Source of the DNA: Dehalococcoidia bacterium
GTDB lineage: Bacteria; Chloroflexota; Dehalococcoidia; Lucifugimonadales; Lucifugimonadaceae
NCBI GenBank assembly: GCA_029936155.1
Contig: JAPYUK010000002.1
Coordinates: forward strand, 13,786-77,785
Direction of reading: 5' to 3'
DNA: 64,000 nucleotides
Shown here: positions 1 through 64,000 of the stretch, piece by piece
Position numbering within the stretch: position 1 is the stretch's first letter
How the letters are laid out: each line of letters opens with the position of its first letter
Position numbers and translations under genes: made by a program
Notes under the pieces: model-generated
What the model saw: the letters and a program-made list of their open reading frames with translations, nothing else
The model's database searches: none
What the model was told of the DNA's origin: nothing

Positions 1-102
1 TTCTCATCTGGCTGCGCATGCGGTGGCGGTGGTTGCGGCGGCGGCGGCGGCGGCGGTTGTGGCGGCGGCGGCGGCGGTGCTTGCGCCTGCGGCGGTCACT
101 AG
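1..102 (+). CDS. 3' end of a gene (partial) with Cys/Gly-rich tail FSSGCACGGGGCGGGGGGGCGGGGGGACACGGH*; HesB/IscA-like Fe-S carrier or FmdB-type zinc-ribbon protein
   Basis: Frame 1 is open from base 1 to TAG at 100-102. It has two CxC motifs and in-frame GGC repeats, and lies just upstream of a ferredoxin. Confidence 0.55.
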   Translation, partial: FSSGCACGGGGCGGGGGGGCGGGGGGACACGGH

Positions 103-266
103 ACTCACCAAAATTCTCACGAGTTAATTACTGGCTGGCACTTTCCGTCTAAACACGTATGTGCCAACCTATTTACGCCGAGTTTCGGAAACGTATACTT
201 CACCGTGGATTTGCAACAAAGCCGACCGGAAAGGAACTGGTCGCGACTTAACAGGAGCCCTATCGG

Positions 267-536
267 ATGACCTACATCATCGCCAAGGATTGTGTCGACG
301 TAATGGATGGTGCATGCGTAGACGTATGTCCGGTTGACTGTATCTATTCAAAGCCTGGCGACAACCAGCTTTTCATCAGCCCAGATGAATGCATTGACTG
401 CGCAGCATGTGAACCAGTCTGCCCAGTAGACGCTATCTTCCCAGAAGATCAAGTTCCTGCGGATCAGTCCGAGTTCATTAAGTTGAACTACGACTACGAT
501 TACGATTCCTCTGAGCCGGGTGCGAACGCTTCGTAG
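267..536 (+). CDS. Dicluster (7Fe/8Fe) ferredoxin, FdxA type
   Basis: MTYII..CVDVMDGACVDVCPVDCI and ECIDCAACEPVCPVDAIF motifs; AGGAG RBS upstream. Confidence 0.93.
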   Translation: MTYIIAKDCVDVMDGACVDVCPVDCIYSKPGDNQLFISPDECIDCAACEPVCPVDAIFPEDQVPADQSEFIKLNYDYDYDSSEPGANAS

Positions 537-550
537 CTTCGAGAATTTCA

Positions 551-590
551 ACAAAAAAGCCCCCGGTGATATGCCGGGGGCTTTTTTGTT
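551..590. terminator. Bidirectional intrinsic terminator
   Basis: acaaaaaagcccccgg-tgatatg-ccgggggcttttttgt: GC stem flanked by A and T runs, right after the ferredoxin stop. Confidence 0.88.
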
Positions 591-640
591 GGTGCTTACC
601 CTGAGACAAAGATCGACTAAATTTTCCGAGCGTAGTCAGT

Positions 641-832
641 GGAGTCGAGGGATCTGGTGTGAGGTCGCGAGGTGCGGCGGGCGTCGCTAGTTGTGGTGTA
701 GAAGCCGTGCCCGTCATCCACCGAAGGCCCGTCCACTACCCTTCGCTTTGGTCAGGATATTGGTGGTTTCCTGATCGGTCACTTGTGGTGCATTGGACGC
801 GAGGAGATCCTGAAAATGAATTCAGGATGACA
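641..832. repeat. Degenerate REP-like palindromic intergenic elements
   Basis: GGAGTCGAGGGATCT (641-655) and GAGATCCTGAAAATGAATTCAGGATGACA (804-832). Related copies at 27999, 32786, 40251, 45064 and 56094. Confidence 0.65.
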
Positions 833-868
833 ATTTTCGGGTGCCAGATGACCGCTGCGTAGTGCGCC

Positions 869-1507
869 TTACGACATGGCGTCGAGGGCTTCGGAGATGG
901 GCATTTTTATTGTGGTGAAGATAGGAATTTCGGGCATGGTGTATTGTGCTGCGGGCACTTCGCGTAGATCCATTACCAGCGAGGTGAAGTCGGACTGATC
1001 GTCCATTTCGAAGCTCAATACGAACTCGATATCGTCGGGACCAAACGCATATGACGTGTTGATCTTCACCATCGGGTAGTTCTTGCCGACGCGGAAATGG
1101 TCGTTCATCATCTCCTCGCGTTCTTTCATCGGGTAGATGGCCATGTACTTGTAGTCCTCTTTGAGTTTGGGTGCGCCACCGCCGTGCTGGTAGCGGCTCT
1201 TCCGACGTATCGAAAGGTATGAGTACGCCTGATCGAGGTGCCTGCCCATTAGCGACTGGTTTATACACTTGGAAAGCTCGTGAAATGTATCGACCGATGG
1301 CGAGTCCTGAACGAGCATCAGCTCGGCGTCGGATCACGTGCCAACGGTGCTGTAGGTTCGGATATCGTTTTCGGACGAATGCTCACCTATTAGGTCGGCG
1401 AATTCTTTTTTCCCGTTTTCGCGCTCGTCGGCATCGAGCCGTCGAAAGCCTTGATCGAGCTTGAACAGGGTGATCTTTAGAAAGTTATCGTATTCGATGC
1501 CAGGCAT
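869..1507 (-). pseudogene. Chlorite dismutase-like / coproheme decarboxylase (ChdC/HemQ family) gene, interrupted
   Basis: ATG at 1507 gives MPGIEYDNFLKITLFKLDQGFRRL...RTYSTVGT*SDAELMLVQ, with an in-frame TGA at 1334-1336. The C-terminal half has H..VG..YP.V.INTSYAFG.DD.EFV..FE..D..DF..LV.DLR. The segment usually lying between YPM and E.R..MM appears deleted. Confidence 0.8.
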
Positions 1508-1612
1508 TTTTGTGGGTGATACGTGCAGTCGCGGGTGGTACTGCGCGATGATTGTAGTATTAGATTTTCGAGTATAGCAACGCGAATTCCTTCCACTAGG
1601 TGGAAATCACAA

Positions 1613-2122
1613 ATGCCGGACAAATCAAAATTCGATCGCGAGATCGATGAAATACTTGAGAAGTCGGACGACGATAAGGGTTCGGCCGAACGGAGGCGAA
1701 CATTCGAGCCGTTTTCACCAACAGTTACGAAATCAGGACCAAAGAGGCGACCCGGAACGCGTGTGAAGTTGAATTCTGGGCAATTGATCATCGCTGGGTT
1801 GGTTCTGATTGCGATAGCAGCGTTCGTGTCAGCTGTTCAGATGCCGCTGGCTGTTGTGGGATTGGCGCTTCTTGCTATTGGGTATGTCATGTGGTTCCGC
1901 GACGGTTCGCGAGGGGTTAGTTCATCGGGCGGCGGACTATTTGGTCGCGTTCGAATGGCGAAGCGGATACGTAAGAGCGATCCTGAGGTGAAGTACTGGC
2001 GCGGTCGGCGTATTGAGGACAAGTCGGAGCAGCGGGATAGTCCCAAACGGCCCAGCGCCAGTAATAAAGGCAAGATTACAGATTTTAGTTCGGTCGACAA
2101 TAAAGACAGCGATCACAAGTAA
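1613..2122 (+). CDS. Hypothetical membrane protein (two TM helices)
   Basis: MPDKSKFDREIDEIL N-terminus, TM hairpin, KYWRGRRIE motif; start placed at ATG 1613 after AGGTGG. Confidence 0.7.
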   Translation: MPDKSKFDREIDEILEKSDDDKGSAERRRTFEPFSPTVTKSGPKRRPGTRVKLNSGQLIIAGLVLIAIAAFVSAVQMPLAVVGLALLAIGYVMWFRDGSRGVSSSGGGLFGRVRMAKRIRKSDPEVKYWRGRRIEDKSEQRDSPKRPSASNKGKITDFSSVDNKDSDHK

Positions 2123-2134
2123 GTCGAGTTAATG

Positions 2135-2166
2135 AAAACGGGCGACTGCAATTGTGCAGTCGCCCG
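2135..2166 (-). terminator. Intrinsic terminator between convergent genes (for the sulfite reductase)
   Basis: 12-bp perfect stem cgggcgactgca-attg-tgcagtcgcccg followed by TTTT on the minus strand. Confidence 0.8.
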
Positions 2167-2200
2167 ATTAGTTGTCGCTATAAGAGAAGCGGAGCCAAGT

Positions 2201-3991
2201 CTAGACTGCGCACTCGCCTTCACCGCGCTCGAGCTTGTAAACCACGGTCTTGCCCCAGTCCATGTAGGTCTGGATATTGTCTCGGTCGAGCGGTCCGACC
2301 TGGGCCTTCAGCTTTCCGAAATCCTCTTCGAATTTAGAGACTCCGAAGCGTTCGATAAAGTCGGCGAATTCTTCACCATCGTTACGGTTTGCAACATAGG
2401 TGTCGAGAACTGATTTCAGTGCTTCCGGGGCCTGTTTGGCCGGGATGCGAGCTTTCACTCGTGCTCCGACCTTGGTTCCGCCAGCTTCGGTCGAGCGTCC
2501 ACCAAGGAACAGCTCGTAAGCCGGAATCTGGCCGCCCGGGCCTTTCATTACCGCACCATGGAAGCCGATGCTGGCGATGTGGTGCTGCCCACACGAGTTC
2601 GGGCAACCGCTTGCCTTGATGTGCATCTTCTCGACCAGAGGATCGAGTTCGCCCATACCTTCGATCGTCTCACCAAGCACCTTGTTCAGACCCATCGACG
2701 AAGTGATTCCAAGCTTACAAGAGTCGGTACCCGGGCAGGTCACAACGTCACGTATGGTCCCTCGACCTGCGACGCTGAATCCGATATCGCCAAGAGCCAT
2801 GTACATGTCGTACAGCGACTCGTTTCGTATCCATCGGTAAACAAGGTTCTGCTGCTGGTCGAGTCGCGCTCGACCACCGGCGTACTTGCGTGAAATATCA
2901 GCGAGTTGACCCCACTGGTTGGCGTAGACATCACCGCGCTCTACTCGGACGTAGACAATACTGAATCCGTCCTGTTTCTGGCCTTCGACATTGGTTCGCT
3001 TCCAGTCACTGTAAGCGGCATCGCCAGCAGGCTCGGCGGTTGCATTTGCAGGAACTGCGGGAGCGTCGGCTTCTTCGTCGTCGACGTACATCAGCGATTC
3101 GAGATCGATTTCTTTCTTCGCCCAGTCGCCCTTCAACTCTTCGTCGACCATGTCACGGAACGTGTCGATTCCGAGGCGTGCGATCGTGAACTTGATGCGA
3201 GCCTTGGCAATGCTTTTTCGCTCTTCGTCCTGGTCGTTGAAAACACGAAGCACGGCTTCGCAATTCAAGATGAAATCTTCAACCGGAACGAACTCTCGGA
3301 GAGTCTGAGCCATCATGGCGTTTGTGGAGAGCCCACCACCAACGACGATCTTGAAACCGCGCTTGCCGTCCTGGATCCGGGCGATCATTCCAACGTCATG
3401 CATCAGCACCATGGCTTCGTCTTTATCGGAGCCTGAGAATGCCACTTTAGATTTCCGAGGCATGTTCTGTGTGGTTGGGTGTCGCAGGAAGTATCTGGCG
3501 TACGCTGCCGAGTAAGGAGTTACATCGAACACTTCGTCTTTGGAAACACCGGCCGAAGGAGCGGCAACAACGTTCCGAACTACGTTTCCGCAGGCTTCTC
3601 GGGTCGACATACCAGCGTCACCGAGCAAGCGTAGAAGGTCGGTTGTCTCAGCCAGTGGAACGTGGTGATACTGCACATTTTCACGGGTTGTGATGTGACC
3701 TTTCTTGAGCGGTGCATATTTTTCAGATACTTCGCCGAGAACGTCCATCTGGTGGGCTGTTACCCCTCCGAATGGAAGCTTTACTCGGATCATCTGGCGG
3801 TCAGGCTGTCGCTGTCCGTAAACTCCCTGACGGAGTCGGAATCGGAGGAACTCTACTTCGTCTTTTTCACCAGACTGAAATAGCTTTACCTGATCTTCGA
3901 AGTTTGCGATCTCAGGACCGTCAATCTTCAGTACGTGAGCAAAATCTGGGCTTGGAACCCAGTCCTTGGTATCAACTCTTCCCGTGGTCAC
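2201..3991 (-). CDS. Ferredoxin-dependent sulfite/nitrite reductase (siroheme-[4Fe-4S] hemoprotein), probably assimilatory sulfite reductase
   Basis: RLRQGVYGQRQ, HITTRENVQ, MPRKSK, TCPGTDSCKLG and SGCPNSCGQHHIASIG cluster-binding motifs; C-terminal GEGECA. Confidence 0.93.
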   Translation of the reverse strand: MTTGRVDTKDWVPSPDFAHVLKIDGPEIANFEDQVKLFQSGEKDEVEFLRFRLRQGVYGQRQPDRQMIRVKLPFGGVTAHQMDVLGEVSEKYAPLKKGHITTRENVQYHHVPLAETTDLLRLLGDAGMSTREACGNVVRNVVAAPSAGVSKDEVFDVTPYSAAYARYFLRHPTTQNMPRKSKVAFSGSDKDEAMVLMHDVGMIARIQDGKRGFKIVVGGGLSTNAMMAQTLREFVPVEDFILNCEAVLRVFNDQDEERKSIAKARIKFTIARLGIDTFRDMVDEELKGDWAKKEIDLESLMYVDDEEADAPAVPANATAEPAGDAAYSDWKRTNVEGQKQDGFSIVYVRVERGDVYANQWGQLADISRKYAGGRARLDQQQNLVYRWIRNESLYDMYMALGDIGFSVAGRGTIRDVVTCPGTDSCKLGITSSMGLNKVLGETIEGMGELDPLVEKMHIKASGCPNSCGQHHIASIGFHGAVMKGPGGQIPAYELFLGGRSTEAGGTKVGARVKARIPAKQAPEALKSVLDTYVANRNDGEEFADFIERFGVSKFEEDFGKLKAQVGPLDRDNIQTYMDWGKTVVYKLERGEGECAV

Positions 3992-4107
3992 AGTTCAGAT
4001 CCTTTTTCCGCATGTGTCTAATATGAAGGCACACATTCAAATAAAAACCTCGGCGGTTAATTAGGAGGCAGGGTCGAATCATTCACGTGTTGTTGTCCCA
4101 GCCCGGA

Positions 4108-4155
4108 TTATCGGAAGGTGCAACAACTGTCGTGATGAGAGGATGTGGTCGTCAT
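4108..4155 (-). CDS. Putative leader peptide (uORF) MTTTSSHHDSCCTFR upstream of the sulfite reductase
   Basis: Minus strand reads ATG ACG ACC ACA TCC TCT CAT CAC GAC AGT TGT TGC ACC TTC CGA TAA: tandem Cys codons, ending 116 nt before the reductase GTG. Confidence 0.65.
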   Translation of the reverse strand: MTTTSSHHDSCCTFR

Positions 4156-4164
4156 TACGCGCCG

Positions 4165-4173
4165 ATTTTAGCA
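4165..4173 (-). promoter_or_regulatory. Extended -10 promoter element (TGcTAAAAT) implying a near-leaderless transcript that starts at the leader peptide
   Basis: Minus strand gTGcTAAAATcggcgcgtaATG: 9 nt between hexamer and ATG, no Shine-Dalgarno. Confidence 0.55.
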
Positions 4174-4302
4174 CTGCTTCGACCACTATTGGTGTGGGTG
4201 AATACGCAGAACCCCTATTGTGGCGTCTTGCGCGTGGCCCTAAACGCGATCAAGATACGTCTGGCTTTCATCCGTAAAAGTATCTGTTTAGGAGTGTTTC
4301 AA

Positions 4303-5214
4303 TTGGCGGACAACCGGAAATTAGATGGAATTCATTTCATGCTGCCAACGCCGTTCGATGCGAATAGTGATGTGGATCTAGATTCATTCGTCAGGCTTAT
4401 GGACGCGGCGAAAAGCGCCAATTGCACAGGAGTAGTAACTCTCGGTGTGATGGGTGAGGCACATCGGCTTACTGACGCTGAACGTGGCCCAATTATCGAC
4501 ACCGTTGTTGCCAATGCCGGAGACGATTTGACCGTGACGGTAGGTGCAAGTGCAGAAAGCGGGCGGGCGCTGGCGTCCCGCGTAAAGGATGCTCAGTCAG
4601 CGGGAGCGACGGCGGTGATGATCGCTCCAGCCAAGATGACCAAGCCGAATCCGCCTGCGACGTTTGCGTACTACGCCGCAGCTCAAGAGGTGACCAGCAT
4701 TCCATTGGTCGTTCAGGATCTACCCGACGTGACAGGAGTCCATCTCGATCCCGCATTTATCGGTAAGCTGCACGCAGAGCTGCCCGAAGCGAAATATCTG
4801 AAACTCGAAGATCCGCCAACTCCCCAGAAGATCACTCGTGTCGTCGAGGCCACTGGAGGGAGCATGGGAATTTTTGGCGGCCTCGGTGGAGCGTTCCTAT
4901 TCGAAGAGCTGAGCCGTGGGGCGATCGGCACCATGACAGGCTTCGCATACCCCGAAGCTCTCGTCGCTATCCACAGGTATATGGCGAACGGCAATATTGA
5001 AAAGGCGAGAAGCATCTTCTACAAGTGGCTGCCGTTGATTCGATACGAAAACTCTGCAGGGATTGGTCTGGCCATTCGAAAAGAGATAATGAAGCGCCGC
5101 GGCTTCATAGACACGGCCGATATTCGACCGCCCAGCCCGCCAATCGATGATTCGACGCGAGCTGAACTCGATGATCTGATGAACGCACTCGATCTGGACG
5201 TCTCGAATCTGTAG
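4303..5214 (+). CDS. DHDPS/NAL (DapA-like) class I aldolase family protein
   Basis: PTPF, LGVMGEA, YLKLED (Schiff-base Lys kept), GTMTGF; TTG start at 4303 after GGAG. Confidence 0.88.
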   Translation: MADNRKLDGIHFMLPTPFDANSDVDLDSFVRLMDAAKSANCTGVVTLGVMGEAHRLTDAERGPIIDTVVANAGDDLTVTVGASAESGRALASRVKDAQSAGATAVMIAPAKMTKPNPPATFAYYAAAQEVTSIPLVVQDLPDVTGVHLDPAFIGKLHAELPEAKYLKLEDPPTPQKITRVVEATGGSMGIFGGLGGAFLFEELSRGAIGTMTGFAYPEALVAIHRYMANGNIEKARSIFYKWLPLIRYENSAGIGLAIRKEIMKRRGFIDTADIRPPSPPIDDSTRAELDDLMNALDLDVSNL

Positions 5215-5318
5215 TCGGCAGTAATACGTAATTCTCAACTACAGACAGACCTGAATATACATATTGGTTAGCAGCCGCAGCAGCGGTATTCGCAGAACAC
5301 CTCTAAGCTTAGATTTAC

Positions 5319-6194
5319 ATGGCAGAAAATACAGAACAATCTATCGTCGGCAATGACGTCTTTTGCGCCCACTGTGGCACAAAAAACAGCAAAGATAGCT
5401 ACGCATGTGAGCGGTGCGGTGAGCGCCTGATCCAGATGACCACCGATTCAGGCTCCCCGCTCGGGCTCATATCGTGCGCACGGTGCGGTGGAGCGAACAA
5501 CTCTCAGGCTATTTACTGCTGGGTGTGTGGATCGGACATGAACGATTCGGTTCGTATCTCATCGGATCCCCGATCCCGGCAAAATGAACAGACGCAGGTG
5601 CCTGATCGGCCCCAATCAGCCTCACAGGCTCCAACCCAATCACCTACACAGGTACCACCGAAGGCTCGAACGTATCGACCGGATTTGAACCCGGTTTCGA
5701 CTCCGGCAAACGAGTCATCTCACGATTCTCTAGACGACCACAGTGACCTGCGCAGCCAGGCCCCGGACGACCAGCCACAGGCGCATTCCAATGTCGATAT
5801 GCAGCAGCCGGAGAGTCCGTTTGATTCGCCCGATGGTGAAGCTTCTGAGAACACCTCGGGAATCCGCGATGGAGAGATTCCTGCTGGCGTGAAACGTTGG
5901 AACTGGGCGGCGTTCCTGATGCCCGCGGTTTGGGGGTTGTTCTCCGGAGTGCCCTACACCGCGATTTTGTTTGGCGCGGCTTTGCTGCCATCCGGGTATC
6001 AGTTGATCGTCATGGTGAGCGCCAGCCTGTTCCTCGGGTACAAAGGCAACGAGCTTGCATGGCGAGGCAAGAAGTGGCGCTCGGTTGAACACTTCAACGC
6101 GTTCCAGAAGCAGTGGGCTTCCTGGGCCGTCAAGTTGACGATAGCCGTCGGCGCAATCCTGATTTTCTGGGTGATTTCGGGGGGCGGAGCTTAG
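5319..6194 (+). CDS. Double zinc-ribbon membrane protein
   Basis: CAHC..CERC and CARC..CWVC zinc ribbons, P/Q-rich linker, C-terminal WNWAAF...GNELAW membrane domain. Confidence 0.8.
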   Translation: MAENTEQSIVGNDVFCAHCGTKNSKDSYACERCGERLIQMTTDSGSPLGLISCARCGGANNSQAIYCWVCGSDMNDSVRISSDPRSRQNEQTQVPDRPQSASQAPTQSPTQVPPKARTYRPDLNPVSTPANESSHDSLDDHSDLRSQAPDDQPQAHSNVDMQQPESPFDSPDGEASENTSGIRDGEIPAGVKRWNWAAFLMPAVWGLFSGVPYTAILFGAALLPSGYQLIVMVSASLFLGYKGNELAWRGKKWRSVEHFNAFQKQWASWAVKLTIAVGAILIFWVISGGGA

Positions 6195-7222
6195 CTAGTT
6201 CGCTCGGTCGACTCGGCTTCGCTATCTTCGTCTGATGCAGGTTCTACTTCTGGCTCGACTTCTTCCTGTAGATTAGCTTCGGACTCGTCCGATGATTTAG
6301 CATCGGTTTCAGTATCCAGTTCGGCCTCTGGCATTTCTATTTTCTCTTCTTCTTCGCCTGAAGTCTCGGCTATTGGCTCTTCAGACTCTGGCTCAACTTC
6401 TGGCGTTTCAACTTCGGAAAGATCTGGCCCCGCGTAGCCGGGGCGTAGAGCCCAGCCCCACTTGTCGGCGTGCTGCCCAGCTAGCGTTGAGAACTGCAAC
6501 TGATAGTCGTCGCTCTGGATCGGCGGAGTCGTCATGATCACCGCGTGTTCACCGTTGTCGGAGTAGTAGCGACGACGCAGTCCAATCTCTTGAAATCCAT
6601 ATTTCTTATAGAGCTCGATCGCTGGTTCATTCGACTGACGAACCTCCAGAGTCACAACTCGGGAGTCGTTTTCCACGGCTTGCTCCAAAGCGCTAATCAG
6701 TAGCAGCTCGCCGAGTCCCTTACGGAGGTCGTTCTGCCGGGTTCCAATGATGACCACGTGTGCTTCGTCGAGCACAAACCACAATCCGATGAACCCTGCG
6801 ATGTATTCAGGGGGCAGTTTCGGGTGGGTAACGCGGTCGAGAATGTAACGGTCTAATTTCCGCTTGAATCGCGCGGTAAAGCTAACATCCTCTTTCTCGG
6901 CCTGAGTGGCTATGGCGAACCTTGGCCCAAGCTCCTGCTCGTCGGGACGCCACTCCCTTATTGAGACGAGATAGAGAGCGTTCTGGCGTGTGAGGTCCCG
7001 TTCGATTCGAGTGACTGGCGTCATTCCCGGGAAGGCTTCCCGTTCGATGCTTTCCAGCATCATCGAATCGTCAAGCGATGCGACGCGAACGGAGTACTCA
7101 TTCTGAATCTCACTTTTAGACTCAGAATCGGTATTCTCGGATTCCGGCCCTGCATTCATATTGCCCGACTCGAGATCGGCGAACGCACCTGAAAGTAGAT
7201 CGTTGGGGTCGGAAATAGTCAT
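6191..7222 (-). CDS. rimI: Ribosomal protein alanine N-acetyltransferase (GNAT) with acidic extensions
   Basis: IEREAF, GLWFVLDEAHV, GLGELLL, TLEVRQSN..AI.LYKKYGF..IGLRRRYYSDNGE.A.IM. Confidence 0.85.
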   Translation of the reverse strand: MTISDPNDLLSGAFADLESGNMNAGPESENTDSESKSEIQNEYSVRVASLDDSMMLESIEREAFPGMTPVTRIERDLTRQNALYLVSIREWRPDEQELGPRFAIATQAEKEDVSFTARFKRKLDRYILDRVTHPKLPPEYIAGFIGLWFVLDEAHVVIIGTRQNDLRKGLGELLLISALEQAVENDSRVVTLEVRQSNEPAIELYKKYGFQEIGLRRRYYSDNGEHAVIMTTPPIQSDDYQLQFSTLAGQHADKWGWALRPGYAGPDLSEVETPEVEPESEEPIAETSGEEEEKIEMPEAELDTETDAKSSDESEANLQEEVEPEVEPASDEDSEAESTERTS

Positions 7223-7563
7223 AGTTTTAGGTTTTCACCCAATTATGAGTAGGTATAGGCGGGCGAACAATTGTGAGGATAGCCCGAATCGATTCAACTA
7301 CACCATGGACGTTTTGACGAGTTTATCGCTAATCGTGATTCAATCTGTACGCTCGCTGAAATAGGTGGTGTAAACATTACGCATTTTTAATATGGGTGCG
7401 CGATGCTTGTCACTAGTGGATTAAAGCCCGGAGAGTATCCCGGCCGATTTACGTAACGTTCCAGGGAGGAATCGTCACGGCTACCAGCCAGGTTGCGCAG
7501 GCAGGAAAAGCTGCCGGTTCATCGTCTCGCCCTGTCGAGGGATCGAGTTCGGTCGGCGTATTC

Positions 7564-9408
7564 ATGCGGATCACCCGTATGGCGTTTCACTGCAAGTGGC
7601 GCCTGTTTTTTGGGTTCGTCGCGATATTCATAGCATCCGGATTTCAGCTTGCAATACCGCTTCTCATCGGAAGCGCTGTCGACTCTGCGCTTAGTCTCGA
7701 AGGTGCCGCTCTCGACATATCGAACGGAATGGTCGCCTCTGCTATAGATTCGACTACCGACGTATTTGGCGAAGGGTCGAACCCGGCCAAGACAGCACTG
7801 ATAATCATTGCTGTTTTCCTGTTCATCGCCTCAGTTGGGCGCGGTCTGGCAGCGATGTTCCAGAACTACATGGGCGAGTCGATTGGGCAGATGATTGGCT
7901 ATGAACTTCGCATGCTGTACTACGAAAAACTGCAGCGGCTGTCGTTCAGTTACCACGCCGGAGTGCATACCGGTGATCTGATTACACGCGGCATTATCGA
8001 TGTCGAGGGTGTCCGGATGTTTGTCCAGACTGCATTGCTGCGTACCGTCTTCCTAATAGTGTTGATCGGCGCTGGTATGTACCTGATACTGAGCTTAGAT
8101 CTCACCCTTGGGCTTATCAGTCTTAGCTTCGTGCCATTCGTCGCGTGGCGTGCAACGGCAGCTCGGCTGAAGTTAAGGTCTAACTGGTACCAACTTCAGG
8201 AGCGACTATCGGCTCTGACAAAGGTGATGGACGAGAATCTCGGCGGTATCAGGGTTGTCCGGGCGTTCGCGTCTCAAGATCACGAGATGAAAAAGTTCGA
8301 CGAAGCGTCAAACGAAACGTTGATACTTGCGAATACTCAGGTCGGTATACGAGCCTCCAATATTTCGCTGATGGGCGTTGCCTTCATGCTCGCGATGACC
8401 GGAGTCCTCTGGTATGGCGGTCTACAGGTAGTCGACGGGGCGCTCAACCTCGGTGAACTGACTCAGTTCCTAGCGTTTATGAGTATTTTGCTACAACCTG
8501 TTCGACAGATTGGAATGCTGGTCAACGGATTCGCACGTGGTTCGGTGACAGGCAGCCGGCTCTTCTCGGTGCTCGATCTAATACCTGAAATTCAGGACAA
8601 GCCCGACGCAAAAGATCTCGATATAACTAGCGGGATACTCGAGTTCCACAACGTCAGCTTCGGGTACGAAGGCGAGCACACACTGGAAGGGATTTCATTC
8701 AAGGCCGAGCCGGGACACACAGTCGGGCTCGTTGGACCTCCGGGTAGTGGAAAATCGACAATCGCCCACCTTGTTCCTCGTTTTTACGATCCGATCGAGG
8801 GCCACATCACTATCGATGGGCAGGATCTGCGAGACATCACACTCGACTCCTTGAGGCAAGCGGTTGGCGTGGTTGAGCAGGACACTTTCCTGTTCACGGC
8901 ATCGATCGAACACAACGTTGCTTACGGTGATCCGTGGGCTCCCGACGACCGAGTCGAAGAGGCTTCTAAATATGCTCAGCTCGGTGATTACATCGAGAGG
9001 CTGCCTGGTGGCTACGATACGATGATCGGTGAGCGCGGAGTTTCACTCTCGGGCGGCCAGCGCCAGAGGTTGTCGATCGCACGGTCGCTCATGCTGAAGC
9101 CTCAATTGATTGTTTTTGACGACTCGACGGCTGCGATCGACGCTGCTACCGAGCAACGTATTCGTGCGGCTCTTACTGATCTCACAAAAGATCGGGCTAC
9201 GATCATCATTTCGCACAGGCTCAGTTCGCTGATGCACGCCGACGAAATTCTGTTCATAGAGGAAGGCAAGATCGTTGAGCGTGGTTCTCACGATGAACTG
9301 CTCGCTCAGGGTGGACACTACAACGATCTGTACGAGTTGCAGATTCGCCCCGATGAACGGGATGAACAGGTTAGTGGCAGTGTAGACGGCGAAGTGGGCG
9401 CATCGTAA
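7564..9408 (+). CDS. ABC exporter, fused permease/ATPase (subunit 1 of a heterodimer); true start may be about 7471-7477
   Basis: TM domain, Walker A GPPGSGKST, LSGGQRQR, Walker B IVFDDST (degenerate D), SHRLS. Confidence 0.93.
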   Translation: MRITRMAFHCKWRLFFGFVAIFIASGFQLAIPLLIGSAVDSALSLEGAALDISNGMVASAIDSTTDVFGEGSNPAKTALIIIAVFLFIASVGRGLAAMFQNYMGESIGQMIGYELRMLYYEKLQRLSFSYHAGVHTGDLITRGIIDVEGVRMFVQTALLRTVFLIVLIGAGMYLILSLDLTLGLISLSFVPFVAWRATAARLKLRSNWYQLQERLSALTKVMDENLGGIRVVRAFASQDHEMKKFDEASNETLILANTQVGIRASNISLMGVAFMLAMTGVLWYGGLQVVDGALNLGELTQFLAFMSILLQPVRQIGMLVNGFARGSVTGSRLFSVLDLIPEIQDKPDAKDLDITSGILEFHNVSFGYEGEHTLEGISFKAEPGHTVGLVGPPGSGKSTIAHLVPRFYDPIEGHITIDGQDLRDITLDSLRQAVGVVEQDTFLFTASIEHNVAYGDPWAPDDRVEEASKYAQLGDYIERLPGGYDTMIGERGVSLSGGQRQRLSIARSLMLKPQLIVFDDSTAAIDAATEQRIRAALTDLTKDRATIIISHRLSSLMHADEILFIEEGKIVERGSHDELLAQGGHYNDLYELQIRPDERDEQVSGSVDGEVGAS

Positions 9409-11300
9409 TGGCGACGCGAGATCCTCTCGACCGCAGTCACATTATTCCACCTAAGGCGTCGATTCGACTCGGACCAACCCAGGACGAAGAGGTTTTTGGT
9501 GAGGCGTTTAGCGGACAGGTTGTTAGCCGGTTTATTAAGTACGTATCGAAATACAAAGTTTTGCTCTGGGTGGCTATTACATCCGTTCTTGTATTCACAG
9601 TTTCTTCGATTGCGATTCCGCTTATTGTTCGCAATGTCTACGATGAAGCACTAGCGGCAGGTTCTCCAGATCGAGGAAAACTTACGACGATGGTGATCGT
9701 ATTCCTTGTGGCGGTTGGATTCAATTTTGTTGCCAACTATTTGCAAGAGTTGATCGTTGGACGAGTTGCCGAGCGCATCCTGGTCGACATGCGGCGAGCG
9801 ATGTACGACCACCTGCAACGGGTCTCGCTATCGTTCATGGACAAGACTGAAATCGGCAAGCTGATGGCTCGCCTGCAGGGTGATGTCGCTGCGTTGCAGG
9901 AATTTCTACAGACGGCTGTGTTTGCAATCGGTGACTTTGTGTTGCTGATCGGCATTATCGGCGCAATGGTTTGGCTCGACTGGCGGTTGGGTCTGATGAC
10001 CCTCGCTGTGGTACCGACCCTGTTCATCATCCGAATTATCTGGTTGCCGTACGCACGTCGCGCCTTCTTGCGAGCAAGGGTTACATCGTCGATCGTGAGT
10101 GGTGCGCTTGCCGAGAACATTAATGGCATTCGAGCCGTACAGGGATTGTCACGCGAGCATGTGAACTACGATCTGTTCGACATTCGTGCCTCCGACAACC
10201 TGAAGGCGGCAAACCGGGCTTCGAAGTTCGGTGTGATGATGCTTCCTATTGTGGACACGCTGACCGGTGCTGCGATGTCGATCATCGTGATCATGGGTGG
10301 CTTCTTTGTGCTTGGCGGCACGATTGAGGTTGGAGTAATGGTGGCCTTCGTGCTATTCGTTCAGCGCTTCTTCGACCCAATTCGATCCCTGACTATGCAT
10401 TACAACGTGCTACAGCGCGCCATGGCTTCGGGTGAGCGAATATTCGAAGTAATTGATGTACCTGTCGATATTGCCGACAAACCCCATGCGCTTGATTTGG
10501 ATGAAATCGACGGATCGATCAGTTTCAAAGACGTTACGTTTGGATACCTGCCTGATCAGCCGATTTTGAAGAACATTAACTTCGAGGTTAAGCCGGGTGA
10601 AACTGTTGCGCTGGTTGGTCCTACGGGATCCGGAAAGACCTCGACGACTGCTCTGGTTCACCGCTTCTATGACGTCTGGGAAGGATCAGTGAAGGTCGGT
10701 GGGCACGATGTTCGAGATGTGACGCAGGATTCGCTTGGCAGGCACGTTTCGATGGTGCTGCAGGAGCCGTTCCTGTTCTCGGGCACCATCTACGAAAATA
10801 TTCTGTATTCCAAGGAAGACGCCACTCGTGAGGACGTTGTTGCGGCGGCGCAGGCTGTTGGTGCTCACGAGTTCATCATGAAGCTGCCCGGTGGCTACGA
10901 CACTCCGCTTGAGCAACGTGGCGGAAACATTTCACTGGGTCAGCGTCAGCTGATTTCGTTTGCCCGAGCGATCGTAGCCGATACCAAGATTCTGGTTCTT
11001 GATGAGGCGACGGCGAGTATCGATTCGTACACGGAAATGCTGATTCAGCAGGCTTTGAACCGGTTGATGGAGGGTCGTACGGGCATGGTGATTGCTCACC
11101 GTCTGGCGACAATTCGAGGGGCGGATCGAATCATCGTGTTGCAGGATGGCGAGATTATCGAGATGGGTAATCACGATGAGTTGATGACGCTGGGTGGTAT
11201 GTACTCACGACTGTACTCGATGAACTATGCGTCGTTCGACGATATTCCAGACGAATTGATTCAGCAAGCAACGCAGGCTGCGAACGGAACTTCGACTTAA
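9408..11300 (+). CDS. ABC exporter, fused permease/ATPase (subunit 2 of a heterodimer)
   Basis: GPTGSGKTS, ISLGQRQL, LVLDEAT, AHRL; TAATG coupling to the previous gene. Confidence 0.93.
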   Translation: MATRDPLDRSHIIPPKASIRLGPTQDEEVFGEAFSGQVVSRFIKYVSKYKVLLWVAITSVLVFTVSSIAIPLIVRNVYDEALAAGSPDRGKLTTMVIVFLVAVGFNFVANYLQELIVGRVAERILVDMRRAMYDHLQRVSLSFMDKTEIGKLMARLQGDVAALQEFLQTAVFAIGDFVLLIGIIGAMVWLDWRLGLMTLAVVPTLFIIRIIWLPYARRAFLRARVTSSIVSGALAENINGIRAVQGLSREHVNYDLFDIRASDNLKAANRASKFGVMMLPIVDTLTGAAMSIIVIMGGFFVLGGTIEVGVMVAFVLFVQRFFDPIRSLTMHYNVLQRAMASGERIFEVIDVPVDIADKPHALDLDEIDGSISFKDVTFGYLPDQPILKNINFEVKPGETVALVGPTGSGKTSTTALVHRFYDVWEGSVKVGGHDVRDVTQDSLGRHVSMVLQEPFLFSGTIYENILYSKEDATREDVVAAAQAVGAHEFIMKLPGGYDTPLEQRGGNISLGQRQLISFARAIVADTKILVLDEATASIDSYTEMLIQQALNRLMEGRTGMVIAHRLATIRGADRIIVLQDGEIIEMGNHDELMTLGGMYSRLYSMNYASFDDIPDELIQQATQAANGTST

Positions 11301-11321
11301 GGACAAGAACTCTCAGAACAC

Positions 11322-12452
11322 CTAGAGCAGCGTTCCTTGGTTGGTGGGACCTTCAGTTTGAGGGGGGGGGTGGCCGATGTGTTCGAAGCCCTCGGGGGTT
11401 GTTCGACGACCCTGTGTGGTGCGCACAATGAATCCAATCTTGAGCAAGAACGGCTCGACGACATCTTCGAGAGTCTGCTGATCTTCGTTGATCGTCGCTG
11501 CGAGTGCGTGAATACCGGCCGGGCCACCCTGATAGTTCTTTGAGAGGGTCGTCAGATAGAGTCGGTCGAGTCGGTCAAGACCGAGCGCGTCAACCCCTTC
11601 AATTTCCATCGCCTCAGCAGCCACGGCGCTATCGATGGTTCCGGAGTTTCGTACTTCGGCGAAGTCTCTCACTCGCCTCAGCAAACGGTTCGAGATACGC
11701 GGTGTTCCTCGGGATCGCCGAGCTATCTCATGCGCACCATCGTCGTTGATATCGACTTCGAGGATTCCGGCTGACCTTGTGACGACTTGGGCAAGCTCTT
11801 CCGTCGAGTAGAAATCGAGATGGTATGCGAGGCCAAACCGTTCTCGCAAAGGAGCACTGAGCATTCCTGCCCGGGTAGTCGACCCGATCAACGTGAAGGG
11901 TTGCAGCGGAAGGTTGATGCTCTTGGCAAAGGCACCCGAACCCGTCATGAAGTCGACCCTGAAATCCTCCATCGCAGAGTAGAGATACTCCTCTACAGCG
12001 TGCGAAAGACGGTGGATTTCGTCGATGAAAAGAACATCGCCCGTCTTGAGATTCGACAGCAATCCCACGACGTCGGCGGGGCGTTCAAGCGCCGGGCCGG
12101 AAGTGTGAACCAGCATCGAATCGAGTTCACGAGCGATGATGTGAGCGATGGTAGTTTTGCCGAGACCGGGAGGTCCGTGGAACAGGGCGTGATCGAGAGT
12201 GTCGCCACGTTTGTTCGACGCCATCACCGCGATTGAAATGCTGTCTACAACGGCGCGCTGGCCGACGTATTCCTGGAACCGACGTGGGCGTAGATCTTTT
12301 GTTCCGGCAACCTCCGACTCATCGGACTGCGAAGTGAGATCGGCTGCGCGTTCCTCCAGCGCCTGTTCACCGGCGGTTATTTCGGCTTCATCGGCAGACT
12401 TACTCGCCTGGACTATGCGCTCGCGTCCGTTTTCGTCTGGACCTGAAGCCAA
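11322..12452 (-). CDS. ruvB: Holliday junction branch migration helicase RuvB
   Basis: LRPRRF.EYVGQ, GPPGLGKTT, LFIDEIHRL, PLRERFG, RSRGTPR, VEPFLL. Confidence 0.98.
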   Translation of the reverse strand: MASGPDENGRERIVQASKSADEAEITAGEQALEERAADLTSQSDESEVAGTKDLRPRRFQEYVGQRAVVDSISIAVMASNKRGDTLDHALFHGPPGLGKTTIAHIIARELDSMLVHTSGPALERPADVVGLLSNLKTGDVLFIDEIHRLSHAVEEYLYSAMEDFRVDFMTGSGAFAKSINLPLQPFTLIGSTTRAGMLSAPLRERFGLAYHLDFYSTEELAQVVTRSAGILEVDINDDGAHEIARRSRGTPRISNRLLRRVRDFAEVRNSGTIDSAVAAEAMEIEGVDALGLDRLDRLYLTTLSKNYQGGPAGIHALAATINEDQQTLEDVVEPFLLKIGFIVRTTQGRRTTPEGFEHIGHPPPQTEGPTNQGTLL

Positions 12453-12456
12453 TCAT

Positions 12457-13101
12457 CTACTCCTGTTGAGAAACCTGGGCCTTGAAGACCTCTCGCATCA
12501 GTTCCTGAAGGTCGTCGGCGACTTCCGGCATGTGCCGTATTGCCACTTCGACTTTATCCTGTGCCTCGGTTGGGCGATAGCCGAGAGTGATTAACGCTTC
12601 GATTGCTTCCGATCGGGCGTCGGAAGGCGGGGGTGTCTGACCCTGTTCGGAAATTCCGGCGTCCTGCAACAACGCAGTTGCCGTCACTTTACCCCGCAGA
12701 GTAGCGACGATTTTTTGCGCTGCCCTGCTGCCGATTCCGGGCAGGCGCTGTAGTGAGCCAAGATCTTCAGTTTCGATCGCGGAAGCAATCGTTGACACTG
12801 GAAATACGAGGGCGGCGGCGGCTTTGGCTGGTCCGATTCCTTCGACCTGAATCAACTGTTCGAAAAACTGCTTTTCACTGGGGTGCCTGAAGCCGACGAG
12901 CATCGGCTTGGGCTGTCGTTCTGTGACGTGGTAGTAGATCTCAAGTTCAACGTCGGAGCCTTCGCGAATACCGTCGTTGGCTAGTGACTGGTAGACGTAT
13001 GTTGGCAGGCTGACTTCGTAGCCGACACCGCCTGCGACGACCACGGCTCGGCCTGGTTCGCGTGTGAGGCTTCTTATGGTTCCTGTGATGTAGTTGATCA
13101 T
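12457..13101 (-). CDS. ruvA: Holliday junction DNA-binding protein RuvA
   Basis: GGVGYEV, V.GIGP..A, LPGIGSRAAQKIV, AIEALITLGY; ruvCAB synteny. Confidence 0.95.
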   Translation of the reverse strand: MINYITGTIRSLTREPGRAVVVAGGVGYEVSLPTYVYQSLANDGIREGSDVELEIYYHVTERQPKPMLVGFRHPSEKQFFEQLIQVEGIGPAKAAAALVFPVSTIASAIETEDLGSLQRLPGIGSRAAQKIVATLRGKVTATALLQDAGISEQGQTPPPSDARSEAIEALITLGYRPTEAQDKVEVAIRHMPEVADDLQELMREVFKAQVSQQE

Positions 13102-13114
13102 TTATGTGTAGATG

Positions 13115-13615
13115 TTACTTCGCTGCTTCAATAGCTTCGAGCGCCGAGCTTCCAGCCATGATCGCATGAGCGATGGCAATCGAAAAGGCGTCGGCGACGT
13201 GCTCGTTTTTTGCAGCGTCGGGAGTTCCGAGATGAGCTGCGATCGCCTGTTTCACTTGTTCTTTGTCTGCCCTGCCCGATCCGGTGACGAGATTCTTGGC
13301 GCGTGTTGGCTGGTAGTTGAAGACAGGTATGTCTGCTTCACCGGCTGCCATCACTGCGACACCTCTTGCGTGGCCGAGCAGGAGGGCCGTCTTGGCGAAG
13401 CGAGAGTGCAGGTCTTCAACCGCGGCGACTTCTGGCTTGTACTCGGCGATGACATCACGGATTACCGTGTAGATTCTAAAGAGTCGCGTTTCCATCGGTT
13501 CGGTCGATTTAGTTCGAGCGACGCCACCTTCGACAGCAATAAACCTGCGGTCGACAACGTCAATTATTCCGTATCCGGTGCTGGTGAGTCCGGGGTCGAT
13601 ACCGAGAATGCGCAA
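13115..13615 (-). CDS. ruvC: Crossover junction endodeoxyribonuclease RuvC
   Basis: MRILGIDPG..TGYG, AVED, LGHARG, TGSGRADKEQV, ADAFSIAIAH. Confidence 0.97.
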   Translation of the reverse strand: MRILGIDPGLTSTGYGIIDVVDRRFIAVEGGVARTKSTEPMETRLFRIYTVIRDVIAEYKPEVAAVEDLHSRFAKTALLLGHARGVAVMAAGEADIPVFNYQPTRAKNLVTGSGRADKEQVKQAIAAHLGTPDAAKNEHVADAFSIAIAHAIMAGSSALEAIEAAK

Positions 13616-13853
13616 GTAGATTTCCGATCTCAGAGCGTTTTCAGCCGCAGCAAATACGCTTGCCTAACGATGCGAAATCACGGGTGATTTCAGTCGCAAA
13701 GTTTAACCTTATCCCTTTCTGATCTCGAAGAGGCTGTGACGCTTCGATGGCACTCGCAGGTCACTCGCGTGTATCGTTACCACTCGCGAAGCAACGACTC
13801 GGCTTATCGCCATTTGTGAGGGCGATTCAAGAACGAATTTAGGACTACGAAAC

Positions 13854-14999
13854 ATGCAGCCGTTCTACAACGAACAGCAAACGATGTTGGCAACCACTGT
13901 GCGAGAGTTTGCCACCGAGAAGCTGGCTCCACGTGCTGAACTGGTCGATGATAAGGCCGAGTTTCCTATCGACCAGTTCAGGGGACTTGCCGAACTCGGG
14001 TTGACCGGTATGACTATTCCGGAGGAGTACGGCGGCTCGGGTGGTGAATACAGAGACTTCATGGTGGTGTTGGAAGAGGTAGCGGCGGCCTGTGGATCGA
14101 CCAGCACCGTGCTGATTACGCACGTTTCGCTAGGGTCACAGACAATTCGGCACGGTGGATCGGAAGAGCAGTTGAAAAGATGGTTGCCCTCACTTGCTTC
14201 GGGCGAGAAGATCGCTGCGTTTGCTTTGACGGAACCGGGCACGGGATCGGATGCGCTGGCGTTAGAGACTTCTTTGACCCGAGATGGCGACGACTATGTT
14301 TTGAACGGATCGAAGCTGTTCATCACGAACGGTGCCGAGGCAGATATTTTTTCGGTGTTTACGAATCACGATAAGTCGGCTGGACATCGAGGCGTTACGG
14401 CGGTCGTAATCGAGAAGGGCACGCCGGGGTTCACCATTAATCCGCAGCACGGTAAGATGGGCATGAAGGGCTGTGCGACGGCCGAATTGGTGTTCGACAA
14501 CTGCAGAATTCCAGTTTCGAATCGGCTTGGCGAAGAGGGCGAGGGCTACAAGCTCGCTTTGAAAATCCTCGATTCGAGCCGGATTATGATTGCTGCACAG
14601 TGTCTGGGCTTGGCAAAGGGCGCGCTGGACGCGGCCCTGTCATATTCGAAGCAGCGGGTAACGTTTGGCAAAGTGATCGCAACACGGCAAGCGATTCAGT
14701 TCATGCTTGCGGACATGGCGGTCGAGCTCGACGCGGCACGGCTCCTTACCTGGCGGGCTGCGGCCTTGTACGACGAGGGGCTTGCCCACGGCAAGGAGTC
14801 GGCGATGGCAAAGCTGTACGCATCGGAGGCTGCGGGTCGTATCGCAAGCAAGGCACTGCAGATTCACGGCGGGGTCGGCTACTTCAAGCCTTCAGCGGTT
14901 GAGCGCATATATCGCGATCAACGTGTAACCGAGATTTACGAGGGGACGTCTGAGATTCAGCGGCTCGTGATCTCGAGGTCGCTGATCGGGGACCTCTAA
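13854..14999 (+). CDS. Acyl-CoA dehydrogenase (short-chain/butyryl-CoA type)
   Basis: FALTEPGTGSDA, NGSKLFITNG, QIHGGVGY, IYEGTSEIQR. Confidence 0.95.
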   Translation: MQPFYNEQQTMLATTVREFATEKLAPRAELVDDKAEFPIDQFRGLAELGLTGMTIPEEYGGSGGEYRDFMVVLEEVAAACGSTSTVLITHVSLGSQTIRHGGSEEQLKRWLPSLASGEKIAAFALTEPGTGSDALALETSLTRDGDDYVLNGSKLFITNGAEADIFSVFTNHDKSAGHRGVTAVVIEKGTPGFTINPQHGKMGMKGCATAELVFDNCRIPVSNRLGEEGEGYKLALKILDSSRIMIAAQCLGLAKGALDAALSYSKQRVTFGKVIATRQAIQFMLADMAVELDAARLLTWRAAALYDEGLAHGKESAMAKLYASEAAGRIASKALQIHGGVGYFKPSAVERIYRDQRVTEIYEGTSEIQRLVISRSLIGDL

Positions 15000-15064
15000 A
15001 TACCGTAGGCACATTTTCGTTAGGACACGTGTGTTTATTTTTTACAGCGAGATTTTCAGGGGTA

Positions 15065-15461
15065 GTGAGTTTGGTGGCGATTGGACCTCACTACTCAAAT
15101 CCTACATCCAAATCCAGCGTTCATTGGGCGCGCTCTCAGTAGCTTCGTAGTAAATGGCCGGTCTGACCCTGCTGTCAAGCGAATGAAGATATGCCGAGCC
15201 CACCATTCGATACTCGCGCTGTCCGCTGGGATCTTTGTCGGCGTCGATGATTTTCAAAACCGTGGACCAGCCGACAGATTATCCGGTTTTCCTCACAGCA
15301 GATTCAACAACTCGGTAAATACCCAGAGTCGCAGTGCCAATACAGCTACCGATCGGCTCGATCGACCGTTCGCCGCTCAACTCACCTCCACAGATGTTGT
15401 CGACTACTGTGACCAGATCATTTTCTGATATTTCGGGGATGGCATATTCTCTGAGCATCAC
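15065..15461 (-). pseudogene. Remnant of an APH/choline-kinase-like phosphotransferase N-lobe
   Basis: Read-through ..TATLGIYRVVESAVRKTG*SVGWSTVLKII..QREY..RPAIYY, then after a frameshift NERWIWM*DL (cf. WLWLED). Stops at 15279-81 and 15102-04. Confidence 0.5.
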
Positions 15462-15504
15462 GGGACTCTATTACAAACACCGTCAGACGGGAATTAAGTG
15501 AGAT

Positions 15505-16416
15505 TCAGACCCGTTGTGGCTCAAGTGTGAAGCCGATGCAATCGGGGGTGTATTCGGTTAGGCGTTTGGCTGCGACCTGGACGGCTTCGGGATTGGCGTC
15601 AACGAGGACGAAGCGACGGTCGTTTTTGGCTGCGGCGACTCCGGTAGTGCCTGATCCGGCAAAGAAATCCAACACCAGATCGCCAGGATTCGAGTGCACC
15701 TTCACGATGCGTTCGAGAATCGCCAGCGGCTTCTGGGTCGGGTAGCCGGTGCGTTCTTTACCGTTCGTGGGGACGATCGTTTGCCACCAGACATCAGTTG
15801 GTATCTTACCGCGAGCGGCTTTTTCCTTTCCGACTAACGAAGGCGCCATGTAGGGGATTCGATCGATGGTGTCGGCGTTGAAGGTGTAGTTCTTAGGGTC
15901 GGCTGTGTACCAGAATATCGTGTCGTGCTTGGCGGGCCATTTTCGTTTTGAGCGACCGCCGTAGTCGTACGACCAGATGATTTCGTTCATGAACGAGTCA
16001 CGACCGAAGATTCTATCCAAGAGAATTTTGCAGTAGTGCGATTCACGCTGGTCGACGTGCAAGAACAGCGAGCCGTCGGTGGTCAGGACGCGCAAGACTT
16101 CTTCGATACGTGGTGCGAGAAATCCGATGTAATCGTCGAACGAATCGAGGTATGACTTGCTAACGCCTTTTTCGGTGCGGTACCGGTTTCCACCGAAGCC
16201 TGTGCGATCACCGGCGTCGTCGCGAACAGTTTTCAGACTCGTCATCTGCTGCTTGGTCCCGGTGTTGAACGGTGGATCGATGTAGATGAGGCTCACCGAT
16301 TCGTCGGGAATCCCCTGAAGGAATTTGAGATTGTCGGCGAGGTTTATCGAGTTAGGGATCATTCTTGGGGCCTCACTTCGAATGTCGGCGATTTTCGGGT
16401 TGCTTGAGGTGGGCAC
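15505..16416 (-). CDS. Site-specific DNA methyltransferase (N6A/N4C, beta class), no adjacent REase; start may be 16362
   Basis: Catalytic IYIDPPF precedes the SAM-binding DFFAGSGTT; YPTQKP. Confidence 0.92.
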   Translation of the reverse strand: MPTSSNPKIADIRSEAPRMIPNSINLADNLKFLQGIPDESVSLIYIDPPFNTGTKQQMTSLKTVRDDAGDRTGFGGNRYRTEKGVSKSYLDSFDDYIGFLAPRIEEVLRVLTTDGSLFLHVDQRESHYCKILLDRIFGRDSFMNEIIWSYDYGGRSKRKWPAKHDTIFWYTADPKNYTFNADTIDRIPYMAPSLVGKEKAARGKIPTDVWWQTIVPTNGKERTGYPTQKPLAILERIVKVHSNPGDLVLDFFAGSGTTGVAAAKNDRRFVLVDANPEAVQVAAKRLTEYTPDCIGFTLEPQRV

Positions 16417-16427
16417 GGCTGCCCTTT

Positions 16428-16721
16428 TTACGTGACCTGAAAAGGGCAGCCGCTGTGAACCCTAAAGTCTCGACTATTTGACTGAACTTGTGCGGAACCT
16501 TGCCACGGTTTAATCGTATTTCCACATGTGTCGCAAACGTTCATGTTGACTAAATCCCAAATGAACCAAACCGCAATAATTGCGACGAATATCAATACAG
16601 CGGTCAACGGATCAAATAGCACCCGAACAACAAGTGATACGAACATTATGAGAGGAAGGACAACGATCCAACTCTTCAATAATGTTGAAAACATCACGGC
16701 GAGCCTAAATGACCTCACCAC
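16428..16721 (-). CDS. Small 2-TM membrane protein with C-terminal CxxC...HxxC metal finger
   Basis: Hydrophobic hairpin followed by VCDTCG...VHSGCP; GGAGG upstream. Confidence 0.55.
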   Translation of the reverse strand: MVRSFRLAVMFSTLLKSWIVVLPLIMFVSLVVRVLFDPLTAVLIFVAIIAVWFIWDLVNMNVCDTCGNTIKPWQGSAQVQSNSRDFRVHSGCPFQVT

Positions 16722-16900
16722 CCTAAAGCAAACGGAACCTTCCTACGTAAACACTTGCTCACCTCCATAGTGGTGATTACAGTAGTCTACTGTGTGTGAT
16801 ATTTCACAAACGGTAGCCGCGAACGCGTGCGTGATAGCCAGAGTGATATCGATTGCATGCAACTCGATTTTGAGTCCTTGTTTATAGGGATTTGGACTAG

Positions 16901-17455
16901 ATGATCTACAACGTTGCGGGGCTGCTTACCGGGAAACTCGGTGATAGTCAGCAGCATGAGATAGAAAACGAACGGTTCGTCATTGGCGATCGGTCGATAA
17001 AAGAGATCAGTGGTCCGGTTCGTTTGATGAGAACCGATCGTACTGTGCTAGTGAGTGCTGATATTGAAGCTGTAACGCAGGATTCGTGTTCCAGATGCCT
17101 TGAACCGGCGGTTGTGAACGTGAGCGTTACGATGGAAGAGGAATTCTCTCCGATAAACGCCAATCTGATGGGCACGGAAAAATCCGGCCAAAATGTTCAC
17201 GAAAACGATGATTACTACGATGCGGCGCTTGTCGTTGATGAGCAAAATTTCTTAGATCTAACTGAAGGGCTCGGTCAGGCTCTTCTCAGCGCGCTTCCAA
17301 TTGCCCCTATTTGCAAAGACGATTGCCTTGGAATTTGCCCCATTTGCACAGTAAATCGCAATATAATTCAGTGTTCGTGCTCCAAAAGTTCGGTGGACCC
17401 GCGTTGGGCGGGGCTTGCAGGACTGTTGGAAAAAGGCGCAGAATCCGCAGATTGA
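16901..17455 (+). CDS. yceD: YceD/DUF177 family protein
   Basis: CSRCL, P.API.CKDDCLGICPICTVNRN..C.C..VDPRWAGL; directly upstream of rpmF. Confidence 0.92.
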   Translation: MIYNVAGLLTGKLGDSQQHEIENERFVIGDRSIKEISGPVRLMRTDRTVLVSADIEAVTQDSCSRCLEPAVVNVSVTMEEEFSPINANLMGTEKSGQNVHENDDYYDAALVVDEQNFLDLTEGLGQALLSALPIAPICKDDCLGICPICTVNRNIIQCSCSKSSVDPRWAGLAGLLEKGAESAD

Positions 17456-17483
17456 TTGGGCAGAGGCTCACCAGATAACAGAT

Positions 17484-17735
17484 ATGCCACCACTTCCAAA
17501 GAAAAAACATACTCGAGCTCGCAAGGGCGGACGAAACGCACACAACGCTATTAAGTTGCCAGCGTCTTCAGTTTGCCCGTGTTCACGGCAGGAACGAATC
17601 CAGCCGCACATTGCATGCCCGGAGTGTGGAAACTTCAAGGGTCGCACGATGCCAGGCAACTGGCCTCAGGTGAACCTACTCGAACAGGTAGCGCCAATTG
17701 CGGTAGCAGCCTCTTCAGACGAGTCAGATTCCTAG
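17484..17735 (+). CDS. rpmF: 50S ribosomal protein bL32 (C-terminally extended)
   Basis: MPPLPKKKHTRARKGGRNAH...PHIACPECGNFKGR; yceD-rpmF-fabD synteny. Confidence 0.92.
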   Translation: MPPLPKKKHTRARKGGRNAHNAIKLPASSVCPCSRQERIQPHIACPECGNFKGRTMPGNWPQVNLLEQVAPIAVAASSDESDS

Positions 17736-17765
17736 TTACTGCGCAAGCAGGAGAGTTACTCCGGT

Positions 17766-18713
17766 ATGATCACCCAGGCAGCTTCGAAAATTGCGTTCTT
17801 ATTCCCAGGCCAGGGCTCCCAAGCCGTTGGTATGGGCAAGGACCTTTATCTGAATTCAGTCGCAGCACGTGAAGTGTTCGACGAAATCGATGACACGCTG
17901 GGTCGTAAGCTTTCGACCATGATGTTCGAGGGTCCTGACGAAGAGCTTCGTCAGACCGAGAACACTCAGCCCGCCATCATGGCAACTTCAATTGCCACGT
18001 GGCGAGCGATGGAAGAGGCGACGGGGGTCTTGCAGATTCCCAACGCTGCAGCGGGTCATTCACTGGGTGAGTATTCCGCACTTGCAGTTTCGGGTGTGCT
18101 TAGCGTTACCGACGCTGTAAAACTGGTTCTAGAGCGTGGTCGGCTTATGCAGGGTGCCTGTGAAGAGCGACCGGGCGGTATGGCCGCACTGATTGGTCTG
18201 GATGAAGTAACCGCCGAAGAGATATGTCGAGAGTCTGGCGCACAAATATCGACTATCAACACCGAGCAGCAGATTATTCTCGCCGGTGACCACCGCAGCC
18301 TCGCAATGGCAATCGATATCGCCAGCGCTCGAGGCGCCAAGAAGGCCATTCCGCTACAGGTTGGCGGAGCTTTCCACTCAGGTTTGATGAGCCCGGCTCA
18401 GAGCGGCCTGAACGATATGATCGATTCCCTAACGTTCCACGATCCGCTTGTTCCGCTTGTGGGTAACGTAACTGCCAAATCTCTAGGTACTGCCGAGGAA
18501 GTTCGTGAAGAGCTTCGATTGCAGCTGACTTCGTGCGTGCAGTGGAACAACACCGTGAAGTTCATGCTGAACGACGGAATTACGAGCTTCTATGAGATCG
18601 GCCACGGACGAATTCTTTCCGGAATGGTAAAGAAGATCGACCGTAGCGCGAGCATTGCCAACATTGGCGACTTCGCATCAGTACTTAAGTACGCCACTGC
18701 TTCGGCTTCATAG
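17766..18713 (+). CDS. fabD: Malonyl-CoA:ACP transacylase
   Basis: FPGQGSQ, TQPAI, GHSLGEY, RGRLMQ, AFHS. Confidence 0.97.
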   Translation: MITQAASKIAFLFPGQGSQAVGMGKDLYLNSVAAREVFDEIDDTLGRKLSTMMFEGPDEELRQTENTQPAIMATSIATWRAMEEATGVLQIPNAAAGHSLGEYSALAVSGVLSVTDAVKLVLERGRLMQGACEERPGGMAALIGLDEVTAEEICRESGAQISTINTEQQIILAGDHRSLAMAIDIASARGAKKAIPLQVGGAFHSGLMSPAQSGLNDMIDSLTFHDPLVPLVGNVTAKSLGTAEEVREELRLQLTSCVQWNNTVKFMLNDGITSFYEIGHGRILSGMVKKIDRSASIANIGDFASVLKYATASAS

Positions 18714-18780
18714 GTTTTTTCGCACCGTCTTTCTTGACCCAATTTTCGAGTAAGTAACCAGCCCTTCGGGTCAATTCACC

Positions 18781-19272
18781 GTGTCTTCTGCCGATTCAAA
18801 GTACGCTCCCCAGGACCCCGACCGTTTAGACGAACTGGTCGATGGTGATCTCGTTGGTGAGAGCGATCCACCGATCCGCGGCGGCCGTACCGGTTCCCGC
18901 GCCGCCGCTGTGCAGGCGCTCTATGAGTCCGATTCCTCCGGACACCCGGCCGTCGCAACTATCAACCGTCTCGCCGCTGAGCGAGAGTTTACTGACGACG
19001 GCCTTGATTTTGCAACGCGTCTGGTGCGAGTGTGTGAAGAACAGCGAATTGAGCTGGATTCACGCATCGCCAAGATAGCGTCTCACTACCCTACCGATCA
19101 GATGCCGCTCGTAGAACGCAACGTTTTACGGGTTGCGATAGCCGAGTTGGAGATGGAAGACGCAGCTCCTCAAAACGTAGTGGCGAACGAAGCGGTGGAA
19201 TTGGCCCGATTATTCGGGTCGGATTCGTCGCCAAAATTCGTGAACGGAGTGCTTGGTGCTCTGCTAGCATAG
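18781..19272 (+). CDS. nusB: Transcription antitermination factor NusB
   Basis: R..AVQALYE, ERNVLR, NEAVELARLFG, FVNGVLG. Confidence 0.93.
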   Translation: MSSADSKYAPQDPDRLDELVDGDLVGESDPPIRGGRTGSRAAAVQALYESDSSGHPAVATINRLAAEREFTDDGLDFATRLVRVCEEQRIELDSRIAKIASHYPTDQMPLVERNVLRVAIAELEMEDAAPQNVVANEAVELARLFGSDSSPKFVNGVLGALLA

Positions 19273-19368
19273 GTTGCCGTCCGACCATGCGAGTGGGCGG
19301 GCATGATTTGAAAAATACAAGTTCGAGCGGGGCGGCCGTCTCGCCAGACCTCCCGGGGGTTGAAGTAC

Positions 19369-19626
19369 ATGGCCAGTGTGTTGGATCGAGTCCGCGATAT
19401 TGCGGCCGACAAGCTTAGTTGGGATGCCTCAGATATTTCGGCAGGATCATCTTTTACCGAGGATCTAAACGCCGACTCTCTCGACGTTGTCGAGCTGATC
19501 ATGGCAATTGAAGAGGAATTTGGTACAGATGACCAGCCTCTAGAGATCTCAGATGAGCACGCCGAGAATATCAAGACCGTTCAGGATGCAGTAACGTACC
19601 TGTCCGATCGCGGTATTACCGACTAG
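19369..19626 (+). CDS. acpP: Acyl carrier protein
   Basis: [20 protein letters not shown] phosphopantetheine motif. Confidence 0.97.
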
Positions 19627-19674
19627 TCGTTCTGGTTCTTTATAGGACAATTCGCGAATGCGAGGCGTCCGTAC

Positions 19675-19725
19675 AAAAACCGCATTCGTTCTCATCATCT
19701 TGTAGTTGAGAGCGGTGCGGTTTTT
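19675..19725 (+). terminator. Intrinsic terminator after acpP
   Basis: aaaaaccgcattcgttctca...tgagagcggtgcggttttt long imperfect stem with T tail. Confidence 0.7.
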
Positions 19726-19809
19726 CGCGTCTGGTGTGCCAGATCCTTCTCAGTGTCGAATGCCTTGCCATTCTCACCCTATGACGATCTGACTTGGGAG
19801 ACCTGATCG

Positions 19810-20100
19810 ATGACAGTTAGGGCTGATCTGAATAAAATCTTCGGACGAGAAGCCACCCAAAGCGAACTCGCCTCCGCTTTGGATGGCTCCTTTGACGGGA
19901 GCGGCGGGCTTGTGATGCTTGTTAACGAACCCGGGATCGGAAAGACTCGTCTTGCACAAAAACTGCTGTCTACAGCTGGTGGTGGGAAAATATTGATGGT
20001 GCGTGGTACAGCGCGTCATGCACCTGCACTGGAGCTACTGGTCGACAAAACCGGTGATGTGGTTTTGGCTCTCGGAGGCAATCAATCATTTGCCCCGTGA
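19810..20100 (+). pseudogene. N-terminal fragment of an AAA_16/MalT-type ATPase regulator
   Basis: IFGRE..SEL..AL....GSGGLVMLV(N)EPGIGKTRLA..L is the typical start of these ATPases; Walker A G>N, and the ORF ends after about 95 aa. Confidence 0.65.
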
Positions 20101-20373
20101 TGCACCTCCGGTGCTCGAACCCATCTCACTACTCAGGCAAGAAATGGGTTTCGAGTACATCTCTCTGATTTTCTCGTTAGACGCGGGATCACACGCGTCG
20201 CGAACGGTCATGCTCGCGGCGGGTGTGAGCTTAATAGCGAACATAGATACCGATGCTGCCTACTGTCAGCTCTTTCCCGCAGGGGGAAGGTCGCGGCATA
20301 TGTTGTGTGATAACTTGAGGAACAACTACCCACGTCCGTTTCTGGACTTTGCTTCCCTCTGAACCGCTAAACG

Positions 20374-20994
20374 TTGACTACTGGCGATACCCGACCTTCC
20401 TGGACTTCGATTGAAGAAATCGGTGATGTGGTACGTTCGTGTACAAAATGCGCCCTCCATAAAGGTCGTGTCAACGCTGTTCCGGGGAGTGGCTCTGCCA
20501 ACGCCAGGATTCTTATCATTGGCGAAGGGCCAGGGTTCAACGAAGACCAGCAGGGATTGCCATTTATCGGGCGTTCTGGCAAGTTGCTCGATGAGTTGCT
20601 GGCCACGGTGCCTATCGTCCGCGGCGACGTGTTTATTACGAACGTGGTGAAGTGCCGCCCACCTGACAATCGTGATCCATTGCCCGACGAAGTCATCGCA
20701 TGTCGCCCTTATTTGAAGCGACAAATGGAGCTGTTAGACCCTAGAGTGATAGTGACACTTGGCAGGCATTCGCTTCTCAGGTTCTATCCCGAAGGGAAAA
20801 TATCTAAGGACCACGGCAAGATTCTGCGCTGGGAAGGGCGAATACTATTCCCCCTCTATCATCCGGCTGCGGGCCTGAGAAACCCTGCGATAAAAAAACA
20901 ACTACAAGAAGACGTGCTTCGACTCACTGAAGCCGTGCGAGAGTCAATTCGACTGTCGGCCCCGGCACCACAGACCCCCCAACCAAGCACATAA
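20374..20994 (+). CDS. Uracil-DNA glycosylase family 4 ([4Fe-4S])
   Basis: CTKCAL, GEGPGFNED, PFIGRSG, NVVKCRPPDNRDP, YHPAA. Confidence 0.95.
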   Translation: MTTGDTRPSWTSIEEIGDVVRSCTKCALHKGRVNAVPGSGSANARILIIGEGPGFNEDQQGLPFIGRSGKLLDELLATVPIVRGDVFITNVVKCRPPDNRDPLPDEVIACRPYLKRQMELLDPRVIVTLGRHSLLRFYPEGKISKDHGKILRWEGRILFPLYHPAAGLRNPAIKKQLQEDVLRLTEAVRESIRLSAPAPQTPQPST

Positions 20995-21237
20995 GTATCC
21001 GAACCTCAAATCGCTGAGCAGCCAACTCCGCCAATAGCTGAAGTCCCAGAAACTCCCGAGGCTGAAGCGCAAATATCTGAACACAATTTACGAACGAAAC
21101 AACAGAAAAAGGAGATCGCCAGTTGGGAATGTTCTAAGCGCTGCGCAAAATAACTCGAGAATTTGTTGCCTGAAAACCAGGTCGGCGACTCGCGCGTAGT
21201 GCCCCCGTAACGTTCACGCTGGCATCATTTCAAACGT

Positions 21238-22911
21238 ATGACAACAAAGACTAACGACGCACCATGGGTTCGCGTCGTACCGCTTGGCGGTCTCGGTGAG
21301 ATCGGCAAGAACATGATGGTTCTCGAGACCGTCGACGATATCGTAGTGATCGACGCCGGAGTGCTGTTCCCCGAATGGAACATGCCCGGAATCGACGTGG
21401 TTATTCCGGATATGGACTATCTGGACGAGAACGCCGATCGAGTGCGAGCGCTGCTCATCACACACGGTCACGAAGACCATATCGGAGCCGTCCCGCACTT
21501 CCTGAAGCGGGTTAACGTGCCCGTTTACGCACCGGCGATGGCCGAAGCGCTGATTCAAGAAAAGCTACGACAAGCTCGCATGCGCGAACACTCTGAGGTA
21601 CGGATTGTTCACCCTGGTGAGCAGCATGAGATTGGCGATCTGAAGATCGAGTGGTTCGCACAGTGCCACTCGGTGCCGGATTCAACAGGAATCGCAATCG
21701 ACACGCCGGCAGGAGTGGTAATTCACACCGGTGACTTCAAGATCGACAATGCACCTGTTATCGGCAATCCAACGGATCTGGGTGTGCTTGCAGACATTTG
21801 CCAGGACGGCGCGCTGCTGTTGATGGCGGATTCGACTTATGCAGAGGAAGAGGGCTATTCGCCTTCGGATCGCGAGGTTGTCGATAACCTGCCCAACCTG
21901 ATTGGCGCAGCGAAAGATCGCGTCATAATTTCTAGCTTTGCATCGCAGATCGCACGAATTCAGATCGTCGCCGACGCCTGTGTGAAGCACAACCGCAAAC
22001 TGTGCGTACTGGGTCGCAGCATGATCAACAACACCAAGATCGGGCGTGAACTTGGGCATCTGGACATTCCAGGTGACTTGATCGTCACGGCGGCCGAAGC
22101 CAAGAGCCTGCCCGACGATAAGGTTTTGATACTCACGACGGGTAGCCAGGGCGAGCCGCAATCGGGTCTGGTTCGCATGTCTCGCAACGACCATCGCGAC
22201 ATCACGATTCAGGACAACGACACGATCATCATGTCGGCGAGCACGATTCCGGGTAACGAGGTGCCGGTCAACGAGTCGATCAACGATCTCGTTCGGCTCG
22301 GCGCTCGAGTGATCACGAATCACGAAACCCGAACGCACGTACCGGGTCACGCTCGCAAGGAAGAGCTGCGAATGCTGCTGAACGCCACACGGCCGAAGTA
22401 CTTCGTTCCGGTGCACGGCGAATATCGAATGCTCAAGGCCCATATCGATCTGGCAATTTCGACAGGCGTTAAAGAAGAAAACGCCTTCCTGCTGATCGAC
22501 GGCGACGTGCTTGAATTGGACCCTGACTCGGGTGAAGTAGTTGATCGCATCGAGGCCGGGCACATATTTGTGCACGGGCTTGGCATCTGGAACGAATCGG
22601 GCAACGTGGTTGTCGAGCGTCGATCGCTGCAGCACAACGGAGTCGTCTCGGTGGCCTTCTCACGAGACACTGTCGATGGATCGCTGGTTGGCAAGCCAAA
22701 AATCGTCTCAGTCGGGTTCGTTCACACAGAGGACTCGGAAGAGCTTTTACGCGAAGCTGAGGACGCACTGTCGCCCATCCTTGACCAGCATTTGAAGAAA
22801 GCAATAGAGTGGGGCGAGTTGGAAGGCATCGTACGAAACACAGTTGGAAGTTTCCTGGGTCGCCGAACTAAGAGGCGCCCGCTGATAATCACAAGCGCAA
22901 TTGACGTCTAA
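21238..22911 (+). CDS. rnj: Ribonuclease J
   Basis: PLGGLGEIGKNM, THGHEDHIGA, HTGDFK, TGSQGEP, HVPGHA, PVHGEYR. Confidence 0.97.
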   Translation: MTTKTNDAPWVRVVPLGGLGEIGKNMMVLETVDDIVVIDAGVLFPEWNMPGIDVVIPDMDYLDENADRVRALLITHGHEDHIGAVPHFLKRVNVPVYAPAMAEALIQEKLRQARMREHSEVRIVHPGEQHEIGDLKIEWFAQCHSVPDSTGIAIDTPAGVVIHTGDFKIDNAPVIGNPTDLGVLADICQDGALLLMADSTYAEEEGYSPSDREVVDNLPNLIGAAKDRVIISSFASQIARIQIVADACVKHNRKLCVLGRSMINNTKIGRELGHLDIPGDLIVTAAEAKSLPDDKVLILTTGSQGEPQSGLVRMSRNDHRDITIQDNDTIIMSASTIPGNEVPVNESINDLVRLGARVITNHETRTHVPGHARKEELRMLLNATRPKYFVPVHGEYRMLKAHIDLAISTGVKEENAFLLIDGDVLELDPDSGEVVDRIEAGHIFVHGLGIWNESGNVVVERRSLQHNGVVSVAFSRDTVDGSLVGKPKIVSVGFVHTEDSEELLREAEDALSPILDQHLKKAIEWGELEGIVRNTVGSFLGRRTKRRPLIITSAIDV

Positions 22912-25234
22912 AGCCAAACCAAAAGAAACCGGCGGGAACATCGCCGTGAAAGCAGGTCGATCGCTCGGCTCGCTGATGAAGCTTGTGGGTCGGCTTTTGG
23001 TCGCGGCTCCGGCGCAATTCTGGTTTGTGGTTGCGATAGCGGTGATTGCCGCGGTTGCGTACTTCTTTTTCCGCAACGCCACCGGAAAGCTAGTTGGCTT
23101 CTCGGCGGTTCCGATAGGGATGTGGCTGGTAGCCACGCTATTCCTCGTTGCGTTCAACAGGACCCAGCTGTCCAAGCGATGGCGTTGGATTGTTTCATCG
23201 CTGTCGCTATCGCTCGCAATTTCGGGTGGACTCGGGATTTTCTACGCCCCGCTGGCTTCGTTTACCGGCGAGACCTTTGGTGGCGACGTCGGCACGGCGA
23301 TTTCACGAGCACCGCTGGAATGGGATCGATTCGATGTAGGTATCTCTGAGTACGCAATCGCCTGGGTGCGGGTTGTTGCTCTGGCAGTGATTGCATTTGC
23401 TGTGGCATCGCCGGAGAGGGTCCAGAGAACTGGAGCAGGGGTCGCTTCGGCGACCATATTGGTATTTGCTGCATTAGCCAGTGGTGCGCAATCGCTGTGG
23501 GGCGGTATTGGTGAATGGCGAGATGAGCGGGCGAAGGCGAAAGCTCGATACGCTGCTGACAACGCCGAGTACGAGGCTGATCAGGCGACACAGGTGGCCG
23601 AGGCACAGGTAGCGGTCGAGGCTTCTGGCAAATCCGCTGACGCTGTGACCGCCGCTCAGGATGACTCGGCTGCGACCGCGGTCGTCGACCAGCCGATTGT
23701 CTCTAATGATTCAGAAGAGGCTCTCGCTCCCATAGGCGTCGCTTACCCAACCGACAGCGAAGTAGAGGAAGCGGAAGAGGCCGATGCGCCACTACCCGAC
23801 TATTCGGCCGCTCACAAATACCTGTGGCATCTGCCGAACTACGAGATGCTGGCAATCGCCAAACCGGGTGGAATCACAGACGACGAGGTGGCATCGACCA
23901 GCAGACGAGTTGAGGAATCGCTGAGCCAGTTTGGGATCGACGTGAGTGTCGACCAGGTGCGGCAGGGTCCAACCGTGACCATGTACGGACTCAGCCCGGG
24001 CTGGAAGGGTCGATCTGAAGAGAACACCGGTCAGCGGGTTCGGGTCGACACGATTCTCAATCGTGAGAAAGATATTGCGCTGGCGCTTGCGTCGCCTAAT
24101 TTGCGTTTCGAAGCGCCGGTTCCGGGTGAATCGGTGGTCGGAATCGAGGTTCCGAACTCGCACCCGACCGAGGTGACACTGCGGTCGGTGATGGACACGC
24201 CGGAATGGAACGCGTTCAAAGCGACAGCTGCACTGCCCGTTCCGCTGGGACTTGGGACCGGCGGTGATCCTGTGATGGCCGATCTGGCCCGAATGCCTCA
24301 CACGCTTGTGGCGGGGTCGACCGGATCAGGTAAAAGCGTTTGCATAAACGCGATTATCACCGGATTGATCATGACGAAGACACCGCTCGAACTGCGGCTG
24401 ATCATGATCGACCCGAAGCGGGTAGAGCTGACGCCGTACCAGGGTATTCCGCATCTCTATCACCCAGTAATTGTCGAAGCCGACAGGGCTGTGATAGTTC
24501 TGAAATCGCTGGTCGACGAGATGATGGGCCGGTTCCGCATGCTGGAACAGGCTGGTGTGAAGAACATCGCTTCGTACAACGAAACAGTGTCTGAGAAGAT
24601 GCCGTATCTGGTTATTCTCGTTGACGAGTTGGCGGACCTGATGCTGACTTCGGCTGGAGAAGTTGAACGCTTGTTGGTTCGATTGGCACAGTTGGGTCGG
24701 GCTACGGGCGTTCATCTTGTTGTGGCAACCCAGAGGCCGTCGGTAGACGTCGTTACGGGGTTGATCAAAGCGAACTTCCCGAGCCGTATTTCGTTTGCCG
24801 TGATGTCGCAGATCGACTCGCGAACGATTCTCGATTCGGTCGGCGCAGAGAAGCTGCTCGGTCGGGGGGACATGCTTTATATGCCGATCGACAAGCCCAA
24901 GCCATCTCGGGTACAGGGTGCTTTCCTGAACGATCACGAGATCGAGGGCGTTGTGAGTGCGTGGCAGAACATAGTTGCGCCGCGATTACCAGAGCTCGTG
25001 GTGTCATTTGACGACGCCGGGGCCGAGAACGGCACTACTTCGAGCGCGGTAGATGGCGATTCACTGTTCGACCAAGCTGTGAGCCTCACGCAGTCGCAGA
25101 AGACGCTTTCTGTGTCACTGTTGCAAAGGCGTTTGCGGATCGGGTATCCACGTGCGGCTCGACTGATGGATGAGCTTGAGGATGAAGGTGTTGTGGGTGC
25201 CGGAGAGCCCGGAAAGCCGCGTCCCGTTCTTTGA
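22901..25234 (+). CDS. ftsK: DNA translocase FtsK/SpoIIIE
   Basis: N-terminal TMs, GSTGSGKS, IDPKRVEL, VDELADLM, ATQRPSVDV, gamma domain LQRRLRIGYPRAARL. Confidence 0.96.
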   Translation: MTSKAKPKETGGNIAVKAGRSLGSLMKLVGRLLVAAPAQFWFVVAIAVIAAVAYFFFRNATGKLVGFSAVPIGMWLVATLFLVAFNRTQLSKRWRWIVSSLSLSLAISGGLGIFYAPLASFTGETFGGDVGTAISRAPLEWDRFDVGISEYAIAWVRVVALAVIAFAVASPERVQRTGAGVASATILVFAALASGAQSLWGGIGEWRDERAKAKARYAADNAEYEADQATQVAEAQVAVEASGKSADAVTAAQDDSAATAVVDQPIVSNDSEEALAPIGVAYPTDSEVEEAEEADAPLPDYSAAHKYLWHLPNYEMLAIAKPGGITDDEVASTSRRVEESLSQFGIDVSVDQVRQGPTVTMYGLSPGWKGRSEENTGQRVRVDTILNREKDIALALASPNLRFEAPVPGESVVGIEVPNSHPTEVTLRSVMDTPEWNAFKATAALPVPLGLGTGGDPVMADLARMPHTLVAGSTGSGKSVCINAIITGLIMTKTPLELRLIMIDPKRVELTPYQGIPHLYHPVIVEADRAVIVLKSLVDEMMGRFRMLEQAGVKNIASYNETVSEKMPYLVILVDELADLMLTSAGEVERLLVRLAQLGRATGVHLVVATQRPSVDVVTGLIKANFPSRISFAVMSQIDSRTILDSVGAEKLLGRGDMLYMPIDKPKPSRVQGAFLNDHEIEGVVSAWQNIVAPRLPELVVSFDDAGAENGTTSSAVDGDSLFDQAVSLTQSQKTLSVSLLQRRLRIGYPRAARLMDELEDEGVVGAGEPGKPRPVL

Positions 25235-25289
25235 GGGCGCCGCAGTGCTTGAGTATTTCTCGTGGAGTCACGGTCCAGGCAGTCAATCA

Positions 25290-25882
25290 CTTAGCAGACG
25301 CCTCAAGCGGCCAATGTACGACAACCTTGGGCGCGGTCCACATTTGCTGGTTAGAGACGGCGAGGCCTACTACACAGTGTGGGATGGTGCGATCGAAAAG
25401 CACATCGACGTAATCCAAGAGACCAAACCGTCACTTGCGGATGTCGAAGACTAAGTGCAGACGGTTCAGTGGATTTTTGCACTCGGGATCATCAGCGAAA
25501 TCTCTGTGCAAAATCAGGGATTTACGGTTGACGAACATCTATCGAGAACACGTGAAGAGACGACGTACGACGATATTGTCTGGGGTGTTCCGCTGATGTT
25601 GCCATTTGAGATGGCGGCTTTTGGAATCGGCTTCGACGAGAAACGGCAGTTTACTGCCTTCGTCATTGTTCACAATAGCACTGCCTCCGCTGAGACGAAT
25701 GCCAAAAGGCTCTGGTGAAGCGATTTGACGCTGTGAAGCCCCTGTACACCGACAGTTTGTACGATCTGTATGAACTGTAACTACAGATCTTTGACCGGTT
25801 CTTGATAGCCCGTGCTTATTTCGAAAATCCACCACCATTCTGGGTGTGGGGTGTGCCAAACACCGTTCTGATGCACGAGTAG
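25290..25882 (+). pseudogene. Degraded remnant of a hypothetical protein (C-terminal part)
   Basis: Two ORF-track entries abut in one frame across TAA 25452-54 (..KPSLADVED*VQTVQ..LMLPFEMAAFGIGFDE..VIVH..AETNAKRL); a further protein-like segment DRFLIARAYF..NTVLMHE* ends at 25882. Confidence 0.4.
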
Positions 25883-26012
25883 GTTGCTGTGACCGTTAGC
25901 AGGTGAGTGATGTTCGTTCTCAGCAGTCGAAGTCGGTTCGTGGGCTTAGAATGTATACAGGTGGCTTCTAATTCTCGGCCTGCCGACGATTTCAGGAGAT
26001 GAACGCGCCAAC

Positions 26013-27905
26013 GTGTCAGATGTAACTCCACTATTTCCAGATGACCAGCCGGTGAACGGCAGGTCGAAGCACGACCAGTCGGCAGACGATGAGTCGCCGA
26101 AAGAACTCGCGCCTATCGATCTGGATCAGCCGCGTCAGATCTGCCTGTCGTGTGGGGCGAATCTGTCGGATTCGTCGAAGTATCGCCGGGTGAGAATGTG
26201 CCCTACTTGCGGATATCACTACACAATCTCGGCACGGCGTCGCATCGCAGCGATTGCAGACGAGGGGTCGTTCAAAGAGACGAGCAAGTGGATACAGTCG
26301 CTCGATCCGCTGGAGTTTTCACCTCGAATTTCGTACCGGGTGAGACTGCTGCAAGACCAGACCCGCACGGGTCTTTCCGAAGCGGCTATAACGGGAACGT
26401 GCTCTATCGGTGGCACGCCGGTTGTGATCATCGTTCTGGACTCGAGTTTTCTTGGCGGATCAATGGGCGTGGTCGTTGGCGAAAAAGTAACGCTGGCGCT
26501 GGAGCTTGCGGCCCGTAAGAAGGTGCCGTGCGTCGCAATGGTTACTTCGGGTGGCGCTCGGATTCAGGAGGGCGTGCTTTCGCTGATGCAGATGGCGAAG
26601 ACGACTTTGGCCGCTCGCACACTACGGGATAAGGGGCAGGTTTTTATCGTTTCGCTCAGCAACCCGTCGACAGGACAGGTGTTGGGCAGCTTCGCGTCGA
26701 TGGCTGACATTATTTTTGCAGAGCCGGGATCGCACATTGGCTTCGCCCCGCTCGCGGATTTGCGAGAGATAGAGGGCAAGCGAGTCGATACCGAGCACAC
26801 CGCCGAGGCCTATCTTGAACGAGGGCACGTCGATGCCATCATTGAACGGGATCATCTAAAGCACGAGCTGGCGTCGGTGCTCGATCTAATATCGCCAGAG
26901 TTCCGGCTGACATCGTCTCGCAAGATCAACACCGACAGCATGGCGATTCGACCACGTGAGGCGTGGGAGATGGTCAAGCTGGCACGCCACCCAGATCGAC
27001 CCAGAGCTCGGTTCTATATCGACAACGTGTTTGCAAATTTCTTCGAACTGCACGGCGATCGTGTTTACACCGATGACCCATCGGTGATCATCGGGCTGGC
27101 GCGCCTTGGCGGGCAGAGCGTAATGATCCTGGCGCAGCAGAAATCTCACCCTACCGAAAACGACAGCAGCTCAAATGGAGTCCAGACAGGTGAAATCACA
27201 CCCGGAGGGTTCCGCAAGGCGCGGCGTGGGGTGATTCTTGCCGAGACGTTCAAAATACCTGTTGTGTCTATCGTGGATTCGCCGGGTCCCCGACTTGGCA
27301 TCGATATGGAGCAACGAGGGTTGGCCAGCGCTATTGCTAGGATGATCGACCAGATGGGTCGGGCGAAGATACCGACACTGTCGATTTTGATCGGTGAGGG
27401 TGGGTCGGAAGCAGCTCTCGCGTTTGGACTTACCGACCGAGTGTTAATGCTCGAAAACGCTATCTATACGCCGATAGCTCCCGAGCGAGGTGCGCAGTCG
27501 GAGATGAGCGACCCGGGGAAGGCTTCGGACATTGCTCGTGCTCTAAAGCTGACATCTATGGATTGTGTCGATATGGAAATTGTGGACGACATCGTCCCCG
27601 AGCCGGAGCAGGGTGCGCATGGGTCGCCTGATGAAGCGGCACGGCTGCTGAAGCGGGCTTTGATGCGTGAGCTTTCGAACCTAGCTGGCAGCAATACTAA
27701 AACGTTGGTACGGAGGCGCCAAAAGAAGTTCAGGAAGGTCGGCGAGTACGGTAGCCGATTCCGGGCCGCGCTACGTCGTGAGACCAAGGCGTGGCAGGTG
27801 GGTCTGGCTGCTGGTGTGAAGGCTTTCCGTAAGGCGGGAGAAGCAGATAGCGGGCCGGAGTTTGTTGACGATTTCGATGACGGGATCGACTCGCCGTCGT
27901 CTTAA
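26013..27905 (+). CDS. accDA: Acetyl-CoA carboxylase carboxyltransferase, fused beta(AccD)-alpha(AccA)
   Basis: C4 zinc finger CLSC..CPTC, FLGGSMG, SGGARIQEG, then ARHPDRP, FFELHGDR, PGGFRKARR, IGEGGS. Confidence 0.92.
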   Translation: MSDVTPLFPDDQPVNGRSKHDQSADDESPKELAPIDLDQPRQICLSCGANLSDSSKYRRVRMCPTCGYHYTISARRRIAAIADEGSFKETSKWIQSLDPLEFSPRISYRVRLLQDQTRTGLSEAAITGTCSIGGTPVVIIVLDSSFLGGSMGVVVGEKVTLALELAARKKVPCVAMVTSGGARIQEGVLSLMQMAKTTLAARTLRDKGQVFIVSLSNPSTGQVLGSFASMADIIFAEPGSHIGFAPLADLREIEGKRVDTEHTAEAYLERGHVDAIIERDHLKHELASVLDLISPEFRLTSSRKINTDSMAIRPREAWEMVKLARHPDRPRARFYIDNVFANFFELHGDRVYTDDPSVIIGLARLGGQSVMILAQQKSHPTENDSSSNGVQTGEITPGGFRKARRGVILAETFKIPVVSIVDSPGPRLGIDMEQRGLASAIARMIDQMGRAKIPTLSILIGEGGSEAALAFGLTDRVLMLENAIYTPIAPERGAQSEMSDPGKASDIARALKLTSMDCVDMEIVDDIVPEPEQGAHGSPDEAARLLKRALMRELSNLAGSNTKTLVRRRQKKFRKVGEYGSRFRAALRRETKAWQVGLAAGVKAFRKAGEADSGPEFVDDFDDGIDSPSS

Positions 27906-28047
27906 GGTTGTTCAGCCTCGCTCCCGATGGGAGGTGGTTTCAGGCTACAGTGGAGGAATTTCACAGATTTATCTGCCACCCCGGTCAACACCTGCCTCAG
28001 ATTTCTCGACTCCGAATCCTCCACTCAGCACGCGGTAGTGGTGCTAA

Positions 28048-28801
28048 CTAACGGTCCAGAACATACTTTTTGATTGCTAGTGTGGCACCGTTATGGTCGA
28101 TATTGTGGGTTGTTGCGAATGCGAGTTCGAGTAGCTCGGTGGGGGCAGCGCCCATAGCGATTGGCAGGCCTGCGACCTTGAACATTGGCACGTCGTTCCA
28201 GCCGTCGCCGATCACCATGAGATCTTCAACTTCGATTCCGATATTGCTGGCGAACTCGGCGGCTCCGTAGGCCTTGTCGACTCCGGCGACTGTGCAGTCG
28301 ATGTACCACTTGTCGACGTTGTCGTTCGAGGCGCTGGCCACTAGGGTGTCGGACTTGAGGCGCTCCTCCCAATGCATCGTCTCCGATTCGTTCGGAAACT
28401 CACCCATGATCACTGTGATGTCCCATTCTGTGATGTTTTTCGGGAGCGGAACAAGCCGTCCGGCATCGCACACAAGCACCCAACTGGCTATTGATTCCAG
28501 AATGCTCACAGCGTGCATTGCATCTGCCTTGGTAAATGTGCGGCGAATGGTCGCACAACCGGTGAGCGGGTCAATCAAAGATGCCCCATTGTCGGCAACC
28601 TGCAATGTCGTTAGACCAAACAGTCGGGCGTAGTGGTAGACATCGTCCTGAGGCGATGGCAACCGGAATGATTTTCGATGCCGCAGCGATGGCGGCCTTA
28701 ACTGCGTTGGACGGCTGGTTGCTTTTGGGCAACACTGTTCCGTCGAGGTCGATCAACAGCCCTTTTGGGCGGCGAAATGTTGGATTGACGGCTTTAGTCA
28801 A
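28048..28801 (-). pseudogene. Cof-type HAD hydrolase split by a frameshift near 28645-28655
   Basis: First frame has motif I IDLDGT and motif II ASGR; the second frame continues QDDVYHY..DNGA..VDKAYG..IGDGWNDVPMF. Confidence 0.8.
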
Positions 28802-29774
28802 GCACCTGAACCGGATTTTCTAGGGTTTCGCCATTCAGCGCGCGCCGGGCGTTTTCGAACGAGAATACCAGCGCCCTATCGACCCGCTCCTCGGACGATC
28901 CGGCCAAGTGCGGGGTGAGAACAACGTTATCCATCTTCATAAGTGGCGTGTCGAGGGGTGTTGGCTCGATTTCGGTTACATCAAGACCTGCACCAAGAAT
29001 CTCTCCGGCATTGAGAGCTTCGATAAGCTCTGCTTCGTTTTGAACTGGGCCCCGGCAAGTGTTGATGAATATCGCATCAGGCTTCATGGCAGCGAACTCT
29101 CGGCGACCCATCAGACCTGTTGTTGATAATGAGAGCGGCACGTGGACGGTGACGATGTCGGAGCGATCGAGAAGCTCGTCCATCGAGACTCGTGTCACGT
29201 TGAGTTCTCGCTGTGTTTCGGCGGGGAATTCACGGACGTCGGTGTAGAGCGTAGTAGTCTCGAACCCTTGTAGCATTTTGGCGACCCAGGTTCCGATATT
29301 GCCGAGTCCGATGATGCCGACGGTCCGGCCGGATAGTTCGTAGACTTTGCCAAATTCACCGGATTTAGCAGGTTGTTGCCAGGTCCCGCCTTTTACGCCG
29401 TCGATTCCCTGGGGCAGGCGCTTGTAGACCATCATCATCATACCGATTGCGTGCTCGGCGACGGACCGGGCTATGGCTGGTGAGTTGTTACATACTTCGA
29501 TACCGAGTTCCCGAATTGCGGGCACGTCTAGCCTGTCGAATCCTGCGCTCATGACTTGGAGCAGCTTCATTTTGGGCATTTTCTCTAGCATCTCTGTGGT
29601 GATCGAAAGGCCGTTTGTAATTACGGCTACCGCATCGACAAGTGCTTCCGCCTGTTCCGCCTCAGGTGCATTGGGGCTCACAACTCCCCAGTCGAGATCA
29701 TCGGGACCCAGCTGGAGGGCACGAACCGTACGAGCGCCATCGTGTTCACCGTAGTAGATAACGCTGTGTCCCAT
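28794..29774 (-). CDS. D-isomer-specific 2-hydroxyacid dehydrogenase
   Basis: SAGFDRLD, SVAEHA, GIIGLGNIG, INTCRG, GLDVTEIEP, TPHLAG. Confidence 0.94.
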   Translation of the reverse strand: MGHSVIYYGEHDGARTVRALQLGPDDLDWGVVSPNAPEAEQAEALVDAVAVITNGLSITTEMLEKMPKMKLLQVMSAGFDRLDVPAIRELGIEVCNNSPAIARSVAEHAIGMMMMVYKRLPQGIDGVKGGTWQQPAKSGEFGKVYELSGRTVGIIGLGNIGTWVAKMLQGFETTTLYTDVREFPAETQRELNVTRVSMDELLDRSDIVTVHVPLSLSTTGLMGRREFAAMKPDAIFINTCRGPVQNEAELIEALNAGEILGAGLDVTEIEPTPLDTPLMKMDNVVLTPHLAGSSEERVDRALVFSFENARRALNGETLENPVQVLD

Positions 29775-30228
29775 TTTCTAACTCCACTCGCTATTCATCC
29801 GTTCTCTGACCGAACTCGGATATCGCCGTAAAAATTTTCTTCGATAGTGCCGCACCGGCACTATCGAATCCAGAGCGGTCAAGATAACCCATTTCCGATC
29901 ATAAATCTGGTAATGCCGGCAAAATAAAATCACCCAAATCTAACAATTACAGAGGCCATATCAAGACGGCGATTAGTGCGATAATTGGTACAAATGTATC
30001 GCCTGAGCTGTCCGGAAATTATTCTACTGACCAAGGACGAGAGCGGTGTGTATTGATGACCAAGATCAGGGTATTCGGAGTAATTTCGGTGTCCGACATT
30101 TCGAACGCCAATAACACGCTGCCTCGATCAGTTCGTGGTGGGCTCTAGTCATCAGCAGCAACGTCTCAACAACACAGGCCGCCGTCTCGGACAACAAGAC
30201 TGAGAACCAGCCAACTCGATTCGCCCAG

Positions 30229-31584
30229 ATGCTGGCGATTGCTATTGGCAGTGGCGCACTTTTTCTCGGCGCTCTAGATTTTTCGATTAACGTCAATCTG
30301 CCTCGCTTCCGCGCCGACCTTGGCGAGACGCTTATTAGTGTTCAGCTGATCATCATCATGTACCACGGGGCACGCAGTGGCACGGGTTTTGTCGCAGGCG
30401 GAATTGCCGATAGATTTGGCATCAAGTGGCCACTGGCAGTAGGGATTGTGCTCTATACGGTTGCTGTTGGATTCATTTCGCTACAGGACTCCTTGACGCC
30501 GATCGTCGCTCTGCGGATTCCACAGGGCATCGGGGTGGCGATACTGTTCACGCTTGGGCCTGCACTGGTTGCTCGTGCATTTGGGCCTTCTCGACGAGGA
30601 GCAGCACTCGGAGTCACGCTGGCAGCGATGGGTGCCGGGACATTCGCTGGCACGCTGGGCGGAGGGATTCTGGGTCAGGAGATCGGCTGGCAGGCTATTT
30701 TTTGGGCTCGGATCCCGATTGGGCTGACGTTGCTGGCTGCAACTGTAATCTGGCTAAATGGCGGTCTGGCGAAAGCCGTAACCGGTCGAGCCGGAAACAG
30801 ATTCGACTTGCCAGGATCGGTAGTTCTGTTTTCTACCCTGTTCATATTCGTTCTGGCGTTGTCGTTCGCGAGGGTCGAGGGTTGGTTGGATCCGCTACCG
30901 ATCGCCCTGTTCGGCGTGACGATTGCGCTTGGGTTCTTGTTTACGAAAGGCAAGCAATCGGGCAGATTCACGATTTTTCCGTCGGGCCTGACGAAATTCA
31001 GCGGGTTCAAGTCGGGTGCGACATCAAATCTGCTGCTATCGATGTCGACGTTTGTGATGTGGTTTCTCTTCCCGTTCTACGTTGCTGATGTGATGGGTCG
31101 TAGTGACCTGACTCTCGGAGCGTTGCTGGCGCTCATGGCAGGCTTTAATTTCGCTGGATCTGCACTGGCCGGGTGGTTCGCGGATCGCATGGGTGACAGA
31201 CCAGTTACTTTCATTGGCGCCATTGTTACCGCTGTTGGGCTGGTTCTTGCGGGTGCGGCGGGGTCTTCGCCGTCGATGTTGTCTGTCGTTATCGCTACGG
31301 CGGTAGTTGGGTTCGGCTTTGGTATTCACCAGGCTGCAGTCTATGCGCTGACGCTTCGTGGAGTGCCAAATGAACACACAGGAGCTACTTCGGCTGCGCT
31401 TACCGTATCTCAGACGCTTGGGACTATGCTTTCGATAGCTTTGATGACATCGATACTGAGCTGGCAACAGTCGTCGAATGGCGCAACGTTCGTCGAGGCG
31501 TATCGCTTCACGTATTTCATCGCGGCTGGCGTTGCGTTGCTATCGGGATTGATACTGCTGAAGCTCCGACGCAGTAAGGCGTAA
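30229..31584 (+). CDS. MFS transporter (DHA2-like, about 14 TM)
   Basis: GGIADRFG, LRIPQGIG, GWFADRMGDR; many TM segments. Confidence 0.9.
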   Translation: MLAIAIGSGALFLGALDFSINVNLPRFRADLGETLISVQLIIIMYHGARSGTGFVAGGIADRFGIKWPLAVGIVLYTVAVGFISLQDSLTPIVALRIPQGIGVAILFTLGPALVARAFGPSRRGAALGVTLAAMGAGTFAGTLGGGILGQEIGWQAIFWARIPIGLTLLAATVIWLNGGLAKAVTGRAGNRFDLPGSVVLFSTLFIFVLALSFARVEGWLDPLPIALFGVTIALGFLFTKGKQSGRFTIFPSGLTKFSGFKSGATSNLLLSMSTFVMWFLFPFYVADVMGRSDLTLGALLALMAGFNFAGSALAGWFADRMGDRPVTFIGAIVTAVGLVLAGAAGSSPSMLSVVIATAVVGFGFGIHQAAVYALTLRGVPNEHTGATSAALTVSQTLGTMLSIALMTSILSWQQSSNGATFVEAYRFTYFIAAGVALLSGLILLKLRRSKA

Positions 31585-31771
31585 GCGGACGTTAATTCCA
31601 GCTAAAACGTAGTGCAGAAACAAACTCACCTAACTCTCATACGATACTGCATGTTATCCTTCCGCCAAATTGCAATAATGGTTCAAGGTTCCAGTGCCTA
31701 GAATGCCGGTTCTTGAACTGAAACACCCTTACCCAGCGCGTAGGTATTCTCTTCGTTTTCGGGGGATTTAT

Positions 31772-32437
31772 ATGTCGATACGGTCACGATTAATATTAGT
31801 GTTTGCCGGTGCGTTCATTCTGAGCACCGTTCTGGCGGCCTGTAGCGATAGACCAACTACGGTACAAATCGTTGAGACCACTAAGGCGCAAAACAAGCTT
31901 GACAATGCTCAGGCGACTCGACAGGCAGTGATAGATGCCGGTGGTGACCCAGACGAACAGGTGCAGGTTAAGATTGATTCCGATAGCGCGGCTGCAAAGG
32001 CAATAGGAGAACAAAACGCAAAGGCTACTGCACAGGCTGAGAAAGGGATTATTTCCAAAGGTGTAGGGTCTGCAATCGGTACGGAATCTGAAGGTGCTGC
32101 CTTCGAGGTTGAAGTACCCGACACCCCCGCTGAGAGCGGTACGATTGTCGTCGAAATTGAGGTGTTCGGTGCCGAGGGTACAAAGTTTGTACCTGATATC
32201 GTAAAGATCACTGTTGGATCGACTGTGAAATGGACGAACGCCCGAAAAGCAGCGAGTAGCTCGCAGGCACACCCTGGCCAGGCCGAAGAGTGGGATTCGA
32301 AGGCGATGTTCAAGGGAACGTTTGACAAGGAGCCCGCTAGCTTCGAGCACACGTTCACGACTGAGGGTTGCTTCACTTACCAGTCACGGTTCTCCGGTGA
32401 CACGAACACTGGTGCGGTATGTGTGGTAGCTGAATAG
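31772..32437 (+). CDS. Lipoprotein with C-terminal cupredoxin-like domain lacking type-1 copper ligands
   Basis: Lipobox LAAC; FVPDIVKITVGSTVKWTN...WDS...SFEHTFTTEG.FTY beta-sandwich signature. Confidence 0.8.
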   Translation: MSIRSRLILVFAGAFILSTVLAACSDRPTTVQIVETTKAQNKLDNAQATRQAVIDAGGDPDEQVQVKIDSDSAAAKAIGEQNAKATAQAEKGIISKGVGSAIGTESEGAAFEVEVPDTPAESGTIVVEIEVFGAEGTKFVPDIVKITVGSTVKWTNARKAASSSQAHPGQAEEWDSKAMFKGTFDKEPASFEHTFTTEGCFTYQSRFSGDTNTGAVCVVAE

Positions 32438-32469
32438 GGTTCACTGGCTCGTTACGAAATAAGCAAATT

Positions 32470-32498
32470 ACAAGGCCGCTCTGTTTGAGCGGCCTTGT
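32470..32498 (+). terminator. Hairpin/terminator after the cupredoxin-like gene
   Basis: acaaggccgctc-tgttt-gagcggccttgt, 12-bp perfect stem. Confidence 0.7.
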
Positions 32499-32507
32499 CG
32501 CGTCTTG

Positions 32508-32813
32508 GACCCTTCGACCCATTCGACTGGCTCAGGATGGGCAGGGCTCAAGATGTTGGTCTTTCGAAGTGATTCGGGAGGGAGGGCATTCGGTTGTCTG
32601 CTGGCTGGTGCATGTATTCGTAGTGCCGTCCTCTCTCTGAGGGAGAAGGCATGAGGGCAGTAGGAGTGTTTGGACCCTCCCCCCAAGGTGCCCGGTTAGT
32701 CTCTGATAGCTTGCACGGGTGGATGGCGGCCGCTGGAAAGCACCTGAACTCACGTTTCGAGCGGGGGAGCGCTGCAATACGTGGAGAGATCCTGCAACAA
32801 GTTCAAGATGACA
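32508..32813. repeat. Cluster of degenerate REP-like palindromes
   Basis: CCCTTCGAC..TTCGACTGGCTCAGGATG (cf. CCCTTCGACAAGCTCAAGAT at 56196), CCTCTCTCTGAGGGAGAAGG, GAGATCCTGCAACAAGTTCAAGATGACA (cf. 804-832). Confidence 0.65.
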
Positions 32814-32867
32814 GTATTAGGTGGCTACGTAACTCAGGAATTTACATGGTTCGTGTTGCTCAGAAAG

Positions 32868-32913
32868 ACATCTAAAAAGCCCTCGGCGAAAACGCCGGGG
32901 GCTTTTTAGATGT
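32868..32913. terminator. Bidirectional intrinsic terminator after the dppC-like gene
   Basis: acatctaaaaagccctcggcg-aaaa-cgccgggggctttttagatgt. Confidence 0.88.
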
Positions 32914-32926
32914 TCGAGTGAATCGA

Positions 32927-33910
32927 CTAGTCGATCTGGCGCAACCTTGGATCGAGCCGATCTCGAAGCCAGTCACCAAGGAAGTTCAGCGAGATCACCA
33001 CCGCGAAGATGGCTGCTGATGGCACGAGAACCTGGTGAGCAGCGATTGTGAGGTAATCGCGACCTTCGTTGGTCATGACACCCCATGCCGGTGTCGGAGG
33101 TTGAATTCCCGCACCAACGAAACTCAGTACTGATTCAGCCAGAATCAGACCTGAGGTACTCAAGGTACCAACCACGATCGCCGTGTTCATGATTCCCGGT
33201 AGAAGGTGCTTGAACATGATCCGGAAGTCGGAGGCACCGTTTACACGTGCCGCCGCTATATAGTCCAATTCCTTCAGGATCAAAATCTGAGCGCGAACAA
33301 TCCTGACGAACGCTGTCCACGATATAAGTGCGAGAACGAACAGCAACACTGTTAATCCACGCCCAAATATAAGCACAACGATCAACGCGACCATCAAGAA
33401 CGGCATCGCGTACCAGATATCCACGAATCTAGTGATCACTTCGTCAACAATACCGCCGTAGAATCCGGCGAGCATTCCAAGTGTCACTCCGACCACCATT
33501 CCGAGGAAGAGCGACACAAGCACCACCTGCATAGAGATACGCGCGCCGTGCAACACTCGGGTAAAAACGTCACGACCGATGTGATCGGAACCAAGAAGGT
33601 GGTACCCCTGTGGCCACAGGTCGTATTTGGGCGCGTCTTGTTTTTCCACCGAAAGTTCAGAGTATTTGAACATCCCGAGGTGACGATCCCCAATGGCCCC
33701 AATATCGCGTTCATATGGTGCGATGGTCGGACCAACTATCGACACAATTACAAGCATTACGAGCACGAACCCGGGTATTACCGGGTATCGGCGCATGAAC
33801 CACCATCCATGGCCAATTATTGATCGTTTAACCTTTACCGATACGAGAGGTGCATCAATTGTTGCAGAATCAACGTGTTGCACTTCATCTTGAGATTCAG
33901 ATGTTGCCAT
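32927..33910 (-). CDS. Peptide/nickel ABC transporter permease (DppC/OppC family)
   Basis: LLGSDHIGRDVFTRVLHGARIS, YIAAARVNGAS, ESVLSFVGAGIQPPTPAWG, GDWLRDRLDPR. Confidence 0.93.
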   Translation of the reverse strand: MATSESQDEVQHVDSATIDAPLVSVKVKRSIIGHGWWFMRRYPVIPGFVLVMLVIVSIVGPTIAPYERDIGAIGDRHLGMFKYSELSVEKQDAPKYDLWPQGYHLLGSDHIGRDVFTRVLHGARISMQVVLVSLFLGMVVGVTLGMLAGFYGGIVDEVITRFVDIWYAMPFLMVALIVVLIFGRGLTVLLFVLALISWTAFVRIVRAQILILKELDYIAAARVNGASDFRIMFKHLLPGIMNTAIVVGTLSTSGLILAESVLSFVGAGIQPPTPAWGVMTNEGRDYLTIAAHQVLVPSAAIFAVVISLNFLGDWLRDRLDPRLRQID

Positions 33911-33922
33911 AAGTAGTCCTCG

Positions 33923-34873
33923 TCAGTCCGAAGAAGTACCGAGACGTACTCGGGGGTCGATAAGTGTGTAGGCAATATCAGCGATGGTTGCGAACACCAG
34001 ATAGATCAAGATAAATATGAATACTGTGCCCAGTAGCAGCGGGAAGTCATTGTCGTTGACTGCACGATAGAGTGCGTCGTAGCCAATTCCCGGCCATGAG
34101 AACACGATTTCAACAACGAGAGCACCGTTCAACCAACCTGAAAAGACCAACAAAGCTGATGTGACAGGTGCGATGAGTGCGTTTCGCAGTGCGTGTTTGT
34201 AGATTACCCAGTTCCAGCCGACGCCTTTTGCTCGGGCGAGTCGAATGTACTCGGAGTCGAGTACTTCAAGCATCGAAGATCGGGTCAGGCGCATCAGGCT
34301 TGCTGCTGCACCCCAACCGAGGGCCACACAGGGAAGAATATATTCTTTCCATTCGAAATCGGGCGATCTACCCCCAGCCGGGAACCATTCTAGCCATACA
34401 GCGAATATCCATATAGCCACAAGACCGGTTACGAATGGTGGAGCCGCTTGCCCGACGATCGCGAGACCTCTCCCGAAATAGTCCCAGAAGGTGCCGCGCT
34501 TTACTGCAGCTAACACCCCCATCGGAATACCTAACATGATGGCGAATATCCAGCCGCCGATTGCGAGCTGCACCGTGGCACCAATTTTGCCTTTGATGAG
34601 TTCGGTAACAGCGCGGTCACGAGCAAGGGAGACCCCGAGGTCGCCTCTAAGAGTGTTACCCATCCACCTTACGTACTGCTTCCACAGCGGGTCATTCAGG
34701 CCCATGCGGTCGCCAAGGGCTTCCCACTGCTCCTGAGTAATACCGTAACCGGAGTCAGGGATGAAAAGTTCACGAGGGTCGCTGTGAAACTGGATGAGGA
34801 CGAAAATTGCGATCGTCGCTCCAACCACTGATACCAGTGATGATAGGAATCGTCTTGCTAGAAAATTGACCAT
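33923..34873 (-). CDS. Peptide/nickel ABC transporter permease (DppB/OppB family)
   Basis: GDLGVS, RLTRSSMLEVL..YIRLARAKG, KHALRNA, VEIVFSWPGIG, IDPR. Confidence 0.94.
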   Translation of the reverse strand: MVNFLARRFLSSLVSVVGATIAIFVLIQFHSDPRELFIPDSGYGITQEQWEALGDRMGLNDPLWKQYVRWMGNTLRGDLGVSLARDRAVTELIKGKIGATVQLAIGGWIFAIMLGIPMGVLAAVKRGTFWDYFGRGLAIVGQAAPPFVTGLVAIWIFAVWLEWFPAGGRSPDFEWKEYILPCVALGWGAAASLMRLTRSSMLEVLDSEYIRLARAKGVGWNWVIYKHALRNALIAPVTSALLVFSGWLNGALVVEIVFSWPGIGYDALYRAVNDNDFPLLLGTVFIFILIYLVFATIADIAYTLIDPRVRLGTSSD

Positions 34874-35111
34874 TTATTGGATACTTCCAGAGTTCTACTA
34901 CGGTAGTCCGATTTAATTGAACCACGCCGTCGTTCCGCGCACGGCTGAATGTTACTTGACCCGGCATGAGTAAGCGACGCCATATTGCATCAAGTGCAGC
35001 GGAAATTTAGCATTGCGAACATGCTATGTCAAAGCTCACTAACTAGCAGAATCCAGAGAATCGCATAATTCTTCAACGGCGCTTATTGAAGGCTTGAATC
35101 AAAGTCATGTT

Positions 35112-35148
35112 AAAGCAAGACAGGGGCCGGATAATCCGACCCCTGTCT
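35112..35148 (-). terminator. Hairpin terminator/mRNA stabiliser between SBP and permeases
   Basis: agacaggggccgga-taa-tccgacccctgtct followed by TGCTTT on the minus strand. Confidence 0.6.
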
Positions 35149-35187
35149 CTATTAGCAATTTTACTTGCTGTGCAAACTCACCAGACT

Positions 35188-37311
35188 CTAGTTGAGTACG
35201 ATGAACTCAGGGTTACCTGAGACGTTTGAATAGTGCTGCTGGTAGCCGTTCCATGACTTGATGCGGTCGTTGACTACGATTCCTTTCGGAACCTGGAACA
35301 CACCGGCGTATTGCAGCCAGTACATGCTGTAGTCGACCCAGTTCAAGTGCTTATCAGCACGGACACTAGCATCCTGCTCACCAAGAATTTCGAACAACCA
35401 TTTCGCACCAGGCTGTGACTCAAAACCAACACCCCAACCAGGTCGTGATGACGATGTGTCCACCGTCGGCAGCGGCCAGTCAATTGGGTATACGTTTGAG
35501 TGAACGTCACCGTTCTTCAGAACAGGCAGGTACTGAATGCGCTGTCGCATTCGTGGGCTGATAACCCCACCGTAGTCCTCTATAAGACCTTCGATCTCGA
35601 TACCAAGTCGGGCCCAGTCGGACATGATGGTGTCAGCAACCTCAAGACCAACCGGTCCTGCTTCTGCTGCGTATGCCTGAAGTGTGAGCTTTTCGAAGCC
35701 CTGGCGCTTACCACCGACGAGCGGGTAACCCGCAGCGTCGAGGAGTGCACCGGCTACGTCAAGGTCAGCGTCATCGATTTTCCATGGGACGTCTTCTGAC
35801 GTTCCAGCACAGGTAATTTTATTACCAATCCAGTCCCAGCAACCAGTCATTCGAGTTGCATCCCAGCCAGGGTACTCAGGACCCATGTACTCGGAGTAAA
35901 TCGGAGTTCCAATGTCGTTCAAAAGGGAAGAGTTGATCGCACCGCGGTCGATAGCGGTCGAAAGGGCAAGTCGAACGAGTCGAGCCTGTTCCATATCGTC
36001 CATACCGGCTGGGTTGTCAACGTCGGTGTAAGGAGCGTTACCACAGAGGTCGTGGCCAGCGCCGTCACCGTCCGTGCAAGTTCCACCGGCGTGACCCCAA
36101 GGGTTACCGATCCACGGGTAGTCCATCTCAAGAGTAGGACCTGCCCACGGCTCGAGCGGCTCTGCCGTTCGTGCGTGGGAGTGTTCCCAGAGGTTTCCTG
36201 GGAAGAGAATCGACTGGCCAACGAAACCACCAGGCATCGTCTCGAGGAAGGTGAAGCCATCGGCAACAACATCCGGAAGGAGCTTGTAGTCAAGCACGGT
36301 CATGTCGATCGCGCCATTCTTCAGCATGGCGATCTGGGTCGTTGCTTCAGGAACCTGAATTCCTGTAATTGATGCAACGTTACCAACCTGACGCCAGTGC
36401 TCAGTTAGAGCGTGCATCGTGCATCGGTCACCCGGTGTGCATTCACCCTGAACGTAAGGACCAGTGCCAATGTGGTGGGCTCGTGCCCAGTCAATGCCCT
36501 CGGTGTCGGCTGACGTTACTTTGTGAACGCCACGTGCGGCTGAAAGACAACCGAACTGTGATACCGGCAAGCAATAGTAAACAGGCGTAACCAAGCCAAT
36601 TTCGAGACTGTATTCGTCGATGACTTTTGCTTCCAAGAAGATAGCGGCGAAGTCACCACTGTCTCCGTAAGTTGACTCTGGGTTTGTGGTTGCGTTTGAG
36701 CGGTTGAACCATTCAACAAGCTCGGCAGCATTCAGTTCACCAAAGTCTTTGTCTTCATAGCCGATTGGGTTCTGCCAGTCAATTCCCTCTTTGAGGGTCA
36801 TCTGGACTCGAGTACCGGCGGGGTCAATGTCCCACGTATCAATTAGGAACGGGGTCATTGGGTTTCCGTCTTCGAAGACGAAGAGTCCTTCTTCAAGTCC
36901 ACCGATTTGATTGGTGGCTGATCCTCGGTAAGGACCGACGTAACCGATTCCGTATACAGATTCAAGTGTCGTGAATGCGCGAATGAGTTCGCCTTCAGGT
37001 CCACCCGAGCTGCCCGAAGGCGCCTTGGTGGCTGCAGGTGCGTCTTTCGCCACAGTTGCAGCAGGAGCAGCATCTTTCGCTGCCGAACCTGACTTTCCAG
37101 CTGCCGCTGGCTTTGCAGTAGCAGCTGCTTCTGCTTTAGCCGCAGGAGCTGCTTTCTCTGCAGGAGCTGCTTTTGCAGGAGCTGCTGCACTTGATGAGCC
37201 GCCGCCATCTCCTTCGTCGCTATCGCCTCCACAGGCGATACCGGCAATGAGAAGCAAGCTACCTAGTGCCAGAAGCACCGGTGCCCATCTCTTGTTCAAA
37301 CTAAGATCCAT
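35188..37311 (-). CDS. Family-5 (DppA/OppA-like) substrate-binding lipoprotein, divergent
   Basis: Lipobox GIAC, Ala/Pro/Lys linker, IGTGPY, VRLALSTAIDR, LLDAAGY, WARLGI; ATG 37311 after GGAGG. Confidence 0.88.
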   Translation of the reverse strand: MDLSLNKRWAPVLLALGSLLLIAGIACGGDSDEGDGGGSSSAAAPAKAAPAEKAAPAAKAEAAATAKPAAAGKSGSAAKDAAPAATVAKDAPAATKAPSGSSGGPEGELIRAFTTLESVYGIGYVGPYRGSATNQIGGLEEGLFVFEDGNPMTPFLIDTWDIDPAGTRVQMTLKEGIDWQNPIGYEDKDFGELNAAELVEWFNRSNATTNPESTYGDSGDFAAIFLEAKVIDEYSLEIGLVTPVYYCLPVSQFGCLSAARGVHKVTSADTEGIDWARAHHIGTGPYVQGECTPGDRCTMHALTEHWRQVGNVASITGIQVPEATTQIAMLKNGAIDMTVLDYKLLPDVVADGFTFLETMPGGFVGQSILFPGNLWEHSHARTAEPLEPWAGPTLEMDYPWIGNPWGHAGGTCTDGDGAGHDLCGNAPYTDVDNPAGMDDMEQARLVRLALSTAIDRGAINSSLLNDIGTPIYSEYMGPEYPGWDATRMTGCWDWIGNKITCAGTSEDVPWKIDDADLDVAGALLDAAGYPLVGGKRQGFEKLTLQAYAAEAGPVGLEVADTIMSDWARLGIEIEGLIEDYGGVISPRMRQRIQYLPVLKNGDVHSNVYPIDWPLPTVDTSSSRPGWGVGFESQPGAKWLFEILGEQDASVRADKHLNWVDYSMYWLQYAGVFQVPKGIVVNDRIKSWNGYQQHYSNVSGNPEFIVLN

Positions 37312-37676
37312 TATATTTCCTCCGAAAGGCCAAATATTAGGAACACACCGCTTTCGAGGGAAAGCGGCTGCTTCTAACGCCAGAATCATCCCGGCAACTC
37401 ATATGGAGAGCAATACTTTCCATGTGTTCAACCGTGCTCTAGCTACGTAATTGCCTCGCTACACTGCCGCTCGAATAGAACAAACCTACCCGATCCTGCA
37501 GCCTAAGCAGCGTCGAAATATACACTCACCACATCAAAAGTCAACGTCCATAAACCGGCAAACAAACACGGTTCCGGTAACAATTATTTACTCGTAGTTC
37601 GGCTACCAGTAAGAGTGTTTTGGACGTACACTTCCGCTTGCAATTTTCGCATTAATCAGCCCAACGCAGGAACCAA

Positions 37677-38867
37677 ATGTCGGCCAATTCAAGCTTCACA
37701 ATCACTTCCGTTGAATCAATTCACTTAGCTTTCAAAAACTCGGCTTCGTACTGGGAGTCGTACCGGGTAAATGAAGGCGATCGCATGACGGACCGCTTCG
37801 AGTTCAAGCAAGGCTGGCAGACGGTTTACGCTCGCTACATCGAAACTCCGCTGGTAAAGGTGACGTTGTCGGATGGAACTGTGGGTTGGGGTGAGGCGAA
37901 CACGGGGATCGGGCCAGAGGTCGTTTGCCTGATCATTAACGAATTGCATGCTCAGATAATCGAGGGCCAAGAGTTCGAAAGTCCCGATGCGCTCTGGGAT
38001 TTCCTGTATGACACGCAGCGAGGGCGCGGGTATTCATCTGGTTACTGGCTGGATGCTATGGCTGCGATCGATATCGCGGTGTGGGACGGGATCGGTAAGC
38101 GGGAGCAGTCACCTGTCGCAGCACTACTTGATCCGAACTATCGTTCACAGTTCGATGTCTACCTGTCGGGAATACGGCGGGCGACTCTCGAAGAGCGGAT
38201 CGAGCATGTGAAGTCGTGGATCGATACGGGCCTGCGGGGAGCGAAGATATTCCTGACGGGCGATGTTGAAGCAGGGACGACCGAACTGGACGGACTGATG
38301 GCGGGAGCGCCTGATCTCGAGCAGTGGATGGTCGATACGCTCTGGATGTGTTCACACGAATCGGCTGAGCTCGGCAAGGTGGAGTACGGCAAAAGGTGCG
38401 TTCGCTTCTTCGAGTGCCCGCTGCAGCCAGAGGATCTTTTTGGTCATCAGGAATTGGTCACCAAACCGGGTGCGAAGATTGCGCTCGGCGAGCATTTCAG
38501 GTCGCGCTACCAGATGGAACAGTGGGTGCAGCAGCCAAGAGCGCTCGACGTTTACCAGCCTGATATCGGTCGAACTGGTTTCACTGACTACATGGTTCAG
38601 ATGGGCATTGCCAGTAGCGCTGGAATTAAGACGACGCCTCATATGGGGAGCGGAGTTTCTGTGTTCCAAGCTGCAACGTTGCAGTGCGCGGCGGTTGCGC
38701 CACCCGACTATCTTCAGGAGTTCCAAGGTGGACTGTCTGATCGACTCGAAAAGGCGTCTGACACAGGCTGGAACTACGCAGATGGCGGCTTCAAGTTGCC
38801 GGATCGACCAGGAATTGGCGTTGATATCAATGAATCGCTGCTTGAACCATTCATCGTGAAGAAGTAG
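37677..38867 (+). CDS. Mandelate racemase/MLE (enolase superfamily) protein, divergent
   Basis: GWGEA, AAIDIAVWD, metal ligands MVD/FFECP/LGEH, QPDIGR, PH, PDRPGIG. Confidence 0.9.
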   Translation: MSANSSFTITSVESIHLAFKNSASYWESYRVNEGDRMTDRFEFKQGWQTVYARYIETPLVKVTLSDGTVGWGEANTGIGPEVVCLIINELHAQIIEGQEFESPDALWDFLYDTQRGRGYSSGYWLDAMAAIDIAVWDGIGKREQSPVAALLDPNYRSQFDVYLSGIRRATLEERIEHVKSWIDTGLRGAKIFLTGDVEAGTTELDGLMAGAPDLEQWMVDTLWMCSHESAELGKVEYGKRCVRFFECPLQPEDLFGHQELVTKPGAKIALGEHFRSRYQMEQWVQQPRALDVYQPDIGRTGFTDYMVQMGIASSAGIKTTPHMGSGVSVFQAATLQCAAVAPPDYLQEFQGGLSDRLEKASDTGWNYADGGFKLPDRPGIGVDINESLLEPFIVKK

Positions 38868-38977
38868 ATACCGATGAACACTTTCACCCGATCATGGCGT
38901 AGTGCCTCGCGCACGCGGATCCGCCACCAAATAACTACAGCGAGGAAACGGATCTGGTAGAGAAACCTGTCGACACG

Positions 38978-40219
38978 GTGGACTCGTCCGCTGCTGATGA
39001 AACTCGAACGCAAGAAGCGACGCCGCATGGTCCGTTCAGCATTTTGACGATTCGCGACTACCGGTTTTTGGTGCTCTCGAACCTGGCGACATTTGCCGGG
39101 TACCAGATACGAAACATGGCGCAGGCGTGGATTGTTCTAGACAGGACAGATTCTGCAACGCTGATGGGGCTTGTGAACGCCATGCCAGGAATCGCCATCA
39201 TCTCTATCTCCTTATTAGGAGGAGCCCTGGCCGACCGTACAGAGCGGTGGCAATTGCTGTGGCGGACGAAGACGATTATTGCTTCGATGGCGTTGCTTAC
39301 GGCGGTGCTGCTGACAACCGACATATTCGAGTGGTGGCACCTGATTCCGATATCGCTTATGACTGGATCGATGTTCGCAATACACAACCCGACCAGTCAG
39401 GCGTTTGCTGTCGATGTTGTGGGGCGAGACCGACTGGTTTCGGCATCGAGTCTCAATACCGGTTTATCGATGACAGCGACTATCGCGGGCCCAACCGCAG
39501 GTGCCGCCCTACTGCTGCTGGGATTCGATACGGCGTTCTACGTGCTCGCCGGGCTCTATGCACTCTCGGCTGTGATGATCTACCGGGTTCGGACGCGCCG
39601 CGTGCCAGTCCCGAGCGGGAAAAACATGATTTCGGAGATCCGAGAAGGAATCGCGTATGCCTATCGCACCCCGATCATTCGAGCACTCTTGATTGTTGGA
39701 ATGAGCGCGGTGTTCATCGGAATGAACCAACCGGCGATTCCTGTGAAAGTTCGGGACGTCCTGGGGCTTGGCGAGGTCGGATACGGGATCATGCTGGGGC
39801 TAAACGGAGTTGGCTCACTCATTGGAGCGTTTGCGCTGTTCGCGATCGGCACGCGCGTCCGAAAGGGTTATCTGGTCATATTCGCCTTAATCGTGATGAA
39901 TCTTTCGGTCGCTGGTTTTGCGCTGGCTCCGAACGTGTTTCTCTCCGGACTCGCGATGGTCGTGATGGGCCTTTCCTTCTCTGCATGGATGATCTCGGTG
40001 CCGGTGCTCCTCCAGACCACTGCTTCGGAGGCAATGCGGGGTCGAGTGATGAGTTTGTACTTCATGGTTGTTATAACTCACCAACTTGGCTGGTTGATCG
40101 GTGGCGCGGGCATTGAGGCTTTCGGTATTCAGACCACGCTATTCATCGCGATAACTGGCGCCGTTCTGGTTGCGGGGTCTGCGATAGTGTTTACTCCCGC
40201 GCTGAGAAATGCGCGGTAG
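38978..40219 (+). CDS. MFS transporter (DHA3/enterobactin-exporter-like)
   Basis: GGALADRTER, AMRGRVMSLY; about 12 TMs. Confidence 0.9.
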   Translation: MDSSAADETRTQEATPHGPFSILTIRDYRFLVLSNLATFAGYQIRNMAQAWIVLDRTDSATLMGLVNAMPGIAIISISLLGGALADRTERWQLLWRTKTIIASMALLTAVLLTTDIFEWWHLIPISLMTGSMFAIHNPTSQAFAVDVVGRDRLVSASSLNTGLSMTATIAGPTAGAALLLLGFDTAFYVLAGLYALSAVMIYRVRTRRVPVPSGKNMISEIREGIAYAYRTPIIRALLIVGMSAVFIGMNQPAIPVKVRDVLGLGEVGYGIMLGLNGVGSLIGAFALFAIGTRVRKGYLVIFALIVMNLSVAGFALAPNVFLSGLAMVVMGLSFSAWMISVPVLLQTTASEAMRGRVMSLYFMVVITHQLGWLIGGAGIEAFGIQTTLFIAITGAVLVAGSAIVFTPALRNAR

Positions 40220-40338
40220 ATTGAGGTGAAGGCCTGCATCCCTTCCCCCCAGATCCCTCGACTCGGATGACCCTTTGAAGGAGGTCAGGATGCTGTTAGT
40301 TCAGGACGCGATGATTGGGGCGTGAGAGAATCGGCGGC

Positions 40339-41652
40339 ATGTTCGATTCTGAGAATACTGAAATCATCTCTCCCCGACCGGAGCCTGCAACTGCCAATAT
40401 GGGCCGCAATCCGTTTCGAGTTCTTCAGTTTGGTGACTATAAGTTCGTGTGGTCGTCAGAAGCGCTCAGCCTGTGGGCGATCGAGATGGAGATCATCGTT
40501 CTGTCGATGTTCGTACTGCGCGATACGGGCTCACCGCTGCTGGTCGGGCTGGTCGGCGCGCTAAAGTTCGCCGGAACGCTGTTGGGTCCGCTGTACGGAC
40601 TGATGGTCGACCGGTTCGATCGCAAGATGCTCCAAGTGTGGGTGCGCGTGTTTGGAGTGCTCCTCGCCCTAGCACTCACACTGTTGATCCTTACCGATGC
40701 ACTCCAGCTGTGGCATGCCTACGTAATCGTCACCGCAGGAAGCATGGTCAGAATGCTCGATATCGTACTTGTGCAGGCATTGACCGCCGATGCAGTTCCT
40801 TCGCATTCTCTGCACGGCGCTATCGGGCTTTCTCGGTCGACTCTCGATGGCGCACGGGTTATCGGGTCGATAGCCGGGGGAACTATCTTCGAGCTGCTCG
40901 GACTCGACTGGGCATACATCGTGATAACGGTTTTGTACCTGCTATCAACGCTCGCATCGCTAAAGGTCGAGTCGAGAATAGTGACATCGAAGATCAACTC
41001 CGTAAGCATCCGAGCCGGGCTTGGTGAAGGGCTGCGGTATATCAGGCAGAACGATCTCTTACCGGGTCTGATCTTCTTCTCATTTCTGATCGAGTTTTCG
41101 GCATTTCCTATCGTGAACGGGCTAATGACCGTGATCAGTGACGAGCTTTACGACCTCGGTGGCACGGGGATTGGTTTGCTAGCCGCTACGGCATCGATCG
41201 GTGCACTAACCGGGGCGCTAACGCTTGGCGGCAAGCAGCACATTGCGAGTCCGGGTCGAACAATGGTCGTTGGTTCTATTGTGTGGCACACCGTCATGTT
41301 GCTTCTCGCGTTAACTCCGCCGCTATGGCTGTTTGCGCTCCTCCTATTTATATGGGGGTTCGGCGGAGGGATGACGTTTGTGGCGATGGTAGTTGGGCTA
41401 CTGCGAGAGGCTCCGGCTGAGACTCGCGGTCGCGTGATGGGCATCAGGTCGCTTGGGATCTACGGGCTGCCGATCGGGTTGTTGCTTGGCGGGTTTATCG
41501 CCGAAGAAGCAGGGAGTGCGGCGATGATCGGTACACTCGGTGGAATCGGGCTGCTTGCCACTCTGGGTGCAGCTCTAAAATGGCCAGCGCTGCTCCGGGG
41601 TGCCAGTCGTTCGGCGTCATCTACGGGGACCACGGAGGATCGTGTGAGTTGA
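40339..41652 (+). CDS. MFS transporter (DHA3-like)
   Basis: GLMVDRFDRK, ETRGRVMGI; about 12 TMs; start uncertain (40315/40339/40399). Confidence 0.88.
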   Translation: MFDSENTEIISPRPEPATANMGRNPFRVLQFGDYKFVWSSEALSLWAIEMEIIVLSMFVLRDTGSPLLVGLVGALKFAGTLLGPLYGLMVDRFDRKMLQVWVRVFGVLLALALTLLILTDALQLWHAYVIVTAGSMVRMLDIVLVQALTADAVPSHSLHGAIGLSRSTLDGARVIGSIAGGTIFELLGLDWAYIVITVLYLLSTLASLKVESRIVTSKINSVSIRAGLGEGLRYIRQNDLLPGLIFFSFLIEFSAFPIVNGLMTVISDELYDLGGTGIGLLAATASIGALTGALTLGGKQHIASPGRTMVVGSIVWHTVMLLLALTPPLWLFALLLFIWGFGGGMTFVAMVVGLLREAPAETRGRVMGIRSLGIYGLPIGLLLGGFIAEEAGSAAMIGTLGGIGLLATLGAALKWPALLRGASRSASSTGTTEDRVS

Positions 41653-42488
41653 ATCTGCCTGACTTCTCTTCACGCACTCCTAAAGCTATTGCGATGGATC
41701 TTGATGAGACAACACTGAACTCGAACGCTCGGTTGTCTGCTCGCACCCGCGCTGCTCTTCACGACGTACATGGAGTTGAGATTCCGATGATCATCGCTAC
41801 TTCACGGCCGGAACGCGTACTCGGTGCGCTTGTTGGCGAAGATATTTTGGAAATTACTTCGCTGGTTCAAATGAACGGGGCTATCGCCGCGGGTCGAGCA
41901 GGGCTTACCGGGTCGCTCAGGTATTTGATGGATATGGGAGATGCCCGGAGGTGTTGGGATGTGGCGAACGAGTTGGCGCCGTGGGCGAGGATGACGATGG
42001 AGGTCGACGGAATTCGGTTCGCAGTGAATCACGATGATGGCATAAACGAACTATGGGCGTTCGACATGACCGCCCCTACAGTAGTCGTGACGCTCGAAGA
42101 TGCGTTGAGTCTTGGGCCGGCGAAAGTTTCGATCAACGGGATAGGCTGTGATTTGGAATCACTTGCAGAGGTGCTGGAGAAAGAGTTGTCGGACCAGACA
42201 GTGATATTTAGGGCTGCTAGTGAGCAATTCCTCAATGTGGTTCCGCGAACGGCGAGCAAATCGGGTGCGGTTGCCGGGTTGCTTCAAACAGTTGGTATTT
42301 CACTGGATGATGTTCTGTCGTTTGGCGATGACTTTGTTGATATCGACCTGATCCGCGACTGCGGGTGGTCGGTCGCCGTAGAAAACGCCATTCCCGAAAT
42401 AAAGGCACTCGCCCGTTTCAGCACTGCATCAAACGACGATGACGGGGTAGCAATTGTTCTCGAAGATCTGGTTTCGGCACTCAACTAG
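41649..42488 (+). CDS. Cof-type HAD hydrolase (phosphatase)
   Basis: MDLDETTL, ATSR, MNGA, SKSG, FGDDFVD, SNDDDGVA; TTG start after GGAGGA overlapping the MFS stop. Confidence 0.88.
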   Translation: MNLPDFSSRTPKAIAMDLDETTLNSNARLSARTRAALHDVHGVEIPMIIATSRPERVLGALVGEDILEITSLVQMNGAIAAGRAGLTGSLRYLMDMGDARRCWDVANELAPWARMTMEVDGIRFAVNHDDGINELWAFDMTAPTVVVTLEDALSLGPAKVSINGIGCDLESLAEVLEKELSDQTVIFRAASEQFLNVVPRTASKSGAVAGLLQTVGISLDDVLSFGDDFVDIDLIRDCGWSVAVENAIPEIKALARFSTASNDDDGVAIVLEDLVSALN

Positions 42489-43709
42489 ATGAGATTCAAG
42501 CCAAAAGCGGTGGGTGTGCTCGCCGACGCCCAGTTCCGCGCGCTCGTCATCAGCCAGGCGACGTTCGATCTCGGAATCTTCATGCGTGGCACTGCCAACT
42601 CGTGGGTGGTTTTCGAACTGACCCAGTCGCAGTTGTGGGTCGGACTCGTGGCAGGTGTTCGAGCGATACCCATTCTGTTCTTCGCCCTTGCTGGCGGGGT
42701 GATATCTGACAGGTTTGGTCGACGTAACTTGATGATAGTTGCTGGCTCGCTGATAGCCGCGGCATCGGCCGCTACGGCAATTCTCATCTCGACCGAACTG
42801 CTGGTGGCGTGGCACATGCTGGCGGTGTCCGTACTTGGCGGGATTGGCGGCGCACTCTACGGTCCGGCTTTTTATGCGTTGATCGCCGAGATCGTGCGGG
42901 CGGACCGTCTGACCAATGCGAACGGAATACTTTCGGTCGCTCAGACCACCGGGGAGATGTTCGGGCCGGTGATCGTGGGATTTGTCATAGTAGCTTCGGG
43001 CGCGCACACCGTGTTCTGGCTCGTGGTTGGCGGCAACGCGCTCGGGTTGATGCTTTTGTTCAGGGTGCAAAAGCCTGAGAGGGCTGAGTCCGATGCATCG
43101 GATGAAAAATCGTCGTTCATCAGTGAGTTCATTGAAGGGTTGAGCTATGCCCGAGACACACCGCCGATTCTTTGGCTAACGATTCTCGTGATCGCTCAGA
43201 ACCTGTTCGGGGTGGCGATCTTCGCGTTGATGCCAGTCTATGCGCAGGACGTGCTTGATATTGGCCCAGCTGGATTTGGTTTGATGGGCGGAGTGATGGG
43301 TGCTGGAACGATGGTCGGTGCTGTTTACGTTTCGCTGTGGGGCATACATCGTCGACACGCGTACGTGATGGTCATCATGGGCAGTTTCTGGGACGTTGGG
43401 ATGGTGGTATTTGGATACTCGCGATCGGTTCCGATATCGCTGGGTGCACTGTTCGTGATGGGCCTTATTTCAATGCCGTGGGTGACGGCGGTGTTGACCA
43501 TGTTTCAGCAGGCGGCGACTGGAAAGATGCGCGGTCGAGTAATGAGCTTGTACGTGATCGCTATCGGCGTGTTTCCATTGGGCTGGCTGTTTGGTGGAGC
43601 GGTGGCCGAGTGGCTCGGGAACGAGGAAGCGCTTGTGATTAGCGCGCTGCTTGGGACGCCGGTGGCTTTTGTGGCGTTATTGTTGTCGAAAGAGCTGCGG
43701 CGGGCGTGA
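42489..43709 (+). CDS. MFS transporter (DHA3-like)
   Basis: GGVISDRFGRR, MRGRVMSLY; about 12 TMs. Confidence 0.9.
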   Translation: MRFKPKAVGVLADAQFRALVISQATFDLGIFMRGTANSWVVFELTQSQLWVGLVAGVRAIPILFFALAGGVISDRFGRRNLMIVAGSLIAAASAATAILISTELLVAWHMLAVSVLGGIGGALYGPAFYALIAEIVRADRLTNANGILSVAQTTGEMFGPVIVGFVIVASGAHTVFWLVVGGNALGLMLLFRVQKPERAESDASDEKSSFISEFIEGLSYARDTPPILWLTILVIAQNLFGVAIFALMPVYAQDVLDIGPAGFGLMGGVMGAGTMVGAVYVSLWGIHRRHAYVMVIMGSFWDVGMVVFGYSRSVPISLGALFVMGLISMPWVTAVLTMFQQAATGKMRGRVMSLYVIAIGVFPLGWLFGGAVAEWLGNEEALVISALLGTPVAFVALLLSKELRRA

Positions 43710-43895
43710 GGTGGCGGGTATGGATGCGAGGGACGAGCCTAAAAACAACGACGATAGGCATCATCAGGATTACGGCTGATCGTGGCGAACTCTTCGCATC
43801 GGGTTTACTATCGCCCTCGTCACAATAACCTATAGTCCACACTCACCGTTGCCACGGTAATCCTGATGCCCTAATGAAAACGAGACTGATCTCCT

Positions 43896-45038
43896 ATGAA
43901 AATTACTAAAGTCACCCCTTTGATGTTGGATCGGTACCTGCTGGTGCAGGTCGAAACGGATGCCGGAATTACCGGACTTGGTGAGTCGGGAGCATGGGGC
44001 TATCTCGAAGCATCGAAGTCGGCTATTGAGAAGTATGGGCGGTATTTGGTTGGTGAAGACCCGCTTCGTATCGAGCACCACTGGCAGTACATGTACCGCT
44101 TCTCACACTTCCGCGGCGCAGCGATCATGGGCGCGCTGAGTGCGATCGACATTGCACTGTGGGACATCATGGGCAAGCACTTCGACACCCCGGTTCACCA
44201 GCTACTGGGCGGCAAAGTTCGTGATAAGGCTCGGGTGTACTACCACGTGTTCGGCGACACGACTGACGTGTTGACCGCTGGGATTGTCGATGCACAAAAG
44301 CAGGGCTTTACGGCTGTGGGTCACCTGACGCCATTCTTGGATGAAGACCGCAGCGTCCCTTATTTCAAGACCCACGCCAACAAGATCGGTGATGCAATCG
44401 ACACTGTTGAGGGCTATCGCAATGCTGTGGGCACAGACATGGACCTGTGTATCGAGATTCATCGCCGGATGACGCCAACCGAGGCTGTTCAGCTGGGTCT
44501 TGGAATTGAAAAGTTCCATCCGTACTTCTTCGAAGACCCCGTGACGCCCGATAACTTCGATGAGATGGAGTATGTCGCCAGCAAGATCAACATTCCGATC
44601 GCAACCGGTGAGAGATTCACGTCGATCTGGGAGTTCGAGATGGCGCTTTCTCGCAACTCAGTGCAGTACATCAGGCCGGACGTGTGTCTCGTCGGCGGTA
44701 TTTCCGGAGCGCACAAAATTGCAGCACTTGCCGAGGCGCGCCACGTTGGGGTGGTCCCTCACAATCCTTTGTCGCCAGTTTCGACGGCGGCGTGTTTGCA
44801 GATCGCGGCCACTGCGCCGAACTTTGCGTTGCAGGAATACCCGATCGGCGAGGACGTAGCACCGAAGACGAACATGGTGACGGGCATGGCACAGCACGAT
44901 GGCAACGGTTATCTGGTGATTTCAGATGCACCGGGAATCGGCATGGAGCTGAAGCCGAACGCCATAGACAACTGTCCGGAGACGCCGCGTGAGGTGATTA
45001 CGAGGCTGCACGCCGACGGTTCTGTGATCGATCAATGA
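43896..45038 (+). CDS. Mandelate racemase family acid-sugar dehydratase (galactonate dehydratase DgoD-like)
   Basis: GLGES, AIDIALWDIMGK, IEIHRR, FFEDP, ATGER, RPDV, PHNP. Confidence 0.9.
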   Translation: MKITKVTPLMLDRYLLVQVETDAGITGLGESGAWGYLEASKSAIEKYGRYLVGEDPLRIEHHWQYMYRFSHFRGAAIMGALSAIDIALWDIMGKHFDTPVHQLLGGKVRDKARVYYHVFGDTTDVLTAGIVDAQKQGFTAVGHLTPFLDEDRSVPYFKTHANKIGDAIDTVEGYRNAVGTDMDLCIEIHRRMTPTEAVQLGLGIEKFHPYFFEDPVTPDNFDEMEYVASKINIPIATGERFTSIWEFEMALSRNSVQYIRPDVCLVGGISGAHKIAALAEARHVGVVPHNPLSPVSTAACLQIAATAPNFALQEYPIGEDVAPKTNMVTGMAQHDGNGYLVISDAPGIGMELKPNAIDNCPETPREVITRLHADGSVIDQ

Positions 45039-45161
45039 ATCGACGGCTCCATTTCTTCTAGACTCGAAGCAAGTTCAGCATGACAGCGGGTCGCTTCAAC
45101 ATCACAATGAACTCCTCCGAAGCGTGTTCATTCACTTCATCAGCCGGTAGCAGTTCCCAAT

Positions 45162-46055
45162 ATGCCCATCCCAACTTCCAATCCCATCGTTGTCGCGCCG
45201 AGTCCTACTCCTTTCAAGGCGGATGACTCTGTTGATCATGGTGCAATCGAAAGGAACGTCGAGAAGTGGTTGAAGACGCCGCTTTCGGGGTTCGTATTGA
45301 ACTCTGAGAACGGCGAGGAACAGTTCTTATCGGAAGCCGAGAGGCTTGAGATTGTTCGCACGGTGAACGCTGCTCGTGGTAGTGAGAAATTCATTGTCGG
45401 GGGAGTCGACAGTTCATCTGTAACCGATTCGATTCGGACAGCAGAAGCGCTTGTTGATGCTGGTGCGGAGATGATTCGAATCCGGATTCCACGGCTTGCC
45501 AAGGACGTCTCGGCGTACTTCGAGCAGGTCGTGCCTCGCGTGCCAGCGCCTGTGCTCGTTATTCACCAGATGGCGCCGGGAATGTTCGCCGGAGGCGAGG
45601 CACCTGTTGGAGCAGAACCCGAGGTGATCGGCGATCTGATCGATATCGACAATGTGTTCGGGTACATCGCATCTGGCAACGTCCGATTTGAGGCGCGAGT
45701 ACGGGGATTTGTGACGACCGAAAAGCCGTTCTGGCTCGGGAACGGGCTGATCGTTCTGGCAATGAGTGCGATTGGGGCGAACGGGGCTTGTCTGATGTTC
45801 GGGAACGTCGGCCCAACCGAGGTGCACCAGATCATTTCAAGCGTGATGGACGGCGATCTTGCGACCGCGCAGGAGATTCAGGCTAGGATCATCGAGGCCG
45901 ATCATCAAATTCTTAGTCGTGGCGCGCCGGGCATCAAGGCTGCACTCGACATTATGGGTTACGACGGCGGTGCGCCGAGACTACCGAATGTTGGTGTTTC
46001 GGACGGCGAACGCGAAGTGATACGGGCTGCGATGGGCGGGGCGGGGTTGGTGTGA
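45162..46055 (+). CDS. DHDPS/NAL-fold protein lacking the Schiff-base lysine
   Basis: PTPF..D.SVD, NSENGE..FLS..ER, GIKAAL...GY.GG.PRLP; the catalytic strand reads NVFGYIAS instead of N..GIKDS. Confidence 0.85.
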   Translation: MPIPTSNPIVVAPSPTPFKADDSVDHGAIERNVEKWLKTPLSGFVLNSENGEEQFLSEAERLEIVRTVNAARGSEKFIVGGVDSSSVTDSIRTAEALVDAGAEMIRIRIPRLAKDVSAYFEQVVPRVPAPVLVIHQMAPGMFAGGEAPVGAEPEVIGDLIDIDNVFGYIASGNVRFEARVRGFVTTEKPFWLGNGLIVLAMSAIGANGACLMFGNVGPTEVHQIISSVMDGDLATAQEIQARIIEADHQILSRGAPGIKAALDIMGYDGGAPRLPNVGVSDGEREVIRAAMGGAGLV

Positions 46056-46230
46056 GCCGGATGAAAGCAGTGCGTCACAAGGAATCCCTAGCCGCTCGCG
46101 AGCAATACTGAATCATGTTCAACGTGACGATATTATGGATCGATCTGGCGGTTCGCGTCTCTTCCCTCGACTAGCTGGTGGTCACCCAATCAGGCCGTGG
46201 CGGTTGTCAAGCAGAAAACGAGGCTGCGCC

Positions 46231-46900
46231 TCACCAGATAGACTAGCCGCCGTCGACTCGGAACTCCTGACCTGTGATCCATGCGCCGGCATCGGAAGCG
46301 AGGAGTGCGGCTGTTCCTTTGAGATCTTGTGCCAGCCCGATACGTTGAAGCGGAATCATGTTGCGGAAAGTCTCGACCTGATCGGCGTTAGTGCTATCCC
46401 GCGGGACCTGAGCGCTTGAATTCGGAGTTGTAGTTACGAGTGTCCATCGCCAGCGTGGATGCTATTGATCCGAGCGTGATGATTGCGCCGTTCTTTGCGG
46501 GGATCATCGCCCTGCCTGCCGACTGGGCTGTGATGTAAGTGCCGGTCAGGTTGATTTCCAGGGTTTTCCTGAACTCGTCGATGTCGCCATCGGGTAGGCA
46601 GCTTGTGGTGAACGAACCGCCGGCGTTGCAGATCGCTATGTCGAGCTGTCCGTTTTCGCTCATCACTCGGTTGACCAGTGCGTCTACCTGAGATTCTTCC
46701 GTCACATCACAGCCGGATACAGTGAAGTTCATGCCGCGTCCTCGGAGGCGTTGGGCAATTCCCTCGCGGAGTTCGGCCCATCGTGAGGGGATGTAGACCT
46801 TTGCGCCGAGGTCACACAGTGCTTCCGTGAAGGCGGTGCCCAGATGGCTTCCGCCGCCGGTGACGATTGCTGTACGGCCTGTGTTGTTGGTCTTGGTCAT
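46231..46900 (-). pseudogene. Short-chain dehydrogenase/reductase (SDR) with internal deletion, frameshift and nonsense codon
   Basis: N-part TGGGSHLG..CDVT..CNAG..LGSIAS stops at RSGPAG*; another frame resumes PRDSTNADQ..IPLQRIG..DLKG..LLASDA..ITGQ..VDGG*SIW. The YxxxK segment is missing. Confidence 0.82.
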
Positions 46901-47081
46901 AAGGCGTTTGAGCGATAGCTCCGGGTGTCCGAGGCGGACTTGATCACAGCGAGTGTGACGCGGCGTTTGAGGTTATTCGCTGGCGTGCCTACGTTAGGGT
47001 TCGGGCGTTCATTCGCACTTTGGGACTCGGGCGGGTCACGCGGCGTTCAGGGTTATTCGGTGACATGTGTCCTTCGACGGC

Positions 47082-48134
47082 TCATGAGGGCATCTGAAAT
47101 GCATGGCGGAGTTTCAGGGTGCGTTCGGAAGGTTGGTACCAGCCTTGATCGGCGTACTGGTCGGTGTGAAGATAGCACTGGACTCGTACTTCGTCAGAGC
47201 CTTCAGTGAAGGTGAAAAGGCGGCTCATGGGTATTGAATTTCGCTTGCCGTGGTAGCGGGTGACCGCCGATACGTTCACAAAATTCGCACCCCATTTCCG
47301 CTCAACGTGCGATCGACCTCCGGTTGTATCGTCGGGATGAGTGTGGGTATGCGCGCCGAGCCAGAAGTCGATAGCAGGCTGGTTTTCATCTAAAAAATTC
47401 TCGATACGGCCGTCGTCTTTTTGCCCGCCGACCCAGTAGATAAATGAAGACCCCGGTGCGCCGCCATCGGGCATTCGCCCGTGATAACCCTCGTCACAGC
47501 CTTCGTTCAGCCCCGACGCCACCGTAGTTTCTTTCACCATGAGATGGTGCGTTGTGACGACGATCTTGTCTTTGTTTTCGGCGACCTTGTTCTTCCACCA
47601 CCGGAAGGTCTCTTCGGATATTGCACCCGCCGGATATCCGCCAAACTCACCACGCCCGATAGGCGGGCCGTTGTCGTTGCGGTCGGCGAGCATCAGGAAG
47701 ACGATGTTGCCTACCTCGAACGAGTAGTTGTCCCATGTTCCTGAGGTCGGATACGGGCGTTTAGAGTTGTCGATCCCTGAATACTCTGTGCTTTCGCCGG
47801 TGGGGTCGATCCACTTCTTGAACCACCACTGCGTCGGCTCATCGACACCAGACGCATCATGGTTTCCGATCACATCGTAAAAATGCTCTCGTCCGTGCTG
47901 CTTTGCCGAGGCGTACTGAGCGACAACGAGCTCGCCCTCTTCGTCATCTGGCGGAAGTTGTGATCCAGAAAAATCGCCAAGATTCACCGCTATGTCGAAA
48001 CCGCCTGATTGCCCGGGGCCGTTCGGCCACGACTCGGCGTGCTGGATCACCTCTTCAAGTGAACGCCTGCCAAATTTGATCTCGGTCCCGACGTGTACAT
48101 CTGACAGCCCCCACAGACGAAATGTCCGAGCCAA
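47082..48134 (-). CDS. Calcineurin-like metallophosphoesterase
   Basis: SDVHVG, NLGDFS, IGNHD, TTHH, GAHTHTH motifs; TTG start at 48134 after AAAGGTG. Confidence 0.8.
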   Translation of the reverse strand: MARTFRLWGLSDVHVGTEIKFGRRSLEEVIQHAESWPNGPGQSGGFDIAVNLGDFSGSQLPPDDEEGELVVAQYASAKQHGREHFYDVIGNHDASGVDEPTQWWFKKWIDPTGESTEYSGIDNSKRPYPTSGTWDNYSFEVGNIVFLMLADRNDNGPPIGRGEFGGYPAGAISEETFRWWKNKVAENKDKIVVTTHHLMVKETTVASGLNEGCDEGYHGRMPDGGAPGSSFIYWVGGQKDDGRIENFLDENQPAIDFWLGAHTHTHPDDTTGGRSHVERKWGANFVNVSAVTRYHGKRNSIPMSRLFTFTEGSDEVRVQCYLHTDQYADQGWYQPSERTLKLRHAFQMPS

Positions 48135-48327
48135 TATTCCAACACCTTTCAATTTGAATGCTCCGACCGGCGAAGGTCTAATTGCCAGCATCATAGCTGC
48201 ATCAGAATCGTTCGTGTCATGTCGCCAGATCGAAACAGAGACCGTCAGCGGGCGTATACTCCCGCCGCGAAAGCATGATCGTTCGGGGGCAACCTGTTGC
48301 CCTCCCCCTTAACCGTACGGAGTACAT

Positions 48328-49485
48328 ATGCCAGCAATCACCAGCGTCGAATTCAGACAATTTTCGGCCAATCACCACAACGCCCAGCGCAACTGGTTGC
48401 TGGTGAAGCTAAACACCGACGATCCCAACGTCTACGGCATTGGCGACGCATCGCCGATGCAGGACGACGCCCTTGTGATGGCGATGATCGAGGTGATGGT
48501 GGCGAAGCATCTCGTTGGCAAAGACCCGCTCGAATCTGAGGTTCACTGGACGAACCTATATCAGGACATTCAGGCGCGCGGCGGTCGAATTGCGACGACA
48601 GCACTCTCTGGTATCGATATTGCTATCTGGGATCTGAAGGGCAAGATTCTCGATCAGCCCGTATGGAAGCTGCTCGGTGGTGCACACCGCAAAAGCATCC
48701 GGGTCTATGCAAACGGCTGGTACACGAACCCCGGGACGCCAGAGCAAAACGCTGAAGAAGCCAAGATCGTTACGGGCATGGGTTATACGGCTTTAAAATT
48801 TGATCCGTTCGGACAGCACAACTACTACAAACTGTCGCTAGAAGAGGCGCAACTTGCTGAAGACCGCGTTGCCGCGGTTCGAAAAGCGGTCGGCCCGAAC
48901 GTAGATATTCTTGTTGAGGCGCACGCCAAGTTCGACGTGATGAACGCGATCCAGATCGGATTACGGTTAGAGGAGTATAGGCCACTTTTCTACGAAGAGC
49001 CTGTTTCTCAGGAGCGCGTTTCAGAGCTACTGGAGGTTCGCAACAAGGTGAACATTCCAATCGCTACTGGCGAGCGGCTTTACACAAAGTTCCCGTTTGC
49101 TGAGATTGTTGATCGGCACGCGGCGGACGTGCTGCAGCCAGATATTGCGAATGCTGGCGGTATCACTGAACTAAAGAAGATAGCGATCATCGCCGAGGCA
49201 AAGCACATCACAATGGCTCCCCATAACGTGTGCTCGCCCGTTGGGGCGATGGCAGAGTTGCATCTCGACGCGTCGATCATCAACTTCGAGATCCAGGAGT
49301 ACCATGCCGAGTTCTACACGGAACACTACTTCACCGTCTTAGACGGATTTACCAGACAGAAGGATGGCTACGTCGAGCTTTCGGATGCTCCGGGTCTTGG
49401 GCTTGATTTCAACGAGACGGAGATCGCTGCGCACCCACCGCTGAAGCAGACGACATCGGCAGGCGGCACGGTGAGGGGCATCTGA
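48328..49485 (+). CDS. Mandelate racemase family acid-sugar dehydratase (DgoD-like)
   Basis: RNWLLVK, IDIAIWDLKGK, VYANGWY, ALKFDPF, VEAH, FYEEP, ATGER, QPD, APHN. Confidence 0.92.
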   Translation: MPAITSVEFRQFSANHHNAQRNWLLVKLNTDDPNVYGIGDASPMQDDALVMAMIEVMVAKHLVGKDPLESEVHWTNLYQDIQARGGRIATTALSGIDIAIWDLKGKILDQPVWKLLGGAHRKSIRVYANGWYTNPGTPEQNAEEAKIVTGMGYTALKFDPFGQHNYYKLSLEEAQLAEDRVAAVRKAVGPNVDILVEAHAKFDVMNAIQIGLRLEEYRPLFYEEPVSQERVSELLEVRNKVNIPIATGERLYTKFPFAEIVDRHAADVLQPDIANAGGITELKKIAIIAEAKHITMAPHNVCSPVGAMAELHLDASIINFEIQEYHAEFYTEHYFTVLDGFTRQKDGYVELSDAPGLGLDFNETEIAAHPPLKQTTSAGGTVRGI

Positions 49486-49616
49486 GGTGCCATCGGCTCG
49501 TTTTCTGAGCTGGTGACAGCTGCTTGAAGAACATCAATTTGGACGATATTAACGACGAACCAACTGCCTAATCGAGGCCTAACTTAAACGCCCCAGCGGG
49601 GCGAAGGGACTACATA

Positions 49617-50366
49617 ATGATCAACAATTCAATTCTTGAGGCGAATAAGGAAGGTCGGAAGGCGCTTGTATTCGCACTGGCTCATCCTGACCTGTACATG
49701 ATCGAGATGGCGGCCCATGTTGGGTTCGAGGCCATCACGATTGACGGCGAGCATGGGGCATTTCCTGAAGACGCTATCGACGATATCTGCCGAACGGCGA
49801 ACGCACTTGGCATGTCGGTGATCGCTCGTGTTCCCGATTCGGTGGCATACCAGATCAACCTGTATCTCGACCGCGGGATCCAGGGTGTTACCGGTCCGCA
49901 CATCAACTCGGGTGCAGAGGCACAGGCGTTTGCTGATGCGTGTCTATTCCCGACGGACGGTAAGCGATCCTGGGGTGGCGGGCGCGGAACTGAATTCAAC
50001 GACCAGGTGCTTCTTGACGAGAAGTACGGTGGAAAGCTCGGCTTCGCCAAATGGTCGAATGCCAACATGCTTGTCGTTGCTCAGATTGAAGACAAGAAGG
50101 CCTGGGACAATCTCGACGATATTCTGGCGGTGCCCGGGCTTTCGGGTGTGACAGGTGGACCACACGATTTCGCACAGTCGCTTGGCCACCCCGGTGAACC
50201 GGACCACCCGGATCGAATTGCAGCAACACTCGACGTTGAGACACGGGCGAGGGCGGCTGGTAAGTCGGCCGGTGGTGATCTTACGACGGGCATCGGGATT
50301 GCTGAGCTAATGCTTGGCGAAGCACGTGCATTTGTCGCAGCACATAAGGGCGACAAGGTGTCCTAG
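49617..50366 (+). CDS. HpcH/HpaI class II pyruvate aldolase family
   Basis: IDGEHG, ARVP, LDRG.QG..PH, G.RSWG, AQIED, GPHDFAQSLG. Confidence 0.9.
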   Translation: MINNSILEANKEGRKALVFALAHPDLYMIEMAAHVGFEAITIDGEHGAFPEDAIDDICRTANALGMSVIARVPDSVAYQINLYLDRGIQGVTGPHINSGAEAQAFADACLFPTDGKRSWGGGRGTEFNDQVLLDEKYGGKLGFAKWSNANMLVVAQIEDKKAWDNLDDILAVPGLSGVTGGPHDFAQSLGHPGEPDHPDRIAATLDVETRARAAGKSAGGDLTTGIGIAELMLGEARAFVAAHKGDKVS

Positions 50367-50811
50367 GTTTCGTAGGTGCCATAGCCACGTTTTCTTTAGG
50401 TCTTAGTGGCCTCAGGGTGATCGGTTTGGCACGATCTGCTGAGGTAGTCGTAAACATGATGCTCCCTGCTGTGTTCGTAATAGCAACCCGCGAAGTGCAA
50501 TCAAACTTCAACGCAGCTCAAGAATCGGGCAATTGAATTCTATTCGTCGCATCCCAAGCTGGCCAAGAATTCGGTTACCAAAGAGGCAAAAGTAGTCCTT
50601 GGTGTAGATTTTCAGATACCGAAAATCACGAATGCACGTGAACAGCAGAAGTTGATTGCGCTCTATCAAGAGATGATTCGAATGGCCGTCAGGCCACGCC
50701 AGCCGCGACTGCCGGGCAAGTAGCGCTAAATCCGAAACCTAAATACCTTGCCCACAACTTACTTGGATTCCAATTGTCCAACGGTCACACTTACGCGATA
50801 CGATTACAGTC

Positions 50812-51384
50812 ATGGCAGTTGAAACCAGTCCCGACCGCGATCGGCCAACAAGTACCAGCATCGAAAACATTTCGAGTAACTCACCCGCTCCTAAAAACGG
50901 GTTGTTGCCCGGCGAGCGGGTGATTGCAGAACTAAAGTCAACCGATGACGGTAGATTTGAACTAACCCACGCCCGAGTCATCTTCAACGGTGGTTCCGAA
51001 TCTGACACCGTATATGCGTCAGCCCGGCTGAAGGACATCGACTCGGTGCGGGTATCGCGTCGTCCCCGTGCGCGTCGAAGTGCAGCATGGGGTGTCGTCG
51101 GGCTGTTTGCCGCAATCGGTGTGTGGCAGATGACGCCGAGTTCAACAGTCGGGATCACCGCCGGTGCAGCAGTGGCGATCATTTCGCTAATACTGCTCGG
51201 AGACTACTGGATCCGACCTGCCGGGGTTCATATCGATTTTCAAACCAGTGGCGGAACGATAAGCGGTGAAGTCGGGGGTAAAGCGTCGCAGGCACTGGGA
51301 TTCGCCCGCAGCGTTGAGGATGCTCGCCGTCGGATAGTACCGAGTCGAATCAACATCCCGTACCGTAACTACCCATCCAGCTGA
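50812..51384 (+). CDS. Hypothetical membrane protein with bacterial PH-like domain
   Basis: GERVIAEL..FELTHARVIF..LKDIDSV pattern followed by a TM hairpin. Confidence 0.6.
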   Translation: MAVETSPDRDRPTSTSIENISSNSPAPKNGLLPGERVIAELKSTDDGRFELTHARVIFNGGSESDTVYASARLKDIDSVRVSRRPRARRSAAWGVVGLFAAIGVWQMTPSSTVGITAGAAVAIISLILLGDYWIRPAGVHIDFQTSGGTISGEVGGKASQALGFARSVEDARRRIVPSRINIPYRNYPSS

Positions 51385-51431
51385 ACGTTCCGGTTAGCCA
51401 CCATCAACGACCCTCGGTGGCCGAAATGTGG

Positions 51432-52496
51432 CTACGTCACTGGCAGCGATGTTGTTCCAATTCTCAGACTCGGAATCACATCAAGGTCCCAGTCGTCCCG
51501 GCGTCCATTTCTGTAGTTAATCAGACCACTCATAGCGATCATCGCACCATTGTCGGTACACAGCTTGAACGGTGGTATAGCAACGGGTAGGGGGGATTTC
51601 TCAACCAGCGTCTCTCGCAGTGGTCCGTTCGCAGCGACTCCCCCAACGAGGACGATTCCTGCGCAGTTTTCACGTATTGCCGCGGCTATCGTTTTGGTCA
51701 CCAGTACATCAACAACTGAATCCTGAAATGCCTTTGCAATCCCAGCGACAACACTCGGATCAACTGGTTCGCCAGACGCTGATGGCGGATAGATACCCAG
51801 TTTTCTAGCCCTGTTCAGTACCGCGGTCTTCAAACCACTGAACGAAAAATTATCGGTGCCCTGCATCCATGCCCGCGGCAACGGCTCTGCATCTGGTGCA
51901 CCCTCGGCGACCCGTTGAATTTCGGGGCCGCCCGGGTAGCGTAGTCCCAAAACGCGCGCTACCTTGTCGAACGCCTCACCCGCTGCATCATCTCGTGTTT
52001 CCCCTAGAAGTCTGAATACGCCGTGTCCTTCGAGGAGGACCAGCTCGGTGTGCCCACCTGAAACCACAAGACACATGATCGGTTGCTCGCCCACCAGTTC
52101 TTGAAACGGCATGAGGCCATGATCACCCATTCTTGCCCATGCACCGTAGACGTGCCCATCCATGTGATTCACGCCGACCAACGAGACACCGAGCGAAGAC
52201 GCGAGCGCTTTTGAAAAATTCAATCCGACGATCAGTGATCCGGCCAGGCCAGGGCCATGCGTAGCGGCTACCGCGTCGATGTCACCCCAATCGATCCCGG
52301 CTTCAGTGATCGCCTTCTCGCACACAGGGAGGATATCGAGCACATGTTGCCGCGAGGCTACTTCGGGGACGATCCCACCGTAGCGGGCATGTATGTCTAC
52401 CTGAGTGGCGATCACGTTGGCCAGCACACTCCCCTCGCCGTCTACAACTCCGACGGAGGTTTCATCACAGCTTGTTTCGATTCCTAGGATTTTCAT
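51432..52496 (-). CDS. tsaD: tRNA N6-adenosine threonylcarbamoyltransferase
   Basis: LGIETSCDET, GGIVPEVASRQH, GPGL, NHMDGH, VSGGHT, DDAAGEAFDK, FSFSGLKT, CTDNGAMI. Confidence 0.98.
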   Translation of the reverse strand: MKILGIETSCDETSVGVVDGEGSVLANVIATQVDIHARYGGIVPEVASRQHVLDILPVCEKAITEAGIDWGDIDAVAATHGPGLAGSLIVGLNFSKALASSLGVSLVGVNHMDGHVYGAWARMGDHGLMPFQELVGEQPIMCLVVSGGHTELVLLEGHGVFRLLGETRDDAAGEAFDKVARVLGLRYPGGPEIQRVAEGAPDAEPLPRAWMQGTDNFSFSGLKTAVLNRARKLGIYPPSASGEPVDPSVVAGIAKAFQDSVVDVLVTKTIAAAIRENCAGIVLVGGVAANGPLRETLVEKSPLPVAIPPFKLCTDNGAMIAMSGLINYRNGRRDDWDLDVIPSLRIGTTSLPVT

Positions 52497-52675
52497 TGGA
52501 ATAAGTTAATACGTTAAATGTGGCCGTCGTCTTGGTGAAACTGACCACTTAAACCAAGTACTACGCAGCATAATTGATGATCGTTGGGCGGGATGTCTGA
52601 ATAATGGGGCTAATTTATTTTACGACTGGTTTAGCAGGTAAATACTGAACAGCACCTCTCCGAGACAAGGCTATT

Positions 52676-52876
52676 TTGGAATCAAGTAATTGGCCAAAGT
52701 GCATGAGTTGTAATGAAGGCCGTCTTGTGCCATTGTCTGACTTCGGTGCTCAGGGTGCGGCAGCCCACTACAAGGCTTGGGTCTGCGCTAATCCCGAGTG
52801 TGAGTTCAACTTAAAAATACGAAACGGTGAAATCCACCTCAACGAGCCGATCATCCGAGGCGCTCGCGTCCGATAG
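52676..52876 (+). CDS. Small zinc-finger protein of unknown function
   Basis: PKCMSC..G.LVPLSDFG...YKAWVCANPEC: C4 ribbon, divergent from tsaD. Confidence 0.72.
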   Translation: MESSNWPKCMSCNEGRLVPLSDFGAQGAAAHYKAWVCANPECEFNLKIRNGEIHLNEPIIRGARVR

Positions 52877-52927
52877 CATTGAGCCATCCAATCCGCATCG
52901 ATCACTCGGTCGTATTCGGAAACAAGC

Positions 52928-53836
52928 ATGGCAAAACCCAATCCCTCATCAACTCCCCCCGATCAGCTCCCGCGTTTAAGTTCCAGACGTAACCAGAGAT
53001 CGATATCTACGATTGCCGCATACGTAGTCGTGGTACTTGGTCTCACTTTGATCTTCATCTCAGGGTTCTACGCCTACTCCCGTTCCCGGTCGGGTTCCGA
53101 TGCTGCTGATTTCGCCTACTCGATTTCAGACAATGCTCTTGGCGATCATCTTGGCAGATCTGCTCCAGCGGTTGGCAACGGGGCCATTGACGGCGAGACG
53201 CCGATTCCGCTCGAGTTGAAAGCCCCTGATGTTGCGCAATTCGCGAGCCTTTACCCGGGCGGGCGGCTGAATCCTAAGTACTGGTCTGAGCCAGAATGGG
53301 CGGGTTCCGATCCCTTTGGCGGACCGACAATTCCGGATGATTTCATCCCTGTTCTTTCGACCGATCTTGTCCGAGATTTCGATCCTAATACAGAGGCGGT
53401 GAGGATAAGAATCCCCTCTATCAACGTCGATTCGACAGTAGCGGAACTGGGGGTCATCGATCTAGGCGATCAGAGATCGTACGAGACCCCCAACAATACG
53501 GTTGGCCATATCCCCGAAACATCGTTACCTGGCCAGCAGGGAAATGGTTGGTTCTTTGCTCATCTTGAGAGCTTCGTCGGACAGGAAGGGAACATCTTCC
53601 GACACTTGCCGGAAATTTCCGAGTTGATCAAGCAGGATCCGGTCGATGTATATCTAGTAACTCCAGATTCCGAATATATTTATCGAGTAACTGGTACAAA
53701 TCAGATTCACCAGGACGATCTCGAGTTGACGAATTCAGACGATGCCCAAATCACACTTGTCACATGTTGGCCGCCTCGGGTTTACGATCAGCGAGTGCTT
53801 GTTGATGCGATTCTGATCGCGTATCGGCCTATCTAA
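52928..53836 (+). CDS. Sortase (class D/E/F-like)
   Basis: N-terminal TM, RIRIPSINVD, GHIPET.LPGQQGN..FAH, ITLVTCWP...R (His-Cys-Arg triad). Confidence 0.9.
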   Translation: MAKPNPSSTPPDQLPRLSSRRNQRSISTIAAYVVVVLGLTLIFISGFYAYSRSRSGSDAADFAYSISDNALGDHLGRSAPAVGNGAIDGETPIPLELKAPDVAQFASLYPGGRLNPKYWSEPEWAGSDPFGGPTIPDDFIPVLSTDLVRDFDPNTEAVRIRIPSINVDSTVAELGVIDLGDQRSYETPNNTVGHIPETSLPGQQGNGWFFAHLESFVGQEGNIFRHLPEISELIKQDPVDVYLVTPDSEYIYRVTGTNQIHQDDLELTNSDDAQITLVTCWPPRVYDQRVLVDAILIAYRPI

Positions 53837-54010
53837 TTCTCGAACCAATTTCAGCACTGTAGTACATGTCGTTCATTCTCGACCAAATTCTCACACCGAA
53901 TTGCCTGTTTCTGCGCGATCATTGAACGCCGATGGATCCAAGATCCTCTGCGGGCTGCCGAACATCAGCCATTAACCCCTCGTAATCTTCTATTTCAAAA
54001 CTGGGTAACT

Positions 54011-55111
54011 ATGGAATCGTCTGACCGCGCGCCAGAAAAACCAGTAACCGACACCGAAATCGGAACCAAAACTCCAACCTGGAAAGACAAGGTACTGCTG
54101 ATCCTGCTTTCGATAGCTGTGTTCGGTGTGATTCTGCAGATAACGCTTGGTGGTGTTGTTCGAGTATCCGGTTCTGGCGATGGTTGCCCCGACTGGCCAA
54201 CGTGTTTCGGCCAGATATTCCCACCGCTCGATCAGGCTACTATCGATCGACTGTACGATGGCCCGCGGGCCACGACGCCCCGACCGCACAATGTTCTCTT
54301 GGAGTACAGCCACCGTTCTGTTGGCACGCTACTTGGCCTTACAATTATTGCAGCGGTGATTCGTGTCTGGATGCGGCATCGAGCGAACAGAGTCGTTGCG
54401 TGGCTCGCCACCGCCGAACTCGGGCTGATCTTCATCGTCGGTATGCTCGGCGGTTTGGTTGTACTTCGAGATCTTGACCCCGCTATTAGGACAGTTCACC
54501 TGTTTCTTGCTGAAATTGTGGCCTTCTTAGGGATCATGGCACTCGTGGCGGCTTCATATTCTAGAAATGGGGTCGCGGGCAGCAGTTCGCCGTGGCTCTG
54601 GGGCAGGGTAAGCGACGAGCATCGCAGCGCTTTGAAGCTTGCGGCGATCGCGGGAGTGCTTTCGCTGGTCACCCTTCTTTCTGGTTCGTACGCAGTGTGG
54701 AAAGAGGCTGGGGCGGTCTGTGCGTCATGGCCTTTCTGCGGAGGCGACTTTATTCCGCAGTCGACTCTGGTGTGGATCCACATGACACACCGTTTGCTGT
54801 CGTTCGTGGCGATCGTGCTGGTTCTGATTGCGGGGCACCGTGTATGGCGTTTGCCGAACATTTCGGGAGCACTTAAAACTGCAGCAGTTGCCTCGGCATT
54901 TTTTATTTTCGCCCAGATGATGATGGGTGCAGCAAACCCATGGACAACGTTCGCAGTTTGGGCTCGAGCGGGTCACCTCAGCCTTGCGACTCTGGTGTGG
55001 GTCGACATGATATTTATCGTTGCGCTACTGCTTCGGCCTGTTTCGGGGCGTGATCCTGATGCGGTGCCTCTAGCTGGCAGCGCTGAAACCGAGAGCCTGA
55101 AGAACGGCTAA
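54011..55111 (+). CDS. ctaA: Heme A synthase (CtaA/COX15)
   Basis: GGVVRVSGSGDGCPDWPTC, EYSHR, H..LA, IHMTHR, GHL. Confidence 0.92.
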   Translation: MESSDRAPEKPVTDTEIGTKTPTWKDKVLLILLSIAVFGVILQITLGGVVRVSGSGDGCPDWPTCFGQIFPPLDQATIDRLYDGPRATTPRPHNVLLEYSHRSVGTLLGLTIIAAVIRVWMRHRANRVVAWLATAELGLIFIVGMLGGLVVLRDLDPAIRTVHLFLAEIVAFLGIMALVAASYSRNGVAGSSSPWLWGRVSDEHRSALKLAAIAGVLSLVTLLSGSYAVWKEAGAVCASWPFCGGDFIPQSTLVWIHMTHRLLSFVAIVLVLIAGHRVWRLPNISGALKTAAVASAFFIFAQMMMGAANPWTTFAVWARAGHLSLATLVWVDMIFIVALLLRPVSGRDPDAVPLAGSAETESLKNG

Positions 55112-55123
55112 ACTCTCTTACCA

Positions 55124-56023
55124 ATGACAAGTAACGACACAGTCGAGCGCGGCTCGGCGTTGACATTGTTGGGTGATTTCATTGCACTCACGAAGCCGCG
55201 CGTCATGTCGCTTCTACTGGTTTCGGCTGTGGCTGGAGCATTTATCGGCACCGGGTCTACCCCGACTTCAGAAGTCATTCTGGCTGTGCTGGTCGGTGGC
55301 GCTCTGGCATCCGGTGGTGCAGCTGCGCTCAATATGGCGTACGAAAGCGAACTGGACCGGCGGATGGGGCGGACAAAAAATCGACCAGTCGCCGAAGGGC
55401 GAATTTCTGCTCGAGTTGCCATGCTGTATGGACTGGTGCTCAATGTCGGGGCATTTGTCGTTCTGGCACTTTTGACAAATGTGCTGGCTGCCTCATTGGC
55501 GATCGCGGGAACAGTTCTGTACTTCGGACTCTATACGGTCATACTGAAGCGAACGACTACCCAGAACATCGTTATCGGCGGTGCTGCGGGGGCCGTGCCT
55601 CCGCTAGTTGGTTATGCGGCGGCGACTGGATCGGTTGATCTGGTAGCGTGGTACATGTTCGTCATCGTATTCTTCTGGACTCCACCGCATTTTTGGGCCC
55701 TGGCGATCATGATCAAAGACGATTATGCAAAGGCCGACATTCCGATGCTTCCGGTGGTGCGCGGGATTGAACACACGAGCGTGCAGATTATGCTCTACTC
55801 GGTGATTCTCTCGGTGCTTACGATTCTGTTTGGTGTCGTATCTGATTCGCTTGGCTGGACGTACATGATCGGCGCCACCCTGCTCTGTGCGGCGTTCATC
55901 TGGTACGCGTACAAGCTCTTGAAGTCACCCGATCGACCTACGGCAACCAGCCTCTATAAGTACTCACTACTGTTCCTGGCGCTGTTCTTTGTGCTGGTGA
56001 TGGTCGATTCCGTTATCGCGTAG
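55124..56023 (+). CDS. ctaB: Protoheme IX farnesyltransferase (heme O synthase)
   Basis: LTKPRV, D..M.RT.NRP, LKR.T.QNIVIGG, FFWTPPHFWALA, DY.KA.IPMLP. Confidence 0.97.
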   Translation: MTSNDTVERGSALTLLGDFIALTKPRVMSLLLVSAVAGAFIGTGSTPTSEVILAVLVGGALASGGAAALNMAYESELDRRMGRTKNRPVAEGRISARVAMLYGLVLNVGAFVVLALLTNVLAASLAIAGTVLYFGLYTVILKRTTTQNIVIGGAAGAVPPLVGYAAATGSVDLVAWYMFVIVFFWTPPHFWALAIMIKDDYAKADIPMLPVVRGIEHTSVQIMLYSVILSVLTILFGVVSDSLGWTYMIGATLLCAAFIWYAYKLLKSPDRPTATSLYKYSLLFLALFFVLVMVDSVIA

Positions 56024-56093
56024 CGAGTCCCCTAAGCGGAATTGATTTGATTCTCTTTGCCATTTCGCGAGTTCCCGAGCGGATTGCATCCGA

Positions 56094-56215
56094 AGTCGAG
56101 GGATCTCTAAGCCAACAGCCACCTGCAAGCCGGGAACGTCCATTTGGCCGAATGTCGCTGGCCGTGCAATTTGTGAATCCTCCGAAATCGCTACGCCCTT
56201 CGACAAGCTCAAGAT
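56094..56215. repeat. REP-like palindromic elements
   Basis: AGTCGAGGGATCT (56094-56106) and CCCTTCGACAAGCTCAAGAT (56196-56215), matching copies at 641, 40251 and 32510. Confidence 0.6.
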
Positions 56216-56261
56216 CCACTTCGGTCGTGAAAATCTGTGAGCAAATTTCCTGAGGTAGCGA

Positions 56262-57317
56262 GTGTCTCCTTTCGCGAATCGGCGGTACGATGTGGACGTG
56301 GGATTCATCAGAACAACATTCACATTACTGGGTATCGCCGGTGGCAGTTACATTGGCGTATCTTCGGCCATGGCAGCCAGTCTTACCCGAACGAGCCGCG
56401 TGCGACCCAATGATGCAGAGACGCCAGAGTCAGTAGGACTGGAATACAGGGATGTCAGCTTCACAAGTCGAGGTGGTGATGCCAGGCTTTCGGGCTGGAT
56501 CATCCCACCTGGATCCGGAGTCGGCTCGCCTCGAACGACAGCACGTGGAACATCGTGGATCATCATGCTGCACGGCGATGACACAAATCGCGCCGACTCT
56601 AAGACCGGGACTCTAGGTATCGCACGTGAGCTGAGCAATCATGGCTTCGGAATTTTCATGTTCGACCTGCGCGGTCGAGGAGATTCTCCGGCGGTGATGT
56701 CGTCTTCAGGCTACTTCGAACGATTGGACCTACAGGGAGCGTCGGACTATCTCGTTAGCAAGGGTACCGATCGAACCCGTATCGGTGTGCTTGGATTTGC
56801 ACTCGGTGGTGCGGTTGGGCTGATGGCGGGATCGAATCCAAACAACTTTGGAGCCGTGGTTGCAGACAGTTCGTTCGCCGATTACTCGCTCGTGCTCCGC
56901 ACCTCTATGACCGGAATAAAACGCCCACTTACTCTGTCGATACCCGGGATGAATTTCATTGCGAGGTCGATCTACGGCATCGACGTTTCCGAGATATCGC
57001 CAGCGCGTGCCATTGCCCGCTCCGACACACCAGTACTGGTGATTCACGGGGAAGAAGACACGGTTATACCCGTCGAGCACGCTCGGCTGCTGGGCCGTGC
57101 CATCGGAGCCAGTTTCGACGAGATCGAGACAGGGCAGGAGACGGTGTGGATAGTGCCGGGTGCTGGCCACACCGGTGCGTTTAGAACTGAGCCAGCCGCT
57201 TATATCAACAAGCTGGTTAAATTCTATGAGGCGAATCTTGGTGCGCCTCATAAGTCACATTCTCTACCTGCGCAAAGTTCGGATGCTCCAGAAACTCCGG
57301 AAGCCCGAGCCGACTAG
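56262..57317 (+). CDS. Alpha/beta hydrolase fold protein with nucleophile Ser replaced by Ala (start may be GTG 56298)
   Basis: LSGW, MLHG, FDLRGRGDS, IGVLGFALGG, IHGEEDTVIP, VPGAGH. Confidence 0.88.
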   Translation: MSPFANRRYDVDVGFIRTTFTLLGIAGGSYIGVSSAMAASLTRTSRVRPNDAETPESVGLEYRDVSFTSRGGDARLSGWIIPPGSGVGSPRTTARGTSWIIMLHGDDTNRADSKTGTLGIARELSNHGFGIFMFDLRGRGDSPAVMSSSGYFERLDLQGASDYLVSKGTDRTRIGVLGFALGGAVGLMAGSNPNNFGAVVADSSFADYSLVLRTSMTGIKRPLTLSIPGMNFIARSIYGIDVSEISPARAIARSDTPVLVIHGEEDTVIPVEHARLLGRAIGASFDEIETGQETVWIVPGAGHTGAFRTEPAAYINKLVKFYEANLGAPHKSHSLPAQSSDAPETPEARAD

Positions 57318-57328
57318 CAGCGGGCCAA

Positions 57329-57688
57329 CTAAGCAGGGAGTGCGTCCTGTGCCAACTTCACAACTTCGGTAAAGCCTTCAGGCTCTCGAACTGCGAGCTC
57401 TGCAAGCGACTTGCGGTCGAGTTCGATACCAGCGAGCGCCAATCCGTGGATCAGGCTTGCGTAGTTGATTCCGAGTGCTCGGGCTGCAGCGTTGATCCGA
57501 ACGATCTGGAGAGACCTGTTCGTGCGCTTCTTCAGACGGCGGTGCGCCGTTGAGTATGCCTGTGCGTGTGTCAGCGACTCACGAGCGACGCGATAGCGCC
57601 TGCTTCGTGAAGCCCTGTGACCGCGCGTTGCTTTGAGTACGGCTTTGTGCCGCCTTCGTGTTGTCGTTCCACCCTTAACCCTGGCCAA
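57329..57688 (-). CDS. rplT: 50S ribosomal protein bL20
   Basis: MARVKGG..RRRHK.VLK, IVRINAAAR, IELDRKSLAELAV. Confidence 0.97.
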   Translation of the reverse strand: MARVKGGTTTRRRHKAVLKATRGHRASRSRRYRVARESLTHAQAYSTAHRRLKKRTNRSLQIVRINAAARALGINYASLIHGLALAGIELDRKSLAELAVREPEGFTEVVKLAQDALPA

Positions 57689-57724
57689 CTTACTTCTCCT
57701 CGATCAAACGATCGCCGAAATTTT

Positions 57725-57928
57725 CTAGCGAAGTGCGCTGATTGCCTGCTTGATGGTGCGCGCCATCCTCGTTGAGTCGAGAGGGACTTTGCCGCCGAAC
57801 AGCCGCTTTACACGCGCTGCCTTGCGTCGGCGGAAGTGGCTCTTGGGACCCTTCGATCTCAGCACCTTTCCGGTACCACTAATGTGGAACCGCTTCTTGG
57901 CGCCCTTGTGGGTCTTCATCTTCGGCAT
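57725..57928 (-). CDS. rpmI: 50S ribosomal protein bL35
   Basis: MPKMKTHKGAKKRF..SGTGK. Confidence 0.97.
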   Translation of the reverse strand: MPKMKTHKGAKKRFHISGTGKVLRSKGPKSHFRRRKAARVKRLFGGKVPLDSTRMARTIKQAISALR

Positions 57929-57991
57929 ATCAGGTTGTTTCCATTCTCAAATCTCAGTACTGAAGTCTGCGCTGTAAATTGCTCAGACTGG

Positions 57992-58606
57992 TTATTCGGT
58001 TGCGCTCTCACCATCAGATGGTGCATTACCGGCCGCGGTCACTGCTGCTGCTGCGGGCGCTGACTTTTCCTGTCGTTCTCGTTCTTTCTGTTGGGGTGAT
58101 GGTGCCAAAAGTATGCTCAGCACTCGTCCCTCCATCCCGGGTGGTTTTTCCAGTTTTGCAACTGAAGCCATACCTTCTGCGACTTTCCTCAGTACCTTCA
58201 TTGCAATTTCGGGGTGAGCACGCTGCCTACCTCGGAACCTAACGAAGACCCTGACCTTGGCTCCTTCAGCGAGAAGCTTTTTGGTGATGTTGATTTTCGT
58301 TTGGACGTCGTTGTCCGACATCACAGGGCTGAGTCTTACGTCTTTTTGTTTACTAGCACTCCGTGAGACCATTCGAGCCTCACGTTGCTTTTTGTTTTGG
58401 ATAAATTTGAATCGACCATAATCCAGCAAGCGACATACCGGTGGATCTTGGTTAGGGCCTACCTCAACAAGATCGAGGCCTTCGTCTTGTGCCAGGTCTA
58501 GCGCGTCACGAATGTGCATCACTACTGACTCAGTTGAGTCCTCGCCACGGATTACCCGAACTTCTTCGGCTCGAATTCGGCGATTCACCCTAAATTCTTT
58601 TGCTAT
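57992..58606 (-). CDS. infC: Translation initiation factor IF-3, non-canonical ATA start
   Basis: AGGAG-aaagcaac-ATA GCA AAA GAA; RVN..IRA.EVRVI, GLDLVEV, PPVCRLLDYGRFKF, VRFRGR. Confidence 0.93.
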   Translation of the reverse strand: MAKEFRVNRRIRAEEVRVIRGEDSTESVVMHIRDALDLAQDEGLDLVEVGPNQDPPVCRLLDYGRFKFIQNKKQREARMVSRSASKQKDVRLSPVMSDNDVQTKINITKKLLAEGAKVRVFVRFRGRQRAHPEIAMKVLRKVAEGMASVAKLEKPPGMEGRVLSILLAPSPQQKERERQEKSAPAAAAVTAAGNAPSDGESATE

Positions 58607-58985
58607 GTTGCTTTCTCCTAGTTCATCGAACGGGCTCCAATTTTGGGGTTCCCATTGAACTGCACAGTTCAATTCACTCTAAAAAAGCGCACTTCTCGAT
58701 GACGTTGAATTGGTCGAACTTCCAATATATCAATCATGCGCCCGATACTCAATTGGAAACCAGTACGAATCTTTACATGCAGGCTGCACGCAATACAGGC
58801 TGACTCCAATGCGGCGAAATATGGCCGCTATGCTACGATTACAGAGCCTAGGGACAGTGTGATTTCGTCACACATTTCTTGTCTCGACATTGTCGGTTGA
58901 ATCGTAGTAGAACGAATCTCATCTAAAAAGTTGGGTGAATTCAACAACAACCGACTTAGTAGTAGCAATAGGACGGCCAGGACAA

Positions 58986-60929
58986 ATGAGCAACCGCTGG
59001 ATGAGGAATAGCCTCGTCTACCTCGTGATCATCGTCGCAGTGATCACCGTTTTCTTCATGTTTGTCGATTCACCTGTGGGTGATTCTCAGGAAATCGGTA
59101 TCAACGAAGTTGTCGAGTTGGCGAAAAACAGTAGTGGATCTTCCCGCCTCGAGATCGAGGTGAAGGGCGATTCGCTCACCATTACTGATGGACTGAATAT
59201 CTTTACTTCCCGCAAAGAAGAGGGTTCAAGCATCGCCGAACTACTGGGCAACGCAGGAGTAGACGGTGCGAACTACACGGTAAAGGTCGATTCGGGCGGC
59301 GGCTTTGGCAGCCTGTTCGGAATTCTTATCGGCTTCCTACCGCTGATCCTATTCGGTGGAATTCTGCTGTTCATGATGCGTCAGGCACAGGGCAACAACT
59401 CGCAACAGATGAGTTTTGGACGCAGTAAGGCTCGAATGTTTGTTGGCACGAAGGCGACTGTTACGTTCTTTGATGTTGCCGGTGTTCCCGAGGCTAAAGA
59501 AGAACTTGAAGAGGTAGTCGAATTCTTAAAATATCCTGAACGGTTCCAGGCACTCGGAGCGAAGATCCCGTCAGGCGTACTGCTTGTGGGACCTCCTGGA
59601 ACTGGTAAAACCCTACTTGCACGAGCTGTGGCTGGTGAGGCCGGGGTTCCGTTCTTCTCGATTTCTGGTTCTGAATTTGTTGAGATGTTTGTTGGTGTTG
59701 GCGCGTCACGCGTGCGTGACCTGTTTGAGCAGGCACGACGCCACTCACCCTGCATCATCTTCGTCGATGAAATCGATGCTGTTGGTCGACACCGTGGTGC
59801 TGGACTAGGTGGTGGTCACGATGAGCGTGAGCAGACACTCAACCAGATTCTCGTAGAGATGGACGGATTTGACTCAGCTACCAATGTGATCGTAATTGCG
59901 GCGACGAACCGACCCGACATTCTCGACCCGGCACTGCTACGTCCAGGTCGATTCGACCGTCGCGTCATTCTTGACAGCCCTGACATCCGAGGCCGCACGG
60001 CGATTCTCGATGTTCACGCTAAAGGGAAGCCGGTAGACAAAGGCGTTGATTTCGCAAACGTGGCGAAGCAGACTCCCGGATTCTCTGGGGCCGATCTTGC
60101 AAACCTGATTAACGAGGCGGCTCTACTGGCTGCCCGAAACAATCAGAAGACGATCAGCTACGACAATCTGACCGAGGCGATTGACCGGGTGTCGATGGGA
60201 CCGGCTCGCAAGAGCAAGGTAATCAGTGAGAAAGATCGTAAGACAACCGCATACCATGAGGCCGGTCACGCTCTGGTCGCGCACCTGATGCCGGGCGGTT
60301 CGCCTATCGGCAAGATTTCGATTATTGCTCGTGGTCAGGCTGGTGGGTTCACCCGCTGGCAGCAGGAAGACAAGTCGTACGCCTCAAAGGAAGAACTTGA
60401 AGCACAGATCGCTGCGGCGATGGGTGGTAGAGCCGCTGAGGTACTCAAGATTGGAAATGTCACCACAGGTGCATCGAACGACTTCGAGCAGGCAACGTCT
60501 ATCGCTCGCGAGATGGTGATGCGTCTGGGCATGAGCGAAAAACTGTCGCATCGTTCGTTCGGTAAGCGACAGGGTGGTGCAGTGTTCTTGGGTAGAGAGA
60601 TGTCGGAAGAACGCGACTACTCGCTCAAGACCGAGAGAATCATCGACGACGAGATCAACCGATTCCTACGAGAAGGTGACGAACGTGCCGTCTCAGTGCT
60701 GGAATCGCACGACAAAGAGCTTGAGGGTATCGCCGAGTTCCTGTTGGAGCATGAGACGATCGATGCTGAGCAGTTTGTCGCTCTTATCGAAGGTAAGGAT
60801 CCGTTGCTTGCCAGCCCAATGGCCACCGACGATCCGACTCAACAGAGCGACCCGCCGTCGGATCTGACAACCGACCAGATTGACGTCGAGATGGACGGGG
60901 CTGCCGATCCGGAACCTCAGGCTACTTAG
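58986..60929 (+). CDS. ftsH: ATP-dependent zinc metalloprotease FtsH
   Basis: 2 TMs, [40 protein letters not shown]. Confidence 0.98.
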
Positions 60930-60964
60930 CTGGGGATTACTGTTTGGCAATAAATAGAATTCTT

Positions 60965-60994
60965 GAAACGGCGTTATTGGCGCCGTTTCTTTTT
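60965..60994 (+). terminator. Intrinsic terminator after ftsH
   Basis: gaaacggcg-ttattgg-cgccgtttc-ttttt. Confidence 0.85.
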
Positions 60995-61055
60995 GGTACT
61001 GTTCGCTCTTCTAAGAACTTAGGTTAGTCTCACATACAGAGTCAAAAGATGAATC

Positions 61056-61715
61056 ATGAGCAACGTATTTAGTGGTGAAAAGTGTTCGATCGACAGGTTC
61101 GTATCGGGCTTTTCGAACAATGCGTTTCTAATCACCTGCATGCGTACCGGCATGTCTGTGATCATCGATACACCTGCCGACCCGACCGAGTTGATTGAGG
61201 CCGCTGAAATCACGAGAGTCGAGGCGGTGCTTATCACGCACGGCCACCGGGATCACGTTGAGGGATTCGGCGATGTCAGCCGTAACTTCCATGTCCCAGC
61301 AGGTATCGGAGCTGACGATCGAGAGTCGCTTCCGACTTCGGCGAATGTCGTCATTGAAGTCTCGACTGGCAACACGATCGTAGTCGGCGATATTACGCTT
61401 CGTGCCATGGCGACTCCGGGGCATACACCCGGCTCGACCTGCTATCTGCTCGAATCGCCCGACAACAGTGATATTACTCACGTTTTCACCGGCGATACTC
61501 TATTCCCTGGAGGCCCAGGAAAGTCGTCTTCACATGAGGCGCTAAATCAGATAGTAGAGTCGCTGAAATCGCACATCTTTACGTTGCCCGACTCGACCGT
61601 CGTTCTGCCGGGGCACGGTGAATTCACCACTATTGGCGATTCGAAGCGGGAGTTTGCGGTTTTCGAATCTAAGCCGACCGACCCAAGCCTGTATGGTGAC
61701 GTTACCTGGGCCTGA
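61056..61715 (+). CDS. Metallo-beta-lactamase fold hydrolase (glyoxalase II-like)
   Basis: THGHRDH, TPGHTPGS, FTGDTLF, LPGHG. Confidence 0.92.
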   Translation: MSNVFSGEKCSIDRFVSGFSNNAFLITCMRTGMSVIIDTPADPTELIEAAEITRVEAVLITHGHRDHVEGFGDVSRNFHVPAGIGADDRESLPTSANVVIEVSTGNTIVVGDITLRAMATPGHTPGSTCYLLESPDNSDITHVFTGDTLFPGGPGKSSSHEALNQIVESLKSHIFTLPDSTVVLPGHGEFTTIGDSKREFAVFESKPTDPSLYGDVTWA

Positions 61716-61758
61716 TCGTTCACCCCTTATTTACCCACTCACATTCGCAACCCATCAC

Positions 61759-62682
61759 GTGAATCCGCAAACAACCCCAACCGAACCTCGCTGGAACAGC
61801 GTCTCGTTGCTTCCAGACGTTAAGTGGGGGCCTCTTGAGGTTGTTGTCGCGGCGACGGTGACGATGTTGCTGGTGATAGCGATTCTCAGTTTTGGCAGGG
61901 CGATCGGTACTGATGCCGGGTTCGATACCTCAGTTGCTTCTCCATACGGCTACTACGTTGGTCTACTATCGGCAGCGCTGGCACTCGCCTTGTTGCGCCT
62001 CACACGTTCTCCGTACTGGCCGATAATGCTCGCTCTTGCTTTAGGTGTCGGGATGATCGCAGTCAGCTACGAACTGGCAACTGATATTGGTAGCGGTACC
62101 GCTGATCTTGCCGGTGTGCCGGTTGCGATTATCTCAGCGACCGCAATGTCCGGGGCCTTCGTTGCAACGGGCTTTTCGTTTTCGGCGCTGTTGTTTCGTG
62201 CTCCGCTGAGTTCCCTTGGATTCGTAAGTACCAAAGGCCTCAAACCGTACGTTTTCGCGGTCGGCATGTGGCTAATTGGGCTGAGTATTTTGATGCTGTG
62301 GGTTCAAGCGCTCATTTGGCTCGGTGTTGACCTGCTGGTGCCGCCGGACACCGCACAAAAAGCCCTTGATGAGGCTGGCGGGAGCATCGTAGTGACGATA
62401 ATCCTCGTTGGGATTGTTGGACCCATTGCCGAAGAGGTATTCTTTCGAGGATTCGTGCTTACGGGATTGGTAAAACGATTCGGAGTAGGCAGGTCGCTTC
62501 TGTTGAGCTCGCTTATGTTTGGCCTGTTTCACATTGATCCGGGCGCCATCGTGCCCACGTTCGCTCTGGGATTGGCTCTTGGCTGGGTGTACCTTAAAAC
62601 TGGTTCGATTTGGCCAGCGATGTTTGCCCATGGGCTGCACAATACTGTGGCTGTGCTGATCGCCAAGTACGCAACGACCTGA
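61759..62682 (+). CDS. CPBP/CAAX (Abi) intramembrane glutamic endopeptidase
   Basis: PIAEEVFFRG, FGLFH, AHGLHN motifs; GTG start at 61759. Confidence 0.9.
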   Translation: MNPQTTPTEPRWNSVSLLPDVKWGPLEVVVAATVTMLLVIAILSFGRAIGTDAGFDTSVASPYGYYVGLLSAALALALLRLTRSPYWPIMLALALGVGMIAVSYELATDIGSGTADLAGVPVAIISATAMSGAFVATGFSFSALLFRAPLSSLGFVSTKGLKPYVFAVGMWLIGLSILMLWVQALIWLGVDLLVPPDTAQKALDEAGGSIVVTIILVGIVGPIAEEVFFRGFVLTGLVKRFGVGRSLLLSSLMFGLFHIDPGAIVPTFALGLALGWVYLKTGSIWPAMFAHGLHNTVAVLIAKYATT

Positions 62683-62723
62683 TCTACAGCAACCACCTAC
62701 CTATCGAGGAATCCACAAGCCAA

Positions 62724-63542
62724 ATGGCAACAGATAGAATTCAAGAAGCGTTCAGGAAGGCCGAATCCGAGGGCCGAATCGCTCTTGCGCCGTATGTGAC
62801 GGTCGGCTTTCCTGAGCTCGGGTTGACGGCCGATATCGTTCGGTCGTTAGTCGAGGCTGGTGCGGATGTTGTGGAGCTCGGCGTGCCATTCAGCGATCCG
62901 CTTGGCGAAGGACCAACGATTCAGGCCTCGAGTCACAAGGCACTTGTGAACGGTGTCACGCCCGAGACCTGTTTTGAAACTGTCAAAGACATTCGAGCCG
63001 CTGGAATCGATGTGCCGATTATCTTCATGGGCTACTACAACACCATATTGTCGATGGGTCTCGACGAATATTGCTCAAGCGCAAGTGGCGCTGGAGTCGA
63101 CGGAATCATCGCTGCCGACCTTCCTGCCGCCGAGGCAGGACCGCTTCAGGACGCGTGCGACGCCGCTGGGCTCTCGCTCGTACCATTGATCGCTCTTACC
63201 TCGACTGATCAGTCGATCGAGCACGCCTGCAAGAGAGCCAAGGGGTTTATCTACTGCATTTCGGTGCTGGGGGTTACGGGCGCACGAGCCACGATGTCAG
63301 ATCGAGTCGAGGGGCTTGCGAATAAAGTCCGAGGCTATACCGATCTTCCTATCGGGATTGGATTCGGTATCTCGAACGCAGGGCATGTGGCAGAAGCTGC
63401 TGAGTTCGCCGACGGAGTTGCGATTGGTAGCGCAGTTATTAACGCCCTTGCTGACGGCGATCCGGCGGGGGCTGCGGAACGAGGTGGAGCGTACATAAGA
63501 TCGCTGGTACCCGGCACACCACGAAAAGTCGTGGCAAACTAG
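62724..63542 (+). CDS. trpA: Tryptophan synthase alpha chain
   Basis: ELGVPFSDPLGEGPTIQ, MGYYN, DLP, GFIYCISVLGVTGAR, GFGIS, ADGVAIGSA. Confidence 0.97.
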   Translation: MATDRIQEAFRKAESEGRIALAPYVTVGFPELGLTADIVRSLVEAGADVVELGVPFSDPLGEGPTIQASSHKALVNGVTPETCFETVKDIRAAGIDVPIIFMGYYNTILSMGLDEYCSSASGAGVDGIIAADLPAAEAGPLQDACDAAGLSLVPLIALTSTDQSIEHACKRAKGFIYCISVLGVTGARATMSDRVEGLANKVRGYTDLPIGIGFGISNAGHVAEAAEFADGVAIGSAVINALADGDPAGAAERGGAYIRSLVPGTPRKVVAN

Positions 63543-63598
63543 GTCGCCATAATCGACGATCACGAGAAGCGACACACTGGGTCGACTAGGGGAAAAGA

Positions 63599-63979
63599 TT
63601 GGCAACGAAGGTTCGAGGCGTCAAAGGTGCAACAACCACTACTGGCACTACTGCTGAAGATGTTCTTGTAGCAACTGAGCAACTTCTGAAGACTCTGATT
63701 GATGAAAACGGCATCGATCAGGACGACGTTGCGTCGGTTCAGTTCACCACCAGCCCCGATCTCATTGCCGAGTTCCCTGCAGTGGCGGCTCGAGAGCGCA
63801 TTGGCTGGAACGATGTGCCGCTAATGTGCGGACACGAAATGGCCCGACCCGGTGCTTTAAGTCAGTGCATACGTATACTTATTTTGTGGAACACTGAAAA
63901 GGCTCAGAACGAAGTTATGCACGCGTACCTTAACGAAGCTGCTAAACTTCGCCCCGATCTTTCTACGGCAACCACGTAA
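63599..63979 (+). CDS. aroH: Chorismate mutase, AroH type
   Basis: VRGVKGATT, FTTSPDL.AEFPA.AAR..GW..VPLMC..EM, CIRIL, YL..A.KLRPD. Confidence 0.93.
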   Translation: MATKVRGVKGATTTTGTTAEDVLVATEQLLKTLIDENGIDQDDVASVQFTTSPDLIAEFPAVAARERIGWNDVPLMCGHEMARPGALSQCIRILILWNTEKAQNEVMHAYLNEAAKLRPDLSTATT

Positions 63980-64000
63980 ACAGCATGAGCGAACACAACT

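Follow-up and report, generated by a model that had tools for sequence, protein, structure and literature searches.

The window analysed here is a 64,000-nucleotide stretch of a contig from a Dehalococcoidia bacterium. Its minus strand carries a gene for a ferredoxin-type siroheme enzyme of the NIR/SIR family (2201..3991; 596 amino acids), whose frame runs from a GTG at 3991 to 2201 and contains the Pfam domains PF01077 and PF03460; the protein scores below all NCBIfam cut-offs. Upstream on the same strand, an extended -10 promoter element (TGcTAAAAT, TGCTAAAAT; 4165..4173) lies 9 nt before the ATG (4155) of a 15-codon upstream open reading frame (uORF). This uORF encodes MTTTSSHHDSCCTFR followed by a stop codon, spans 4108..4155 and lacks a Shine-Dalgarno (SD) sequence. 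The putative regulatory Cys codons, TGT TGC, are codons 11-12 (4120..4125), three codons before the stop. The original prediction had placed the promoter element, the short ORF and two sets of complementary segments at this locus, and all are present on the minus strand: GTTGTTG (4127-4121) can face CAACAAC (4095-4089), and GGGCTGGG (4104-4097) can face CCCTGCCT (4073-4066). Transcription is predicted to start near 4158, which would leave a 5′ UTR of a few nucleotides, and ribosomes would presumably load onto the uORF without an SD sequence.

The MFE folds of this leader contain a predicted protector helix, 1:2 (4079..4138), in which the Cys-codon segment 4127-4121 pairs with 4095-4089 and which also includes an outer stem and an inner one enclosing the stop codon. 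Orthologues inspected by eye likewise show an inner hairpin at the uORF stop. Segment 2 (GGGCUGGG; 4097..4104), just past the uORF stop, is the predicted antiterminator strand, and its partner, segment 3 (ACCCUGCCU; 4066..4074), is identified from an alignment and pair counts as the 5′ arm of a conserved terminator. In the window copy, helix 3:4 is a weak intrinsic terminator, GCCUC/GAGGU, with a 13-nt loop and a run of five U residues (4043..4069). The MFE fold of 4158-4036 holds both helix 1:2 and helix 3:4 at -30.4 kcal/mol, with a z-score of -2.10 against shuffled sequences, 6 of 200 of which fold equally well. A generic promoter and terminator scan called neither the window promoter nor the window terminator. 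On the plus strand, a divergent DHDPS-family gene occupies 4303-5214 and most likely starts at a TTG (4303) behind GGAG rather than at a GTG (4087); the longer ORF call from GTG 4087 overlaps the candidate attenuator on the opposite strand.

The regulated enzyme is NirA-like and is likely an assimilatory sulfite reductase, in line with the original prediction that it reduces sulfite rather than nitrite. This assignment follows from the gene being the sole NIR_SIR gene in the source genome G000, which is 89% complete, and in G011, a genome on one single contig, and from the placement of its orthologues in cysH/cysC/sat operons. Orthologues adjoin cysH, cysC, sat or tauE at L040, L041, L043 and L044, and the same sulfur-gene neighbours recur at L127, L130, L132, L135 and L144; no nitrate or nitrite genes occur among the neighbours scanned. 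The source genome also encodes cysDN, cysH and a cysK-like gene, the last scoring under its cut-off. Searches with the ATP-sulfurylase (sat) model of Pfam find no match in G000, G005, G011 or G022, and CysD is found in G000 and G011 in its place. The best PDB match of the reductase is 1zj8, labelled a probable nitrite reductase, NirA; we take that protein to be in fact a sulfite reductase. Judged from genomic context, the leader precedes a gene of cysteine biosynthesis, much as classical attenuators precede genes for their own amino acid.

The reductase is found in 50 of 61 relatives, and same-genus copies are 77-90% identical, with 90% identity in L086 from the cultured Ca. Lucifugimonas marina. 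As the original prediction would have it, a Cys-motif uORF lies upstream of these orthologues: it is present in all 25 same-genus cases examined (L002-L025 and L039, with two partial matches left out) and, with at least two Cys residues, in three of the four other genera of the family and in 12 of 18 families elsewhere in the order. Two of the remaining families have a single Cys, two have none and two offer too little upstream DNA. Among three further loci of the same order, L226 has the leader and L227 and L228 do not. Elsewhere the distribution is patchy, with a leader at 2 of 20 loci in other orders of the class (L127, L211) and at 2 of 17 in other classes of the phylum (L142, L134). At L142 (G147), a long poly-Cys ORF and a terminator precede the reductase, and at L134 (G304) a CxCxC leader lies behind a palindromic, operator-like site and has no U run. 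The leader is absent at 13 reductase loci of 65-69% identity (L103, L105-L113, L115, L116 and L124), most of which share the same divergent upstream neighbour and have a -10-like hexamer some 50-60 nt away from the start codon. Attenuator loss in this one clade provides a natural negative control.

In the conserved design, a promoter-adjacent ORF lacks a ribosome-binding site and contains a CC, CCC or CxC motif; downstream of it come a G-rich segment and a terminator that covaries. Leader statistics cover 42 leaders selected on Cys (L043 left out). In this set the uORFs are 11-21 codons long, and Cys makes up 18% of their residues (115/640) versus 1.3% in the reductase frame, encoded by 78 TGT and 37 TGC codons. 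The distance from the end of the -10 element to the start codon is 8-9 nt in 23 of the 42 and 5-12 nt in 37, and an SD-like motif precedes the uORF in none of them, a combination that fits near-leaderless initiation. To offset this selection on Cys, the promoter was also picked first and the next start codon taken, which yields a CC/CxC ORF for 32 of these 42 leaders. L031 and L048 show the same layout with a single Cys codon. At L043 (G041), a canonical leader, MVTRRQSDICCCT, with its stop and hairpin, lies 529 nt upstream of the reductase, and a second, longer Cys-rich ORF sits between it and the gene, giving an arrangement of tandem Cys sensors.

These data bear directly on the idea that the uORF arose by chance within an unremarkable 5′ UTR. 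Short ORFs of this kind do arise in the genomic background: among 1244 that follow a TANNNT hexamer, 24 have two close Cys residues near their end, a far lower share than the 25 of 25 seen in the same-genus leaders. Rfam likewise offers no known family for the element: its covariance models give no match in window positions 3800-4400 at E-values up to 10, and at the gathering score the 12 leader-bearing loci searched match only tmRNA, with no leader, riboswitch or T-box family. Against chance stand the order-wide conservation of the uORF, the synonymous use of Cys codons, the fixed spacing and the compensatory changes in the terminator described below, so that conservation effectively refutes this explanation and leaves it a negligible probability.

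A terminator can be called in 39 of the 42 leaders, with a median stability of -15.7 kcal/mol. Alignment A1, made with MAFFT from 34 of the 42 leaders, omits those of deviant length or layout (L016, L017, L019-L021, L023, L027 and L028). On A1 the conserved terminator pairs ACCCUGCC with GGCAGGGU; 82.7% of cells are paired and compensatory changes occur at 7 of 9 pairs. Neither that paired fraction nor the covariation score is reached in any of 500 shuffles; slid controls pair at 35-56%. RNAalifold predicts no consensus structure for A1, which is unsurprising where structures alternate. The window terminator reaches only -4.6 kcal/mol with 5 bp. The original prediction was thus right that helix 3:4 is weak here, but the pairing it proposed is not the conserved one: the window 3′ arm has decayed, so that GCCUC/GAGGU represents a residual register. 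Read against the alignment, the conserved hairpin is much stronger and has decayed in the window, whose copy of the element is atypically weak. Its weak terminator suggests an off state that is probably leakier than in relatives.

Given this decay, sensing through Cys codons could be retained while the window hairpin no longer terminates transcription alone, with termination having become Rho-dependent or control having been largely lost in the lineage. The low stability of the hairpin, its 13-nt loop and its failure to register in the generic scan point in this direction. Rho is present in all five genomes searched, and three same-genus leaders (L017, L019 and L023) have no callable terminator. 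However, the U run and the terminator 5′ arm of the window are intact, and the predicted fold still switches with ribosome position. The region between the uORF stop and the gene is not C-rich (27 C and 26 G), with G exceeding C overall, and a callable hairpin is found in 22 of the 25 genus orthologues. On balance, Rho dependence or largely lost control is unlikely as an account of the window copy. The three leaders without a callable terminator belong to a subclade of the genus (G026, G010 and G003) that keeps the Cys uORF at the reductase; at cysH (L165, L169 and L170), the same subclade keeps a terminator-like hairpin and has no promoter-adjacent Cys uORF. Regulation in this subclade looks like it is decaying in both directions.

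The predicted antiterminator is formed by segment 2 and 4073-4066, which in the window pair at -8.8 kcal/mol if the RNA starting 10 nt beyond the first Cys codon is left free to fold. Across leaders, antiterminator pairing averages -10.7 kcal/mol versus -7.4 kcal/mol for shuffled sequences, and in 37 of 40 leaders it is better than the mean of that leader's shuffles. Taken singly, only 11 of the 40 reach p<0.05, with arm picking crude for some, and the window itself gives p 0.065. Cognate antiterminator partners pair better than swapped ones (p 0.0002; one leader per genus, n=17, p 0.008); related sequences are not independent, so every p value in this analysis overstates the case.

Folding with the ribosome at defined positions, the check proposed in the original prediction, gives the predicted switch. 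With a 10-nt footprint, the probability of the window terminator is 0.80 with no ribosome, 0.02 with a ribosome stalled at the Cys codons and 0.81 with a ribosome at the stop codon. Among 39 leaders, sequestration of the terminator 5′ arm is greater in the Cys-stalled state than at the stop in 35 and greater than with no ribosome in 32. When the A site is moved codon by codon, sequestration peaks no more than 2 codons from the last Cys with footprints of 7, 10 and 13 nt, and the real linker outperforms shuffled ones in 32, 30 and 25 of the 39 leaders, respectively. In silico, then, the antiterminator is exclusive with the terminator and is freed by a ribosome stalled at Cys. At equilibrium with full-length RNA, the terminator still wins in the stalled state in most orthologues (median P 0.91). 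The switch consequently needs a co-transcriptional, kinetic argument in which the antiterminator is assumed to form first.

The same folds speak to translational attenuation of the mycobacterial Ms5788A type, in which the Cys codons would pair with, and hide, the SD sequence of the reductase. The leaderless poly-Cys layout of Ms5788A (10.1101/834739), as given in the available part of that report, is the same, and the original prediction had allowed that control might be translational. The folds lend this no support: the accessibility of the SD sequence of the window reductase hardly differs among the three ribosome states, and over 25 genus-level leaders the SD region pairs with the uORF at a mean of only 0.13. 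A covarying terminator also lies between uORF and gene. SD occlusion is therefore very improbable as the output mode.

RNA contigs from L086 offer a weak hint that its transcripts include the leader. In four runs from two studies, contigs begin at 2833, 2843, 2828 and 2840, all inside the uORF of this locus (2816-2863), and run into the reductase gene; none covers the promoter, and such contigs cannot show starts, strand or levels. Since L086 is cultured and carries a clean copy of the leader, the element is experimentally testable.

Recurrence of the uORF and hairpin in dozens of related marine bacteria suggests a likely cysteine-shortage switch for sulfur assimilation. With good confidence, the element is likely a transcription attenuator in which the ribosome gauges the supply of charged cysteine tRNA; its predicted effect is to switch on the likely sulfite reductase gene when cysteine runs low. 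The original prediction of a Cys-sensing attenuator at this locus is thereby supported by the conserved Cys uORF, the covarying terminator, the cognate antiterminator, ribosome-dependent folding and the sulfur gene context. In the proposed mechanism, transcription would start a few nucleotides before the ATG and a ribosome would load without an SD sequence. Under a shortage of charged Cys-tRNA, a pause on TGT TGC would hold the ribosome over segment 1, leaving GGGCUGGG free to capture CCCUGCCU before the terminator 3′ arm is made, with read-through as the result. When Cys-tRNA is plentiful, the ribosome would reach the stop codon and cover segment 2, allowing the terminator to form. If no ribosome is present, helix 1:2 is expected instead, and the terminator would again follow. 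Rho may assist termination in the window copy.

A different sensor is conceivable within the same layout: the nascent peptide itself could bind metal or sense thiol redox through its CxC or CC motif in the exit tunnel and so stall the ribosome, as in the copper-responsive uORFs CruR of Bordetella and CutF of Rhodobacter. CxC spacing is indeed common among the uORFs, single-Cys leaders exist (L031, L048), and several order-level peptides end in R-x-x-P-stop. The motif nevertheless varies, with CCC in 15 of the 42 leaders, CxC in 12, CC in 5, longer motifs in 8 and a single Cys in 2. Non-Cys residues vary as well, none being invariant across the uORFs, and the last uORF codon is explained by pairing with the G run after the stop. 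Moreover, three of the four leader-bearing gene families in G000 belong to sulfate assimilation, and the fourth, DUF4395, is linked to sulfur by a paper title. A peptide sensor is accordingly quite improbable, and sensing through the supply of charged Cys-tRNA remains the preferred reading.

Other genes in the source genome carry comparable leaders. The DUF4395 (PF14340) gene on the minus strand at G000:C23:1787 (L051/L056) is preceded by the Cys leader MIFLRSPHADCFCCRTSLRG, its stop codon and a terminator. A similar ORF is listed at 16 of 26 loci of the genus, and inspection by eye shows further copies whose start codons are altered; the G-rich antiterminator strand lies inside this uORF. The plus-strand cysH gene at G000:C84:3914 (L154) has the Cys leader MNSQFISAKTCTCPTQIPQRDSSD, ending in a stop codon, again with a terminator. 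A strict filter finds the cysH leader at 16 of 30 cysH loci; it was not seen at L155, L156, L158 or L161.

Both cysDN copies, on the minus strand at G000:C82:8444 and C55:2765 (L241, L247), have a different type of leader with two Cys clusters. It is about 30-45 codons long, usually ends in Cys-stop and lies 240-430 nt before cysD. By filter, a Cys-rich ORF occurs at 15 of 19 cysD loci, one of which (L245) is of the terminator type. Most cysD-type leaders lack a U-run terminator and are followed by C-rich sequence, so their output may be Rho-dependent or translational, or the ORF may encode a small metal-binding peptide. The two cysDN copies are similar and both lie near contig ends, an arrangement that could reflect duplication, an island or a binning mixture.

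The remaining sulfur genes differ. In G000, cysS is operon-internal and has no promoter-adjacent Cys uORF. No convincing Cys leader was found at the rrf2-like/moeB/cysK genes of the genus (L185-L202), where the G000 upstream region is cut by a contig end. By eye, the moeB-like and cysK-like genes of the genus follow an ORF that resembles an Rrf2-family regulator. This ORF, together with the lack of a convincing Cys leader, suggests that a protein regulator may cover the moeB-cysK operon in the genus. At L206, in the same order, a leader is present before moeB-cysK. A loose genome scan for leaders gave 92 mostly spurious matches and missed the window's own weak terminator. Of the candidates from a promoter-based genome scan, the one at C81:8669 is false, being antisense inside a CDS; others lie on C72, C76 and C18. 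A narrow filter for Trp, His, Phe, Leu and Thr-type leaders returned nothing convincing in the genome.

Placed by protein identity, the source organism probably belongs to the SAR202 lineage, in which the ribosome may serve as a master sulfur gauge. On this broader reading, to which we give about even chances, cysDN, cysH, the sulfite reductase and the DUF4395 membrane protein would each carry their own Cys leader, together forming an RNA-level cysteine regulon without a dedicated transcription factor. Such a regulon would use two architectures, one a near-leaderless terminator/antiterminator and the other a longer Cys type with two clusters, mostly lacking an intrinsic terminator. The leader would again tie DUF4395 to sulfur metabolism: PMC4833913, in the part available, cites a 2014 paper whose title links regulation of PF14340 to sulfur metabolism. 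If the main interpretation is true, the element is a terminator-type cysteine attenuator, started without an SD sequence, that controls sulfate assimilation, through a NirA-like enzyme likely to be a sulfite reductase, in an abundant marine clade.

The original prediction knew of no such description in Chloroflexota, and the literature search, whose coverage mostly excludes subscription journals, returned none. The available portion of PMC8632094 makes no mention of Chloroflexi, and that of PMC10444878 none of cysteine or sulfite. As far as these partial sources extend, terminator-form cysteine attenuation has so far only been predicted, for uORFC-8-2 before cysS in Rhodobacterales (PMC8632094). 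Compared by description, that element likewise has a uORF with Cys codons in tandem as well as two stems and a U run, and it too is a predicted Cys-tRNA-sensing transcription attenuator. It differs in being confined to Alphaproteobacteria and to cysS, whereas the targets here are sulfite reductase, cysH and DUF4395; a NIR/SIR gene lies downstream of the window leader, and cysS in G000 has no such leader.

Mycobacterial leaderless poly-Cys short ORFs form the second point of comparison. Sensing via Cys-tRNA supply has been shown experimentally there, and Ms5788A is described as acting by SD occlusion, not termination (10.1101/834739). In the available text of that 2020 paper, the authors knew no earlier cysteine uORF attenuation and showed only the translational form, a view of mycobacterial poly-Cys attenuators that PMC13236596 repeats in the part available. 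Actinobacterial Cys leader peptides are likewise described as lacking conserved terminators in the accessible part of PMC1262725. The element analysed here resembles these in having a putatively leaderless Cys-codon uORF before cysteine-related genes; its -10/start spacing and absent SD sequence fit leaderless initiation at the predicted start site. Unlike the mycobacterial attenuators, which by these partial accounts use SD occlusion and have no conserved terminator, it combines a covarying intrinsic terminator with a Cys tract that shows little pairing to the gene's SD sequence.

The closest correspondence is with the trp attenuator of E. coli and the his attenuator of Salmonella, as outlined in the available part of 10.1101/834739. 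Shared with them are a short uORF that carries the cognate codons towards its end, alternative helices (1:2, 2:3 and 3:4), an intrinsic U-run terminator ahead of a biosynthetic gene and an outcome predicted from ribosome position. The differences from those systems, within the same partial account, are the amino acid, which is cysteine here, the near-leaderless uORF without an SD sequence, the Chloroflexota host and the scattering of pathway genes, each with its own leader. These are also the new elements; the regulatory logic itself is textbook. On every testable feature, the element very probably belongs with the classical leader-peptide transcription attenuators.
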